A stretch of DNA of 64,000 nucleotides. It comes from Candidatus Heimdallarchaeota archaeon. Its GTDB lineage: Archaea > Asgardarchaeota > Heimdallarchaeia > JABLTI01. The stretch is from positions 288,001-352,000 of the forward strand of contig JABCTZ010000032.1 of NCBI GenBank assembly GCA_018238155.1. The letters run 5' to 3'. The translations under genes were made by a program, and so were the position numbers. Positions 1-64,000 of this stretch are shown piece by piece; the stretch's first letter is position 1, and every line of letters begins with the position of its first letter. The notes beneath the pieces were generated by a model. That model made no database searches and was not told where the DNA came from. It worked only from the letters and a program-made list of their open reading frames with translations.

Positions 1-2
1 TT

Positions 3-272
3 CCTGTCCGAAATGAAATTATTGCCGATGAAGTCGTTATTGGACCACCTGGTTTAACGAGATTCGAAAAGGCTCGCATTATGGGTGCAAGAGGACTACA
101 AATTTCTTTGGGTGCACCAATCTTAGTAAAAATTAAGAAAGATCTTTCAGACCCTATTCTAATTGCTGAAGTAGAATTATATAAGAATGTTTTACCTTTA
201 ACAATTTCCAGGTTACTTCCTGATGGAAAATATCAAAATATTCCATTGAGTTGGTTGTTGAAAGGTAAATAA
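3..272 (+). CDS. rpoK: DNA-directed RNA polymerase subunit K/Rpo6 (5' truncated by window)
   Basis: Frame is open from position 3: ...[26 protein letters not shown]...[12 protein letters not shown], the Rpo6/RPB6 signature. The ORF-track start at 81 is internal. Confidence 0.93.
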
Positions 273-298
273 CTCTTACATTCTTTTTTTAAATTTTT

Positions 299-1666
299 CT
301 AATTTTCGATGTTAAATGAATCTCCAGCTTTAGGGATATAGGAAGTCTTCTTTCTATCGAATTCTTTTTGTACAGATTGTGCTGCTTCTTCAACACAATG
401 AACAAAGATGTACTTGTCACTATTTATAGCTTTTAGCATTTTGATAAGTTCATTTCTTTGAGCATGTCCAGAGAATTGGAATTGCCTTACTTTTGCTTTT
501 ATTTCAATTTTGGTTCCTTGACCTTTTCGATTTCTTGACCAATTGAATAACTGAATATTGCGTTCACCATCAACGATTGACCTACCAATTGTTCCCTCAA
601 CTTGATACCCAGATATTGCTATAAGATTTTCAGGTTTAGTTGCACCATGTAAAAGGTATGAATGCATGGGTCCGCCTTCAAGCATACCTGAGGTTGAGAG
701 AATAATATTTGGTTTCTTTTCAGTTACGATCATTTTTCTGAATGTATCTAAATTATCTGCAATATTACGATTCATTGGTATAAAATTTCGTAAATCAAAG
801 GGAACTTCAATTCTATGATCCTTGCACCAATTCATTATTTTTTTAGAAACCCAATACTCCGTGAAATAGCTGCGATAGATTTGATTCATTTTCAAGAGCA
901 TTCCGTCCATATAGATCTTGAAATTACTACCGATAAACTCTCGAGCAAGAATCGCTTCAATTTCTTGTCCTCTCCCTAAAGCAAAAGTTGGGATAATGGT
1001 TATACCACTATTTCTTCTTGTATTATAAATGGCATCCACAATTGCTAGATTTGGTTTCTCTCTATTTGGAAGGTCTCTCAAACCGTTTGTTGCTTCTGAG
1101 ATAACTACTGAAATATCCTCAAGTTGCGGATATTTATTTGAATCATGATAAGGAGTTGCGAATGTATTAATATCTCCAGTATAAAAAATAAGTTGCCCTT
1201 TCCAATTAAGTAAAATGCTTGCAGAACCCAATATATGTCCTGCATCAAAAAACGTGGCTGTAACACCATCAGCGATTTTGAACGATCTATCATAATAATG
1301 AGTACTAATTTGATACAAGGTATCATACATATTGTCTTCTGTCCAATGTCTATCACCTTCGATTTTAAGGTGATCCCTCCATAAAACAGCACAAATATCT
1401 TTCGTAGGGTGAGTCATATGAATGGTACCTTTATAGCCTAACCTAACTAATTTTGGAATATAACCTGAATGATCAAAATGAGCATGGGATAGTATTACTC
1501 CATGTAAATCTTTTGCAATTTCATCTATTCCTTCGGGGGGGATCGTAGGTTGTTTTGGACGTATTTTTAAACCACAATCTAATAATATTCTTGTATCTTT
1601 GTCTTCAATGAGGACAGCACTTCGACCAATTTCTTTCGCCGCACCATAAACTGTTATTTTTACCAA
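299..1666 (-). CDS. MBL-fold beta-CASP ribonuclease (aCPSF2-like, no KH domains)
   Basis: GAAKEIGRS, LLDCG, SHAHFDH, AGHILGS, YTGD, PTFALGRGQE, SGMLEGG, FSGHA and FVH motifs. Confidence 0.9.
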   Translation of the reverse strand: MVKITVYGAAKEIGRSAVLIEDKDTRILLDCGLKIRPKQPTIPPEGIDEIAKDLHGVILSHAHFDHSGYIPKLVRLGYKGTIHMTHPTKDICAVLWRDHLKIEGDRHWTEDNMYDTLYQISTHYYDRSFKIADGVTATFFDAGHILGSASILLNWKGQLIFYTGDINTFATPYHDSNKYPQLEDISVVISEATNGLRDLPNREKPNLAIVDAIYNTRRNSGITIIPTFALGRGQEIEAILAREFIGSNFKIYMDGMLLKMNQIYRSYFTEYWVSKKIMNWCKDHRIEVPFDLRNFIPMNRNIADNLDTFRKMIVTEKKPNIILSTSGMLEGGPMHSYLLHGATKPENLIAISGYQVEGTIGRSIVDGERNIQLFNWSRNRKGQGTKIEIKAKVRQFQFSGHAQRNELIKMLKAINSDKYIFVHCVEEAAQSVQKEFDRKKTSYIPKAGDSFNIEN

Positions 1667-1939
1667 TAAATTTTCACAACCAATAATAAATTTAGAATTT
1701 CATTTGGGAATGCTCTTGTTGAAATACATTATGCAATAAATCTTCCGATACCATTTTTAAATAATCCTCAATAGTATTTTATTCTTCTTGTTGCAAAAAT
1801 AGCTAATATTCTTAATAATGAAAGGTTTATTTTTAGAAAGCACCAATAATATACTGATAGACCATGTTTAAATAACGGTTTGATGATTTGATATACATTC
1901 CAAAACAAATATGCTGAAAAAATAATTGAGGTTGTTTCT

Positions 1940-2632
1940 TTGAGTGATAATGAAAAAATAAATGATGCTTACCAGAATTTTGCCGAAGGTTTAGAAGAAG
2001 TTGAAAAAGAAGACAAAGAGAAGAGAAAAGAAGTATTGAAGAAAGGTATTATGGATCTTGAGCAAGAATTTCGTGATGAGATTAAAGGCACACATGCTGT
2101 TGATGCACGAATTGTTAAGCTTCGAAAAGAAGCTGATATGCCTGAATTGATTGGTGTTGGAGATCGTGTCCAAAAGAGTCGATTTAAAGATAAAAGTAAA
2201 TACGAACAGTTTCTTGCTAAGGAAATATTGGAAGTAGGTATAGATGAGAGTAGACGTTATGGAGGAATAATGACCTTCCAAGAATTTTGCCTTCGTTTTG
2301 TTGAAATGAGACCCAACTGGGAAGCTCCTCCTAAGGAAATTAGAAAAGCACTAGAATATCTCGCTGAAGCAGGACTCATTCCTAAATTGTATAAAATGAA
2401 GAATAAAGATAATCTGATTACCTTTAAACCAGTTGAATTACATGATGATGTCAAAACTATTCTCAATGTCGCATCAACTATTGGCACAACAAATGTCACA
2501 GAAATTGTGACATTACTAGGTTGGAAGAAAGAACGCGTAGAATTGATGTTAAGAAATTTATCTGAACAAGAAATGGCCTATTATGATAAAAAGGACGATG
2601 TCTATTTCTTTCCATGTTTGAAAAAGAAATGA
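1940..2632 (+). CDS. EAP30-domain ESCRT-II Vps22/Vps36-like protein
   Basis: LAKEILEV..RYGGIMTFQE..EIRKALEYL..PVELHDDVKTILNVA..LGWKKERVELML..MAYYD..YFFP parallels the tandem winged helices of SNF8/Vps22 (recalled alignment). Confidence 0.8.
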   Translation: MSDNEKINDAYQNFAEGLEEVEKEDKEKRKEVLKKGIMDLEQEFRDEIKGTHAVDARIVKLRKEADMPELIGVGDRVQKSRFKDKSKYEQFLAKEILEVGIDESRRYGGIMTFQEFCLRFVEMRPNWEAPPKEIRKALEYLAEAGLIPKLYKMKNKDNLITFKPVELHDDVKTILNVASTIGTTNVTEIVTLLGWKKERVELMLRNLSEQEMAYYDKKDDVYFFPCLKKK

Positions 2633-2717
2633 TAAAGCCATTTTCTTTTCAATTCTTCAAAAAGAATTATAAGTTATCTTTTTTTGTTTTCTTTAAGCCA
2701 AAGTTGGTTGTGTATAA

Positions 2718-3950
2718 TTGAAGAAGATTCTTATTGTTGACTATATTGTTGGCGGGGGATTCGCAGAAGAAGATCTTCCCCTAGATCGCCTTGCAGAAGG
2801 CTATGCGATTTTACGAGCATGTATAGAACATTTTGCAAAACTCGGTTACAAAATTTCTACTTTAATAGATCAAAGACTCATGCAACATATCAGAATCTCT
2901 CCGATACATGATTTCATTTCTATTGCTACTCATGAAGATTTTATTACTGGGTTACAAACTTTAGCTGATAAAGTAGATTATTCAATGACATCTGCACCTG
3001 AATCAAAAGGCATTCTAAAAGATCTTTCTTCCATCATGGAAAATTCAAAATCTTTGTATCTAGGTAGTAAATCAGAATCAATTGAAATTGCTGCTGATAA
3101 AATAAAAACAATGGAAGTTGCAAAGAAATTAGGTTTGAATGTTCCAGCTACATTTTCTCCTTCTTATAGTGATCCATTTGATAAAATTCAATCTGAAGTT
3201 GATATTCTCGGCTTTCCCTTAATCATTAAACCAATCGATGGTTGCGGTTGCAAAGGATTAACTAAAGCAACCAATGTGGATGGCTTGCGATTTGGATTAC
3301 AATCCGCTCATTCAGAAACTAATATGGAGAATTGTATAGTCCAGGAATTCATCCCCGGAGTGCCTATCAGCGTGAGTATAATTGCAAAAAATAAGAAAGC
3401 CTATCCAATTTCAATTAATCACCAAAACATTAGGTTGGATTCAAAGAACTATTCTGGTAATTATCTCGGTGGAGAAATTCCATTTAACATTCCAGAATAT
3501 CATGATGAAATTATAGATGCTTCACTGAAATTAGTAAAAGAATTGGATTTGCAAGGTTGTGTAGGTGTTGACCTTATTGCAGGAGAAGAAGGTGTATTTG
3601 TTATCGAAGTAAATCCTCGAATAACTGTACCTTATATTGCTCTAAAAGAAATAGCTTCTCAGAATCTTGCTCAAATTTTAATAGATTTAATAGAAAATGA
3701 CAAAGAAGTTCCCGCTATAACATTTAATGGCTATGTATCCTTCTCGAAGATTTCTATTCCATCTTCTGTTAGCAAAAAAGCTAGGTTTGAGCGTGTCACA
3801 GGAATCGATGGTGTCCAAGCTCCTCCATTGCCTATCGGTAATAATTCTCACACATACTCTTTGATTATGGGTTTTGGATCCACACTTACTCATGCAAGAA
3901 AAGATTTACAGAAAGTTAAAAATGAAATTCTAAAAGGCTTATCCGGATAA
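2718..3950 (+). CDS. mfnD: ATP-grasp ligase, tyramine--L-glutamate ligase MfnD-like
   Basis: N-terminal ILIVDYIVGGG..LAEGYAIL, then APE, ADK, IIKPIDGCGC, QEFIPG, EVNPRIT. Confidence 0.7.
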   Translation: MKKILIVDYIVGGGFAEEDLPLDRLAEGYAILRACIEHFAKLGYKISTLIDQRLMQHIRISPIHDFISIATHEDFITGLQTLADKVDYSMTSAPESKGILKDLSSIMENSKSLYLGSKSESIEIAADKIKTMEVAKKLGLNVPATFSPSYSDPFDKIQSEVDILGFPLIIKPIDGCGCKGLTKATNVDGLRFGLQSAHSETNMENCIVQEFIPGVPISVSIIAKNKKAYPISINHQNIRLDSKNYSGNYLGGEIPFNIPEYHDEIIDASLKLVKELDLQGCVGVDLIAGEEGVFVIEVNPRITVPYIALKEIASQNLAQILIDLIENDKEVPAITFNGYVSFSKISIPSSVSKKARFERVTGIDGVQAPPLPIGNNSHTYSLIMGFGSTLTHARKDLQKVKNEILKGLSG

Positions 3951-4006
3951 TCTTTCTGTTTTTCCAAATAAACTTTTACTTTTAAAAAAAATCAGCTAGG
4001 AATAGC

Positions 4007-4029
4007 TTGAGTCTCATGTGAGTACTCAA
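4007..4029 (-). terminator. Stem-loop downstream of rps17e, followed by a T-run on the minus strand
   Basis: TTGAGT-CTCA-TG-TGAG-T-ACTCAA inverted repeat between convergent genes. Confidence 0.4.
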
Positions 4030-4046
4030 CAACGAAATTGAAGGGT

Positions 4047-4286
4047 TTAGTTGGTGCCACTACCAACTGCTAACTTCTCAATGACTTGTACTTTGCCATC
4101 CTTAATTTGAACCATAATTGTTGTAACATAACCTGCGATTCTATTTCGCATACGTTTAGATTGAACATTTGTTAGTTTATTTACAAGCAATTTGTTATGA
4201 TCAAAGTCAATAGAGAAATGCTGGTGATATTTAGCAACTAATTCTTTTGATGTTCTTTTGATTTTATCAGATCGAATATTACCCAT
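4047..4286 (-). CDS. rps17e: 30S ribosomal protein S17e
   Basis: MGNIRS..IKR..DFDHNK..SKRMRNRIAGYVT; GGAGG SD precedes ATG 4286. Confidence 0.95.
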   Translation of the reverse strand: MGNIRSDKIKRTSKELVAKYHQHFSIDFDHNKLLVNKLTNVQSKRMRNRIAGYVTTIMVQIKDGKVQVIEKLAVGSGTN

Positions 4287-4560
4287 GGGCAATCCTCCGT
4301 TATATATATTGAATTGCCGAGCTATCCTTTAATAAATCTTATCTACTCTCTCTATTTTGAAAATAGGTTCATTATTGCTTCAATTCTATTATCCAAGTGT
4401 AAAAATAACTTTAAATAATCTTCTTTTTGGAGTAAAGTAATTCCTAGATGATGGCAAGCCTTTTGAGGACTTTGTCATCTTAAAGTCTATGAAAAGTTTA
4501 AAAATAATGATTGAATTGTCCGATTACGGTTTAATCAAAGAAAGAACAAATTCGGAAGAA

Positions 4561-4574
4561 TTGACTATAGTCAA
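4561..4574. promoter_or_regulatory. Perfect 14-bp palindrome just upstream of the RBS of the 4593 gene
   Basis: TTGACTATAGTCAA is self-complementary; function unknown. Confidence 0.3.
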
Positions 4575-4592
4575 TAACCTCGGTGAAAGAAA

Positions 4593-6428
4593 TTGAATAT
4601 TCGCTCAAAGAAACTTATGACATACGCACTTTTAGTTTTAGTGATACCATTTGTCTCACTACTAACATTAAAGCAACATGATGTTGCAGCTGAAAGTCCA
4701 ACAATTAGCATTACTGATGTGACCTCTACTCATACGTATCGAATTGATGTCACAGTTGAAATTACTTTATCTGGGTACAATTGGGATTTGTACACCAAAA
4801 CACTATATTTGTATCTAAATCAATCTGAAGCAAATATCCTCATTGATCTTGCGGATGATGAATATAATGGTTATAATTCTTCCAAAATTTTCGGTAGGCA
4901 AGATGAAGCAACTTTTGATACTTCCATTCTTTCGCCAACATTAGCTGATGGCTCAGGTGAAGATTCAGCTAGTTACAATGTAACTGTTGTTGCTCTTACA
5001 AATGAGGGTGATCAAAGTGCTATTGTTGTTTGGAGCGGTGGCTTTATTTTCATTGATACAGAACCACCTAAAGTTACTTTCGATACACCTTCTGTAGGGT
5101 ACGAAGAAGTTTGGGGGATTTTCCAAATCAAAGTTAATATTACAGACAAATCAAATTTGAGTCTTGTCCAATTCTTTGTCAATGGTGAAGAGAGGCATAG
5201 AATTGAAAATCCTAACCCCTCTCAAACTATGTTTACTTGGGATTATGAAAGCTACAGAGAAGTTGCAGAAGAACCTCTCATTAAGGTTACCGCCCATGAT
5301 AATAGTTCTGCTCTGAATTTTGAGGATAATACTACAGCAGTAAAAGTTGTAGGTCCTTCATTATATTTAGTGGAATCTGTTCCAAAAATAATCGATTCAA
5401 ATGAAACTTTGACTTTCAATATAACAATAACAGATACAAATAATCCGGAACTTGATCTCGATTATGTTGGATTATTATACTCAATAGATGAAGGCGCCTG
5501 GGTTGAGGCAGCATTCAATAATCTAACTGTAGATGAAGAAACTCAAGGTAAATTCAATTATACTCTGAACCCATTACCTGTAGGAACAATGATTGAATGG
5601 AAAATCTTTGCAAATAATACTGATGGTCAATATCATGAATTTAAAAATGAAACTTATCAACCATTTGTAGCAAAATCAGTATTTCCAGATCACATCCTAC
5701 CAAAAGGTGAAGTGGAATATGAGCCTATAGTAACTTACGCTCTAAATGCTACTGTGAAACTAAATGTAACAGAACATAGTGTGGTTAATTTCTGCAATCT
5801 AAATTACAGAATTGATATAGAAGACGAATTTGAAGAACTAGTATTAACCAATACTACAACTGGAGCAGAAAACAACACCTGGTTCTATTTTGAATATAAT
5901 TTCACAGAAACTTATGATGTATTTACTATTATTGACTTTTATTTCTGGGTAAATGATAGTGGTGGTAATGAACTTACTTTGGACAATAGTGGTAAATATT
6001 ACCATATCAAAGTAATGCCTGTAGATATGATTGCACCTGTGATTAATGTTACACTAGTACCAGAAATAATTGTCTCAGGTCAGAATGTTACCGTTACAGT
6101 AACCATTGAAGAAAGCAGTATTTTACTCTCGGTTCAAGTCTTCTATTACATTAATGGTGAACAGCATGTAGTTGATATGAACTATGTGTCTGGAACAACA
6201 TATTCTGTAAGCTTTACAATAGAAGCAAGCACTGGTGATAAAGTAGAAATCTTTGTCAGAGCATATGATGAATACTACAATACAGCAGATTCTGAAGTAT
6301 ACAAATTCGAAATCGAATCAGCAAAATCATTTGGATCACATTCAAATGCTTGGTTATGGCTATTGCTTATTGCATTGATCATTATCCCATTAGCAATAAC
6401 ATTCGTGTTGCTAAAACCACAGAAATAA
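4593..6428 (+). CDS. Cell-surface glycoprotein with multiple Ig-like domains
   Basis: Signal peptide, DTEPP/DMIAP Ig-domain linkers, many N-x-S/T sequons, C-terminal TM helix. Confidence 0.8.
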   Translation: MNIRSKKLMTYALLVLVIPFVSLLTLKQHDVAAESPTISITDVTSTHTYRIDVTVEITLSGYNWDLYTKTLYLYLNQSEANILIDLADDEYNGYNSSKIFGRQDEATFDTSILSPTLADGSGEDSASYNVTVVALTNEGDQSAIVVWSGGFIFIDTEPPKVTFDTPSVGYEEVWGIFQIKVNITDKSNLSLVQFFVNGEERHRIENPNPSQTMFTWDYESYREVAEEPLIKVTAHDNSSALNFEDNTTAVKVVGPSLYLVESVPKIIDSNETLTFNITITDTNNPELDLDYVGLLYSIDEGAWVEAAFNNLTVDEETQGKFNYTLNPLPVGTMIEWKIFANNTDGQYHEFKNETYQPFVAKSVFPDHILPKGEVEYEPIVTYALNATVKLNVTEHSVVNFCNLNYRIDIEDEFEELVLTNTTTGAENNTWFYFEYNFTETYDVFTIIDFYFWVNDSGGNELTLDNSGKYYHIKVMPVDMIAPVINVTLVPEIIVSGQNVTVTVTIEESSILLSVQVFYYINGEQHVVDMNYVSGTTYSVSFTIEASTGDKVEIFVRAYDEYYNTADSEVYKFEIESAKSFGSHSNAWLWLLLIALIIIPLAITFVLLKPQK

Positions 6429-6548
6429 TCAAACCATTGATTGAGGGTTACTCCCTCAAAAAAATTCTTTTTTTACTCTCTGATTGTACCTTTCTCAGAA
6501 TTTTTATTACCTTAGATTTTCTAATGATAATCTTTTTCTGAAGACAAA

Positions 6549-6713
6549 TCAAATATTGTTTTTAATTCGACTTTGATTGTTTTTGAGATAAATAGCTAGT
6601 GAGTCTATTGCTATAGTTAAAACTACATTGAATACTGCAGCAGTAATGACAATTGATACAATACCATAAATTACACTAACATCAAGTGCCCTTGGAACAT
6701 ATAACACACTCAA
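6549..6713 (-). CDS. Putative 54-aa small membrane protein
   Basis: TTG start; MSVLYVPRALDVSVIYGIVSIVITAAVFNVVLTIAIDSLAIYLKNNQSRIKNNI has one hydrophobic helix and a basic tail; below ORF-track cutoff. Confidence 0.4.
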   Translation of the reverse strand: MSVLYVPRALDVSVIYGIVSIVITAAVFNVVLTIAIDSLAIYLKNNQSRIKNNI

Positions 6714-6819
6714 GAATAACTACTAAAACTAACCAACTAACTAACTCTCGATAATAATTTAAGTAATACATTGAATAATGTTCTCAGAAACATGTAAGAG
6801 AAAATTTGGTGAATTATTT

Positions 6820-7011
6820 ATGCCGGTAATTATTGTTGAAGGTCCAATAAAGAGTGTCGAAGAAAAAAGAAAATTGGTTGAATTGCTAACTAAAGCAATG
6901 AAAGAAGCCTATGGTTATCCCGAAGAGTTTTCACATGTAACTGTGATCATTAATGAGAACAATTCTGATAACATTGGAATTGATGGTAAGCTTTTGGCTG
7001 ATCTAAGATAG
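6820..7011 (+). CDS. 4-oxalocrotonate tautomerase family protein
   Basis: GGTGA SD then MPVIIVEG (catalytic Pro1), ..EEKRKLV..VTVII.E..NIGIDG; 63 aa. Confidence 0.9.
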   Translation: MPVIIVEGPIKSVEEKRKLVELLTKAMKEAYGYPEEFSHVTVIINENNSDNIGIDGKLLADLR

Positions 7012-7026
7012 AATGAATAGATTTCT

Positions 7027-7998
7027 CTATTCTTCTTTCTTTAAAACATATGCAAGTTTAACCCAATCTTCTTTGAATCCTTTAGTTTTGTAAAGACTGT
7101 AAGCAGGACTATTTGTTAAATCAACATTTAGACTTGCAGTTTTATAGTCATTTTCCACCAATTTGTTTAACATAGTATCAATGAGAAATGAACCAATACC
7201 AAGTCTACGGTATTTTGGATGAACACCCATTACCCAAAGATTTCCATTGTGTGGTCCATGAGATTCTCTTACCACTGAATAAGCAATCATTTTATTGTCA
7301 TCGAATATCCCTAGTGAACTATCCTGAATTAATTTAAATGAATCATTCAGTATTCTATTATCAAAATAGTCTCTGATTTCTTCATCAGATAAGCTTAACA
7401 TCCATCCATCTTCGGTGTCTCTAAATGTTCTGTGAAAGCAATTGTAGAAGTCATCAATATTGACTTGTGAAATTGGTTTTATCTGTCGCTTAGTGTCTTC
7501 TTGTAGATGGCGTTGTTGATGGTTAGTAAGATCCATTCTCATATGACAAATTTGTTCTATTAGCTCAAATTTATTCGATGTATATAGTCTCCTAAATAAT
7601 TGCTTCTCTTCGGAACCCTCTTTGTTAAAAAGCAAATCAATCCGTGTGTACTTACTTTGATTAAAGTAGTCAATTGCATTTTTCAGTAGGTGTTTAGCAA
7701 TGGTCTCTTTATCTTCACCAAGTCCTATTATTGGATGACCACCTAATGCAAAAGGATTGAGCTCTAGTTCTGTTTTTGAATGTGCAAATAGCATTACCCA
7801 TCCAACTAGTTTGGCATCCCGTTTTGCTTGAACAATTTGAGGTTCAATGGTATAATCAAGATTTTTCAACCAATTAGTAAAACCTTCTACTGTGTATTGG
7901 TTCCCCTTAGCATTCCAAATGTCTATTGATAATTTGGCTAGTTCTGCTAATTCGATTTCAGCATAATTCTTTGTGGTATAAGTTATTGTATTGGCCAT
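7027..7998 (-). CDS. Tandem GNAT N-acetyltransferase
   Basis: C-terminal motif A MGVHPKYRRLGIG and LNVDLTNSPAYSLY..GF; degenerate N-terminal GNAT. Confidence 0.85.
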   Translation of the reverse strand: MANTITYTTKNYAEIELAELAKLSIDIWNAKGNQYTVEGFTNWLKNLDYTIEPQIVQAKRDAKLVGWVMLFAHSKTELELNPFALGGHPIIGLGEDKETIAKHLLKNAIDYFNQSKYTRIDLLFNKEGSEEKQLFRRLYTSNKFELIEQICHMRMDLTNHQQRHLQEDTKRQIKPISQVNIDDFYNCFHRTFRDTEDGWMLSLSDEEIRDYFDNRILNDSFKLIQDSSLGIFDDNKMIAYSVVRESHGPHNGNLWVMGVHPKYRRLGIGSFLIDTMLNKLVENDYKTASLNVDLTNSPAYSLYKTKGFKEDWVKLAYVLKKEE

Positions 7999-8111
7999 AA
8001 TATAATACTCCTTGAAGAGGTAATGAAAATAGCATAATTTGTAATAATGTCAAGTAAAGTTAAAGCAGAAATAAAACAAAGAACAAATATTTATCTTAAG
8101 AAAAAACTTGG

Positions 8112-8192
8112 TTAGTTTGATCTTCTGGATGTAAATAAAAGTTGATTGTTGTTTTTTCTAGAGTTGAATTCAAAATTTCCAAACCATGTCAT
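8112..8192 (-). CDS. Putative 26-aa peptide upstream of the GNAT gene
   Basis: GGAGGT SD 9 nt before ATG; MTWFGNFEFNSRKNNNQLLFTSRRSN*. Confidence 0.35.
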   Translation of the reverse strand: MTWFGNFEFNSRKNNNQLLFTSRRSN

Positions 8193-8400
8193 CTTCTACT
8201 TACCTCCGAATAATTGTAATCTAAATTAAGTGATTTTTGTTTAAAAACATAACCTCAGATACTATTTATTTGACTTTAATTTCAATAAATAAAGGAGAAG
8301 AGCTTCTAGAAATTAAGTATTAAATAACATACTCGCGAGATTTTGAAATGAATATATAAATATAGCAAAATATCCGACTATTATAAAGGGTTGAAAAATT

Positions 8401-8745
8401 ATGGAAAGTACTGATGTTTCTGAATCAAAAGAGAAAAACATTGTAACTAAATTTCAAAAATTGACTAAAATAGAAAAAACTTCATTTTTCTATGGACTTA
8501 TTATGTTAATTTTGTTTACATGGGTACCCCTAATTATTGGTTACTATTCCTTAACTGAAAGAAGATTGGAATTTATAATTAATCTTGTTATTTTACTAAT
8601 GGCAATTGCTGGAATAATTATTGGCTTGATTTCATTGAATATAGAAAATAACTCATTCACATTAATTGGATTTCTTTCTAGTATTATTGCAACAGTACTA
8701 ACTGCTTGGTTTATGATTGTATATCAATATATAGTATATTTATAG
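8401..8745 (+). CDS. Small 3-TM membrane protein
   Basis: Three hydrophobic segments in 114 aa. Confidence 0.7.
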   Translation: MESTDVSESKEKNIVTKFQKLTKIEKTSFFYGLIMLILFTWVPLIIGYYSLTERRLEFIINLVILLMAIAGIIIGLISLNIENNSFTLIGFLSSIIATVLTAWFMIVYQYIVYL

Positions 8746-8761
8746 ATACAGCAAAAGAAAG

Positions 8762-8797
8762 TGGTGGGTCTACGCGGATTCGAACCTACCACCTTGG
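8762..8797 (-). pseudogene. Degenerate tRNA 3' half (att-like scar)
   Basis: Reverse complement reads AGGTG GTAGG TTCGAAT CCGCG TAGACCC A CCA (variable loop, T-arm, acceptor 3' strand, CCA); no 5' half present. Confidence 0.7.
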
Positions 8798-8831
8798 AAT
8801 TATTTTAATTGAGTATTTGCACTCTCGAATT

Positions 8832-10343
8832 TTAGGGAGAAGGGAAATAATCACATTTTGGTAGATTTTGACACCCCCCCCAAGCTGCAATTTTTGCCTC
8901 GATTCTGTCCCATAAGTTTAGATCTTCTAGTTCACTAACTGAATAGTTTCTATCTAAACTACAGTAATTGTAAACCCAGCTATCCTCATGATTTTTGTCT
9001 TCCTCTAAATCTCTGCAATGCGCATGTAATAAGATATCTGAAAGATATTCTATTGCTAATTCTCTCACTTGTCTTCCAATATTATTTTCTTGGTCTTCAA
9101 CAGAAACGTTGACTCCAAACCAGTTATGAAATATTCTTGACACTATAAGAAGACGCTCAGCTGGAGGTAGCATAGTTTCTCCCAGAGCAATCAGATTTTC
9201 TTCACTAGGTAATGGAGTTATTTTACTATGTCCATTATATGGATCATCTCCATGACTAAGATACAAATCGTCATTTATGAAGCAGGGAAGAGCGTGACCT
9301 CGGACAGACATCTTTTTTACAGGTATGTTGATTACTCGACAAATACTTCTAAGAAAACCATTTGTTCCATGGCATCCAGCTGTAAAATGTCTCTTACCCC
9401 ACTCAGGATTGAAGGTACTGGTCGTTCCTTTAATAATTCGAGAAACGGGGGGATCTCCTCGATAATGCCATTGAGCATCCATTGAGCTCGTTATTGGACC
9501 ATATAAGTAATGGGTTAAATTTTCACGACACCAATTTATTATATTTGAAATAGCCTTCATTCTGTGAAGAGTATATAGATTTTCACTAGCTAGAAAAGAA
9601 TTAATTACACTAGGAGGTGCAGGAATTGCTCTTCCGAATGAATATGTCTTGAATAAATAACCACCAACATAAGTATTATTTATGTTTGATATAAGCTGAA
9701 ACATCTGCGTGCAATCAAATAGGTTTTCTAATTCTTCAGTGTTGTATGATCTAATTGACCAAGGAAGTCTTCCTTTTATTTCATTTGCCAAACATACTGC
9801 AAGATGAGCTAAGAATAAATGGCAAGCAAAAACTCCTGCAGTAACCGTGAATACTTGATCATCATCTTCTAAATTAGCATAATTTGGCAAAGGATCTGGA
9901 AGAAGTAAATTTTCATATGTTTGGTTTATCCATGCAGATTCGAAAGCCATTTTCAATGTATATTTGATTGTGTTATTCCAATCTGGGTAACTCAATATTT
10001 CTCCATTATCAAACTGAAACTTAATTGCATCTCGAATATTGGGATTATTATCAAGCCAAATGTCAAAATCAGGTGGATTGTAATTACAATCACACCGTAC
10101 TATAGGATTTATAAATTTAATAAAATTACTAGTCTTCCTTTTCATCTGATCTTTTCTTATATCTGCTGTAATTATCTGTTTATTCTCTTCTAATCCCTTA
10201 ACGTCTATAGCATCTATTATCTGCTGAGCTTTCTCTATTGGTAGCAAAATTTTCATATTGCCCAAAGTATCAATGGGTTTCAGTAAATTTTCAAAGTGAA
10301 TTTCCTCAATTTTCTTTTTACCTTTCTTATTTCCTATTTTCAT
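8832..10343 (-). CDS. Hypothetical protein with transglutaminase/papain-like Cys-His-Asp motif arrangement
   Basis: IINWCRENL..TAGCHGTNGFLRSICRVINIPV..GHALPCF..LSHGDDPY. Confidence 0.5.
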   Translation of the reverse strand: MKIGNKKGKKKIEEIHFENLLKPIDTLGNMKILLPIEKAQQIIDAIDVKGLEENKQIITADIRKDQMKRKTSNFIKFINPIVRCDCNYNPPDFDIWLDNNPNIRDAIKFQFDNGEILSYPDWNNTIKYTLKMAFESAWINQTYENLLLPDPLPNYANLEDDDQVFTVTAGVFACHLFLAHLAVCLANEIKGRLPWSIRSYNTEELENLFDCTQMFQLISNINNTYVGGYLFKTYSFGRAIPAPPSVINSFLASENLYTLHRMKAISNIINWCRENLTHYLYGPITSSMDAQWHYRGDPPVSRIIKGTTSTFNPEWGKRHFTAGCHGTNGFLRSICRVINIPVKKMSVRGHALPCFINDDLYLSHGDDPYNGHSKITPLPSEENLIALGETMLPPAERLLIVSRIFHNWFGVNVSVEDQENNIGRQVRELAIEYLSDILLHAHCRDLEEDKNHEDSWVYNYCSLDRNYSVSELEDLNLWDRIEAKIAAWGGCQNLPKCDYFPSP

Positions 10344-10453
10344 TTATAGCACCTTGTTTATAGAATTAGAATGATGATACATTCCCTCCAACTTGAAGAA
10401 AGTTTTTACAATAAATAAAATTTGTGCAAAAATATACCCGACAAAAGTAAAAG

Positions 10454-10562
10454 TGGTGGGCCCAGCCGGATTTGAACCAGCGACTTCCCGGTTTTTGAGA
10501 ACTGCAGTCTCGACTGTTTTTCTTATCAGCCGAGCGCTCTAACCAAGCTGAGCTACGGGCCC
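10454..10562 (-). tRNA. trnI: tRNA-Ile(GAT) with a 31-nt intron at 37/38 (10493-10523) and encoded CCA
   Basis: GGGCCCG TA GCTC AGCTTGGTTA GAGC G CTCGG CT GAT A [intron] A CCGGG AAGTC GCTGG TTCAAAT CCGGC TGGGCCC A CCA. Confidence 0.95.
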
Positions 10563-10868
10563 CTTTGTATTGTTTTAATACTTCTGATTTTGACTTTTTT
10601 CACTTAAAAAAGTTTATGATTGGATTATATATTCTCTTTTTGGTTTGTTCAATCTATTCGTTTAATAGTTTTTACTCTTAAAGCTGTTTTACTTATTGTT
10701 AAAAAACAGTCTTTTCGTTTCTTACTTACTTTTATTATACTTTACCTACAAACCAAAGTTTAAAATAAACAAGTACAAACGTTATATTGAATTTAGAAAG
10801 CTAATTATAGGAAATTGACAAAAACATAGTATACTAAATTAGTAATATAAAATGGCAGGGAACTCAAC

Positions 10869-11447
10869 ATGTCACAAAATAATGGAAAAGCAATAAACGC
10901 AATCTTAAAATTAGTACTCCTAGGTGATGGTGCTGTAGGGAAAACAACTATGAGGCGCCAATTTCTTGGTGAAGGATTTAAAGCAGGTTATTCTGCAACC
11001 ATTGGTGCTGATTTTGCTATTAAAAGAATCAATCTTGAAAATTATCGTTTAACATTTCAGATTTGGGATTTAGCAGGTCAACAAAGATTCGCTGCTGTTA
11101 GGGAATTATACTATCGAGGTTCTCGTGGTGCTTTGTTAGTTTTTGATGTTACTAACCCCAGTTCATTTAACAATCTCCCCACTTGGCTTGAAGAGCTCTG
11201 GAAAAAAGCCGGTCGTGTTCCTATGATTCTCTGTGGAAACAAAATTGATCTTCGTTCTGAAGTTCCTAAAAGCATCGCTCCCGAATTAGGTCAAGAATAC
11301 GCGAGAAGACTTTCAGAAGCATTAGGGTATGAAGTTCCTTATATTGAAACCAGTGCTAAAACCGGCGAGAAAGTTAATGAGGCCTTCTTCATGCTTGGTT
11401 TGAGTATTATTCGTTCTGTTAAAAAACCAAAAACTATTCTCGAATGA
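10869..11447 (+). CDS. Rab-like small GTPase
   Basis: G1 GDGAVGKT, G2 TIGADF, G3 WDLAGQ, G4 NKID, G5 ETSAK. Confidence 0.95.
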   Translation: MSQNNGKAINAILKLVLLGDGAVGKTTMRRQFLGEGFKAGYSATIGADFAIKRINLENYRLTFQIWDLAGQQRFAAVRELYYRGSRGALLVFDVTNPSSFNNLPTWLEELWKKAGRVPMILCGNKIDLRSEVPKSIAPELGQEYARRLSEALGYEVPYIETSAKTGEKVNEAFFMLGLSIIRSVKKPKTILE

Positions 11448-11636
11448 TATGTGATAGACTTTCTATCTCATCATTTTTTTTCTTTTTCCCTTCCGCAATG
11501 ATTACTATTTTAAAGTAGTATGTTTATCTATCATTTGCCTTAATCGATTCTGCAGTATAGCAAATCCTTTAAAGGAATACTCTTTCACAATAAAAAGAGA
11601 ATTTTAAATTTAATTGTATATGGAGCTTGAATAAAA

Positions 11637-12206
11637 GTGAGTAGACCTCAAAAATCATCAGTATATAAAGTAGTTTTACTTGGAGACGGTGCTGTCGGTA
11701 AAACGAGCATTAGACAACAATATCTTGGAAAAGGGTTCAAAGAAGGTTACTCTATGACCATTGGCGCAGATTTCTGCGTTAAACGTGTTGAGCTCTCTGA
11801 TATGATTATTACCTTTCAAATATGGGATCTTGCAGGTCAACAAAGATTTGATGTAGTTCGAGAAGTATATTATCGCGGTAGTAGTGGTGCATTATTGATT
11901 TTTGATGTTTCAAATCCAGGCTCCTTTGAGAATTTACCTGCTTGGTTAAATGAATTAACCAAAAACAATTACGATCGTATTGTTCCCATTGTTTTAATTG
12001 GAAATAAAACTGATTTACGTGGAACGGCTCCTTGTTTACCTAAAGAAGCAGGACAACAATATGCCGCTGCTTTAACCCAATGGACTGGTTTTGATGTGCC
12101 TTATCTTGAAACATCAGCAAAATCTGGTATAAATATTGAAAAGGCATTTGGTCTTCTTTCAAAGCAAATTGAACTTTTCTTAGATAAATATAGACTACGA
12201 GGATAA
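11637..12206 (+). CDS. Rab-like small GTPase (tandem paralog)
   Basis: GDGAVGKT, TIGADF, WDLAGQ, NKTD, ETSAK. Confidence 0.95.
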   Translation: MSRPQKSSVYKVVLLGDGAVGKTSIRQQYLGKGFKEGYSMTIGADFCVKRVELSDMIITFQIWDLAGQQRFDVVREVYYRGSSGALLIFDVSNPGSFENLPAWLNELTKNNYDRIVPIVLIGNKTDLRGTAPCLPKEAGQQYAAALTQWTGFDVPYLETSAKSGINIEKAFGLLSKQIELFLDKYRLRG

Positions 12207-12328
12207 CCTCGTTTTCTCACCTCCTTTTTATGTTCGGTTCTTAAGAAATCCTTTTTAATGAAAAATGTTCGAAATAGTCAAAGAATACTACTTAGTGATA
12301 TTATAAAGTTAAAGGATGAGTCAAATTT

Positions 12329-12832
12329 ATGTCAAAAACAAAGAAAAGTAGTAAAGATGCAAAAAAGGTTGAAGAAGACGTTCCTCTTATGGAGCGATTG
12401 CCATCAAATTTGCCTTTTGCACCTATGGTTCGAAGACCTGATTACCAACTGAGATTTGTAAAACTCTCAGTTCCAACATCTATACCAATTGAGATAATAA
12501 TCGCGGTAGTATTTATTGGATTATTCTTTATCTATATGGGCGGATTTTATGATTTAGCTCAAGACAATATAAGCGCTTTTGGTTCTGGTCAAGATGGTAA
12601 TCCAATAGTAATTTATCCCGGACAATTAGATTCTCAATTTCTTGTAGAAGGAATGGCTGCAGGACTACTAATGTTTATTGGAGCTGGTGGTTTCTTTATG
12701 CTTTATTATTCAACACAATATGCTTATTCGCCAAAAAATGCCACTATTCTTTTAGTAGTTGGAATTGGCATTGTCGGACTTGCATGGATAGCAATAATGT
12801 ATATGTTGCTTTCGAAAATGGGTATTTGGTGA
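12329..12832 (+). CDS. OST3/OST6-family membrane subunit, DC2/OSTC-like
   Basis: Three TM helices; GGFYD, SQFLVEG..LMFIGAGGF and a terminal K match DC2 (GGIIYD, GQYIMEG..LFTMGGLGF, MKLPG). Confidence 0.75.
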   Translation: MSKTKKSSKDAKKVEEDVPLMERLPSNLPFAPMVRRPDYQLRFVKLSVPTSIPIEIIIAVVFIGLFFIYMGGFYDLAQDNISAFGSGQDGNPIVIYPGQLDSQFLVEGMAAGLLMFIGAGGFFMLYYSTQYAYSPKNATILLVVGIGIVGLAWIAIMYMLLSKMGIW

Positions 12833-12982
12833 GAATATAAATTTACGAAGGAAGGCTTTTTTGCTTTGCTTCATTTTTCATTTCTTTCTGCTTGATCTAA
12901 AATGATTTGAAATAAGCTGGGATTAGTAGGAGAAAAATATGTGATTGTATTAATATCAATCACAGAGAAAAAAATAGCTATT

Positions 12983-13393
12983 TTACTTTTCATCTTTAAA
13001 TTGTTTTTCGATTAATTCCTGGAAAACTTTCTTCTTTTTTGCCCCTGAAAATTGACCAATTACTTTCCCTTCTTTAAAGAGATAAAATGTTGGGACATAT
13101 CTAATTTGATATTGAATTGCTGCTTGCCTTTCATGATCCGTATTAATTTTACCAAAAGCAACTTTTCCTTTATAGATTTCAGCTAAATCCTGTGTTATTG
13201 GGTCCATTATTTTACAAGGTGGACACCAAGTAGCATAGAAATCAACTATTACATTTTTGTTATTATTGATAAATGGTTGAAGATCTTTGTTCTTTAAAAC
13301 CGTAACTTCTCCGCTTGCACTTTGATTTTGATTCATAATATCACTAACAATTTTTGCTTTTATTTGTTCTAATTCTTTATCTTCTAAACTCAA
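12983..13393 (-). CDS. trxA: Thioredoxin
   Basis: VDFYATWCPPCK, VPTF; archaeal-type N-terminal helix. Confidence 0.93.
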   Translation of the reverse strand: MSLEDKELEQIKAKIVSDIMNQNQSASGEVTVLKNKDLQPFINNNKNVIVDFYATWCPPCKIMDPITQDLAEIYKGKVAFGKINTDHERQAAIQYQIRYVPTFYLFKEGKVIGQFSGAKKKKVFQELIEKQFKDEK

Positions 13394-13750
13394 TTTTATT
13401 ACCTCGTATAAGTTTTACTCTTAATAAGTTTTTCAAGAGACCCAATTACAAATTACATTGGATACCTTGATAACTGTTTTTTATCAGCTATAAGATATGA
13501 GCTGAATAAATTTACTACTGAAATTATTTAAGTTTTCTATTTTAGAAACTAAGTTTTGATTTACTTTCTTTCTTTCTTTCTTTCTTAAGTTTACTCTATT
13601 TAATTTAACTTTCAATAAGAAAATCTTTAGTATAGAAAGACAGTAAATAATATTAACTACAATAGCACAGTTAGTTATTAGTAATAGTGTTTATTCACTT
13701 CCTCCCAATGATGAACCTTCAAAAGAAGACAGTAAGGAAAGTATGTTACA

Positions 13751-15277
13751 ATGGCTGAAATGGAACTTTATATGATTCTCGGAGTTACAGGTATCTTTGT
13801 GTTAGTTATCGGTGCAATCCTTTGGAATCAAATTAGACAGACAAAAAAGAAAAGTAATCTAAGCGAATCTGCTCATATTAGTCCATCTAGTTTTAATGCC
13901 GAAGATAAGACAAAAATGCTCTTTCGTTTGGACAAACGAGAAACACAACTAAGAAGAGAACGTATCTTAGAAGGGGGCACTTTACCTGAACTATCGGAAT
14001 TAGTTATTTACTCACCTGTTAAGAGTGAAAAAATAGATTCTAAAGAAGTTGATATCAGAGGCAAAGTAGCAATTAAATCTATTGTATGGATAAATTGTCA
14101 AGCTGCCTTTGTTGATGTAGATGGTTCTTTTATTGGTTCAGTTCCTCTAACTCGAGGTAAAAATAATCTTGAAATTGTTGTAATAGGTCCATATGGGAAA
14201 TCAATTTATACATCATTTGATGTTAATTGCACTTCAAAAGAAGCACCAAATTTACCTGCCGGTGCTAGTATGCTCTTACCTAATATTGGACTTGATATAC
14301 ATACTAAAACAAGTACTGAATCGTTTATCCCTGATTCAGAAAATGTTTCTGCAGAAGATGGAGTGCCTGCAATGAAATACGCTTCTATTTCTGATCCAAT
14401 TATCGTCTCTGAAAATGAAATTGATCCCTCTGTTTTGGCTGCTTTAAAGGGTGACCCAATAGTAGATACTCCAGTTGATATTCCTGACATCCCTGATATC
14501 GGTAGCATAGAAGCAGAAGAAACAATGGAAATTCCGGATATCCCCGATATTTTGGGCGATGAAACGGTTGATGAAGTTCAGATACCTGATATCCCTGATG
14601 TAAATCTAGATGAGGAAGATGAAGCGTCTGAAGAATCTTCTATCACAGAAGACTCAAAAGCAATTGAAGAATCTGTAAAAATCATTGAAGAAACAATAAA
14701 AATTGAAGAAGAAAGTGAAAAAGATGAAAGTCAATTTCCATTAGATAAAATGCTTCCAATCCAACCTGGCGATAAAGTGAAAGAGGTGGAAGAGGAAAAA
14801 ATTGAGCTTTCTGAATTTCAACCATTAAAACAAACCATTGTTGGTCTTCAAGAATTAACGGTAGAAACCACTCATCAAAAATTAAATGATGAGCGCTCGA
14901 CTGAAATTTTGCTACATTCAGGTTTCATCTCCAGAGAAGATGGAGAACAAATTAAAGTGGTAAAAATAGAGAAACGGATCGAGAAAATTGATGATAAATG
15001 GTTCTCAACACTCGGTATAGCAAATTTAACTGATGCAGAACTAAGTCTGATAGAAATTTCTGAATATATATCCGGAACGTTCAAGATAAAGGATATGCTC
15101 CCTGTGAATGTTTTAGAACCAATTATTGGTACTTCACCTGAAGGTGTAAAAATCACCTGGACAATTAATGAGGTGAAACCACAAATGAAATTGTTCATAA
15201 CATATAATGAAGATATTAATCCGTTAACACTAATCTCTGAAGAACAAAAAACACCAAAAATAACTATTAGAAGATAG
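13751..15277 (+). CDS. Single-pass membrane protein with Ig-like domains and an acidic repeat linker
   Basis: N-terminal TM followed by a basic patch; DGSF..PL..GKNNLEI Ig motif; D/E/P-rich middle; C-terminal beta-sandwich (ITWTI..P). Confidence 0.7.
   Translation: MAEMELYMILGVTGIFVLVIGAILWNQIRQTKKKSNLSESAHISPSSFNAEDKTKMLFRLDKRETQLRRERILEGGTLPELSELVIYSPVKSEKIDSKEVDIRGKVAIKSIVWINCQAAFVDVDGSFIGSVPLTRGKNNLEIVVIGPYGKSIYTSFDVNCTSKEAPNLPAGASMLLPNIGLDIHTKTSTESFIPDSENVSAEDGVPAMKYASISDPIIVSENEIDPSVLAALKGDPIVDTPVDIPDIPDIGSIEAEETMEIPDIPDILGDETVDEVQIPDIPDVNLDEEDEASEESSITEDSKAIEESVKIIEETIKIEEESEKDESQFPLDKMLPIQPGDKVKEVEEEKIELSEFQPLKQTIVGLQELTVETTHQKLNDERSTEILLHSGFISREDGEQIKVVKIEKRIEKIDDKWFSTLGIANLTDAELSLIEISEYISGTFKIKDMLPVNVLEPIIGTSPEGVKITWTINEVKPQMKLFITYNEDINPLTLISEEQKTPKITIRR
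14480..14602 (+). repeat. Three IPDIPD(I/V) motifs at 51-bp (17-aa) periodicity
   Basis: Motifs start at 14480, 14531 and 14582. Confidence 0.85.
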
Positions 15278-15286
15278 GTCATATCC

Positions 15287-16606
15287 CTATATTCTAATTA
15301 TTTTTTTCTTCTTTAATTGAATGTATTTTGAGAAAATCTTTTTTAGCACTTGATAATCTGTCAAGATTCCTTTTGGACCTGATTTTACTTTTCGAAGTCT
15401 AAGTGGAACTGAATCCATTCTATATGCAGTACCTGTTGATTCAACACCTGAAATTGTTACTGGAAAAACTACTTCAGCTAAGCGTGTTGTAGGTGTTTCG
15501 TATGGATCTAGTGCAATAACAGGTATCTGAGAGAAATGGTTCATTACTTTTCTAGGAGAATTTCCGACTGGATCTGAAGCAACAATAAATGCTGCATCAG
15601 CTTCTTGTTGAGATAATACACTGGCCATAGAAAATTCTCCGGGATTATATTGAGGAAATCCTCTTGTAAGAGAAACTGCAAATGGATAACCAGATATCCA
15701 AGTAATTACATTTTGAGCTCCCGTGACATTATAGTGACCTCGAAGTGGCATAACATAGAATTTTGTATGTTCATTTAAATCGCGAACTAAGCTTAATGCA
15801 GCATCTACATTTCTATGTTTGCCTTTTGTAGTAGCTAAACCCAAACCAAAGAAAATCACTCCATGTTTTGCCTTTTTCATTATTTCAGCTAATTGTTGAA
15901 TTTTCTCTATCGGAATGCCTGCGACTACATTCTCTGTTATTTCTCTGCCCCGAAGTATTGCTCTTAGAGCACTAATGAATTCAAAATCACCATCTGGTTC
16001 GATTTGTATGAAATGATTAGCTAATTTTGCCGTTTCTGTAAAACGTATGTCAATTACCACAACAGTCCGTTCTTGAAATCCTTTTTCTCGAAAATAACCT
16101 CTTGGAAAAGTTGTATATCTACTCATATGTCTTGGATGTGCTTCCATTGGATTACAACCAAGATAAATAATGAGGTCAGATCTGTTCCTGATTTCTCCCA
16201 AAGTACAACCAGCTAAACCAATTTCTTGTATACCCATAACAGAAGGTCCATGACAAACAGAAGGACAATGATCCCAAATTGCTCCTGCTTCTTCAGCTAA
16301 TTTTATGCTTTCTTTGTGAGCTTCAGCTTCTGTTGAACCGAATCCATAGAAGATTGGAAATTCTGCTTCAAAAAGTATTTCTGCCGCTTTCACAGCTGCT
16401 TCATCATAACTTACCGGGGTGAATATACCGTCAATTTTTATCAATGGAGAGAGGAGTCTTTTTCCATCTTTATTCCCTGTGATTTTAACTGCTCCTAATT
16501 GGCAAGCATTTTTTACTTCAATTATTTCTTCCTTTTCTAAAACAACTTCAATATCATCACAGAGACTTCCACAGAAAGGGCAAACTACATCTTTAACTAC
16601 TTTCAA
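15287..16606 (-). CDS. fwdB: Formylmethanofuran dehydrogenase subunit B (Cys form)
   Basis: CPFCGSLCDD, SVCHGPS, GCNPMEAHPRHMSRY, LRGHYNVTG, GTAYRMD. Confidence 0.95.
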   Translation of the reverse strand: MKVVKDVVCPFCGSLCDDIEVVLEKEEIIEVKNACQLGAVKITGNKDGKRLLSPLIKIDGIFTPVSYDEAAVKAAEILFEAEFPIFYGFGSTEAEAHKESIKLAEEAGAIWDHCPSVCHGPSVMGIQEIGLAGCTLGEIRNRSDLIIYLGCNPMEAHPRHMSRYTTFPRGYFREKGFQERTVVVIDIRFTETAKLANHFIQIEPDGDFEFISALRAILRGREITENVVAGIPIEKIQQLAEIMKKAKHGVIFFGLGLATTKGKHRNVDAALSLVRDLNEHTKFYVMPLRGHYNVTGAQNVITWISGYPFAVSLTRGFPQYNPGEFSMASVLSQQEADAAFIVASDPVGNSPRKVMNHFSQIPVIALDPYETPTTRLAEVVFPVTISGVESTGTAYRMDSVPLRLRKVKSGPKGILTDYQVLKKIFSKYIQLKKKKIIRI

Positions 16607-16631
16607 ATTTAATCACCAATAGATAGTTGTT

Positions 16632-17051
16632 CTAACTGATTTTTTTGGCTTGTTTTTCTAATATTTGAACAAGTTCCTCTACTTCAAGTATTTTTTCTTT
16701 TGTTGGAGTAATCTTTGCATTGACACCTTTATATTGTGGAACCCCAATGCCTGCTGATCCTGGAGGTGTAATCCAATTTGCGTACATACCGAGCGGCATA
16801 AAGATAATCCCTTCATGTGGAGCATCTTTAGAAAGTCTCGCACTAACAGTAATTTCTCCTTCAGAAGTAGAAATTTTGACGTTATCATTTTCTTTTACAT
16901 CAAGTTTCTCCATATCTTTAGGATCTAAGTAGCAAACTCCAGTAGCTATTCTGGCTTTCTCAGAAATTTTAATGCCAACCAAAGTGACTCCTTGTTCTAT
17001 TGTTCTACCTGAGGTAAATATTACTTCCAAAGAAGGCTTTTGTTCAGACAT
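16632..17051 (-). CDS. fwdD: Formylmethanofuran dehydrogenase subunit D
   Basis: TSGRTIEQG, IFMPLGMYAN, GVPQYKG; adjacent to fwdB. Confidence 0.9.
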   Translation of the reverse strand: MSEQKPSLEVIFTSGRTIEQGVTLVGIKISEKARIATGVCYLDPKDMEKLDVKENDNVKISTSEGEITVSARLSKDAPHEGIIFMPLGMYANWITPPGSAGIGVPQYKGVNAKITPTKEKILEVEELVQILEKQAKKIS

Positions 17052-17134
17052 GCTAATAATCAACTATTCTATCTTTTTTTTCTAGTTTTAATTCTTTTTA
17101 TTAGATTTCTTACGAAGAGATTAATTTAGCTTTG

Positions 17135-17668
17135 TTAGAATTTACTAGCTATTTTTTCTGCAAGCTCTGTTCTTTGAATCTCTTGATTTATACTTCTTAT
17201 TATTTGATTTATTATTATTGCTTGCACACCTGCAGTTAAAAGATCCCAATTACTAATATAAGGTGCCAAATAAAGCGATATATCATTATTATCAGAAATC
17301 AGATTTAATTGAAGCGAATGTTGAATAATTTGAGCAAAATCAGGATATTGGCTAATTTTTGAAATACATTCTTCTCGTATATCATCAACAAAATCATCCA
17401 AAAAATGAAGGTTTTTTTTAGTTATTGCTTTCAAAGTAAGTAGAACACTATTCAAATTATCAATGCTTGCTTTTTTGAAGTTGAAATTCTTGAATCTATC
17501 TGAATTTGTTCCAGATTGTTGTAAAACTAAGGCTTCAACAAGTAGTGTTGCTTCATCTAAGGTATGTGTAAATTCCTCAGCAGCTTGTTTTATTCTAGGT
17601 CGTAAATATCTTCGATTTTTGAACATGACTGAAACCTGTTGTGTTTTTACATCGTAATAAAAGAACAT
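17135..17668 (-). CDS. Hypothetical helical protein within the fwd cluster
   Basis: 177-aa ORF with AGGT SD; no recognised motif. Confidence 0.6.
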   Translation of the reverse strand: MFFYYDVKTQQVSVMFKNRRYLRPRIKQAAEEFTHTLDEATLLVEALVLQQSGTNSDRFKNFNFKKASIDNLNSVLLTLKAITKKNLHFLDDFVDDIREECISKISQYPDFAQIIQHSLQLNLISDNNDISLYLAPYISNWDLLTAGVQAIIINQIIRSINQEIQRTELAEKIASKF

Positions 17669-17807
17669 TTAAACCTATTTTTCTAGTTGATATTACATGA
17701 AAAACCTCTTCTATAATATCAAAAGAGAATGATTGTTGTACAATTAATTAATGCTTTAACAAGAAAATATAAGAATATTAAAAAAACAGAAATTATCTCA
17801 TCCAAGA

Positions 17808-18116
17808 GTGTTTCCTTTGCCAGTCCATGAACGAATTACTTACCGAATTGCTATTGATGCATCTCTCTGTAACGGTTGTAATAATTGTACAACTGCTTGT
17901 CCAGTAAATGCTGTTCTGGGTGAAGATGAACGATTTGACACCGAAGAGGATCCCAGGGTAATTGCAATAAAAAATGGTGTTGCAGTTGTTATTAATCCCT
18001 TTAGATGTGATGGAGACGGAGTCTGTATGATTGTTTGTCCGCAAAATTGTATTTCTATTGAATTTATTCCATTAGATGAGTATATTGAAGTTGAACGGGA
18101 AACTTCCAAAACTTAA
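17808..18116 (+). CDS. fwdG: FwdG-like 2x[4Fe-4S] ferredoxin
   Basis: CNGCNNCTTACPVNA..NGVAVVINP..CDGDGVCMIVCP. Confidence 0.75.
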   Translation: MFPLPVHERITYRIAIDASLCNGCNNCTTACPVNAVLGEDERFDTEEDPRVIAIKNGVAVVINPFRCDGDGVCMIVCPQNCISIEFIPLDEYIEVERETSKT

Positions 18117-18159
18117 TTTTAGCTTTATTAAAAAATTCAGAATTATTGAGGTTAAAAAA

Positions 18160-18927
18160 ATGACTCGAGTGCCCTCTGTTAAAAGAAAAATGAATTTAGT
18201 AACTACAGAACGGAAGGATCGCTACGATAAAACCTCTCTTGTTTTAGATCTTGAGAAATGTACAGGTTGTAATCTTTGTTGGACCATTTGTCCAAGATAT
18301 GCTATTGAGCGAGGGCCAATTGGAGCATCTTTAAGGGATCGTGTAATTGCTCCACCAATAAGAATTAATTACCACAAGTGTGTCTTTTGTGGTTTATGTG
18401 CTTATATTTGCCCATTTGATGCTTTATCCTTAATTGTTAATGATAAACCAGCTGAGAAAATAAAAAGTGGAGTATCAATACCTTTTCTTAAAGGGCACAA
18501 AATAAAGGTTAGCCGAACAGGTCATACTGCCTTAAAATTTATTGATGGAAAAATATCAGTTGATGATGATGAATGTCCTGGAGGGTGTTCGACATGTATC
18601 GATGTCTGTCCTGTTGAATGCCTTACTCTTCCAGTATCCTCTAAGGAGAAACCTTGGGAAAAAGTACCAAAAGTTGGTGTGGATAGAGAAAAGTGTCTCT
18701 TCTGTGGTGCTTGTCTATTTGCTTGTCCGGCAAATGGTGCTGTAAAGCTAGAGCGGACTGAGATAAAGTGTAGTGAGGAAGGTTCTGAGAGTAGAATATG
18801 GAAAAATCTAGAAACAAAATTGAAGAAACCAGTACAATCTCGAGATTGGTTCTTTGAAAAAAGAGTAAAAGCAGCTCCTGGTGGTGGACAAAAATTAGCT
18901 CCAAAAAGAAAAAATCTAAAGGATTAA
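18160..18927 (+). CDS. fwdF: FwdF-like polyferredoxin (four cluster motifs)
   Basis: Four CxxCxxC...CP-type motifs including KCVFCGLCAYICPFDA and CPGGCSTCIDVCP; GAGGT SD before ATG 18160. Confidence 0.75.
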   Translation: MTRVPSVKRKMNLVTTERKDRYDKTSLVLDLEKCTGCNLCWTICPRYAIERGPIGASLRDRVIAPPIRINYHKCVFCGLCAYICPFDALSLIVNDKPAEKIKSGVSIPFLKGHKIKVSRTGHTALKFIDGKISVDDDECPGGCSTCIDVCPVECLTLPVSSKEKPWEKVPKVGVDREKCLFCGACLFACPANGAVKLERTEIKCSEEGSESRIWKNLETKLKKPVQSRDWFFEKRVKAAPGGGQKLAPKRKNLKD

Positions 18928-20654
18928 GAATTACTAACGGTTATCTTGTCGATCCTGCTAATGGTATAGTTGGGGAGAACAAAGATGTTTTTGTTATCGA
19001 TGGGAAAATTGTAGAAGAAAGTGAAATTCGTTCAGATATGAAAATCAAAGTTATAGATGCTTCTGGTAAAGTTGTAATGCCTGGTGGAGTTGATATTCAC
19101 GCCCATATTGCAGGTCCCAAAGTCAACTCTGGAAGGTTACTAAGACCAGAAGATCATATTATTGATCCATTAAATAAGACTGCTGTTGCTCGTTCAGGAA
19201 CTGGTCGTTCGGTTCCATCTACATACTACACTGGGTATGCATATGCTCGCTTAGGATATACTTTTGCAATGGAACCAGCAATGCCGCCTCTAGAAGCACG
19301 ACATACACATGAAGAGTTAATGGATATTCCAATTATTGATAAAGGCGCCTATACTCTTTTGGGGAGTAATTGGTTTGTCTTAGAACGCATTAGTGAGATG
19401 AACAAAGATGAAATGGCTGCTTTTGTTGCTTGGTTGCTCAAAGCCTCTGGTGGATATTCAATTAAATTGGTAAATCCCGGTGGAGAAGAAACTTGGGCAT
19501 GGGGTCAGAATGTTCACTCTTTAGATGATTTAGTAGGTTCGTTCAAAGCTACTCCAAGGAAAATTATTAAAACATTGGCTGGAGTAAATGAACGATTATC
19601 ACTACCTCAAACAATTCATTTGCATACCAATAATTTGGGCATTCCAGGTAATCATGATGTTACTTTGGAAACTATGAATGCAGTAAAAGGCATTAAACCT
19701 GCAAAAGGTAGAAAAACAAATATGCATTTAACCCACATTCAATTTTCTTCGTACGGTGGCAAGGGTTGGGAAGATTTCTGTTCTGAAGCTCCAGAGATAG
19801 CTCATTATATCAATAAGAATGATCATGTTTCTTGTGATGTCGGTCAAATTATCTTTACTAATACTACAACAATGACTGCTGATGGTGCATGGGAATGGAC
19901 TTTGAGAGGAATCACTGAACATCTAGCATGGTCACCTCGCTCTGGTTCAAAATGGATGAATACTCAAGTGGAACTTGAATCTAGCTCTGGTGTTGTACCT
20001 TATATCTTCAGAAGAAAAAATCCAGTAAATGCTATTCAATGGGCTATTGGGTTAGAGTTTCTCTTAATGATTAAAAACTTAAACAAAGTAAATATTTCAA
20101 CAGATCATCCAAATGGTGGTCCATTTACTTTCTATCCAAAAATTTTCAGCTGGTTAATGAGTAAAGATGCTCGAGATAGAATGCTTTCAAGAACAGATAA
20201 AGCAGCAAAAGAAAAAACATCTTTAGCAGAACTAACTCGCGAATTTTCATTGGCAGAAATAGCTCAAGTAAGTAGAGTCAGTGCTTCGAAAATACTCGGT
20301 TTGAAAAATAAAGGTCACTTAGGTATCGGTGCAGATGCAGATATTGCTATCTATGATTTCAAAATACCTTTAGATGAGTTAAATAAAAATTACAAAGCTG
20401 TGGAAAAAGGCTTTGGAAAAGCTGCATACACAATTAAGGATGGAGAATTGGTTCTTAAGGATGGAGTGATTATCTCGAGTCCGTTCGGTAGAACTTTTCG
20501 AGTTGAAGCAAATATACCTGAAGATTGGACTCTCCAAATCAGGGATGCAATTGAGGATCGATTCAGAAAGCATTATACCGTGAGCTTGGCAAATTATGCT
20601 GTGCAAAAAGAATATTTCCCAAATGAGGAATTGATCACAACTGAACTTCAATAA
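18894..20654 (+). CDS. fwdA: Formylmethanofuran dehydrogenase subunit A (start uncertain; ATT 18894 proposed)
   Basis: MPGGVDIHAHIAG, RPEDH, KLVNPGG, HLHTNNLG, STDHPNGGPF. The conserved N-terminus ITNGYLVDPANGI.GE..DV..DGKIV lies upstream of the first ATG (19038). Confidence 0.92.
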   Translation: MSSKKKKSKGLRITNGYLVDPANGIVGENKDVFVIDGKIVEESEIRSDMKIKVIDASGKVVMPGGVDIHAHIAGPKVNSGRLLRPEDHIIDPLNKTAVARSGTGRSVPSTYYTGYAYARLGYTFAMEPAMPPLEARHTHEELMDIPIIDKGAYTLLGSNWFVLERISEMNKDEMAAFVAWLLKASGGYSIKLVNPGGEETWAWGQNVHSLDDLVGSFKATPRKIIKTLAGVNERLSLPQTIHLHTNNLGIPGNHDVTLETMNAVKGIKPAKGRKTNMHLTHIQFSSYGGKGWEDFCSEAPEIAHYINKNDHVSCDVGQIIFTNTTTMTADGAWEWTLRGITEHLAWSPRSGSKWMNTQVELESSSGVVPYIFRRKNPVNAIQWAIGLEFLLMIKNLNKVNISTDHPNGGPFTFYPKIFSWLMSKDARDRMLSRTDKAAKEKTSLAELTREFSLAEIAQVSRVSASKILGLKNKGHLGIGADADIAIYDFKIPLDELNKNYKAVEKGFGKAAYTIKDGELVLKDGVIISSPFGRTFRVEANIPEDWTLQIRDAIEDRFRKHYTVSLANYAVQKEYFPNEELITTELQ

Positions 20655-20660
20655 TGTTAT

Positions 20661-21500
20661 TTGGTGGATAAGATGAAGCAAATAATACTGACGCAAAAAC
20701 AACCGGTAATTAATCCAAAAATTCCAATAGAAGCTGATGTTATATCTCCTGATATTTTTACAAAGAAGAGTATTGAGGAAATAAAACAATTGATAATCTG
20801 GCGTGGAAATAGACAATTACCTCTCGAAGAAGTTTTTAGCTTGACTGGAGAAGAACACGTTGGAGATTCTACGGCAGAAATAGAAATAGTACTCATTGGT
20901 GAATTATCAAAGTACAAGCATGTTGGCGAAAAAATGTCAGCAGGAAAAATCACAATTAAAAGTTCTATTGGAATGCATTTAGGATCACAAATGTCTGGGG
21001 GAAAGATCATTGTAGAAGGAGATGTACATGATTTTGCAGGCGCAAACATGACTGGTGGAGAGATTCAAATTCAAGGTAATGCAGGACATTATTTAGGAGG
21101 TTCAATGCGAGGGAATTGGCGTGGGATGAGTGGTGGCAAAATCAAAGTAGATGGCAATGTCTTGAATGAGTGTGGTATATGGATGCGAAAAGGTATCATT
21201 GAAATCGATGGTTCCGCAACAATGTTTCTTGGTATGCATTTGCACAGGGGAACAATTATTGTTCATGGAGATGTTATTGAGAGAGCAGGAGCAGAGATGA
21301 CCGGTGGAGAGGTAATCATCCTTGGAAAACTACATAAAAATCTTCCATCATTTGAATTCAAAGAAATAATTGATGAATTACCTGTAGAAGGTTTTGGAAC
21401 AATTAAAGGTCCTTTGCTGGTGTTTATTGGAGATTATGCTGAAAGAAAACAAGGGAAGATGTTTTTGCTTAAAAAGAAAAATGAACATCTTATTGATTGA
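20661..21500 (+). CDS. fwdC: Formylmethanofuran dehydrogenase subunit C
   Basis: PIEADVISPD, GxxMxGGxIxVxG repeats, GNWRGMSGG. Confidence 0.95.
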   Translation: MVDKMKQIILTQKQPVINPKIPIEADVISPDIFTKKSIEEIKQLIIWRGNRQLPLEEVFSLTGEEHVGDSTAEIEIVLIGELSKYKHVGEKMSAGKITIKSSIGMHLGSQMSGGKIIVEGDVHDFAGANMTGGEIQIQGNAGHYLGGSMRGNWRGMSGGKIKVDGNVLNECGIWMRKGIIEIDGSATMFLGMHLHRGTIIVHGDVIERAGAEMTGGEVIILGKLHKNLPSFEFKEIIDELPVEGFGTIKGPLLVFIGDYAERKQGKMFLLKKKNEHLID

Positions 21501-21511
21501 TTAATTAATTA

Positions 21512-22225
21512 TCATTTCCCTGTAAAGACACTTCTAGAAGCAACATCATATATTGTTTCAAGTAAATTAAGATTGGCAATATCTTGGTTGAAATTAATTT
21601 TTCCATCAATATTAACTTCTAAATCCAGAAGAAAACTAACTTCTTTTATTTGTAATTTTATTTGGTGATTTTTTGGTTTGTAAGTTTTAAGTGTAGATAA
21701 AAACGTTTCATTATTATGAATGATTACTTCTAAATCCCCAGAGAGGAACTCACTAATGGTCAAATTATTAATAGTCAAAGTTTTAGCTATAACCTCTAAT
21801 CTCGTTTTTGATAATTTTAAATAGAATTTTTCTAAATCAATTTCACAAGGAGAAAATCGTAAGTTTATTTTTTTACTCAGATAATCTATTGCTTTTTTTA
21901 TATGAGATGATTTCCCTGTGAATATACAAAGATAAATTCCTGTTGGTGTTTCCAAATCAGTTGGAGGATCGAGTATCTTTATTTTTGTATCTTGATAAAT
22001 AACCATATTTTCTGATCGCATAGCAGGAAGAGTTCTATGTGGAAAGAAGAATTTTTTTTCGGTCATTTGATAATATTTGCCTTGGAAATAACTACTTGCT
22101 AACGGATCAAAGGTAATAAATTCAGTATCAATTGAAGGATCACCAAAATCTATACTTGCAAATTGCTCCTCTGTGAGATGTTCTTCTCCTATCAAATATC
22201 CCCAGAATAGGCTTATAGAATTCAT
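21512..22225 (-). CDS. Hypothetical protein
   Basis: 237-aa ORF with GAGGT SD. Confidence 0.65.
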   Translation of the reverse strand: MNSISLFWGYLIGEEHLTEEQFASIDFGDPSIDTEFITFDPLASSYFQGKYYQMTEKKFFFPHRTLPAMRSENMVIYQDTKIKILDPPTDLETPTGIYLCIFTGKSSHIKKAIDYLSKKINLRFSPCEIDLEKFYLKLSKTRLEVIAKTLTINNLTISEFLSGDLEVIIHNNETFLSTLKTYKPKNHQIKLQIKEVSFLLDLEVNIDGKINFNQDIANLNLLETIYDVASRSVFTGK

Positions 22226-22306
22226 GTAGTTTTTACCTCAATAAATCTATAATGTATTAATGTACAAGTCTACTTAATAAAAATTTCATTGGAACATTGA
22301 AGGAAA

Positions 22307-22888
22307 TCATTGATTTTGCATATAACGTTGCTGTGGAGTCAAATCTTCCTCTTCCTCTGCTTCTTTCAGTATCTTATTTCTAATTTTAATTATTGCATAT
22401 ATTATTATACTGAGAAAAAATATTGCTGCGAGTGCTGAAATCAAACCAATTATTGTCGGTGATAAATTCCCTTCATTTGATTCTAGTTTCAAATTTAAAT
22501 TTGCTTGTACACTCTTTGGATTATAAAAGACGAAGAAAATTTCTCCATCTTGATTTGTGGTAACTTTCCCGGTATCGAATTTTCCCTCAGTATACAAGAG
22601 GCTTTCAAAGTATGTGGACCTTTTCATTAAATTCATCGCTTGTATTGTTGTATAATCCGCTTCTGAAACTGGTGTTCCTTGGATTTCAATATCACTTGAC
22701 CACTCATAATTAACAATTGAGTTAGCAGTAAAATTCTCATCTTCAAATATGAAGTACCAATTTTGAGCTGGAAGAATATACGAATTTTCGACAGGCTCAG
22801 TGCTTTCAATAGTAGAATATGTAAGAATTTGCAGTGAAATTGATAACAGGATTACAATTGATAGGATGTTTTTAGTTTTGGACTTCAT
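22307..22888 (-). CDS. Type I membrane protein with a GOLD/emp24-like beta-sandwich
   Basis: Signal peptide, DTGKVTTNQDGEIFFVFYNP..NLNL, TM helix, short cytoplasmic tail. Confidence 0.5.
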   Translation of the reverse strand: MKSKTKNILSIVILLSISLQILTYSTIESTEPVENSYILPAQNWYFIFEDENFTANSIVNYEWSSDIEIQGTPVSEADYTTIQAMNLMKRSTYFESLLYTEGKFDTGKVTTNQDGEIFFVFYNPKSVQANLNLKLESNEGNLSPTIIGLISALAAIFFLSIIIYAIIKIRNKILKEAEEEEDLTPQQRYMQNQ

Positions 22889-22995
22889 ATTTCGTTTCTC
22901 TCTTGAAGATGTATGTAAGGATGGATAATATCTAACAATCATTTAAACAGCTTTTCATTAATATTTCCGTTTAAAATAAAAAAATTACCTTGTAT

Positions 22996-24144
22996 TCAAA
23001 CTTCTATTCCTTTCTGCTTTTTTTTGACATAGATGTAAATCATAACTCCTATACCAATAACTGTAAGCGGAATGATTGTTGCGTTTATAACAACTCTTCC
23101 AACGAAGAACTTTGGTATCTCTGTCTGCACTTCATGCACTGGTTTAGTTAATGGATATCTATCTCTACCTTTTGCTTTCCCATCAATTTTATATGAGAGT
23201 ATACCATTCCAATCTGACCAGTAGTTTCCTTCTCTGGTTTCTTTGTCATACCATACAACTTTTTCATACCCTTCATAGAATGCTTGACTAGTTGCTTTAG
23301 CATTCAAGTTATTATTTGCAAAAGTATTATGATGGATGGTAGTTTCTAGACCATTTATAATTCTTATAGCAACGGATGTAGAATTCTCTATTAAATTATA
23401 AGTTATATTATTGTATATTCCATTCAGTTCATAATAATTTGAAATAAAGATACAATATTCATTATTTAGTAAAGAATTGTTATGGATATTGAAATCATTT
23501 AAATCACTACTGCATGCTATTGCATGAAAATTTTCATAAAAGTAATTGTTAGCAATGTTTGTAAAAACATTATCACCTGGTAATGAATAGGATCGTATAC
23601 CGTATTCATTATTTCTAAAAGTGTTGTGTAAAATATCAATCCCCGTTGTGTTACCAATTTGAATTGATTCGTAATTCTGCTCAAAAAGATTATCAAAAAT
23701 TATTATTTCATCACACTTGAACAAATATAGTCCAACAACATTGTCAATAAATGAATTGTTCTGAATTTTTATTGTTCCAGATTCGACTTCTACCAAAACT
23801 AATCCACTATGTGCAGAATCAATTGTACAGTTTTGGATAACAATATACTTTGTTGTATTATAAACTGTTATCGCTGAATGCATATTAGTATCAATTCCAT
23901 AATTTTCTATTCGATACGGATTCTCAAAAGTCCCCTCTCCGGGAAAACCATAATCTGTTAGGTTCTTGTCTGAGCCGATTTCAATTTCAAAAATGGAATT
24001 TGTATTAGAGATTCTAGATTTTAGATTATCTCTAGTGTTAAATGAAACACTACTTTTAGCACTCACATTATCACAAATACCTGGAATCAAAAATGAATTA
24101 GAAGAAAATAATAATATAAAAAAGATAATGTTTGCTTTTTTCAA
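22996..24144 (-). CDS. NosD/pectin-lyase-fold parallel beta-helix surface protein
   Basis: GEGTFENPYRIEN, IxxNxFxxNxxGI repeats, GNYWSDW, DRYPL, C-terminal TM; probable TTG start at 24144. Confidence 0.88.
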   Translation of the reverse strand: MKKANIIFFILLFSSNSFLIPGICDNVSAKSSVSFNTRDNLKSRISNTNSIFEIEIGSDKNLTDYGFPGEGTFENPYRIENYGIDTNMHSAITVYNTTKYIVIQNCTIDSAHSGLVLVEVESGTIKIQNNSFIDNVVGLYLFKCDEIIIFDNLFEQNYESIQIGNTTGIDILHNTFRNNEYGIRSYSLPGDNVFTNIANNYFYENFHAIACSSDLNDFNIHNNSLLNNEYCIFISNYYELNGIYNNITYNLIENSTSVAIRIINGLETTIHHNTFANNNLNAKATSQAFYEGYEKVVWYDKETREGNYWSDWNGILSYKIDGKAKGRDRYPLTKPVHEVQTEIPKFFVGRVVINATIIPLTVIGIGVMIYIYVKKKQKGIEV

Positions 24145-24430
24145 GTTAATCCCCTTTATTCTAAGTTGCAATACATTGTTCAAGTTATTAAATAATATTG
24201 AATTAAGCTCGTTAATAAATGAGCTTTTCTCAACATTAATCAAAAGAAGATTTGTTTGTACAATACTTTGCATTTGAAGAATAATCATAATTTTGATTGT
24301 CTTTTTCATTTCTATCTAGATATATGTTAGTATGAACACAAATATCAAGTAATTTTATTTAAACAGCTTTTTATTGGAACTTGTTATATTAATAATAATA
24401 AATACAAGTAGTTTTGTAGAATGAAGTGAG

Positions 24431-26632
24431 ATGATACATATGCGTTCCTCAAAATCAATTAAGTTCATGATTATTCTAATGCTAATAATTCTCCCAATTG
24501 TAAGTAATCGCACGATATTTTCGGTGGAAAAGTATCTTACCAACCCAACAGCATCTCCTAATTCGAGCTGGTTGACATCCGCAAGAATTGCTGGAGATGA
24601 TTTTTGGGAAGATATGACTGATGAAGAGGTTCGCGAAAAAGTTCAAAATCTTGTGCAGCAAAATGTCAATGTTTTAGAATTAGATATAGGTTTGATTCAT
24701 CTCTATGAAACTTTCTTCAATCCTGAAATCTATATCCAAGCGACAGAGCAAATAGTAGAAATTGCTCACGAAGAAGGGTTAGCGGTTGTTGAATATATTT
24801 CCGGCTTTGAAATAATAACGGAAGGTGCAAACAAAAAAGAACATTCTGTTTTAATGGATCATCCTGATTGGTTACAACAAGATCTTCAAGGAAATTATGC
24901 TGTTTATGGTTCAGAATTAGGTTTCTGGGTAGAACGTGGAGATGAATCTGCTTGGGTTACTCCTTTAGCTACTGAGTGGAGAAATCAATATCTTTCAATA
25001 GTTGCTGATTTAGCTGCGACAGGTGTTGATGGAATCTATATTGATATTCCTTATTGGAAAGTGTGGTATAGTGATACTAATGAATATACTTGGGGAAGCT
25101 TTGATTCTTATACTATCGCAGAATTTGAAAAAAGATTTGGACATTCACCACCCCAAACAGAGCTAGAATTCACTTTGAGCAATCCAGTATTTATTGAATG
25201 GCTCCAATTTAGAATTGACATTGTAAATGAATTCTTTGAAGACGTATCTAGCATCGCAAAGGCAATCAACCCTGAGATAAAAATTATCGCTGAATTGTAT
25301 CTAGCTCAAGGTATACATGGTTTGTACTCAGGGGCAGATCCATATTTTCTATATGATCATGTAGATGCAATTGCACATGAATTTGGAGTAAACGGCGATG
25401 CAAAAGTGATGAATGAGGAGTTATGGCTATATACAGTAATAAAGAATTTAATTTATAGAGCTCTGGATTTTGAACATCCTAGTTGGATTTTAGATTATGC
25501 TGATGAACAATTAGATTCAACTGTGCTTGCAGCTGCAAATGTTTTATTTGAAGGCAATTTTTGGGAAACAAAAGGACCTGAAATGGCTGATACTGTAGGA
25601 TTAGATTTTAGAAAAGAACTGTTTGATTGGATACAGAGTAATGACCAATATCTCTATGATTCATGGGAAGTGATGGAACCTGTTGCTGTTTATTTCAGTC
25701 CACAAACAAGAAATTTCGTCTATTCATTAAATGCTTCACAAGAGCCAATTGTCGAATCTGGAGGACTCTTTGCTGATCAAATTTGGGAAAGTTATGATGA
25801 ATATATTGGAGGGCACCATTGTTATGACTTGTATGGTATTACAGCGATGCTACTTCAATCCCATACTCCAGTGAAAATTATTACCTCGAGACATTTACCA
25901 TATTTAGATGAATTGGATGTACAAATTTTAATTCTACCTGATGTTGCAGCATTAAACACTTCTGAAATGGATTATATTCAAGATTTTGCTACAACGAAAC
26001 CGGTAATTTCAACGGCTCTAACTTCATTATATTTTCATAACGGAACTCAACGCACAGATTTTGGATTAGAAACATTTTTTGGCACTAATTATGCTTCAAA
26101 TGATTTACTGGTGAATAATGAAAATTCAACATATATTCGTAATAGAATCGGAGAAGAATATTGGTGCGATATTCTCTTTGGTAATGAAAATGATGCATCA
26201 ACAAAGTTGAATCATTTCTTAGAAGAAATTCTCTCAGAAAAAGCAAATTATTCTTCACCAATAACTACAACTGCAAGCTCATATACGTTATTGAATCCGT
26301 ATATCAATTCTACTGATTTAATTGTGAAAATTACTAATTTCAAAGGAACAAGTAAAAACAGTCAAAATCCTGATCCTGCGAAATTTCACTTAAAAATTGT
26401 TGATTCAAAAAACAATCAATACATAGCTCTTGATGAAATACAACTAACATTTGGTGGAATAGTGCATTTTAATGGAAGTAGTTTGGTATTACTTTCTGAA
26501 TTATTTTTAGATATACAAGATACTAATTGGTATATTTGGGGTTTCAGTATTGGTGGCGGAGTTGTTCTAATTACAGTTTGCATTACCTTATTTTACTCCA
26601 TTAAAAGGAAGAAGAAGATTGGAAACACTTGA
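24431..26632 (+). CDS. Membrane-anchored putative glycoside hydrolase (TIM barrel + GH42-like trimerisation domain)
   Basis: Signal peptide, AHEEGL.V..Y, HPDWLQ, GVDGIYID, F..RFG..P, WLQFR, VAVYFS, ILILPDV, C-terminal TM. Confidence 0.7.
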   Translation: MIHMRSSKSIKFMIILMLIILPIVSNRTIFSVEKYLTNPTASPNSSWLTSARIAGDDFWEDMTDEEVREKVQNLVQQNVNVLELDIGLIHLYETFFNPEIYIQATEQIVEIAHEEGLAVVEYISGFEIITEGANKKEHSVLMDHPDWLQQDLQGNYAVYGSELGFWVERGDESAWVTPLATEWRNQYLSIVADLAATGVDGIYIDIPYWKVWYSDTNEYTWGSFDSYTIAEFEKRFGHSPPQTELEFTLSNPVFIEWLQFRIDIVNEFFEDVSSIAKAINPEIKIIAELYLAQGIHGLYSGADPYFLYDHVDAIAHEFGVNGDAKVMNEELWLYTVIKNLIYRALDFEHPSWILDYADEQLDSTVLAAANVLFEGNFWETKGPEMADTVGLDFRKELFDWIQSNDQYLYDSWEVMEPVAVYFSPQTRNFVYSLNASQEPIVESGGLFADQIWESYDEYIGGHHCYDLYGITAMLLQSHTPVKIITSRHLPYLDELDVQILILPDVAALNTSEMDYIQDFATTKPVISTALTSLYFHNGTQRTDFGLETFFGTNYASNDLLVNNENSTYIRNRIGEEYWCDILFGNENDASTKLNHFLEEILSEKANYSSPITTTASSYTLLNPYINSTDLIVKITNFKGTSKNSQNPDPAKFHLKIVDSKNNQYIALDEIQLTFGGIVHFNGSSLVLLSELFLDIQDTNWYIWGFSIGGGVVLITVCITLFYSIKRKKKIGNT

Positions 26633-26933
26633 TGTTGTAATCTTGTTTGTAATTGATCAATGCATTGATAGTTTATCAGTTCCTATCTTTGTTACCTTTT
26701 TTTGAATAACAGGTTTTCTTACTCATATACCAATCTAGGAAAGATAATTCGTTTTAGGCGTTTATTCTGAAACATTTATATTTAGCTTCCATTAATCTTT
26801 GTTTAATCAAACTATGAAGGTGGAATAATGCATAGAAGGGGTCGCCAAATTTGTTACTAAACAGGTTCTTAAATCAGTCGTAGGTAACTTCAAGGTATCT
26901 CTGCTAACGCAACATTTTCATGATGATTCTGGA

Positions 26934-27380
26934 ATGAATTTCTTATTGTATTTCCCAGCACAGAAGATGGGTACGTTTAGCTGTCCTAAATTCCAACAGC
27001 TTCAGTCGAATAATCCCTCTTGGCATCAAGAGGATAATAGTAGTATGGATAACATAACCTCTAACTTTCCTACTTCAAAAGAGGAATTTTGTAAGGTTTT
27101 TCCTGTAGTTCTAACAGAAAATCTGTTAGTCGCTTTGACACAAGAAAGTGAACTTGAGGATTGTATTTCTCCACAATCGTGGAATAATACAGAAAACATT
27201 CACCTATTAGCCCTTCTTAGTTGGTTTGTTAGTGGATGGTCATTTCTTCTCAGTTTCTTTGAAAGCCTCAATCATATCTTATCTTCACAGGTTTTGAAAG
27301 ATAGCGCTCGTTTGTGTGAAATTCTCTGCTCAATAATTCGTCTTTTTATTATTATTATTATTATTATTTGCATTAGCTAA
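26934..27380 (+). CDS. Doubtful 148-aa ORF / structured leader upstream of the radical SAM operon
   Basis: No SD and no motif; contains several hairpins and ends in (ATT)7. Confidence 0.3.
   Translation: MNFLLYFPAQKMGTFSCPKFQQLQSNNPSWHQEDNSSMDNITSNFPTSKEEFCKVFPVVLTENLLVALTQESELEDCISPQSWNNTENIHLLALLSWFVSGWSFLLSFFESLNHILSSQVLKDSARLCEILCSIIRLFIIIIIIICIS
27348..27368 (+). repeat. (ATT)7 microsatellite
   Basis: Read directly from sequence. Confidence 0.9.
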
Positions 27381-27452
27381 AGCTTTGATTTCTATTCTTG
27401 AAACGAAAGCTTGCTCTGCGATAATATTTTTTGTTATTTAGGTGATAATTTT

Positions 27453-28952
27453 ATGAAAAAAATTGTTGAATTAATATCAATATCCTTTCCGGGAAGAGAC
27501 TTGAACCTTGGACCAGTTTATCTTAAGAATTATGCTCTTAAGAACAAACACGTTGCTAACAACTACACTATCAACATCTCACAATTCGATAAAGACACGT
27601 CGGCTTCTGAATTGCTAGATTGCTTGTTGAGTCGAAATGCCCGTATTTATGGTTTTTCAACTTATGTGTGGAATTATGATTTGGTCATAGACGTATCAAG
27701 AATGCTAAAAAAGGAGCGACCTGAAGCAACAATAATTTTAGGTGGACCTGAGGCTGCCGGTTTAGCAGAAAAACTTCTTCTGCAACATCCCTTTTTGGAT
27801 TATATTTTTGTAGGAGAAAGTGAAATCTCATTTTCTGCGTTTCTTGAATCTACAGAACTACAAGAGATTCCTGGCTTAGCTTATAGGAAAAATGATTCTG
27901 TTATGATAAATCCTGAATGTTTCGTTGAAGATCTAAACTCTTTAGTTCTTCCCTATGAATGTGAAGAGTATCGAACATATATTGATAATGCTCCTGCTCC
28001 AGTTCGCTCGGCTATTGAAACTTCTCGAGGTTGCCCATTCCGATGCAGATATTGTACTTGGGGTGGAACAAAGATGCGCTACTTTAGTTTGGAAAAATTA
28101 AAACCTGCCTTCGAATATCTCTTCAATCATCCAAATGTTAAAACAGTCTATATTACTGATTCAAACCCTTTTCTCCGACGAAGAAGAACGATTGAATTAC
28201 TCGAGATGTTGATTCAGTTAAACGTACATAGAAAATCTATCACTTTTGAGCTTGCTCCAGAATATATGACTGATGAAAGTATATTGGCTCTCATACCAAA
28301 ACTATGCGATGATGAATTTGCTTTGGGTGTACAGTCTACATCCCCTACTGTTTTAGCTTTGATGGATAGGCGATTTAATTCTGAAAGATATTTGAAGAAT
28401 ATTGATTTGATGAAAAGCAAAAATCCTGATATACGACTCTGGTTCAGCTTAATCATTGGATTGCCTGGGGATAGCTATAGTCAATTCTTGAACTCTCTTG
28501 ACTTTGTTATTAATATGCAACCAGAAGGTGTCTATGTTCATGAACTACTCTGCTTACCTGGTTCTGAATTCTACAAGAATCCTGAAAAATATGGTATAGA
28601 ATACATGGATGTACCACCTCATAAGGTTTTGAAAAATAAAACTTTTCCAGAGGAACAATATAACAAGGCAAAATTGCTCTCGTATTTTGTGTACCTTCTC
28701 CATCGGGTAGAATCTCTTCGGAAGAATTTTTACAATATGGGTAATGGTAAAGATTCTTCTCTGCGCCTCATTGATCACTATGAGCGTTTTGTGAGTTTTC
28801 TAGATGGCAAGCTTGATGCTTTGGCTGGAAAGGAAATTTCTGAGGTTTCTTCGTGGATTTTTGAACAAATGGCTAATGATTTTTTAGCGAAAGAAGAAAA
28901 TATCACAAAACTGGAATCACTATATGATTCTTTTTTGAATGAGGGTGTTTAG
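27453..28952 (+). CDS. Cobalamin-binding radical SAM enzyme (class B methyltransferase-like)
   Basis: B12-binding domain (YGFSTYVWN, IILGGPEA, GESE), ETSRGCPFRCRYC, GVQS, IIGLPGD; AGGTGA SD. Confidence 0.92.
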   Translation: MKKIVELISISFPGRDLNLGPVYLKNYALKNKHVANNYTINISQFDKDTSASELLDCLLSRNARIYGFSTYVWNYDLVIDVSRMLKKERPEATIILGGPEAAGLAEKLLLQHPFLDYIFVGESEISFSAFLESTELQEIPGLAYRKNDSVMINPECFVEDLNSLVLPYECEEYRTYIDNAPAPVRSAIETSRGCPFRCRYCTWGGTKMRYFSLEKLKPAFEYLFNHPNVKTVYITDSNPFLRRRRTIELLEMLIQLNVHRKSITFELAPEYMTDESILALIPKLCDDEFALGVQSTSPTVLALMDRRFNSERYLKNIDLMKSKNPDIRLWFSLIIGLPGDSYSQFLNSLDFVINMQPEGVYVHELLCLPGSEFYKNPEKYGIEYMDVPPHKVLKNKTFPEEQYNKAKLLSYFVYLLHRVESLRKNFYNMGNGKDSSLRLIDHYERFVSFLDGKLDALAGKEISEVSSWIFEQMANDFLAKEENITKLESLYDSFLNEGV

Positions 28953-30225
28953 CATGAATAATGGATATGAAGATAATTCTTCCTTTGTTGACCTATTAGG
29001 GTCACTCAGAGTTTTTGCTCATGATATTAGTACAGTGCCCAATTTCAAAGATATCGCTTATCGTGTGACAGGTTTAGATAAATATGATCGTGTCCTTTCA
29101 ATTGCAAAACCACATGATATTATCTTTCTAAAAGCACATCCTGATAGAAATTATTTGCGTTGGTTGAAAGAAGTTGGTTTGGGATCCAGAAAAGTCATAG
29201 TACTAAATGGTAATTCTGAGGAATCATTATATGAGCGAATTTTGAGACGAATTCCAAAAGAAGATGTAAAGCAGCTATTTGGTTCTATACAGCAACAGAA
29301 GCAAATGTTTTTCAGCCCCTTTTATGCTGGGGCTTTGGAAAAACAAGCAAGTGAATATCTTGGTTTGGTCATGTATTCAAATTCTTCCATTGCAAATAAG
29401 CTCAACAGCAAAGTTGCTTTTAAAGAACTTTGCCAAAATGTAGGTGTACCTGTTATTAAAGGAGCTATTTTTGTTTTCAAGCAAGGAATACAGATGCTCT
29501 TGGATTTGGTTGAAGAACAATTGCTCAAAACAGGTAAAGTTATTATCAGAGGAGAGGTTGGTGCTTCAGCATCTAGTACCTATATCCTTAACCACTTAAA
29601 CAAAAGTGAACTTTCAAAATTAATGAAAAAAAGTAAACCTGGTGATCGTTTTCTTATTGAACCATTCCTTGAGGTCAAATCTTCACCCTCTTCCACCTGG
29701 TTTATCACTTTTGATAAGAGGATTTGTCATCTTAAGACTTCTAGACAAATCTTGGATGAGGATACATCACATCGCGGTAATGAGTTTCCAGTTAAATTCA
29801 ACAAAGATTTGGTGAAAGAATATTCCTATATGATTGCTTTACATCTTGTTGAGCAAGGATTTGTTGGACCATTTGGTCTTGATTTCATAGAAACTAAAGA
29901 AGGTCTTTTTGTTGTAGAATGCAACCCTCGAGTAACAGGTGCAATGTATCCTTGGGAGCTTGTTCACCAACTTGAGAAATTTGAACCTATTCGAGCCGCT
30001 CGAGCAGAAAACATTGTCTTACACAAGAAAGGAATACGATTTAGTGATCTACTAGAATCCTGTGAAGAAGTTCTTTATGATGGAACCGCTTCAGAAGGAA
30101 TTGTTATTCCATATAATATTGGTCCTTTGGTGGATGGTAAACTAACGGTATTAGTTACAGGGTCCTCTCCAAAGGAAGTTCAATCTTTATTTGATTATAT
30201 TAAGACTCGTTTAGAGAAGCTCTGA
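28939..30225 (+). CDS. PGM1-family ATP-grasp peptide/amide ligase
   Basis: preATP-grasp-like N-domain (RVL..HPD..YL..VGLG..SL), LNSK..F..GVP, GFVGPFGLDF, ECNPRVTG, PGM1_C-like VIPYNIG..GK; alternative ATG at 28954. Confidence 0.75.
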   Translation: MRVFSMNNGYEDNSSFVDLLGSLRVFAHDISTVPNFKDIAYRVTGLDKYDRVLSIAKPHDIIFLKAHPDRNYLRWLKEVGLGSRKVIVLNGNSEESLYERILRRIPKEDVKQLFGSIQQQKQMFFSPFYAGALEKQASEYLGLVMYSNSSIANKLNSKVAFKELCQNVGVPVIKGAIFVFKQGIQMLLDLVEEQLLKTGKVIIRGEVGASASSTYILNHLNKSELSKLMKKSKPGDRFLIEPFLEVKSSPSSTWFITFDKRICHLKTSRQILDEDTSHRGNEFPVKFNKDLVKEYSYMIALHLVEQGFVGPFGLDFIETKEGLFVVECNPRVTGAMYPWELVHQLEKFEPIRAARAENIVLHKKGIRFSDLLESCEEVLYDGTASEGIVIPYNIGPLVDGKLTVLVTGSSPKEVQSLFDYIKTRLEKL

Positions 30226-30407
30226 AGAATATGCAACATATCTTCTGCTCTCTCTTTTTCTTTGGAATTGAATTTTGACATTCAAGATACTAATTTGTAT
30301 CTTTGGTTCAGGTGCTGATACAATTCTGGCTATAGTATCCATTGCTTCATTTTACTTAACTGAAAGAAAGAAAAAAAAATGAATTAAGAGAGAATAACAA
30401 ACAATGA

Positions 30408-31034
30408 TTATTTGTTCTTTAAGATCTCCTTAATTTCTCTAAGCTCGCTAAGAATAGCGTTGTTAATATCTGCAGGTTCTTTAAAAGGAAGATCTTCTTC
30501 TTCAAGACTAGCAAGGGGTGTCATAGGTCTCAATTGTTTTATTTTCTGATTGAGTTTTTCGTAGATTTCCTGATATTGAATTAATCCATCGATTTTTTCT
30601 TCAGGTCCTTGCTTAGTACTAAAGCCGGCAGTATGTATTTGTATTCTGCCTATTCCAATAATCCTATCAAATGGTCCTCTTATAACTGCAATATTGGTAA
30701 TCGCTCTTAATGGTACAACTTTCATTATTTTCTGAATAAATCCCCTATAAACAATCATTTCCTTATCTGTCAATACATAATGAATTGAACGATAGTAGAA
30801 AGGAAAAATGATAAATGAACATCCTAATCCTGTGACGGATATCCCACTAGTAACATATACGATTATCCGTAATTGCAGACTGTCTTCGACAATAAACATC
30901 AGCACAAAAAACGTTGCTGAAAAAATTATTATTGCCAAGAAAACAATTATTGAGCTTACATAATATTTGGTCAATAGTTTTTTATTTGGTTTAAATTCAA
31001 AGTTTTTTTCTTTAGACAGATTCCCACACCTCAA
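30408..31034 (-). CDS. bPH_2 (YdbS-like) membrane protein
   Basis: Two TMs then Y.LT..RGF..VP..ITNI..RGPFDRI.GIG.I.IHTAG..IDGL; true start may be CTG at 31019. Confidence 0.88.
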   Translation of the reverse strand: MRCGNLSKEKNFEFKPNKKLLTKYYVSSIIVFLAIIIFSATFFVLMFIVEDSLQLRIIVYVTSGISVTGLGCSFIIFPFYYRSIHYVLTDKEMIVYRGFIQKIMKVVPLRAITNIAVIRGPFDRIIGIGRIQIHTAGFSTKQGPEEKIDGLIQYQEIYEKLNQKIKQLRPMTPLASLEEEDLPFKEPADINNAILSELREIKEILKNK

Positions 31035-31725
31035 AGATTGTCTGAAGTTTATTCAGACAAATACCAAAGGATTTTTTACAAAGATTTTTCTAGAAGTAAT
31101 CATAAAACTCTAGATTTGCCTTCAAAATATAACTCTTATAATTAATTGAAATTGGACTGATTTTGCTTTTAAACCTTCGGAAATTAAATGCTGTGTTAGC
31201 ACTTTTTTTGAATTTAATTAACAATAAATAGACGAAAAGTGCATCTCAAGGCATATTTCATTAATTTCCTTAGAAAGAATTTTTAAGTTATTTAATGATT
31301 AGAAAGATTATCAAAAATATTTATGGCACTATTTCGTTAACGCTTGAAAAGTCATTACATAATTTTTGGTGTCAGAAATAGTATTTATACTTCATTTTAA
31401 AAAAATAATGAAAAAAACATTATTCAGCAAACAATCTTCTCTCATGAAACTAATCTAAAAGAGGAATTGATCTTTGAACAGTCACTTCATCTATAAAATT
31501 GCAATTGTAACTTGTCAAGATTATTTGTGGAGTCAAGGGTTAAATAGCATTGGATCCGTGCGTCAATTGAAAAAATCTTGCATAGTAATTCTCCTATCAT
31601 CTTGTTCTTTCTATAATTATTAAATACTCCTTTGTTTACTCGTACGGAAGATTAATTATTCAACGATTCTTTTAAACAAAGAATAATACTTTCAGCTGAC
31701 TCTTTATAAAAACTAAATAAATCTA

Positions 31726-33255
31726 ATGACAATTATATTTTACCGAAGAAAAATGCTCTCAAAAGAACATCGACTCACAAGGAAAGCTTACAAAACACTG
31801 ATAGCTGATCTGCCAGATGATGAATTAGAGAAAGCACTAGAACAAGTAAGGCAAGTAACAAAACCAACCAAGAAAAAACCACTTCAATTAACCGCTAAAG
31901 TAAAGATTGAAGTAACAAAGGAGCAAGAAAAAATACTTTGGATACTAGCTGAAAATTGTCGATTAATTCATTACTTTGCAAATAAAGAGCGAAAAGAGTG
32001 GTGGGATAAAAACAAACATTTACCAAAGAAGAAAAGGGACAAGAAGTCAAAACCAACTTACAACAAACAATCAGCACAATTGCCAAAATTAAAAGAACAG
32101 TACCCTCGCTACAAGCAAAATCATTCCAAAACATTGCAAGGCATACTCAAACAGTTAGAAGCAGAATATAAATCATTTTACGCTTTAAGAGATAACGGAG
32201 ATTTGGATGCTAAACCACCAAGATACAAAGGAAAAAAATATTTTACCACCATGCATTACAATCAAAAAGGATTCAAGATTATAGGGAATAAGATAACCTT
32301 GACTCATTTTTATCCTACAAAAAAAGCAGAAAAAGTTGATTTAGCTTTTGAAATACAAGGAAAATTCACCTTCACCGGAAAAAAAGTCAAGCAAGTGACC
32401 ATTTACCAAAAGCAAAAAACAAAGGAGTACTACCTTTCAATAATTTACGAGGAAAACACCCTAGAGTATTACGACAACGGTATTTACCAGACTTTAGATT
32501 TGGGTGTGATCAACCTTGTTGCGGCAACGAATAGCCATGCAGGAAAATCTTTTATTATCAAAAATAAGCGCGTGGACAAATATTGGCAACGAAAAATAGA
32601 AGAATTGCAAAGCAAAAGAGATCATTGCAAAAAATACTACACCAAATGGCACTGGTACAATAATAAAATGTGGAAAATGATACGAAAACAAGCAAACCAG
32701 TTTAAGGATTACCAACATAAAATAAGCAAGAAAGTCGTTGAGAACACCAGAGCAAACACTATCATTATCGGTGATTTGAATGTTAAAGCAATGAGTAAAA
32801 GCAAAAAAAGAGATAAAAAGAACGATAAGAGCAAACATAGAACCATGCAAAGTACTGGTTCCCTTGGTCGTTTCGCTCGATTCTTAACCTACAAGGCACA
32901 GAAGGTAGGTAAAAAAGTAATAAGGATCAGTGAACGAGATACAACCAAACTATGCACCTACTGTATGACAAAGGAGAACAGAGCGCTCTCTGAACGAACT
33001 ATTAGTTGTGATTGTGGGCTAGTAATAGATCGAGACACAAGCAGTTCAGGAACACAAATGCAGCGCTTCCTCGCTTTGCTAGCACTATCACAGAAACGCC
33101 TTGTGGTCAGGCAACGATTCGTGAAAGATCTTCGGGTCTTTCGCGGAAAGTTTTTTGCGACACACAGCCAAACGTCAAACGAAAGTTCCTCCTTTACCGG
33201 AGTTGGGCGGACTCGCAGCGAATCAAACGTTAACAAAACATTCTTTAGAAGTTAG
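31726..33255 (+). CDS. tnpB: RNA-guided endonuclease TnpB (IS200/IS605 family, solo)
   Basis: YNKQSAQLPKLK, KPPRYK, RuvC-I LDLG, IIIGDL, FLTYKA, ERDTTKLCTYC..CDCG zinc finger, DRD; likely start at 31753. Confidence 0.93.
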   Translation: MTIIFYRRKMLSKEHRLTRKAYKTLIADLPDDELEKALEQVRQVTKPTKKKPLQLTAKVKIEVTKEQEKILWILAENCRLIHYFANKERKEWWDKNKHLPKKKRDKKSKPTYNKQSAQLPKLKEQYPRYKQNHSKTLQGILKQLEAEYKSFYALRDNGDLDAKPPRYKGKKYFTTMHYNQKGFKIIGNKITLTHFYPTKKAEKVDLAFEIQGKFTFTGKKVKQVTIYQKQKTKEYYLSIIYEENTLEYYDNGIYQTLDLGVINLVAATNSHAGKSFIIKNKRVDKYWQRKIEELQSKRDHCKKYYTKWHWYNNKMWKMIRKQANQFKDYQHKISKKVVENTRANTIIIGDLNVKAMSKSKKRDKKNDKSKHRTMQSTGSLGRFARFLTYKAQKVGKKVIRISERDTTKLCTYCMTKENRALSERTISCDCGLVIDRDTSSSGTQMQRFLALLALSQKRLVVRQRFVKDLRVFRGKFFATHSQTSNESSSFTGVGRTRSESNVNKTFFRS

Positions 33256-33260
33256 TTAAC
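33080..33260 (+). ncRNA. Putative TnpB omega/reRNA scaffold overlapping the tnpB 3' end (boundaries approximate)
   Basis: 11-bp hairpin with C-TTCG-G loop (33120-33145), further hairpins at 33098-33112 and 33189-33202, GGCGGACTCGCAG motif, TAGTTAAC end. Confidence 0.6.
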
Positions 33261-33335
33261 TAAGATAGACCATGACTACTTAACATAAATATTGATACAA
33301 TTGGTCATGAAATTGATATTTTGGAGGAACTCTAA

Positions 33336-33794
33336 ATGTCCAAAGACGAGAAACCAGAAGCAAAGAAGTCTGAGAAAAAAACTAAAGATACAAAAGCAAC
33401 GAAAGAAAAATCTACTAAATTAAAGATTAAAAGGAAATCTACCAAAGCTAAGGAAGAGAAACCAAAGTCTACCAAAGCTAAAGAAGAGAAACCAATACCG
33501 GCGACCAAACCACAAACCAAACCCAAGAACACTATTTTCGTTGGGAATAAACCTGCGATGATATACGTCTTAGCTGTAATGACGTGTTTCAATGAAAATG
33601 ACGCTTCAGAAGTTAGAATCTGTGCTCGAGGTCGAGCAATCAGTAGCGCTGTTGATGTTGCAGAATTGACTAGAAATAAGTTAATGCCCGATCTTAAAGT
33701 GAAAAGCATTATAACAAGCACAGAACAAGTCCAACGCCGCGAAGGTGGTGGAATGGCAAACGTTTCTGCGATTGAGATTATTCTAGCAAAGTGA
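33336..33794 (+). CDS. albA: DNA/RNA-binding protein Alba with Lys-rich N-terminal extension
   Basis: IFVGNKPAMIYVLA, ARGRAISSAVDVAE, NVSAIEIIL. Confidence 0.93.
   Translation: MSKDEKPEAKKSEKKTKDTKATKEKSTKLKIKRKSTKAKEEKPKSTKAKEEKPIPATKPQTKPKNTIFVGNKPAMIYVLAVMTCFNENDASEVRICARGRAISSAVDVAELTRNKLMPDLKVKSIITSTEQVQRREGGGMANVSAIEIILAK
33435..33494 (+). repeat. 30-bp tandem duplication encoding KSTKAKEEKP x2
   Basis: AAATCTACCAAAGCTAAGGAAGAGAAACCA / AAGTCTACCAAAGCTAAAGAAGAGAAACCA. Confidence 0.95.
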
Positions 33795-33938
33795 ATGATC
33801 ACTTTTCTTTTTTTATTAGTTCTTCTTTTTGTTTTTCTTGAGAGTGCTCTGAACAATCGGAGGATTTAATAAGTAAAAAAATTCTAGAATGTGTGTTCAT
33901 AAACAACATTCAATAGGAATTTGTTGGTGCTCTTTATA

Positions 33939-34472
33939 ATGAAAACAGCGATTTGTACTTTTTGTGCTCAAACGGGAATGCTTTGCAAAGATTGTCAAAC
34001 GAAAGTAAATAATGGAGAGGTTTCTCCAAGCGAAATTGAAATATCAATAATCGCTTCTGAGTTTGAAAAAATTCATCCCCATTCATCCAAAGTAAATATT
34101 ATTAAAACTATTGAACAACCAACTTTTATTATTTTATTAGTTGCACCTGGTGATATTAGATTTCTTACAGGTGGTTCTTTAGATTTTGATAAACAAATTG
34201 AACAGAAGTTGAATAAATCAGTAAAGATTATGGAAAAAGGAAAGAATAAAAGAAAAATAATCGATGAGATCTTCGCTCCTGCTATGATTACAGGGATAAA
34301 CACTCTTTTTGTACCTATTCGTAATGTGAAACCAGGACAACCTTCTATAGAAGAAGAGATGGTTGTCCTTATCTCTGCTGCTGATAAGGAAAACCTTCCA
34401 GGTACATTGAAGGAACTAAAAGAGCTAGTAAAACTTCTGACCGGAGATGAAATAAGAACGGAATTTCGTTAG
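33939..34472 (+). CDS. Archaeal NusA-like KH protein with N-terminal Zn-binding motif
   Basis: MKTAICTFCAQTGMLCKDC, IFAPA.I.GIN. Confidence 0.75.
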   Translation: MKTAICTFCAQTGMLCKDCQTKVNNGEVSPSEIEISIIASEFEKIHPHSSKVNIIKTIEQPTFIILLVAPGDIRFLTGGSLDFDKQIEQKLNKSVKIMEKGKNKRKIIDEIFAPAMITGINTLFVPIRNVKPGQPSIEEEMVVLISAADKENLPGTLKELKELVKLLTGDEIRTEFR

Positions 34473-34505
34473 AAAGTCTTTGTTGAAAACACTGTCTGTT
34501 TTCTC

Positions 34506-35774
34506 CTAGTAGTAGATAGGTGAAACTTTCATAAATTCTCTTAAAATAACTGTTGCATATGATCCTCGTTTTAATGAGAATTCTTGGTTAACAAATTTAT
34601 CATCTTCATTTTCAGCGAAATTTACAGCCCAATTTTCAGGATGAATATTTATGCGCCTATTTGTGCCGCCAAATTTCATATTCGGAATATGTGGTAATTT
34701 AAAATGTTCAAGAGTGATTCCATCTTTCTCTAAGAGATCTTCTAGAAAATCACTTAAACGGTTGTCGGTAAAATCAGTTTCATACCCGATTATTGGTTGA
34801 ACTACACCATTTTCAGTATAAATATCATCTTTTTTAGGGCGAACATTACCATCAATTTTCATCCTTTCTGATAACATTGAATTCCAAATAAATGATTGAT
34901 AAGCATGTATGAACATTCTTCGAAGGTTTTTGGGAAGAATGTTAAAAGCACCTTGATAATTATTTGGATACTTCATTAGATGACGCAGAATATTCTTTTC
35001 AAACATCATCTCAGGAGGGAATTCTTTCAAACAAGTAGGATAGTCATTTGTCTCGAGTAATTTTCTTCTTGTGCTAGTAGTTTTTTCATGCTCATTTTCA
35101 GAAATATCTGTGAGATACATCCAAATTGCTTCTTTGACATTTCCTAATAATATTTCTCGTCCAACTTTATGAGAAACGGGTCTTCTCGAACCAAACCGCT
35201 GATGTCCAAAATAATTAGCTACTCCACCAAACTCCTTAATTTCTTCAGTAATTGCAGTAATTCTTCTCTGAATTTCCTCAAATTCATGTGGACATTTTCG
35301 AATAGTTATTGTAAAATGATTGCCAATGAGATTCCCTAAATAGGTTTTATAAATTGTTGTTCTTGGAGAACGAATCGTTATTCCTCTTAACTCTAATTTT
35401 AATAACTTTTCACCTGGGACTTTCCAGATTGTTGCATGTTGAGCAGTATGAGCCATTTTGTCTTTTGTACCTGCAACATTGATATCTTCTTTCTGTACGC
35501 CTAATGCTTTACAGATATTGTGTAGTGTTCTGTGGCTTTCAATATCCTTTTTTATTAAAATAAATTCGGTAAATAATCCCGGTTCATTTTCACCTAAACT
35601 AAAATTCTCGTCATCCAGTTTTATAATTCTCCCATCTGGTAAAATTTCCTCTACTTTGAAATCTTTAGGGAAAAAACGTATTTTTCCACCAATTCCATCA
35701 GTCAGAGAGCTGAAATATTTAATTCCCATTATCTGTTCTATCGGATGGCTTTCACGTAATTTGGGTGTATTCAT
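34506..35774 (-). CDS. truD: tRNA pseudouridine(13) synthase TruD/Pus7
   Basis: DFKVEE, AGTKDKMAHTAQ, GNHFTITIR, NYFGHQRFG, HAYQS, GSYATVILRE. Confidence 0.96.
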   Translation of the reverse strand: MNTPKLRESHPIEQIMGIKYFSSLTDGIGGKIRFFPKDFKVEEILPDGRIIKLDDENFSLGENEPGLFTEFILIKKDIESHRTLHNICKALGVQKEDINVAGTKDKMAHTAQHATIWKVPGEKLLKLELRGITIRSPRTTIYKTYLGNLIGNHFTITIRKCPHEFEEIQRRITAITEEIKEFGGVANYFGHQRFGSRRPVSHKVGREILLGNVKEAIWMYLTDISENEHEKTTSTRRKLLETNDYPTCLKEFPPEMMFEKNILRHLMKYPNNYQGAFNILPKNLRRMFIHAYQSFIWNSMLSERMKIDGNVRPKKDDIYTENGVVQPIIGYETDFTDNRLSDFLEDLLEKDGITLEHFKLPHIPNMKFGGTNRRINIHPENWAVNFAENEDDKFVNQEFSLKRGSYATVILREFMKVSPIYY

Positions 35775-35799
35775 CTGAAATCCTCTTCCGTTTGTTTTT

Positions 35800-36168
35800 C
35801 TACAATAACTTCAAGTTAGCAGTAATATGATCAATATTGTTATTTGGTGCTGGTCCTATTGCAACAGCTGTGGGTGTTCCAGGAGGAAGCTCAGTCATTC
35901 CGGCATCATTGATGAAGGCGCAAGGTAAGTTTTTTTTGCGAGCCTTTTGAAAAACCAATTCTAGCTCATCCTTTGAAGATACTTGAACAACAACTTTCTT
36001 TTGTCCTTCATAGAACCAAGTTTTCAACCAATTCTGTTTGTTTCTCTTCGCTTCTTCTACACAGATAACTGCTGCATGACTTGCCTGAGCAGCAATTTTT
36101 CCTTTGGTCATTTTTAAATCAGTTCTGATAATAATTACCATTTTATATTGAAAGTTGATACCGTTCAT
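35800..36168 (-). CDS. pth2: Peptidyl-tRNA hydrolase Pth2
   Basis: KMVIIIRTDLKMTKGKIAAQASHA, GQKKVV, DAGMTE, IGPAP. Confidence 0.96.
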   Translation of the reverse strand: MNGINFQYKMVIIIRTDLKMTKGKIAAQASHAAVICVEEAKRNKQNWLKTWFYEGQKKVVVQVSSKDELELVFQKARKKNLPCAFINDAGMTELPPGTPTAVAIGPAPNNNIDHITANLKLL

Positions 36169-36324
36169 TATATTTCATCCGTAATTTTAGAAAATCATTA
36201 ATAATTTATTACTCTTTTCAATGTTTAAGTCTATACTTGATTTAAGTATCTCGCTAAACGAACTAGAAAAATAACTGATGTACCAAATTTCTTTTAACAA
36301 AGCAAGTGAATTTACGTTCAGAAG

Positions 36325-37569
36325 ATGAGGAGAAAGCTCTCATTGGAAACAGATGTTGCAATTGTTGGTGCAGGACCAATAGGAACTTTAGCTGCGATTC
36401 AAGCACGTAGAAATGAAACCGAAGTAATTGTACTTGAACAAAGAGCGAAAATTGGTTTTCCTGATCACTGTGCGGGACTGATAAGCAAAACTGGCTTGAA
36501 AAAAATCGGTTTAGATTCATTACCAAAATCAATAATTCAAAGTGAGAAAATAATTGGAGCGAAATTTTATTCTCCAGATGGTACAAACTTCAAAGTAACA
36601 AGAAATAAAACACAAGCATTAGTTGTGGATAGAACACTATTTGACCAATATTTAGCTAATAAAGCTGAAAGCTGTGGAGTAACAATTTTCAGAAATTCCA
36701 AAGTAATTGATCTTCAATACAAAAATGATATCAAAAAAACAACCTTGAAAATTAAGGATAAATTACATCCATCTTCTCCTCTAAAATCATTGACTGCCCC
36801 AATAACAATCATTTCAGAGGGAAGAACTGGAAGACTAGCTAAAAGCATTGGATTTAATTCACCAAAGAAAAAACATCGATTATCAGGAATTCAGTATTTA
36901 ATTGAAAATGTATCTGAACTTGATACTCAATTTGTAGAGATGTATTTTAGTAATTTTATCTCCTCTGGATTCTTTACTTGGATAATTCCTATTTCAGAAA
37001 ATACTGCCAAAGTTGGTTTAGCAACTAGTGATAAGGATGCTGTTTTTAGACTCAATTATTTCCTGAAGAAATACACAATCGTAAAACACAGATTTCAAAA
37101 AGCAAAGATTATCAAAAGATACGGTGGTGAAGTGATTGTAAATGGTTTAATGAAGAACACTTCAACAGATGGGATAATGGTTGCTGGGGATGCAGCAGGA
37201 CAAACAAAAGCAACAACAGGCGGAGGGGTCATTACAGGTGGATTAGCAGGGATAATTGCTGGACAAGTTGCTTCATTAGCTATTCAAGAGAAAAATAATT
37301 GTAGTAAATTTTTGAATAAATATGATACGCAGTGGAAAGCTATTCTAAGAAATCAATTAAAAGCAATGTCTCTTTTCAGATGGTTGTTAAATAGATTGAC
37401 TGATGAAGCATTTAATAGAGCTTTTAAAACTGCAGTAGAAAATGACTTGGGAAAATTGATAGAAAAGAAAGGAGACATCGATAGTCAAGCTGAAATAATT
37501 TTATCTTTGCTTAAAGAACCCGCTGTGATTAAATTAGCTCTTAAATTGCTTCCAATGATACAATTTTGA
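36325..37569 (+). CDS. Geranylgeranyl reductase family flavoprotein
   Basis: VGAGPIG, PDHCAG, DRTLFD, WIIP, GDAAGQTKATTGGG. Confidence 0.9.
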   Translation: MRRKLSLETDVAIVGAGPIGTLAAIQARRNETEVIVLEQRAKIGFPDHCAGLISKTGLKKIGLDSLPKSIIQSEKIIGAKFYSPDGTNFKVTRNKTQALVVDRTLFDQYLANKAESCGVTIFRNSKVIDLQYKNDIKKTTLKIKDKLHPSSPLKSLTAPITIISEGRTGRLAKSIGFNSPKKKHRLSGIQYLIENVSELDTQFVEMYFSNFISSGFFTWIIPISENTAKVGLATSDKDAVFRLNYFLKKYTIVKHRFQKAKIIKRYGGEVIVNGLMKNTSTDGIMVAGDAAGQTKATTGGGVITGGLAGIIAGQVASLAIQEKNNCSKFLNKYDTQWKAILRNQLKAMSLFRWLLNRLTDEAFNRAFKTAVENDLGKLIEKKGDIDSQAEIILSLLKEPAVIKLALKLLPMIQF

Positions 37570-37628
37570 AAAAGGGTGATTTCTTCTCGAGAGGAATTTA
37601 TCTCTCTAGAGAAGATTATTCAAGTAGA

Positions 37629-38648
37629 CTATTCTTTCCATATTTTTGCAGTGTTACAAGGAACTGATAAATCTATCATTGTTAGTAAACCAGCTTTTGC
37701 TTTTACTATTTTGGGGATTAAATTGACAACCATTGATGCAGTTCCAACATCACCATGTACTCCACCTTTGATGATTTGCTTAATGTTTGGGATTCCGATG
37801 ATTTCTACACTATCAAACTCTTCATGATCACCAGAGTATGCAATGAAATCAAGTACCAAAATTTCTTTTCCTTCTTTTTTAGCTATACCTTTACTGTGTA
37901 AACCACAAACATGTCCTTTTGGAACTTCAATATTATCATAGAAAAATGCTTTTTCAGCAATCTTTGCTATAGGTGGTAATTCAATGAATTCATCAAGTTC
38001 GAGTCCCAAAGCGGCATTAATCATTTGCATTGATTCTTCAAGACCAACGTGACCTGTGATTTTCTTTTCAGCGATTTTTTTCTCGAACTTTTCTTTATTT
38101 AACCCGGTACCTATTTTTATTTGGAATGGTATTCTTCTTTTGCTTGAATTCATCATTCGTGTAATGGTTATTTTTTCTACTACCTCGCAAGGTGCAGTTA
38201 GCATAATGGGTAAAAGTTCCATCAAGTAACCAGGATTGATGCCAGTGCCAACAACAGTTGCATTTTGCTTCTTAGCTGCTGCATCAACTTTTTTCGAAAG
38301 TTCAGGATGAAAAGCATAAGGATAAGCTAGTTGTTCACAAAGTGAAATGACATTTACACCCATGCCTACAACTTCAAGTATCATTGGAGTAATTTTTTCT
38401 AAGAATGAAGACGTAGCAATAATTACTACATCAATATCCTTGGTTAGAACTCGCTCAAGATCTGAAGTGATGACAAGATCAGAATCTATTTCTATACTTA
38501 AAATGTCAGTAATTTTCTTTTCTTGGAATTCTTTAGCTATATCAATAACTCCAACTAAATCAATGTTTTTTCGTTTTAAGAGTAGTTTTGTAACTATTTG
38601 ACCCATGGGTCCAAAACCGACTTGAATTACTTTGAAAGGTTTTCCCAA
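37629..38648 (-). CDS. NAD(P)-dependent amine dehydrogenase (2,4-diaminopentanoate dehydrogenase/DapB-like)
   Basis: VGFGPMG, GTGINPGYLM, GHVGLEES, GGVHGDVGTA. Confidence 0.8.
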   Translation of the reverse strand: MGKPFKVIQVGFGPMGQIVTKLLLKRKNIDLVGVIDIAKEFQEKKITDILSIEIDSDLVITSDLERVLTKDIDVVIIATSSFLEKITPMILEVVGMGVNVISLCEQLAYPYAFHPELSKKVDAAAKKQNATVVGTGINPGYLMELLPIMLTAPCEVVEKITITRMMNSSKRRIPFQIKIGTGLNKEKFEKKIAEKKITGHVGLEESMQMINAALGLELDEFIELPPIAKIAEKAFFYDNIEVPKGHVCGLHSKGIAKKEGKEILVLDFIAYSGDHEEFDSVEIIGIPNIKQIIKGGVHGDVGTASMVVNLIPKIVKAKAGLLTMIDLSVPCNTAKIWKE

Positions 38649-38744
38649 CGATAATCAGCTCATCTTAAATTTAACTAAAACTAGTTTGTAAAGTTAGGTT
38701 ATTATTTTTTCTACTGTTATTCGAATGTCACTAGAATGAAAAAA

Positions 38745-38814
38745 TGGCTCAGTTACCCCAGATTTCGATCATTGTCTGCACAGACTAGCGAGACCGTACG
38801 TCACATCATTGCCA
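38745..38814 (-). ncRNA. C/D-box sRNA (2'-O-methylation guide)
   Basis: TGGC/GCCA terminal stem, C box ATGATGT, D'-like CTAG, C'-like ATGATCG, D box CTGA, downstream T6. The D guide is antisense to the conserved 23S motif AGUUACCCCAG. Confidence 0.75.
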
Positions 38815-38897
38815 AATAAGACTATGGAAAAAGTAACTTAAGTATATTGTTTCAAGTCAAAAGTAATTTCCACTCTTTTAACAACAAATAATTTAAA

Positions 38898-39611
38898 ATG
38901 AGCATTGCTAAAGTTCTCATGTTGCAAATGACTCCTCCCAAAGAAAAATCGCAAGTATATCTGCCTATCTCAAAAGTGTATGATCAGATTGCTGAAAGTT
39001 TTGATACAAAAAGAAAACGACCGTGGGAAGAAGTTTGTGAGTTTATTGAGACAATAGATGAAAGTAATCTAGCATTAGATTTAGGTTGTGGGAACGGGCG
39101 TCATTCTAGATTATTATTGGAAAAAAATATTGATACAGTAAGTATGGATGTTTCATTTAATATTTTAAAAACGGCATTAGAAAATGAACTCTCTTCTGTA
39201 ACCCAACTTCTAGCTGGTGTAATTAATGCTGATGTAAATGACTTGCCATTTAAGGACGAATCTTTTGATCGAATAATTATGATTGCCGTTTTTCACCATT
39301 TGACTAACTTACAAGAAAGAAAACACGCTCTAAAAGAAATATCTCGAATAATGAAAAGAAAAGGACGCATACTGATAAGTTGTTGGCTTAGAACTCATCC
39401 TAGATTCGAAAAAGAAGATTTGAAGGAAATCATTGAACGAGGAGAAAAGGATGTCCTTGTCCCATGGACTATGCCTAATAAAACAAAAATAATGAGATAT
39501 TATTATCTATTCGAGGAAAAAGAATTGGAAGATTTGATCAAGAGTGCAAATTTAAGAATCATTTCAAATAGAGAATCTTTTCACAATTTATTCATAATAG
39601 CTGAAAAATGA
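38898..39611 (+). CDS. Class I SAM methyltransferase, Trm9/ALKBH8-like
   Basis: VYDQIA..F..R..PW, LDLGCGNGR, IAVFHHL, DVLVPW, RYYYLF; start may be at 38928. Confidence 0.8.
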   Translation: MSIAKVLMLQMTPPKEKSQVYLPISKVYDQIAESFDTKRKRPWEEVCEFIETIDESNLALDLGCGNGRHSRLLLEKNIDTVSMDVSFNILKTALENELSSVTQLLAGVINADVNDLPFKDESFDRIIMIAVFHHLTNLQERKHALKEISRIMKRKGRILISCWLRTHPRFEKEDLKEIIERGEKDVLVPWTMPNKTKIMRYYYLFEEKELEDLIKSANLRIISNRESFHNLFIIAEK

Positions 39612-39738
39612 GTTTTCTTTCAATTTTTTTTACCTAAAGACACACTCTTCTTAAGAAGAGTTTATTTTGAAGTAAGGTATAATATATTATTAGAATAACT
39701 AATAGAATATTATTCTAATTTATTGGTGGTACCACCCG

Positions 39739-40908
39739 ATGATTAAGAAGATAAAAAGACTCTACAGTCGACGAAAAGCAATAAGCCCTGTGATTGCAAC
39801 AATTTTATTAATAGCTCTTACTGTTGTAGCGGCAGCAATTGTTTATTTTGTTGTCGTTCCAATATTCAATACAACCAAATTAGATGCTACAGTAATGAAA
39901 ATTAAAGATACTGATCGGGATTCATTATTTAATCAAATCGAAATTCAATTCGTAAATACTGGAACCAAAAATATCAACATTACACAAGTGATTATTTGGA
40001 CTTGTGCTCAAACTGAGCTTGACGATGAAAATCTTTGGCTTGCTCATGAGGGATGGACGTTTGATTTTCCTGAAGACTCACTTATTCAACCATCTGAAAT
40101 TGATTCTGTGGTGCTAAGTGGAACCTCACAGATTGGTTTGTCTATTTATGAAATTACCTATTTTAGATTGGAAATTGACTATGCAGGGATGAAATATGCT
40201 TACATTACGGACTGGGTTAGAGTGAGTGATGACTATTTAGATTTAAGTGATTTACTTTCTGGTTTTGAAACTTTTAATTTAACTGCAGCAGGTTTTGGAG
40301 GAACAGTTGATGATGAAGATAACGACCCAAATAACTATTATACTGATGATTCTGGCGATTTCCAATTGGTTAATATGTCAATAAATCTCTTGCCAGTATT
40401 GAATGAAACAGAATATATTCCATTTTTAGTTACTAATGATATCGTTGTTTTTCCATCCGATCAAGCTAGCTTTGTTTATGATTCTCAGCAGAAAATAGAT
40501 TTCTCTTCAACACCTTTTAGAGCTAAAAAATTCTTCATCTTGGGATTAGCTGGATCGTGGGGAGATAATTTTCCTACTAATAGTTGGGCTCTGAATGTAA
40601 CTTTTGAATACACAGATGGAAGTTATGTTGATTTTCTCCTTGGTCATGAGTACATTGACGATTGGTATTATGCATCCAATTCGGATACATCACCTACTGG
40701 TTCTGCTGAATGTGTCTGTGCACCTTATGGTTTGATAACTGAATTAGATTTAGGATTGCAAATAGAAGGGAGCAGTTCAGGAGCACATCTTCATACCCAT
40801 TCAACTAGATTCTACTTTGATTACTTTAAGTACGTAAAATCAATCACTTTTACAGATCCAAATAATGATGACTCAGGTCCACACTTATTATCGCTAACCT
40901 TTGGTTAA
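39739..40908 (+). CDS. Type IV pilin-like protein (class III signal peptide) with a large C-terminal domain
   Basis: RRKA|ISPVIATILLIALTVVAAAIVY. Confidence 0.88.
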   Translation: MIKKIKRLYSRRKAISPVIATILLIALTVVAAAIVYFVVVPIFNTTKLDATVMKIKDTDRDSLFNQIEIQFVNTGTKNINITQVIIWTCAQTELDDENLWLAHEGWTFDFPEDSLIQPSEIDSVVLSGTSQIGLSIYEITYFRLEIDYAGMKYAYITDWVRVSDDYLDLSDLLSGFETFNLTAAGFGGTVDDEDNDPNNYYTDDSGDFQLVNMSINLLPVLNETEYIPFLVTNDIVVFPSDQASFVYDSQQKIDFSSTPFRAKKFFILGLAGSWGDNFPTNSWALNVTFEYTDGSYVDFLLGHEYIDDWYYASNSDTSPTGSAECVCAPYGLITELDLGLQIEGSSSGAHLHTHSTRFYFDYFKYVKSITFTDPNNDDSGPHLLSLTFG

Positions 40909-41067
40909 ATATCTATTTTGAGCTTGCCATTATTTGGAAAGTTCAGATATTTTCCTCTTTTTTTCTTACCTCAAGGCGAAAGGATTTATTTTAGTAGTAA
41001 ATATAATATTAGTGTAATCTATTTATGTATAAAGTATCATTTCCAACATTTAATGGTGAGCCACTTC

Positions 41068-42231
41068 ATGCTTAAAATAATGAAAAAAATTATTAGAAAA
41101 AGAAAAGCAATAAGTCCTGTAATTGCAACAATTTTGCTTATAGCTTTAACTGTGTCATCAATTGCGTTAGTCTATTTTGTTGCTATTCCTTATTTGAATA
41201 GCACACAGATTTTTGCTTTTGTGAAGAATGTTAGAGATACAAACAAAGATTCAAGATACGATGAAATTAAGATTATTGTTACAAATGGTGGAACAACTAA
41301 TATTGAGATAACTAGCATTTTCATTTGGTCTGTTCCAAAAGGTCTCCTTGAAGATCAAGATAAATGGGTTAGACATGAAGATTGGGCTTTAAAAAATCCA
41401 TCTGATAATCGGGTCGCTCCTTCAAGTCCAAAGGAAATGACTGTTGTTGGAACCGATCAAATTGAGCTGTCAATAGCAGAACAGACTTACTATAGGTTAG
41501 AAATCGAATATGCAGGACAAAAGTATGCCTATGTTAGCAATTGGAAATTACTAAATAAAGAAGCTGATCTCTCTGACCTGTTATCTGATTTCAAATCTTT
41601 TGATTTACAAACATGGGCTTTAGAAGGAGCAATTGATATTCATTGGCCTACAAATAATTATAACACTACAGGTGGCTCAGAATTTGGTCCTCTACTAGCA
41701 AATCAAACTATTTATTTACCAGTTATAAACGAAACAACATATGTACCATTTGCTATTACTGGTAAAGTAGTTATTTTTCATTCAATAATGGGTACTTTAA
41801 CCGATCAACCAACTATTCAACAAATCAATAGAACAAGCAATCCCTTCAAAGCTAAAAGATTCTTTATCTTAGGTTTAACAGGTTCATGGGGTGATAATTT
41901 TCCAGTAGGAGCAATTTCATTAACTCTAAATATCACATATACAGATGGTAGTTCTTCAATTTGGGAAATGGGTCATGATTATATTGATGATTGGTGGTAT
42001 AGTTCAAATGCAGATTCGCCTCCAGATTATATCTCGGGATGTATTGCTTCTCCACATGGTTTGGTAACAAATATTGATTTGGGTACACAAGTTGATACAC
42101 CTCATGCACATTTACATACTCATACTGCAGGATTTTATCTTGACTATTACAAATATATTCAATTTATTACCTTCGTAGACCCAGGAAATGATGAATCAGG
42201 TGCACATTTATTATCCATAACTGCCGGATAA
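41068..42231 (+). CDS. Type IV pilin-like protein, tandem paralog
   Basis: KRKA|ISPVIATILLIALTV; GGTGAG SD before ATG 41068. Confidence 0.88.
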   Translation: MLKIMKKIIRKRKAISPVIATILLIALTVSSIALVYFVAIPYLNSTQIFAFVKNVRDTNKDSRYDEIKIIVTNGGTTNIEITSIFIWSVPKGLLEDQDKWVRHEDWALKNPSDNRVAPSSPKEMTVVGTDQIELSIAEQTYYRLEIEYAGQKYAYVSNWKLLNKEADLSDLLSDFKSFDLQTWALEGAIDIHWPTNNYNTTGGSEFGPLLANQTIYLPVINETTYVPFAITGKVVIFHSIMGTLTDQPTIQQINRTSNPFKAKRFFILGLTGSWGDNFPVGAISLTLNITYTDGSSSIWEMGHDYIDDWWYSSNADSPPDYISGCIASPHGLVTNIDLGTQVDTPHAHLHTHTAGFYLDYYKYIQFITFVDPGNDESGAHLLSITAG

Positions 42232-42272
42232 AATAAGATTTTCAACAAAGATTTAGTTGTTAATCTTTCTCT

Positions 42273-43052
42273 TTATTTTTTGTTTTCTAATAAATAATCA
42301 AGATAACGAGGTTGCTTTTTGTTCATAATCTCTAGAACTTTGAGATCCACACTAATTGCATCATTTGAGAAGAGAATTTTACCCCATTGTATTGATTCCC
42401 CGTGTTCAGCTTCTCCTTGTAGAATGTTAAGTCCATCACAGATGTATAAATCAAAAGGAGCAAATTTCTGCACTGCTTGAAAGATTTCTGCAACAGATTT
42501 ATGTAAATCCTTGTGTAGTTTATCTCTTTTATGTGAATCTTCATTCAATTTGTACATTTTCTTTTGTGGTAGACCAAAGAAGTTCTTTATTGCATTTGAA
42601 AGGAAAGTATCTCCTTCATCATCGTCATAAAATTTGATTACAGGCATTGAAATTTTTAGATCCATTTGTTGTAAATATTTTGGGAGATAGTGTTTTACAC
42701 CTGAATTTAAGATTACTTCTGTATTCTCGTAAGTATCTATATCGATAAAATTCACATCATATTTTTCTAACGCTTCTACAAGACCTGTTATCTGAAAATT
42801 ATCTGTTGCAGATGATTTACTAGTTGATCCTTCTCCAATTATGATTTCTTCTGCATGAGCTTCTGCTAGAATTTCTACTGTACTAGTAATAATATCAATT
42901 GAGGTAGTAAATGGTGCTGGTTTTGGGTACCCCATATTTGGTTTGATAAAAACTCTCTGATTCGCTAATAGTTTTTTGTTATAATTTTCAGCAATCCAAT
43001 TTGAAAGTTTTTTTTGTAATTCTTTTGTGTTATTAAGTATATGAGTGATCAA
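42273..43052 (-). CDS. DUF362 domain protein
   Basis: VFIKPN, TTS, IIIGEG, ISMPVIK, AIKNFFG, ICDG. Confidence 0.8.
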   Translation of the reverse strand: MITHILNNTKELQKKLSNWIAENYNKKLLANQRVFIKPNMGYPKPAPFTTSIDIITSTVEILAEAHAEEIIIGEGSTSKSSATDNFQITGLVEALEKYDVNFIDIDTYENTEVILNSGVKHYLPKYLQQMDLKISMPVIKFYDDDEGDTFLSNAIKNFFGLPQKKMYKLNEDSHKRDKLHKDLHKSVAEIFQAVQKFAPFDLYICDGLNILQGEAEHGESIQWGKILFSNDAISVDLKVLEIMNKKQPRYLDYLLENKK

Positions 43053-43064
43053 TTTTCTATCACG

Positions 43065-44051
43065 CTATTTCAATTGCTTCTGGATTTCATAATCTAGCAA
43101 GTTAAGAAATTTATCCCAATGCTCGTACTTTATTGTTGCACCCGCAGCTGCGGGATGACCACCACCAGACCCTCGTACTTCTTTTGCAGCTTTCCTTGCA
43201 ACAAGATTAAGGTCAATATTTTCATCTCTACGCCTAATCGATATAGATATTTTTTTTCCTTTAGTATTTCCACAAACACCTACTGCTTTATCTTTAACAG
43301 AAGCAGCAAATAATGCTCCTTTTCCATTGAAACCCCCTCCTGTTGGAATATCTAAAATATAGCCCAAGTTCTTTTTATTTTCAGCCTGTTCGTGAACATA
43401 TTCTCTAACAGCTCTTTCAACAACCGAACCTCGTAATGCCCTTTCTACGAGATTGTTCAAATCGCTGGGTAACATCCCTAATGCTAACCTTTCAATAATA
43501 CTTCTTTTCATATTTAGATCATCAGAAGTCGGGATTTCACCTAATGCTTGCACAATTATTGCTGCTTGAAATGCGATGCTTCTCGCATCAAAATCACGTA
43601 ATACTTTTTTTGCAAAAGGTGTATCCATCGCGTAATCTCCAACGGCACCGATTGCTGCGAGGATTTTCTGTTCCCATCCTAATTTCTTCTCAAAATGGAG
43701 ATAAGCTAATTCTGCTGCACATCCATCCTCTCGATGGACTACTGTTGTAGCAGGAATATCATTTTGGTGCATTCCTTTAGGCAAAGGATGATGATCAATA
43801 TAGATAATTTCAACACCTAAATTTGTTAATCGTATCATTTCAGCAAAGATTTTTTTTAACGACCTATCATTTAATGCAATATCAGTAATGATTATTCGCT
43901 CTGGTTTATCTCGTATTCTTCTCAAATCATCATCTAAACTTATTGGATTAGTTAACCATATTCTTGAACCAGGAATTGCCGCTAATGCAATTGCTCCTGA
44001 TGTTATTCCATCACAATCACCATGACACATAATTATCGTTTGACCCATCAA
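43065..44051 (-). CDS. DHH/DHHA1 phosphoesterase
   Basis: HGDCDG, ITDI, YIDHH, GGGHPAAAG. Confidence 0.9.
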   Translation of the reverse strand: MMGQTIIMCHGDCDGITSGAIALAAIPGSRIWLTNPISLDDDLRRIRDKPERIIITDIALNDRSLKKIFAEMIRLTNLGVEIIYIDHHPLPKGMHQNDIPATTVVHREDGCAAELAYLHFEKKLGWEQKILAAIGAVGDYAMDTPFAKKVLRDFDARSIAFQAAIIVQALGEIPTSDDLNMKRSIIERLALGMLPSDLNNLVERALRGSVVERAVREYVHEQAENKKNLGYILDIPTGGGFNGKGALFAASVKDKAVGVCGNTKGKKISISIRRRDENIDLNLVARKAAKEVRGSGGGHPAAAGATIKYEHWDKFLNLLDYEIQKQLK

Positions 44052-44165
44052 TACAACACCTGATTGAACTTTATAAAGATAATTTTCTCTTATTTATTAT
44101 ATGAAACAATTATTTTAAATGAATGTATGGCACGTTAAAGTGAAAAAAACAGGAATGTTGTCTGT

Positions 44166-45077
44166 GTGTTAAAATTCATTGTTCATATTGGCTGGAAATT
44201 AAAACCAAAACCAAGTGCATTCATTCTTTATATTGAAGATGAAGAAAGCGGAAAAGAGCGAGTTTATGATCTTACTCCTGGAAATTATCTTAACATTCGA
44301 GTGAGTGCGCCCAAGAAAAAATTTTGTGTTGGTTTCAGTTCGACAAATGGTGAGCATCTTCCATGCCCAACCGGTGAATTAGTTGAGAACAACAGAATGC
44401 AATGTCAATCGTGTTCATTTAATGAATTTTACATTTGTCGTGCTATCTGTCAAGGAGATTTCTGTCATCCATCAAGCAATGAAGCTAAAGACCATTGTTG
44501 GAAAACAACCGCTTGTGTTTACTTGACCCATATTGCAGGTAAGATTAAAGTTGGTTCTTCAACTAGTCCTCTTAGACGTTGGTTAGGTCAAGGAAGTGAT
44601 GCTGGAATTTGTGTTGCTGAAGGGGTTGGTCTTGCTCCTCGAGCTTTAGAACATCAAATCGGTTTAAAATTATCTTTACCTTTAGCTGTTCGAATAACTC
44701 AAAAAATGAAATTCCTCGGAAAATCTATTGAAAAGAATAAAATTTATGAGGAACTGCTTATTGCAATTGATAGTATTTATAGTTCAATGAAATCTGAAAT
44801 TCTCCTACCTAGAGACAAGCTTGAAGAAATTACTTATCTCAATTCTTATCATGGAAACATACCTGAGATTAGTGCCCGACCTTTAGTTAAGAAAATAACC
44901 GATGATATTTTTGAGCTAAGTGGTGAAATTGTAGGGGTAAAAGGAACTATTCTTGTTCTAAAAAATGGCGCAACATACTATACAACAAACCTATCCTCTC
45001 TTATTGGATTATACGTTGATATTAGTGAGGAAAAATCGGAAATGAAAGGACAAAAAAGTTTATTCGATTTTGTTTAA
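44166..45077 (+). CDS. DUF2797 domain protein
   Basis: CVG..CP..QCQSC..C, VYL..KVG..RWLGQG, GEIVGVKG, QKSLF tail. Confidence 0.75.
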   Translation: MLKFIVHIGWKLKPKPSAFILYIEDEESGKERVYDLTPGNYLNIRVSAPKKKFCVGFSSTNGEHLPCPTGELVENNRMQCQSCSFNEFYICRAICQGDFCHPSSNEAKDHCWKTTACVYLTHIAGKIKVGSSTSPLRRWLGQGSDAGICVAEGVGLAPRALEHQIGLKLSLPLAVRITQKMKFLGKSIEKNKIYEELLIAIDSIYSSMKSEILLPRDKLEEITYLNSYHGNIPEISARPLVKKITDDIFELSGEIVGVKGTILVLKNGATYYTTNLSSLIGLYVDISEEKSEMKGQKSLFDFV

Positions 45078-45659
45078 CTGAGTTGACTTTTTCATCCTTT
45101 CCTTTCTTTTTCCGATTATCGATAAAGTTGTTGCAAACCCTAATATCACCATTGTTAGCAATATTCCTACAAACAAAATATAAACTAACGGTGTTTTCAT
45201 ACTAAAAGTCAATTTTGAAGATGATCTTGTATGCATCCAATGAATAAATGAAAAAACACTAAAAAGTAATAATGAATTGAACAAAAAAGTTGGAATAATA
45301 AAGATGTCAAGAAAATTCTTTTTCGTTAATTTTTTGCTGAAAATTACTGTTGATATCTGTGTAATTGATAATGCTATAAGTAAAATAATACTTATTACAA
45401 ATATATTATGAGCGTCTATAGCTTGTGTTTCGCTAACACCGGAAGAAGTTAAGTCTCCTGATGGTAAAATGAATTCTTGAAAGTTGCCATTCCAATAAAA
45501 ATATGACATTATTTGTGTTTCAGAATCATATGATCTAAAAATAGGTAAAACAAAATACAGTATTACCATAACAAAATAGCTGATTAATGTCAAAAAACTG
45601 TATATTGAAAAAGGATCTTTAAGTCTATCAATAATTGTGGTTTCACTTTTTTTAGTCAT
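45060..45659 (-). CDS. Hypothetical multi-TM membrane protein
   Basis: About four hydrophobic helices. Confidence 0.7.
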   Translation of the reverse strand: MTKKSETTIIDRLKDPFSIYSFLTLISYFVMVILYFVLPIFRSYDSETQIMSYFYWNGNFQEFILPSGDLTSSGVSETQAIDAHNIFVISIILLIALSITQISTVIFSKKLTKKNFLDIFIIPTFLFNSLLLFSVFSFIHWMHTRSSSKLTFSMKTPLVYILFVGILLTMVILGFATTLSIIGKRKERMKKSTQLNKIE

Positions 45660-45667
45660 TCTTTTTT

Positions 45668-46153
45668 CTACTCCTGTTCTTTCATATCCTCTTTCTTGCT
45701 CTTCTTTGATTTATAATGAACTAAAAATGTTGGAACAAATATCAAGCATAAAGAGAAAATCAAAGAAATAACAACAAAAATTAGATTTACTCCTTCAAGA
45801 TTTGCAATTGCTAAACCGATTATTATTTCGATAGTTGGAATTACTCCAATAATAATTGAACCCAGAACTGCCCATAAGTAATTGTTTTCGTAAACTATAG
45901 TTATAATAATTCCAGAAATAATTACTATCATAATTATTCCCACATAGAGTACTATACTGACAAAATTATAGTAAGTTGTCAATATTGAAGCAATGATATT
46001 CAAAACGGCATACATTGAAATTAGTATTGACAAAATTACTTTGCGTTGCCTTAAATAATAGGTGCAAAATTCCTTTCGTTTTTTAATTCTAAATTTCTTT
46101 TTGGTTTCAATCTCGCTTTCACCTATTTGATTTGTCATCTTACGTTGCTCCAA
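45668..46153 (-). CDS. Hypothetical 4-TM membrane protein
   Basis: Four hydrophobic helices with basic termini. Confidence 0.7.
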   Translation of the reverse strand: MEQRKMTNQIGESEIETKKKFRIKKRKEFCTYYLRQRKVILSILISMYAVLNIIASILTTYYNFVSIVLYVGIIMIVIISGIIITIVYENNYLWAVLGSIIIGVIPTIEIIIGLAIANLEGVNLIFVVISLIFSLCLIFVPTFLVHYKSKKSKKEDMKEQE

Positions 46154-46334
46154 TTACAAGTATTATATTTCCTATTTCTTTTAAAATTTGCTTGTTCTCT
46201 TGTGATATTCAACAAAGACTATTCGCAATGAACATAAAACTTTTGTAATTTACTTTTGGTCATCTCTCTGTAGAATACTTTAAACTAAAGTTCAATCACA
46301 GAATTCAAGACTAATACATTTAGGAACCAGAATA

Positions 46335-48800
46335 ATGAGTGAAAAGAAATTCGTAGAACATAAATATTTGAAACCCGGCACCATTGAAGCTCGTATTTAC
46401 CAACAAACTATTTTTGCAAGTAGTCTCTCTAATAATACTCTCGTTGTTCTACCAACAGGATTAGGAAAAACGATTATTCTTGCTTTACTAACTGCGAGAA
46501 GAATGGAACAATATCCTGATTCTTTTATTCTTATTATGGCTCCAACGAAACCTTTAGTTGAACAGCATCTCAAAACCTTTCAGAAAGTCTTCAATATTAT
46601 AGAGGAAGAAATTGTGATGCTTTCTGGATCTACTTCTCCTGAAAAACGAAGAAAAATTTGGAAACAAGGACAAATAATAATTGCTACACCTCAAGTAGTT
46701 GAGAATGATTTATTGGGTGAACGTTTGAATTTGTCTAGATGTTCATTGCTGGGAGTTGATGAAGCCCATCGGGCAGTTGGAGGATATGCTTATGTTTACG
46801 TTGCAAAACAATATATGCGAAAGGCAAAAAATAAGCTTATTTTTGCTATTACTGCTTCTCCTGGTTCTGATAAAGAAAAAATCAATCATGTTTGTGAAAA
46901 TCTTTCAATAAGAAATATTGAAACACGATTAGACACATCAAAAGATGTTCAACCATATGTTCAAAAAACTGATGTGGATTGGATTCACGTTGAACTCCCA
47001 GCCAAGTTTTTAAGAGTCAAATCACTTCTTGAAGGCTCTCTTTCAAGAAAGCTAAAGGAATTGAAACGTTTAGGTTGGATAAAATCAGCAGGAGTAAACA
47101 TTAAACGTCGTGATTTACTTCAACTTCCACCTGTTATTACAAAACAGTTTGACCAGACTGAAAACCCTTCTGAACTTTATTTAGCACTAGGTCTAGTTGG
47201 TTCTTCTATTAGATTAACTCATGCTTTAGAATTGTTGGAAACACAGGGTATTAGCTCTTTACTCAAATATTTCGATAAAATGAGAAAGGAATCTAAAGGA
47301 TCAAAAGCAACCCGTACTCTGATAAATTTAATCAATGAAGATGCGATGGTCGTTGCATATGATGTATCACATCAAATTAGGGAGGAAGGGTTAGAGCATC
47401 CTAAAATACCTGAATTGGAAAAAATCATTCAAGAATCTATTTCTACAAGTCCCGGTTCGAGAATATTGGTTTTCACTCAATATAGAAATTCTGCAAAATT
47501 ACTGGCAGACACTTTGAATGGGTTGAAAGGTATTCGTGCTTCTAGATTTGTTGGACAAGCTTCAAAATCAGGCGATAAAGGCTTTTCTCAGAAGAAGCAA
47601 CTGGAGATTATGCAGCAATTTCGTGATGGTGATTTAAATTGCTTAGTTGCAACTAGTGTTGGTGAAGAAGGTTTAGATGTGTCAGAATGTGATTTAGTTA
47701 CTTTTTATGACTGTGTACCTTCAGCAATCAGAAATATTCAACGTAGAGGAAGAACTGGTAGGAACAGAGCTGGAAGAGTTGTTGTGTTAATAACGAAAGG
47801 CACTCGAGATGAAGGATATTTTTGGGCTGCACGACATAAAGAAAGACAAATGAAAAGAAATCTTAGAGATTTAGAAAAATTACGTAAACCTCAAATTGAT
47901 CTACAGCAAAGAACCATGGAGGATTTCTTTGCAGCTGCATCTTCTTCTGATGAAAAACCAATAGAGGAAGACAAAGTAGTAGTTGAAGAAGGACTTGATG
48001 ATCTTTCAATTTTCTCAGATGAAGCATTATGCATATTGGAGAATGATGTTGAAACAAGTAAAGTATCTGAAACAATTGAGCCCACAAAAAATGAGCTCTC
48101 AGCTTTGGAAGATTTTAAAACACTCTCTGATGATACAACAACAAAAGGACAAGAAATCAAAATATTTGTTGACACTCGAGAGTCAAAATCGGGCATTGCA
48201 AAGGAATTAATCGAACTTGGAGTCAAAATAGATCTACAACAACTTGAGATAGCTGATTATATTCTAAGCTCTCGTGTTGGTGTCGAAAGAAAAGATGTGG
48301 CAGATTTGAGTCAAAGTATTATTGATGGTCGTCTCTTCCCTCAATTAATTGCTCTCAAAAGAAATTATGAAAAACCAATTCTAATAATTGAAGGAGATAC
48401 ATTGTACGGTCATAGAGCCTTAAATCCTGAAGCAATTAGAGGTGCAATTTCATCTATAGTAGTTAATTATGATATTGGTTTAATTTGGAGTCGAAACCCT
48501 AAGGATACTGCAAGATTTTTACGAAATATTGCTAAAAGAGAACAAATTCACTCTGATAAAACTCCTTTAATTCGAACTGAAAAAGCACCTACAGATCCTG
48601 CTGAATTGTTAGAGTTCATCGTTGCTGGTTTCCCAAAAATAAATACTGTTCTAGCTAGACGCATATTGAATAAATTTGCTTCTCTGGAAAATTTCTTCAA
48701 TGCTTCAGCTGAAGAGCTTCAAGAGCTTAAAGGAATTGGAAAGAAAATGTCTAATGAAATACTCGAGATAATAAAAATGAAATACCAACCAGAAGATTGA
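46335..48800 (+). CDS. hef: Hef helicase/ERCC4 nuclease (FANCM homolog)
   Basis: PTGLGKT, DEAH, TASPG, QRRGRTGR, VDTRE, ERKDVAD, HhH. Confidence 0.96.
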   Translation: MSEKKFVEHKYLKPGTIEARIYQQTIFASSLSNNTLVVLPTGLGKTIILALLTARRMEQYPDSFILIMAPTKPLVEQHLKTFQKVFNIIEEEIVMLSGSTSPEKRRKIWKQGQIIIATPQVVENDLLGERLNLSRCSLLGVDEAHRAVGGYAYVYVAKQYMRKAKNKLIFAITASPGSDKEKINHVCENLSIRNIETRLDTSKDVQPYVQKTDVDWIHVELPAKFLRVKSLLEGSLSRKLKELKRLGWIKSAGVNIKRRDLLQLPPVITKQFDQTENPSELYLALGLVGSSIRLTHALELLETQGISSLLKYFDKMRKESKGSKATRTLINLINEDAMVVAYDVSHQIREEGLEHPKIPELEKIIQESISTSPGSRILVFTQYRNSAKLLADTLNGLKGIRASRFVGQASKSGDKGFSQKKQLEIMQQFRDGDLNCLVATSVGEEGLDVSECDLVTFYDCVPSAIRNIQRRGRTGRNRAGRVVVLITKGTRDEGYFWAARHKERQMKRNLRDLEKLRKPQIDLQQRTMEDFFAAASSSDEKPIEEDKVVVEEGLDDLSIFSDEALCILENDVETSKVSETIEPTKNELSALEDFKTLSDDTTTKGQEIKIFVDTRESKSGIAKELIELGVKIDLQQLEIADYILSSRVGVERKDVADLSQSIIDGRLFPQLIALKRNYEKPILIIEGDTLYGHRALNPEAIRGAISSIVVNYDIGLIWSRNPKDTARFLRNIAKREQIHSDKTPLIRTEKAPTDPAELLEFIVAGFPKINTVLARRILNKFASLENFFNASAEELQELKGIGKKMSNEILEIIKMKYQPED

Positions 48801-48814
48801 TCTTTCATTTCTTT

Positions 48815-49198
48815 CTATTCATTTCTCATTTTTGTTAATGTTGAATGTAATTTTTCGATCGCATCTGAAAGTTTGATTATTTCATCTGGGTCATCTGTTT
48901 CTTCTAGCTTTTTTCTAAGTGTTTCAATCTTCTTATTGATAGTTTGGTGGACCTTCGATTCATTCGAATCGAATTCGGATGAAGACTGCTTATGAAGAGC
49001 CTTTTGAATTTCTTTAGGTAATTCGCTTTCATCTTTGTATATCATCACTTCTTTATTACAAACTTTACAGTAGATTTTGTCATTGATTTTTATCAAGGGG
49101 GAATCACACACAGGGCAAGCAGTACTTAGTAAAGTGCCACCAGCACGTAATGCTTCTGCAATTGCTTTAATTCCTTCATCAGTTGTTTTGTTTGACAT
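48815..49198 (-). CDS. Autoantigen p27 (SSSCA1)/UPF0148 Zn-ribbon protein
   Basis: LRAGGTLLSTACPVCDSPL..YCKVC. Confidence 0.85.
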   Translation of the reverse strand: MSNKTTDEGIKAIAEALRAGGTLLSTACPVCDSPLIKINDKIYCKVCNKEVMIYKDESELPKEIQKALHKQSSSEFDSNESKVHQTINKKIETLRKKLEETDDPDEIIKLSDAIEKLHSTLTKMRNE

Positions 49199-49213
49199 TT
49201 CATTTACACCTTT

Positions 49214-50509
49214 TCAAAATGATATTTGAGTTCCAATTGATTTTTCACCAAAAACCTCTATTGCTGCTTTTCTCACTTGTTCTCTATTTTCTTCAAAAGC
49301 ATACACTCTAAAGATATAGAGCATCCCCATGAGCGATTCAAATATTCTTGATACGTTTCTAATTTTAACTCCTATTTTCTCTTGACTTATACCATCCCTT
49401 CTAAACATGGGTACTTCATAAGCAGGTAAATCTATTGAATGCGAATATGGAACACTAGGGAGTGTGGGAATATCGATGAATATATCTTTTGTTTTTAGGT
49501 TAGCTTTACGTGCAATTTCTTCAATTAATCTTTGACGATAATTTTCTTTGCTGAGAGTTGATTGTAAGAATTCATCTCGAGTCATAAATTCTCTTTCAAA
49601 AGCAACCTTAAGTAGATGTCTATCCGCTAATTTTTTCATCATTTTTTTGGATGATTTGCTTTCTAATAGTTTTGTCCAAACTGTAAAGTCATCTAATTTT
49701 AAATAATCCTCTGGTGTTTTGAAATCAAGTAAACCAAGCTCTTTCTCGGCTAATTCCATTGCACGAACAATCATCAGTTGGGATGCTCTCGATACTTTAT
49801 GGAAATAAATTGTTCTAAAGGATTCCACTCGAGCGATAAGAAATGCTTCAAATGCAGGTAAGGCTGAGTAATTTACTGCTAAATTTCCTTCAAATACGCC
49901 CATTGTATAGAGGATTCTCATAATATCTACTTGACCATATTCTGCTCCTGTATGATAGGAATCTCGAACAATGAAATCCATTTTATCTACATCACAAGCA
50001 CCTGAGATAATCTGATTCAGATACCCTTTGCCCTTAATGGTTTTATTTCCATTAATTAATCCAGAAATAATATCAACATTCACTCCATTTGTTTTTAGGA
50101 TATCAGAAATTTCACTTTTCTGTATAATCCATCTTGAAAGATCTTCGTGATTTTTGTTTGCTTTGGATAAAAGTGCTTCAAATGTGTGTGAGAAAGGACC
50201 GTGACCTATATCATGTAGCAAACCAGCAACCTTTACATGAGTAATATCCTTTTCAGAAAGAGTAACATTTTCATCGTTTGTAATTGAATGAGCCATTTTT
50301 TCTGCTAAATAACTAACGCCAAGAGAATGCTCGAATCGAGTATGATTTGCTCCAGGATAAACATATTCTGATCCTGAGAGTTGTTTTATTCTTCTTAGGC
50401 GTTGGAAATATCTAGTATCTATGAGTTCTCTTACTAAATCATCAACGAAAATATAACCATGAATTGGATCTTTAATGAATTGTATTTTTTTAATGTTAGA
50501 TTGATTCAA
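49214..50509 (-). CDS. HD-domain dNTP triphosphohydrolase, SAMHD1-like
   Basis: DPIHG, QRLRRIKQL, HTRFEHSLG, LLHDIGHGPFSH, DVDKMD. Confidence 0.92.
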   Translation of the reverse strand: MNQSNIKKIQFIKDPIHGYIFVDDLVRELIDTRYFQRLRRIKQLSGSEYVYPGANHTRFEHSLGVSYLAEKMAHSITNDENVTLSEKDITHVKVAGLLHDIGHGPFSHTFEALLSKANKNHEDLSRWIIQKSEISDILKTNGVNVDIISGLINGNKTIKGKGYLNQIISGACDVDKMDFIVRDSYHTGAEYGQVDIMRILYTMGVFEGNLAVNYSALPAFEAFLIARVESFRTIYFHKVSRASQLMIVRAMELAEKELGLLDFKTPEDYLKLDDFTVWTKLLESKSSKKMMKKLADRHLLKVAFEREFMTRDEFLQSTLSKENYRQRLIEEIARKANLKTKDIFIDIPTLPSVPYSHSIDLPAYEVPMFRRDGISQEKIGVKIRNVSRIFESLMGMLYIFRVYAFEENREQVRKAAIEVFGEKSIGTQISF

Positions 50510-50637
50510 TTCCAGTTGCTCCTAATGGATCTTGATGTATTCTTTCCTGTTATTCTGTTCTATAGGCAAACATAATCCTATCCTTATAAAAAAATTTACT
50601 CAAATAGATGATGTTTATTTAAAAAAGAAGAAATAAA

Positions 50638-50669
50638 AGTGGCTGAGGGGCTTTTTTCCCCAAAGCACT
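50638..50669 (-). terminator. Hairpin plus U-rich tail after the roadblock gene
   Basis: Minus strand reads AGTGCTTTGGGG-AAAAAAG-CCCCTCAGCCACT then TTTATTTCTT. Confidence 0.5.
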
Positions 50670-50684
50670 AGTAATCGTTTTTTT

Positions 50685-51083
50685 TTATGAAGATGGGACA
50701 GAACCCATTATTTGGGATAGTGTTGGAGCATGAGTTGACAAGCTCTTTACTGTTAATGGCATTGATTTCTGATCAGTGGATCCACCAATTAAATAAAATC
50801 TACCAATATCTTTCATGACCATAAAGCCATTTGCGCCTCTAAGAATAATGTCTTGTAAAGGACTAAATGATAATCGATCAAGATATAGCTTACTGGTGGA
50901 AACAAGTGCGGCAGCCATTGCTGATAGCTCAACAGGGTCGATATCTTTGTTTTGTGCAAAGAAAGCAACTCTTTCTCCTGCTTCCGAGACAATTGCCAGA
51001 GCTCCTAGTTGTGTTTCTGCTGTAATTTGCTGTAAAACAGCTACAAGCTCTTTTGCTTTTTCTGGTGGAATTTTTATTGCCAT
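50685..51083 (-). CDS. Roadblock/LC7 domain protein
   Basis: AIVSEAG, LSAMAAAL, IILRGANG. Confidence 0.85.
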   Translation of the reverse strand: MAIKIPPEKAKELVAVLQQITAETQLGALAIVSEAGERVAFFAQNKDIDPVELSAMAAALVSTSKLYLDRLSFSPLQDIILRGANGFMVMKDIGRFYLIGGSTDQKSMPLTVKSLSTHAPTLSQIMGSVPSS

Positions 51084-51115
51084 AATATCTCACACACAAA
51101 TTGTTTTTTAGTTAT

Positions 51116-52126
51116 TTATTCAATTTCTATTTGGAAGGTACTCATCAAGTCCTCAATACCTTGATCAAATTGTACATCTTCTTCCTTTTTCTTAACTACT
51201 TTTTCAAGCTTCTTTAATACTTCGACAACTTTAACAACGCCATTTTCTATGACGATTCTTGGAACACGATCTGGTGCTAAGAACACTCCTTCAGGAGGAT
51301 TTGGTGGGACAAGAAATTCAGTTCCTTGTTGTTTGTAAACGCCTGTTCCAACAATTACTAAATCTCTTTCATACCCTGAAGGTACTCCTAATTCTTTTAT
51401 GATCTTGAATGCATAGGATGGATCTATTTCTTCTGTCATTTTCTGTGAAGCTGGTTGTGGAGGTGGTGTTGCTGTTTGTGCTGGGGTTGGTGGAGGAGTA
51501 ACTTGTTTCGCGGTTTTTTTTGCTTGAACAGGTGCTGGACGAATCATCTTAGGTTCACTGCCACCATTCATCATTTCACTTAAAATAGTCCTTTGTTTCT
51601 GAGGTTGTTTTTGACCCTGAGATTCAGGTCTCTTTGCTCTAGGACCACTTGCTGCTGCTTGGTTTGTTGGTTCAGCTCGAGAACCAGCGAATTGGGATGC
51701 CTCTGCTTTATCTTTATCTGTATAAATTATCTTTTTGCCTGGTTCTTCCCCTCTTAATTTAAATTCAACATTCTGTTCTAATCCCATTGTAGATGGGTTT
51801 GTTGGAATTCCCCGGGTGGAACTTTCAACAACACCAACGGTTGCTTCTCCTCTTGATCTCTTAATTGTAAACTCAAATTCATTAGTTTCATCTCCCTCTT
51901 CAACAACTGATAACCGGTAAGCAAATCCATAATAGGTTTTTCGCAATTCTGCAGCAGCTCTACTACCAATAAATTTCTTCTTTATACCAGAATTTGCTCC
52001 TTTCCATAGAAAGATTCGTTTAAATTGATCATCAACAACAATTATTACTCTTGTACTTTCTTGAATAAACTCTTTTTCTTCTTCTAAAGAGCCATCTTCA
52101 AGTACTAGATAAAATTTCATAGACAT
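51116..52126 (-). CDS. Gelsolin-domain protein with Pro-rich linker and C-terminal domain (1DGelX-like)
   Basis: VIIVVD..IFLWKGANS..KF.G.R.A..VVEEGDE..F gelsolin motif. Confidence 0.8.
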   Translation of the reverse strand: MSMKFYLVLEDGSLEEEKEFIQESTRVIIVVDDQFKRIFLWKGANSGIKKKFIGSRAAAELRKTYYGFAYRLSVVEEGDETNEFEFTIKRSRGEATVGVVESSTRGIPTNPSTMGLEQNVEFKLRGEEPGKKIIYTDKDKAEASQFAGSRAEPTNQAAASGPRAKRPESQGQKQPQKQRTILSEMMNGGSEPKMIRPAPVQAKKTAKQVTPPPTPAQTATPPPQPASQKMTEEIDPSYAFKIIKELGVPSGYERDLVIVGTGVYKQQGTEFLVPPNPPEGVFLAPDRVPRIVIENGVVKVVEVLKKLEKVVKKKEEDVQFDQGIEDLMSTFQIEIE

Positions 52127-52266
52127 TTTAGTTTTTCTCCATTAAGCACTATATATAAAATTGATACATTTAATCTTTTATTGTTTTCTAAATATGCATA
52201 TTTGATATTTATTATCATTATCCTTTATATAAAAATCCCTTTGGGCATAATTTCCCCAATTTAAAT

Positions 52267-52680
52267 CTATTCTAGGTCATAAAATTGTTTTAAAAGATCA
52301 TCCACAAGAGTGATTGCCTCTGTAAACAAACTCTCGTTCTGCTCTTTGAAATTTGTCGATAAATAAACAATTTTGCTTATTGCTCTTACTACTTTTTCAG
52401 CTAAAGCTTTAGTATAAATTTCGTTTCTTGAACCTATAACAGTTGCACTTGTTAATCCTCTTCTCCCTGTTGGAGAATCAGAATAGCTTCTCTCACTCGA
52501 GAGACCTAAGCTTGTATCAATAGGTAGAGAGAGTGCAGTTGTTCCCAATTTATTCGCTCCTAAATGGGAAATGGAGATGAAAATACCGTTCTCGAAATCT
52601 GTTGCTATAATCTGAAGATTTTCACCTTCTTGAAAATAAAATGGATGTTTGATTCTCCCTTCGATTTTTCTATTTTCCAT
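52267..52680 (-). CDS. Proteasome assembly chaperone PAC4/PSMG4-like
   Basis: F..GIFISI..LG..ALSLP..SATVIG..KALAEKV..KIVYLS.N pattern parallels PSMG4 (recalled alignment). Confidence 0.6.
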   Translation of the reverse strand: MENRKIEGRIKHPFYFQEGENLQIIATDFENGIFISISHLGANKLGTTALSLPIDTSLGLSSERSYSDSPTGRRGLTSATVIGSRNEIYTKALAEKVVRAISKIVYLSTNFKEQNESLFTEAITLVDDLLKQFYDLE

Positions 52681-52706
52681 AAATAATCAACACATTTGAG
52701 CACTAT

Positions 52707-53186
52707 CTATTTGAGTAGATCCAATGTTAGAATAATATCAGCAACTGATTCTATAGCTGGGGAAATATCTTTATCCCATATAATTACCGCAAGGCTTTTC
52801 TTGTTTTTTATTTGAGATAGAATTGGAATTAAATTTTTATCTGCTGTTCCAATAGCAACTATGTCTATTCCATCATTATTCATCATTTCTAATGCACGAA
52901 TAGAAACATGAATATCTACATCACTGCCAACAATTTCTTCACTAAATCCTTGAGCTCTCAATAAATCAGAATCTTTCTGACTAATTTGTGTGTCTGTGAT
53001 TATTTTACCAGTTCGAACTATGCCAATTTGATTCAGAGATTTTTTAAGTGATTTCATTTTCGAAAAAGGGAAATCTGGAAGAATCGTAGGACCATCAATA
53101 ATTAATGCTATTTTCTTTTTATTCTCATCGGATATTATTCGTAAGGCTTTACCAACTCTATTTAATACCATTTTTTTCACCTTCAT
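52707..53186 (-). CDS. NYN domain protein (TIGR00288-like)
   Basis: IALIIDGP, DVDI, IVAIGTAD..IP, AD. Confidence 0.75.
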   Translation of the reverse strand: MKVKKMVLNRVGKALRIISDENKKKIALIIDGPTILPDFPFSKMKSLKKSLNQIGIVRTGKIITDTQISQKDSDLLRAQGFSEEIVGSDVDIHVSIRALEMMNNDGIDIVAIGTADKNLIPILSQIKNKKSLAVIIWDKDISPAIESVADIILTLDLLK

Positions 53187-53198
53187 TTAAATTGAATG

Positions 53199-53963
53199 TT
53201 ATTTACCATACCTTCTTTCTCTTTGTTGAAAAATTCTTATCGCACGCCAAAGGTCAATTTTTCGGAACGCAGGCCAGTATATATCTGTAAAGTATAATTC
53301 TGAATAAGCACTTTGCCATAGTAAGAATCCACTTAACCTTTCTTCTCCAGAAGTTCTGATAATAAGATCAGGGTCTGGTAATCCTTCTGTGTAAAGGTGA
53401 TTACCAATTACTTTTTCATCTACTTCTTCTAAAGTTAACTCATTCTTCTGTACTTTTTTGATTACTTTTTTAACCGCATCAACTATTTCTGCTCTCCCAC
53501 CATAACTGATTGCAATATTTAATTGAAAATTATCGTAGTCTTTCGTGCATTCTTCAATTTCATCAATTGATTTGTTGATCTTATCTGGAAGAGTCTCTCT
53601 ACGACCAATAACCTTTACTTTTACTTTGTTTTTCACAATTAAGGGTTCACTTCTCAATTGATGCAATTTTTCAACTAATAATTCCATTATACGTTGTACT
53701 TCTTCAGGAGCTCTCGAGAAATTTTCAGTAGAGAATGCATAAATAGTAATAATTTTGACTCCTATTTTCCAAGACCAATTAAGTAGTTCCTCTACTTTTT
53801 GTGCACCGAAAGCATGTCCATCTTTTTCATCTAAACCCTTTTTTCGAGCAAATCTTCTATTTCCATCTAAAATAACACCAATATGTTGTGGTTTTGGAAA
53901 TTTTTTAACTTGTTTCCATAATCTATTTTCATAAATAGTATAGATAGGATTTTTGATTTTCAT
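53199..53963 (-). CDS. uppS: cis-prenyltransferase UppS
   Basis: HIGVILDGNRR, YAFSTENF, YGGRAEI, PDLIIRTSGEERLSGFLLWQ, RRYG. Confidence 0.97.
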   Translation of the reverse strand: MKIKNPIYTIYENRLWKQVKKFPKPQHIGVILDGNRRFARKKGLDEKDGHAFGAQKVEELLNWSWKIGVKIITIYAFSTENFSRAPEEVQRIMELLVEKLHQLRSEPLIVKNKVKVKVIGRRETLPDKINKSIDEIEECTKDYDNFQLNIAISYGGRAEIVDAVKKVIKKVQKNELTLEEVDEKVIGNHLYTEGLPDPDLIIRTSGEERLSGFLLWQSAYSELYFTDIYWPAFRKIDLWRAIRIFQQRERRYGK

Positions 53964-54241
53964 ATACTGCCAACAACCACTTCACGATTGCTATTCTATT
54001 AACTCATATATTTTTTGTTGTATAGATGCTATATCTTTTCTATCTTATTTTAACCTTTTTTAGTAAAATGGCAATTCAAATTTAAGAATTCTCTTAAAAA
54101 ATTAAGAGGCTAATAATATTTTATTATTCACTTTCATAATTAGAATTTGAAAACTAATATATTCTTAAAACGAAAAAAGAAAAGAATAGAAGAAAAGTTA
54201 CTTGCTGTAAATAAACAGCAAAGTTAGTCTCAAATAATGAA

Positions 54242-54673
54242 TTATAAGATATCAGCTATTTTTCTTGCTGCTCTACCCATTTCGAGGAAGATCAAACCAA
54301 GTTTGGCATCTTTTCGGGAGCTAACAGTTAAAACAGCATTTGGACCTGCGTTCATTGAAATAATGGTACCTTCTGACCCTTCAATGAAAACTCTTTCAAT
54401 GTGACCTTTCTTCATTTCCTCAATAACTCTTTCACCTAATGACAACATTGCTGCTGTCATAGCGGCTAATCGTGTTTCTTCTATATCACGAGGTAATGCT
54501 GAAGCTATGGGTAAACCTTCAACGCTAACTACGGCTGCTGCTTCGATTTCTGGAACTGATGTTTCCAATTCTTTTAGTAAGTTGTTGAGCTCTGTGTTTC
54601 TTCCACCAGCTGATCCGAAACCGATTACTGAGAGTAAATCTTCTCTTGAAACTTGTTCATCTTTTCGCTGCAA
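54242..54673 (-). CDS. Roadblock/LC7 domain protein
   Basis: AAVVSVEGLPIAS, LAAMTAAMLSLGER, KLGLIFLEM. Confidence 0.93.
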   Translation of the reverse strand: MQRKDEQVSREDLLSVIGFGSAGGRNTELNNLLKELETSVPEIEAAAVVSVEGLPIASALPRDIEETRLAAMTAAMLSLGERVIEEMKKGHIERVFIEGSEGTIISMNAGPNAVLTVSSRKDAKLGLIFLEMGRAARKIADIL

Positions 54674-55025
54674 TTCTACACCTTCTGAGGATTAAATTGG
54701 TCAATATTCTTTTGACATTAATATTCTTTGTATATAGGTATATGTTGATTTAAGTATTAAACTATAAATCTTACCTACATATCATTTAATGTACTACAAA
54801 TAAAACATACACTATAAAAAAACTTCGAAAGGGGTCTTTTTTTTGTATAACAATAATCTATCGTTATTTTATCAATAATAGCTCTAATTTTCTTAATGTT
54901 TTACTCTTTTTGTATTATACTTGAATTTAGATAATAATAATCACAGAATAATTTTCTATTACTTCGAATCATTTATTAATGTGTGAAAAACCAACTCAAT
55001 TGACTCAATCTGGTGAGAATTATCC

Positions 55026-55688
55026 TTGAAGTATAAGAAACTATTACCTATCACAGCAACGATTGCAATTACAATACTATTGTTTGTAAATGGTGTTGGA
55101 AAAACTACCGCTGAAACGCCATTGAATAATGTAATAGTATATATGGTACCCGATATAGTTGAACCACATGTAGGTCAATTAGTAAATACTACAGTTGTTT
55201 TTAGAAATGCACTCAATAGTACAGATAATTTGTATAATACTACAATAAGATTTGATGCAACGAGTTCATTCAATATCTCAGATGTTTATGGTGTTTCAAG
55301 TAATATGACCTTTTACAATTCCACAGATTACTATTTAGATGTAAATAATACAGAACCATTATTCTATTGGGATGTAGATTCTGTTAACGTCACCTGGGCA
55401 AATATATTGCCTGATACATTTCAATCATTCTGGTTTATTGCGAATTGTACAGAAGAAGGTTATGTTGGAATTAATAATTTGAATGTTACTTACTACCATA
55501 ATAATGAAAGGAAATCATTTATTGGGCAAGCGTTTTCATTTGAAATCTCTCCAATACCTTCAACACCACGTTTGGATGTTCCAATTAGATCACCTCAAAA
55601 TTGGTCTTGGTGGTTGATTGGTGGAATAATCATTGGTGTTCCATTGGTTGTTATTATAATTACAAGAATTACATTATGGAAACGTTAA
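55026..55688 (+). CDS. TRAP-beta (SSR2)-like Ig-fold type I membrane protein
   Basis: Signal peptide; NVTWANILP..S..GY..VTY; SPQNWSWW + TM GVPL + basic tail. Confidence 0.55.
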   Translation: MKYKKLLPITATIAITILLFVNGVGKTTAETPLNNVIVYMVPDIVEPHVGQLVNTTVVFRNALNSTDNLYNTTIRFDATSSFNISDVYGVSSNMTFYNSTDYYLDVNNTEPLFYWDVDSVNVTWANILPDTFQSFWFIANCTEEGYVGINNLNVTYYHNNERKSFIGQAFSFEISPIPSTPRLDVPIRSPQNWSWWLIGGIIIGVPLVVIIITRITLWKR

Positions 55689-55707
55689 TTGTTTCCATTT
55701 TAATATT

Positions 55708-56802
55708 TCACTTTTCAATTATTTTCTTGTATAATGATTCATATTGAGGAATGATTTTATCAGGATGGAATACTTCCTTAGCTCGTTGAGCTGAAGCCTT
55801 TCCTAATTTCTTTCTTAAAGTTTCATCTTCAATCATAACGTTCATATATTTAGCTAAGGCATCAATATCTCCTGGTTCAACAACAAAACCAGTTTTTTCA
55901 TGCTCTACAACTTCAGGTAAACCACCTGCATTTGAAGAAATAACCGGTATATTGCATGCCATAGCTTCTAAAGCTGCTAAACCAAAGCTTTCTTTTTCAG
56001 AAGGAATGACAAAAACATCAGTAAAACATAAAACACGAGGAACATTTAGAAGACTTCCTCTGAATGTAATCTTGTCATTAATACCTAAGGATATTGCTAA
56101 GTCTTGGCAATATTCTCGTTCTGGTCCTTCTCCAATCATTTCTAATCTGACATGATCAAATTTCTCTGCTTCGATTGCAAATGCTTTGACAATATCTGGT
56201 GAGCGTTTCACTTTTCGAAAGTTAGAAACATGACAGAAAACAACTTCCTCTTTTTCTGGCTTTTTAATTTTGGAAAATTTCTTGGGATCTACGAAATTAT
56301 ATATAACTTCAATGTCTTTTTCCATATCATAATTATCAACTACGAATTGTTTCATCCATTTTGATACTGTTGTTAATGCATCATGATTGTTTAAACTATT
56401 AACTAAAATCGGTTTGTAAGCATCATCGAGACCTAGAAGATGCATGTCAGAACCATGAATTGTCGATATGATTTTCGCTTTATTATTACTCAATTTTGCA
56501 AGATACAAGGATGTTGCATGAGGGATTGCGTAATGACCATGGAGAATATCCAATTCATGTTCATTAACTAATTTGTGCAATAGAGATGCTAAAATAATGG
56601 TGTATGGTTTGTACTTGAAAAGAGGATATGATAAAATGTTTACTTCATGAAAAATAAAATCCTCTTCCAGTTTTAATCTCTCAGGTATTTGATAGGAAAT
56701 AAAATGAACTTCATGTCCTCTTTTTTGAAGTTCTAATCCCAATTCAGTTCCAACAATACCACTACCACCAAAAGTCGGATAATTGATTATGCCAATTTTC
56801 AT
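55708..56802 (-). CDS. bshA: N-acetyl-alpha-D-glucosaminyl L-malate synthase
   Basis: MKIGI.YPTFGGSG..TELG, YPLFKYKPY, HYAIPHA, HGSD, HVSNFRKVKR, ESFGLAALEAMAC. Confidence 0.93.
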   Translation of the reverse strand: MKIGIINYPTFGGSGIVGTELGLELQKRGHEVHFISYQIPERLKLEEDFIFHEVNILSYPLFKYKPYTIILASLLHKLVNEHELDILHGHYAIPHATSLYLAKLSNNKAKIISTIHGSDMHLLGLDDAYKPILVNSLNNHDALTTVSKWMKQFVVDNYDMEKDIEVIYNFVDPKKFSKIKKPEKEEVVFCHVSNFRKVKRSPDIVKAFAIEAEKFDHVRLEMIGEGPEREYCQDLAISLGINDKITFRGSLLNVPRVLCFTDVFVIPSEKESFGLAALEAMACNIPVISSNAGGLPEVVEHEKTGFVVEPGDIDALAKYMNVMIEDETLRKKLGKASAQRAKEVFHPDKIIPQYESLYKKIIEK

Positions 56803-56841
56803 CTTAATATCTATCCTCGAATATAATTAATCATTATTCAT

Positions 56842-57525
56842 TTATTTATTTATTATTGTTTTCCATTTATCAACCTTTAACGAATCTCTTATCATAAAGG
56901 CTTCTCCAAATGAAACATCAATTAATGAACCATAATAGACACATCTTTCTACCAAAGGAAATGGAAGGTATACTTTTGAAAATTCTTTAAATTGAGATTT
57001 GTGACTCATGATTGCTTCTTTTTTTCGTTCAAAAAAATCACTTACATCCATAATAAATGATGGAGTAAATTGACCATTTAATTCATAATAGATAAGTTGT
57101 TGAATTTTATGTTGGGGATATTCAAGTTTGAATTTTTTCAATTTTGCATAATGAGCTGCTTTTGTGATTATCTCAGAACTAGCAACGTGATCTGGGTGTC
57201 TATCAATCCAATAAGGTGCTAAAACAATTTTTGGTTGATATTGGCGGATTTTCTTTGCTACAGCAAAAATGTCTTCTTGGGAAATATCTAAACCAAGATA
57301 TCCATCAGGTAAACCTAGATTTTCTCTAAATTCCACGCCAAGTTTTTTTGCCGCACTTTGCGCTTCCTTCAAACGAATCTCCTTTGTACCAAGTGTACCC
57401 ATTTCACCTGCTGTTAAATCAATAATACCTACTTTCAATCCTTCTACAACAGCTTTTGTTATTGCTCCTCCGGCACCAAGCTCTGCATCATCCGGGTGCG
57501 GTCCAAAAACTAAAACATCCAACAT
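56842..57525 (-). CDS. bshB1: Bacillithiol biosynthesis deacetylase
   Basis: HPDDAELG, DLTAGEMGT, DRHPDH, HKSQF, GEAF; lies between bshC and bshA. Confidence 0.9.
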   Translation of the reverse strand: MLDVLVFGPHPDDAELGAGGAITKAVVEGLKVGIIDLTAGEMGTLGTKEIRLKEAQSAAKKLGVEFRENLGLPDGYLGLDISQEDIFAVAKKIRQYQPKIVLAPYWIDRHPDHVASSEIITKAAHYAKLKKFKLEYPQHKIQQLIYYELNGQFTPSFIMDVSDFFERKKEAIMSHKSQFKEFSKVYLPFPLVERCVYYGSLIDVSFGEAFMIRDSLKVDKWKTIINK

Positions 57526-59117
57526 TTCAATACCACATGTTTTCCTGGTTGATCTTTTGACATGAGATTTCTCATACAATCTAGGAGATTTAATGAGTAC
57601 TTGTTAAGATATTGGAAGATATTAAACATTCGTTCTTGAGGTATATCACTTGGAAATAAATAGGCTCTAGTTTTAGTTAATTGATTTGTCAAAAGTTGAT
57701 TATCATTTTTAACGTATTTAATATACATCTTCTCAATATTCTTTAATTCCTTCATTATAGATTTCTTGCGATACTGTACTCGTGATCCAAGTTCCTTATT
57801 ATAATCATTAAGTTCTATATTCATACGATCTAATGTTTCAGAAATATTGCTGAAATATCCTTGTAATTTTTGTTCGTTCTCATTTGTAACGAGTTTTGTG
57901 CTCAATCTATTCAAATCACGGAGCTCTGTAATTGAAAACTTATATTTCTCAATTATTTTGTTAATGTGTTTTTCAATTACTGTTGCTCCCATTCTAAAAA
58001 CGATATTAGGTTGGGTTAAATCAAATTCCTTATATAAATCTTTGATTTGAATATGATATCCAATCTCTGAAGGACCTCCCACAAAAACATGTGTTGGAAT
58101 CATTAAATCTTGAGCAAGAGGACGAAAGATAGCATTGGTACTGAATTGTTCAGGATGAGCTTGAACTTCATTAAGAATTTCTTCTCGAGTAAATGATTTG
58201 CCATCAGATAATTCATATATTCCATTTTCTTTCAGTGTTATTGTTAATCTATTTAATTCTTCATCAATGTAGAATAATCCAACAACATTCTCTTTCTTAT
58301 GCATTTTAGGTTTATAACCTAAATCTGTCAATCTATTGGTAGTTTTTTGGAAGATAGTATTATATTTTATCGGATTGCTAAGGACAGCTGTAAAATAATC
58401 CTTCAAATGAGGTCGTAGAATTTTCGGTTCCAGTATAATAAGTCCCCATTGTCCCATTAAGTAAGAAAGTGTCCTGCTAAAGAATTCACCCCATTTCTCT
58501 GACTTTTTGAGTATGCCACTTAGTTTTTCAAAAATAGAATCAGTAAATTCCGTTTCTGTTAATGAATTTTTCATTTTATTGATAAGAGAATCTAACTTAC
58601 TGTGTTCAATTAGAACATTTTCTAAACTTTTTCCTAACAAAGCACTACTATCGAACTTAATCTGCTCAACATCATTGTTTTTATTTAAAACCCAAATATT
58701 ATCTACTTCTTCTATATCATGATCTTCAGAAGCATTCCAAAAAAGGGGTATCAGCTTTACATCATCTGTAGAATACTTTTTAGCATAATTTATTGCCGAG
58801 AATGTTTTATAGATTGTATACATATGTCCTGTAAACAGACCTGATTGTTGTCCAGTAATAACGAATTTTATCTTCTCATTTTCAATTGATTCAATATTTT
58901 CAAAGACCATACTTTGAGCATCAATTGATTTATTATATTTCATTAAAATATCTTTTAATATTCCTCTATCTCCTCGATATTTGACTGGATGCATTTTATC
59001 ATAAATGCCTCCAAAGAATTTTGACATTGGTTCTTTTCTATAAATATAATCTAATAACATTGAATTTGGATACATCAATTTTAAATCCAATAAATCAAGC
59101 TTTACTTCTTCTGCCAT
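57510..59117 (-). CDS. bshC: Bacillithiol biosynthesis cysteine-adding enzyme
   Basis: VITGQQ.GLFTG..YT.YK, FWNASEDHD..EV, S.NAIFRP..QD, GGPSEIGY, PQER. Confidence 0.92.
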   Translation of the reverse strand: MAEEVKLDLLDLKLMYPNSMLLDYIYRKEPMSKFFGGIYDKMHPVKYRGDRGILKDILMKYNKSIDAQSMVFENIESIENEKIKFVITGQQSGLFTGHMYTIYKTFSAINYAKKYSTDDVKLIPLFWNASEDHDIEEVDNIWVLNKNNDVEQIKFDSSALLGKSLENVLIEHSKLDSLINKMKNSLTETEFTDSIFEKLSGILKKSEKWGEFFSRTLSYLMGQWGLIILEPKILRPHLKDYFTAVLSNPIKYNTIFQKTTNRLTDLGYKPKMHKKENVVGLFYIDEELNRLTITLKENGIYELSDGKSFTREEILNEVQAHPEQFSTNAIFRPLAQDLMIPTHVFVGGPSEIGYHIQIKDLYKEFDLTQPNIVFRMGATVIEKHINKIIEKYKFSITELRDLNRLSTKLVTNENEQKLQGYFSNISETLDRMNIELNDYNKELGSRVQYRKKSIMKELKNIEKMYIKYVKNDNQLLTNQLTKTRAYLFPSDIPQERMFNIFQYLNKYSLNLLDCMRNLMSKDQPGKHVVLKCWMF

Positions 59118-59360
59118 TAATTTCACTTCGTAATACAATAATAATAACCCTTGAGAATATTCATTAAAGATTTGGTTAACTTATTTAACCTTGAAATTCT
59201 TTTTAGAAATGAACTGTATAAATAATTGCAGTTCTTCTAGTTAAAAAGTAACTAACTCTTAACCTATTAAAGTTAGCACAATCTGAGTTTAAAAGATAAG
59301 AAATTTTTAGCGAAAGGAAATCATAATGATGTCCTTCCGGTTAAAAAGAAAAGAAAAAAA

Positions 59361-62294
59361 TTAGAAGTAAGATTTCAGAATCTTCATAATTGAAGGTCCA
59401 TCTAAGACCTGTTTAACTTCTAATTCACGACCCTCTGAAGTAATTACTTTACCTGTTCTATTCAACCAAGCAGGTGAAGGCAAAACTAAATCGGCATTCT
59501 TGTTTTCACCCATTGATATTGTGAATCCTTTGAACTTTTTATCAGATGATCCAATAACAAGATAATTCTTTGCTTTTGGAACCTCTTTCAAACCGAGTTG
59601 TATAAGACCTACTTCATTTAGTCCTTTGTGCATAATGATTGTTGGAATGTCTCCGGGCTGTGCTGGAGCATTAACAATGACAATGTCTGGGTTTTCCTTG
59701 GTAATGATTGCTCCTTGTTTCTTAGCTATGTGAACAAAGGGTTTCAAAACAGGGTAGTCTGATAAATCAACGTCCAATTTTATGCGTTTGCTAGTAAAGA
59801 TAGATGCAAATTTGGTTGTAGAAATACCTTTATCGTAGATAGCTCCAATAGAGAATTTATGTTTCGATGCAAATTTCATTAACTCTTGTGCTTCGTCATT
59901 TGTCACACTTGGTGTTAAAACAATGGCTAAACTTCCGAGATGATCCTTAATAATAGTTTTAGCTTCATCATCAGAGATTTCTTTGAACTTGCTACCAACC
60001 TTCTGCATTGGTTTCTCTACACTTTTCTCCCAACTTCTGCCGAATCTTGGTTTATCACAAACCAAACCGTGATTCCAAGAATCATCGATAGTTGAAACAT
60101 TCACTGGAATTCCCTTGTAGATATCAATATTCATTTCACAACCCATTCCGCAATCATTGCAGACAGTTGGTTTAGGAGTAACATTCCAAGGACCATCTTT
60201 TGGATATGGAGTTTTAAGTGCAAATGCACCTGTTGGACAATCATCAACAAATTGACCAATAAAATCACCTTTAACTTCACCGAGTTTGGTTCCGGGTGGC
60301 GGGCCATTTTTTGTTGAAAATCCTCTGTTGAGATTATCAATTAATCCTTCGCCAGTTATTTCATGGGTTAAATTGATACATCTACCACACAAGATACATT
60401 TGTTATTATCAAGAATAACATTGGGATGGGATTCATCAATCACATCTGATTGTAGTTCCCCTTCAAAAGTATCTTGTTTAGCATTATACATCATTGAGTA
60501 TTCTTTCAATTTGCAATCAAAAGAATCAAGACAACCACAAGACATACACCTTTCAGTTTCTTTTAAGATATCTTCTTCTGAATGAGTTAACTCAACTTCA
60601 TCAAATGTTTTTGCGCGTTCATTTGCAGGAAGGAGCTTTGGTTTTGCTCTTTCTTGTCGTTTTCTATCTTTGTAATCTTCTTCAGTAACTTTCTTCCAAT
60701 GATTATATGGATAGTATTTTAGAAGGAATTCTTTGAGGTTTTTATCAGAATAGATTTCATCTAGATGTTCTGAAGGCTTTCGAATAATTTCTCGGATTTT
60801 AGGGAGAGTACCTTTAAGATAAAAATCAATCATTTGTGCAGCATTTTTAGACGTTGCAATAGCTTCAATGACAGTTGCTGCGCCAATTGCTACATCACCA
60901 CCAACGAACACACCTGGAAGATTAGTTTCATAGGTGATTTCATCATATTTTGCTCCGCCCCAGTTATGATGTTCCAAACCATGTTGAGCTAAGAGATCAT
61001 AATCGGGTCTTTGTCCGATTGCAAAAATGACAGTATCAACTTCAACACAATAATTTGAACCATCACAAACAATCGGTCGACTCCGACCACTTTCATCAGG
61101 TTCACCAAGCTCCATTCTAACTAATTCGACTTCTTGGATTTTTCCTTCACCAATTATACCGATTGGATTGGAAAGAATAAGAAAATTAACACCTTCTTCT
61201 TCTGCTTCTTCGATTTCAACTTGTCGAGCTGGCATTTCTTTTCTGGTTCGCCTATAGGAAAGTGAAACGTTTGCTCCGAGTCGTACGCAAGTACGTGCAA
61301 CATCCATAGCGCTATTGCCTCCTCCAACAACCATAACATTTTCACCAATATCGATTTTCTCACCCATTGCTGTTCGTTTTAAGAAATCGATTGCATCCAA
61401 AACACCTGGTATTTCGCAATTATCTACTCTTGGTTTGTAAACTTTCCAAGCACCAATGCCGACAAAAACGGCATCATGTTTCATTTGTAGCTCTTCAAGT
61501 GTAATATCAACACTGACCTTTGTGTTAGTTTTTACTTCAATACCTGTATTAATTACAGTAGCAATATCTTTGTCCAAAATAGCTTTTGGTAAACGATATT
61601 CTGGTATACCATAACGCAACATACCGCCAAGTTCTGGGAGAGATTCATAGATAGTAACTTTATGTCCTTTTATTCGTAAATAGAAAGCCGCTGCAAGACC
61701 CGCAGGACCGCCACCGACTACTCCAACACTTTTACCAGTCTCTTTTGGAATGTCAGGCATCCAAGGACCATGTTCTAAATCATAATCTGCTGCAAATCGT
61801 TTTGCTTCACGAATTGCTACAGGACCTTCGACAAGATTCCTTCTACAAGCATCTTCACAGAACGCCGGACAGACACGACCAAGTGATGCTGGTAAAATGT
61901 AATCTTGTTTCATTAAAGCAACTGCTTCATGATGTTTGCCCATAGCAATTAATGCAAGATAGTTTTGAACTTCACTTTTAGTTGGACACCCATCATTACA
62001 AGGACCGATACAATCTCCATAATGATCAGAGAGCATCAATTCAAGAGCAGTTTTTCTACTATTAATCACAACATCATTATTGATATTTATCTTGTCGTTT
62101 TCTCTTGGATAGGTTGAACAAGCAGGTAATAGACGTCCGTTGATTTCAACTAAACATAGTCTACAAGAACCATAAGGATCTAGCTCTTTTACTTTGCAAA
62201 CTCCCGCAATATGACGGTTGTTTTGCAACAAATAATCCATAATTGATGTTTTTTCAGGGAATTCTTTTTCGTCAGAATTTATTTTAACTTTCAT
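59361..62294 (-). CDS. Multidomain Fe-S flavoprotein (2Fe-2S + GltD-like FAD/NADPH + NuoG-like Fe-S + truncated Mo-bis-PGD fold), NsoC-like
   Basis: GSCRLCLVE, LGRVCPAFCEDACRR, GGGPAG, GGGNSAMD, YRR, RCMSCGC, NKCILCGRC; ATG at 62294. Confidence 0.85.
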   Translation of the reverse strand: MKVKINSDEKEFPEKTSIMDYLLQNNRHIAGVCKVKELDPYGSCRLCLVEINGRLLPACSTYPRENDKININNDVVINSRKTALELMLSDHYGDCIGPCNDGCPTKSEVQNYLALIAMGKHHEAVALMKQDYILPASLGRVCPAFCEDACRRNLVEGPVAIREAKRFAADYDLEHGPWMPDIPKETGKSVGVVGGGPAGLAAAFYLRIKGHKVTIYESLPELGGMLRYGIPEYRLPKAILDKDIATVINTGIEVKTNTKVSVDITLEELQMKHDAVFVGIGAWKVYKPRVDNCEIPGVLDAIDFLKRTAMGEKIDIGENVMVVGGGNSAMDVARTCVRLGANVSLSYRRTRKEMPARQVEIEEAEEEGVNFLILSNPIGIIGEGKIQEVELVRMELGEPDESGRSRPIVCDGSNYCVEVDTVIFAIGQRPDYDLLAQHGLEHHNWGGAKYDEITYETNLPGVFVGGDVAIGAATVIEAIATSKNAAQMIDFYLKGTLPKIREIIRKPSEHLDEIYSDKNLKEFLLKYYPYNHWKKVTEEDYKDRKRQERAKPKLLPANERAKTFDEVELTHSEEDILKETERCMSCGCLDSFDCKLKEYSMMYNAKQDTFEGELQSDVIDESHPNVILDNNKCILCGRCINLTHEITGEGLIDNLNRGFSTKNGPPPGTKLGEVKGDFIGQFVDDCPTGAFALKTPYPKDGPWNVTPKPTVCNDCGMGCEMNIDIYKGIPVNVSTIDDSWNHGLVCDKPRFGRSWEKSVEKPMQKVGSKFKEISDDEAKTIIKDHLGSLAIVLTPSVTNDEAQELMKFASKHKFSIGAIYDKGISTTKFASIFTSKRIKLDVDLSDYPVLKPFVHIAKKQGAIITKENPDIVIVNAPAQPGDIPTIIMHKGLNEVGLIQLGLKEVPKAKNYLVIGSSDKKFKGFTISMGENKNADLVLPSPAWLNRTGKVITSEGRELEVKQVLDGPSIMKILKSYF

Positions 62295-62301
62295 TTGCTG
62301 T

Positions 62302-63999
62302 TCACTCCACATCTATTGCATCAAAACGACAAGCTTGATAACAAGCACCACATTGAATGCATTTATCTTGATCAATAACATGAATGGCTTTCTTATCCCC
62401 TGTAATGGCATCTGTTGGGCATTTTCTAGCACAAGCACGACAACCAGTACAAGCATCACTTATTGTGTAAGTGAGTAATGGTTTGCAAACTTTAGCAGAG
62501 CATTTTTTGTTATTGATGTGTGCTTCATATTCACCTCTGAAATATCGCACAGTCGTTAGAACTGGATTTGGAGCTGTTTGACCCAAACCACAGAGAGAAC
62601 CTGTTTTAACTTTAGGAGATAAATCAAGTAATTTGTCAATGTCTTCTATAACGCCTTCTCCTTTAGAGATTCTATCAAGGATTTCCCATAATCTTTTGGT
62701 ACCAAGTCGACAATAGGTGCATTTGCCACATGACTCTAAAACGGTGAAATCTAAAAAGAACTTCGCAATATCGATCATACAAGAATCGTCGTCCATTACA
62801 ACCATTCCACCGCTGCCCATAATTGCACCGGTAGCATTAATGGATTCATAATCAACTGGTGTGTCAAATAGAGATAATGGAATACAGCCACCAGAAGGAC
62901 CACCCATTTGCACTGCTTTGAGTGGTTTGCCTGATTTAGTTCCTCCACCAATATCTATGAGGATTTCTTTAATGGTCATACCCATTGGAACTTCTACATT
63001 TCCACCACGCTTGATCTTTCCAGCTAAAGCGAAAACTTTTGTTCCTTTGCTCTTTTCTGAACCCATGGCAATATATTTTTGCCAACCATTAAGCAAAATC
63101 CAAGGGACATTTGCCCAAGTTTCTACATTATTAATATTGGTTGGTTTACCTTTGTACCCTTTTGTTGAGGGATAGGGAGGTCGAAGGTTTGGCATACCGC
63201 GTTTGCCTTCAAGAGAAGCAAGTAATGCTGTTTCTTCTCCACAGACAAAAGCACCTGCTCCTTCCATAATAGATAAATCGAAATCAAAACCAGAGCCAAG
63301 AATATCTTTTCCAAGGAAGCCTTTTTCTCGGGCTTGTTTGATTGCGATATCTAATCTCTTTATTGCGAGAGGATATTCTGCTCGACAATAGATGAAACCA
63401 TGATTTGCACCAATCACGTACGCACCAATAATCATTCCTTCTAAAACTTTGTGTGGGTCACCTTCCAAAACATTTCTGTTCATAAAAGCACCTGGATCTC
63501 CTTCGTCAGCGTTGCAAACAATATATTTAGGTTCACCTTGTGCCTGTCTGGTAAATTTCCATTTTAATGCTGTTGGAAAACCTGCACCACCTCTTCCACG
63601 TAAACCCGATTTAGAAAGGACATCAATAATTTCGTCAGCAGTCATTTTCAGAGCTTTTTCAAGCGCCTTGTAACCATCAACCTCAATGTATTCCTCAATT
63701 TTCTCAGGGTCAATATACCCTGAATTTTCTAAAATAATCTTGATTTGTTTTGAGAAAAAATTATCGACATCCCAAACGGTAACTGGTTTGGACTTAAATT
63801 CATCTTTTTTCACTAGAAATTCTTCAACAATTTCTCCTTTGACGATATGTTTATCGATGATTTGTTTCATTTTTTTGGTTGTCAAATCACCGTAAGTGTA
63901 GATCATATCTTCTGTAACAATATCTACTAAAGGTTCACGATAGCACATACCAGTACAACCAACATTCTTAATCTCTAACTCAATACTCTGTTCTTTAAA
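62302..63999 (-). CDS. NuoF/HydB-like FMN/NAD-binding subunit (5' truncated by window)
   Basis: SGLRGRGGAGFPT, NADEGDPGA, GAGAFVCGEETAL, ESCGKCTYCR, two C-terminal 4Fe-4S motifs; frame is open to the window end. Confidence 0.93.
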   Translation of the reverse strand, partial: FKEQSIELEIKNVGCTGMCYREPLVDIVTEDMIYTYGDLTTKKMKQIIDKHIVKGEIVEEFLVKKDEFKSKPVTVWDVDNFFSKQIKIILENSGYIDPEKIEEYIEVDGYKALEKALKMTADEIIDVLSKSGLRGRGGAGFPTALKWKFTRQAQGEPKYIVCNADEGDPGAFMNRNVLEGDPHKVLEGMIIGAYVIGANHGFIYCRAEYPLAIKRLDIAIKQAREKGFLGKDILGSGFDFDLSIMEGAGAFVCGEETALLASLEGKRGMPNLRPPYPSTKGYKGKPTNINNVETWANVPWILLNGWQKYIAMGSEKSKGTKVFALAGKIKRGGNVEVPMGMTIKEILIDIGGGTKSGKPLKAVQMGGPSGGCIPLSLFDTPVDYESINATGAIMGSGGMVVMDDDSCMIDIAKFFLDFTVLESCGKCTYCRLGTKRLWEILDRISKGEGVIEDIDKLLDLSPKVKTGSLCGLGQTAPNPVLTTVRYFRGEYEAHINNKKCSAKVCKPLLTYTISDACTGCRACARKCPTDAITGDKKAIHVIDQDKCIQCGACYQACRFDAIDVE

Positions 64000-64000
64000 C

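Follow-up and report, generated by a model that had tools for sequence, protein, structure and literature searches.

The locus studied here lies in a 64,000-nt stretch of DNA (the window) and comprises three co-oriented genes on the minus strand. The first gene of the operon, bshC (57510..59117), encodes a putative cysteine-adding enzyme of 535 aa. It is followed by bshB1 (56842..57525), encoding a predicted Zn-dependent GlcNAc-malate deacetylase of 227 aa, and by bshA (55708..56802), encoding a predicted GT4 N-acetylglucosaminyl L-malate synthase of 364 aa. The ATG starts of the three genes were taken from the translations. For bshC the true start is the ATG at 59117, position 59138 given by the ORF finder being an upstream TTG. 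As judged by the translations, the end of bshC and the start of bshB1 overlap by 16 nt (57510..57525, minus strand), an arrangement also observed in congeners and in the genome G286; translational coupling of the two genes is likely. The bshB1 and bshA genes are separated by a gap of 39 nt. The place and orientation of the three genes, the 16-nt overlap and the end coordinate 59117, as given in the earlier note, proved exact.

The AT-rich intergenic region upstream of bshC (59118..59360, minus strand) probably includes the promoter and a ribosome-binding site. In an alignment with six congeners, a GA(A/T)GTGAA element is conserved a few bases before the bshC ATG and TATA-like AT-rich boxes are located farther upstream. 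Co-transcription of the three genes appears probable from this AT-rich spacer. Redox genes are found just upstream, namely a GltD/NuoG-like fusion (59361-62312, 983 aa) and a NuoF-like gene (62302-63948). They were considered as operon members and rejected because of the 243-nt spacer to bshC, and also because in the two congeners L016 and L017 the operon is unchanged while its upstream neighbours are different (NfnAB-like genes and a glutamate dehydrogenase fragment).

The three genes are intact and their products score at the level of orthologs, exceeding the cut-offs of the respective NCBIfam equivalog models by 46-140 bits. BshA reached 413.3 bits against TIGR03999 (cut-off 273.7), its residues 1-362 spanning positions 1-374/375 of the profile, and is the single copy above cut-off in the genome. 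It carries the Pfam GT4 domains and matched over its full length the BshA structures of B. anthracis (2JJM/3MBO, 293 bits), B. subtilis (5D00, 284 bits) and S. aureus (6D9T/6N1X). Its SNFRKVKR and HG(S/T)D blocks align with those of B. anthracis BshA, and use of L-malate is predicted. Among 103 conserved columns 83 are kept, the other 20 differing mostly conservatively.

BshB1, which carries a PIG-L domain, reached 228.1 bits against TIGR04001 (cut-off 182.5) but merely 60.4 bits against the model of the paralog BshB2 (TIGR04000, cut-off 195). It matched the structures 1UAN (168 bits), 2IXD (145 bits) and 6P2T (134 bits) along the whole protein; like the structures matched by BshA and BshC, these belong to enzymes studied by both biochemistry and crystallography. 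The Zn ligands of BshB are His12, Asp15 and His113 in B. cereus BC1534 numbering (PMC5790435), and residues aligning with all three are present here: the PHPDD and RHPDH motifs pair with AHADD and RHPDH of 2IXD (His12/Asp14/Asp15 and His110/His113, respectively). All 33 conserved columns are kept, including H10, D12, D13, H110, D112 and H113.

BshC reached 379.9 bits against TIGR03998 (cut-off 265.8). It shows the Rossmann-like N-domain and the C-terminal coiled-coil domain of the family (PF10079, 277.6 bits; PF24850, 63.1 bits) and aligns over its full length (residues 8-529) with B. subtilis BshC (PDB 4WBD, 169.5 bits). Family-invariant residues are conserved, with 42 of 48 columns retained (columns at least 90% conserved among 71 homologs from outside the source archaeon's family). 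The deviating positions are P92S, P98H, L99M, F301Y, P374F and G508S. The first three are species-specific and fall in the otherwise near-invariant GQQPG...TGPLY motif; positions 92 and 98 are also variable in Methanofastidiosia, and position 92 in B. subtilis. This canonical gene is the sole BshC-type gene of the genome.

These results point to bacillithiol synthesis as the most likely function predicted from the sequence, and the family-model searches support the pathway assignment made in the earlier note. The reactions of the pathway, their end product and its role as a low-molecular-weight thiol are inferred as follows. BshA would couple the GlcNAc of UDP-GlcNAc to L-malate, giving GlcNAc-malate. 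The zinc deacetylase BshB1, probably translated in a coupled manner with bshC, would then strip the acetyl group to give GlcN-malate, to which BshC would add cysteine to form Cys-GlcN-malate. In vitro reconstitution of the BshC reaction has not been reported to date (PMC4360819, PMC5790435).

The earlier note had proposed a search for bdr/ypdA and brxA/B genes; this was run on 11 genomes of the genus and detected neither. With the Bdr/YpdA model (TIGR04018), the best match in the source genome reached 90.6 bits for a cut-off of 339.9, and none of the 11 genomes gave a match above cut-off (best 92 bits versus 340), while the Bacillus, Thermus and Deinococcus controls passed. BrxA/B (TIGR04191) and BrxC/YtxJ (TIGR04019) gave no match at E <= 0.001 in the source genome and 10 congeners, and no DinB_2 transferase scored above cut-off in the source genome. 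As judged by these searches, the complete bacillithiol redox system of Bacillota/Deinococcota is not present, its reductase and bacilliredoxins being the missing parts. With neither the established BSSB reductase nor any bacilliredoxin found, recycling, if it occurs, would fall to a different enzyme; candidates encoded by the genome include thioredoxin-reductase-like and CoADR/Nox-like flavoproteins. For the same reason, the redox-buffer role that the earlier note gave to bacillithiol in the source archaeon is stated here as an interpretation only.

Alternatively, the operon could make bacillithiol that does not act as a recycled redox buffer in this archaeon of anaerobic sediments. The thiol would then be mainly a cofactor or carrier, involved in the buffering of metals or Zn, in Fe-S assembly or in the handling of sulfur or electrophiles, or else an archaeal system of a new kind would recycle it. 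The missing partners are consistent with this, as are the reported roles of bacillithiol in metal homeostasis and Fe-S assembly (PMC5790435) and the sharing of the cassette with the anaerobic sediment lineages Bathyarchaeia, Theionarchaea and Methanofastidiosia. However, the partner searches relied on models of bacterial proteins only, in genomes 64-92% complete, and the flavoproteins mentioned above are candidates for a recycling activity. We regard this alternative as rather unlikely, though deserving serious attention.

A survey of 400 Asgard genomes showed the canonical operon only in the source archaeon's family and in one further bin; in other Asgard lineages only a BshC-like gene of far-diverged sequence is present. 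The bshC-bshB1-bshA cassette is also found in the three archaeal lineages named above and in several bacterial phyla. We examined the relationships in two unrooted trees, in which Bacillota and Deinococcota are sparsely sampled: a quick BshC tree (44 rows, LG+G4, branch supports by SH-aLRT only) and a BshA tree obtained with a mixture model. In the BshA tree, the source family, other Heimdall BshA and all others form three clean groups that join at a single node. The BshC tree places the source family in an unresolved polytomy, together with Theionarchaea, a group of Bathyarchaeia and Aerophobetes and one of bacteria. A bacterial donor could be named from neither tree. In both trees the clade of the source family is a deep separate branch, its stem measuring 0.78-0.85 substitutions per site.

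This depth would be compatible with a bacillithiol-like but chemically different compound, made with another acceptor acid or with another amino acid added by BshC. The modest score of BshC with its B. subtilis counterpart over the full length and the 20 differing BshA columns point the same way, and the substrate of BshC is not established in general. Nevertheless, all three proteins pass equivalog cut-offs, the BshA model gives BshA 413 bits and that of MshA only 79, the changes in BshA are mostly conservative, and BshB1 deviates at no conserved column. A different product is therefore distinctly unlikely, and bacillithiol itself stays the preferred assignment.

The genes flanking the operon are archaeal and include those for a Hef nuclease, formylmethanofuran dehydrogenase subunits A and B, a Roadblock/LC7 protein, an archaeal pilin N-terminus and a geranylgeranyl reductase, as well as an intron-bearing tRNA. 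Gene order and flanks (Roadblock, UPP synthase, NYN and others) are common to seven independent assemblies of the genus. BshC was found above cut-off in nine of the ten other genomes of the genus, the exception being 64% complete, and most congeners share 57-62% BshC identity at this fixed locus. The GC content of the operon (0.310) is close to that of the genome (0.328 +/- 0.022) and its GC3 resembles that of the neighbouring genes. A misjoined or misbinned piece of bacterial DNA, to which the estimated contamination of the bin (5.94%) and the typically bacterial nature of bacillithiol genes might point, is extremely improbable because of this synteny, seen in assemblies from different studies, and of this composition, within a 362-kb contig with archaeal genes on both sides. 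The operon is native to a Heimdall-group Asgard archaeon. Family models and flanking genes thus uphold the intact Bsh motifs, archaeal flanks and Asgard-type host described initially, and the AT-richness shared with neighbours was likewise borne out. Taken together, we consider it quite probable that this archaeon has a native and functional three-gene operon for bacillithiol synthesis.

The earlier note had also suggested an old bacterial acquisition. Its age is supported, since BshC is just 57-62% identical among most congeners while its locus is fixed. Acquisition from bacteria is not, because the clade forms a deep branch of its own in the BshC and BshA trees and is nested in no sampled bacterial group.

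Archaeal bacillithiol genes are already known. A 2020 review by Rawat and Maupin-Furlow listed 39 archaeal InterPro matches for each of BshA and BshC, mostly from Asgard archaea, and suggested bacillithiol production by archaea as possible (PMC7278568); in GenBank, PGAP annotation already assigns the names BshC and BshA to the closest relatives, from 'Candidatus Heimdallarchaeota archaeon'. Since databases label such genes and the review had named them, the operon is not a new discovery and our sequence finding is confirmatory rather than new, so that the novelty first proposed does not hold. The statement that no archaeal case is characterised stands at the biochemical level: bacillithiol has been measured in bacteria only and in no archaeon (PMC7278568). 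A 2025 RefSeq-based survey found the complete pathway in no archaeon (PMC12719100). Between this survey on one side and, on the other, the 2020 review with the GenBank annotation, which place bshA and bshC genes in metagenome bins of Asgard archaea, the locus provides a clean case: the three genes are canonical, form a single operon within a long contig and belong to the archaeal group nearest to eukaryotes.

More broadly, several uncultured archaea of anaerobic sediments might have bacillithiol as a real and major thiol, spread as a single bshC-bshB1-bshA cassette and used or recycled by machinery not related to the bacterial Bdr/Brx proteins, a reading that we hold tentatively and with considerable doubt. 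The archaea named in it are the source Heimdall family, Bathyarchaeia, Theionarchaea and Methanofastidiosia. If true, the archaea most closely related to eukaryotes would, in at least one family, have run on a non-glutathione thiol. To our knowledge, the activated cysteine donor of BshC has not been identified even in bacteria; a compact archaeal cassette without the usual bacterial partners could help to find it, as well as alternative disulfide reductases.

[quoted passage not shown] It differs by its Asgard host, where the pathway is known from genes alone, by the partners Bdr, BrxA/B, BrxC and DinB_2 not found there, and by its organisation: bshA-bshB1 and bshC are in separate operons in B. 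subtilis (PMC4360819) whereas the archaeon has one tight bshC-bshB1-bshA operon. The mycothiol pathway of Actinomycetes (MshA/MshB/MshC) is analogous, with a GT4 glycosyltransferase, a PIG-L/LmbE deacetylase and cysteine addition in succession (PMC7278568). However, the Msh models stay far below cut-off in the archaeon (MshA 78.7 versus 462.5, MshB 23.9 versus 224) and profile searches revealed BshC as no homolog of MshC. In other Asgard families, both other Heimdall and further lineages, a BshA-family gene adjoins a BshC-like gene of about 540-600 aa, whose product reaches only about 40-112 bits with TIGR03998 (cut-off 265.8) and falls on a very long separate branch. The cassettes of Bathyarchaeia, Theionarchaea and Methanofastidiosia have an identical gene order with tight packing or overlap, and this order recurs in bacterial candidate phyla (Aerophobetes, Hydrogenedentota/Abyssobacteria, Nitrospirales and Planctomycetota). 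These archaeal and bacterial cassettes form separate clades in both trees and have unrelated flanking genes, their proteins sharing 29-34% (BshC), 35-45% (BshB1) and 37-48% (BshA) identity with those of the archaeon.

The three genes of the bshC-bshB1-bshA operon lie in the same orientation on the minus strand, with bounds read from translations and upstream DNA. bshC (57510-59117, 535 aa), bshB1 (56842-57525, 227 aa) and bshA (55708-56802, 364 aa) all start with ATG. The translations bear out the overlap described in the earlier note, in which the end of bshC runs 16 nt into the start of bshB1, and a gap of 39 nt separates bshB1 from bshA. The HMM comparison it had called for gave the corresponding bacillithiol equivalog as top NCBIfam match of each protein, well above the curated cut-off (BshA 413.3 bits, cut-off 273.7; BshB1 228.1, cut-off 182.5; BshC 379.9, cut-off 265.8), while mycothiol and BshB2 models scored far under their cut-offs. 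Pfam assignments were concordant: GT4 domains in BshA, PIG-L in BshB1, PF10079 and PF24850 in BshC.

BshA aligned end to end with the B. anthracis enzyme (2JJM/3MBO, 293 bits), as well as with those of B. subtilis (5D00) and S. aureus. BshB1 was aligned to TT1542 (1UAN), BC1534 (2IXD) and S. aureus BshB (6P2T); its PHPDD and RHPDH motifs pair with His12/Asp14/Asp15 and His110/His113 of BC1534, whose zinc ligands are His12, Asp15 and His113 (PMC5790435). BshC residues 8-529 aligned with B. subtilis BshC (4WBD). Among columns at least 90% conserved in homologs from outside the family, the proteins retain 33/33 (BshB1), 42/48 (BshC) and 83/103 (BshA). Three BshC substitutions, P92S, P98H and L99M, fall in the nearly invariant GQQPG...TGPLY block and occur in this species alone; both prolines are kept in an 87%-identical relative (L010). 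Since positions 92 and 98 also vary in some other BshC sequences, we do not read these changes as inactivation.

A chimeric or contaminant origin of the operon is excluded for practical purposes by its archaeal surroundings, conserved flanks and native composition. The window belongs to a 362-kb contig of a 4.08-Mb bin (90.7% complete, 5.9% contamination). Around the operon are archaeal genes for Hef nuclease, formylmethanofuran dehydrogenase A and B, Roadblock/LC7, cis-prenyltransferase, an archaeal pilin N-terminus, geranylgeranyl reductase and TruD, along with a 106-nt, probably intron-bearing tRNA. The downstream flanks (orf220, Roadblock with 88-99% identity, UPP synthase and NYN) are common to seven independent assemblies of the genus, and the upstream genes are shared in 4/7. 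GC content is 0.310 in the operon and 0.328 +/- 0.022 in the genome, and operon GC3 resembles that of the neighbours. The archaeal flanks and neighbour-like composition noted from the sequence alone were thus confirmed, and the synteny suggested as a check speaks against a chimera. In public databases, the nearest sequences to BshC and BshA (87-95% identity) belong to bins that carry the title 'Candidatus Heimdallarchaeota archaeon'.

Other features of the window were recorded. The 220-aa ORF convergent with bshA (55026-55688, plus strand) has no Pfam match; it occupies the same position in all congeners and evolves fast (29-38% identity, versus 88-99% for the adjoining Roadblock gene). The formylmethanofuran dehydrogenase subunits B (15287-16606, minus) and A (19038-20654, plus), over their equivalog cut-offs, suggest that this Heimdall-group genome may encode a methanofuran-dependent C1 branch. 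The length of the 106-nt tRNA (10457-10562, minus; Rfam RF00005, 51.9 bits; not reported by ARAGORN) suggests an archaeal-type intron. The gene at 31726-33255 (plus) encodes an RNA-guided endonuclease of the TnpB family (NF040570, 161 bits).

Upstream of bshC, at 59361-63948 (minus), a gene for a 983-aa fusion (2Fe-2S, GltD-like FAD/NAD(P) and NuoG-like 4Fe-4S/molybdopterin-Fe4S4 domains) shares 11 nt with the gene of a NuoF-like flavoprotein, a layout which we take to resemble the diaphorase module of a bifurcating formate dehydrogenase or hydrogenase. This pair is found in 4/7 congeners, with NfnAB-like genes in its place in the rest; as the neighbourhood is not conserved, we rejected these genes as part of the bsh unit.

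Nine of the 10 other genomes in the genus had a BshC over the cut-off, and a truncated copy occurs in another genus from the same family. Among 400 Asgard genomes, BshC exceeded the cut-off only in the family and in G286, a bin of another family. The G286 operon (L105, G286:C95:1-5331), with the same gene order, 16-nt overlap and a 49%-identical BshC, sits on a 5.3-kb contig too short to confirm binning. About 129 other Asgard genomes have only a far-diverged BshC-like ORF (roughly 540-600 aa, about 40-112 bits), which in fetched loci of other Heimdall families usually adjoins a BshA homolog; the window genome has the canonical type only. In such loci (L093-L102, e.g. L093:3864-6978), the BshA homolog is 35-44% identical to ours, the neighbouring BshC-like protein (539-584 aa) scores under the cut-off, and the roughly 12 kb of DNA fetched around each locus yielded no BshB1 homolog. 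We regard this pair as a distinct, uncharacterised form of the pathway.

Outside Asgard, the gene order recurs in Theionarchaea, Methanofastidiosia, many Bathyarchaeia and some bacterial candidate phyla. One locus titled 'Candidatus Bathyarchaeia archaeon' (L014, DATKZI010000037.1) has the entire operon neighbourhood of the Heimdall genus (Roadblock 95%, NuoF-like 79% identity), so its label is probably wrong. In another, 'archaeon isolate SMAG_U14205' (L078, DATKXY010000204.1), BshC groups with a Gemmatimonadales sequence with full support, which suggests either that the bin is mislabelled or that a transfer took place recently.

A quick BshC tree recovered the family as a fully supported, long-stemmed clade within canonical BshC, in a polytomy with Theionarchaea, a group of Bathyarchaeia and Aerophobetes, and a bacterial group, with the divergent Heimdall proteins far off. 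A BshA tree under a site-heterogeneous model gave three clean groups at one node: the family (100), other Heimdall BshA (95) and all else (96). Because both trees are unrooted and thinly sample Bacillota and Deinococcota, neither names a donor lineage. Of the 'old bacterial acquisition' first proposed, the age is supported and the bacterial source stays a proposal. The locus is fixed, yet BshC identity between most congeners is just 57-62%, so acquisition, or inheritance, of the operon is old relative to the genus.

The novelty initially attached to the operon did not hold up. Rawat and Maupin-Furlow (2020; PMC7278568, section 13) listed 39 archaeal InterPro matches each for BshA and BshC, mostly Asgard, along with just two YpdA homologs, and raised the possibility of BSH production by archaea; PGAP already names close relatives of our proteins BshC and BshA. 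A 2025 RefSeq-only survey (PMC12719100) found the complete pathway in no archaeon, so its archaeal occurrence is not universally absorbed. Our literature search returned no published report of BSH in an archaeon. The operon is thus real and well formed, yet already known as a sequence observation, and the remaining advance is experimental.

Bacillithiol synthesis is the best-supported reading of its function, with the chemistry predicted from orthology. BshA would join UDP-GlcNAc and L-malate into GlcNAc-malate, BshB1 would deacetylate this to GlcN-malate, and BshC would add cysteine to give BSH, a last reaction never reconstituted even with bacterial enzymes (PMC4360819, PMC5790435). The role of the thiol in the host is less clear. 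The search for Bdr/YpdA and BrxA/B proposed by the earlier note, extended to BrxC, found no Bdr/YpdA over cut-off, no BrxA/B and no BrxC in any of 11 genomes of the genus, while control genomes gave matches; no DinB_2 transferase exceeded the cut-off in the window genome. Candidate substitutes in any bacillithiol recycling are encoded in this genome: thioredoxin-reductase-like proteins, which score about 80-92 bits on the YpdA model, and a pair of CoADR/Nox-like flavoproteins (306 and 230 bits).
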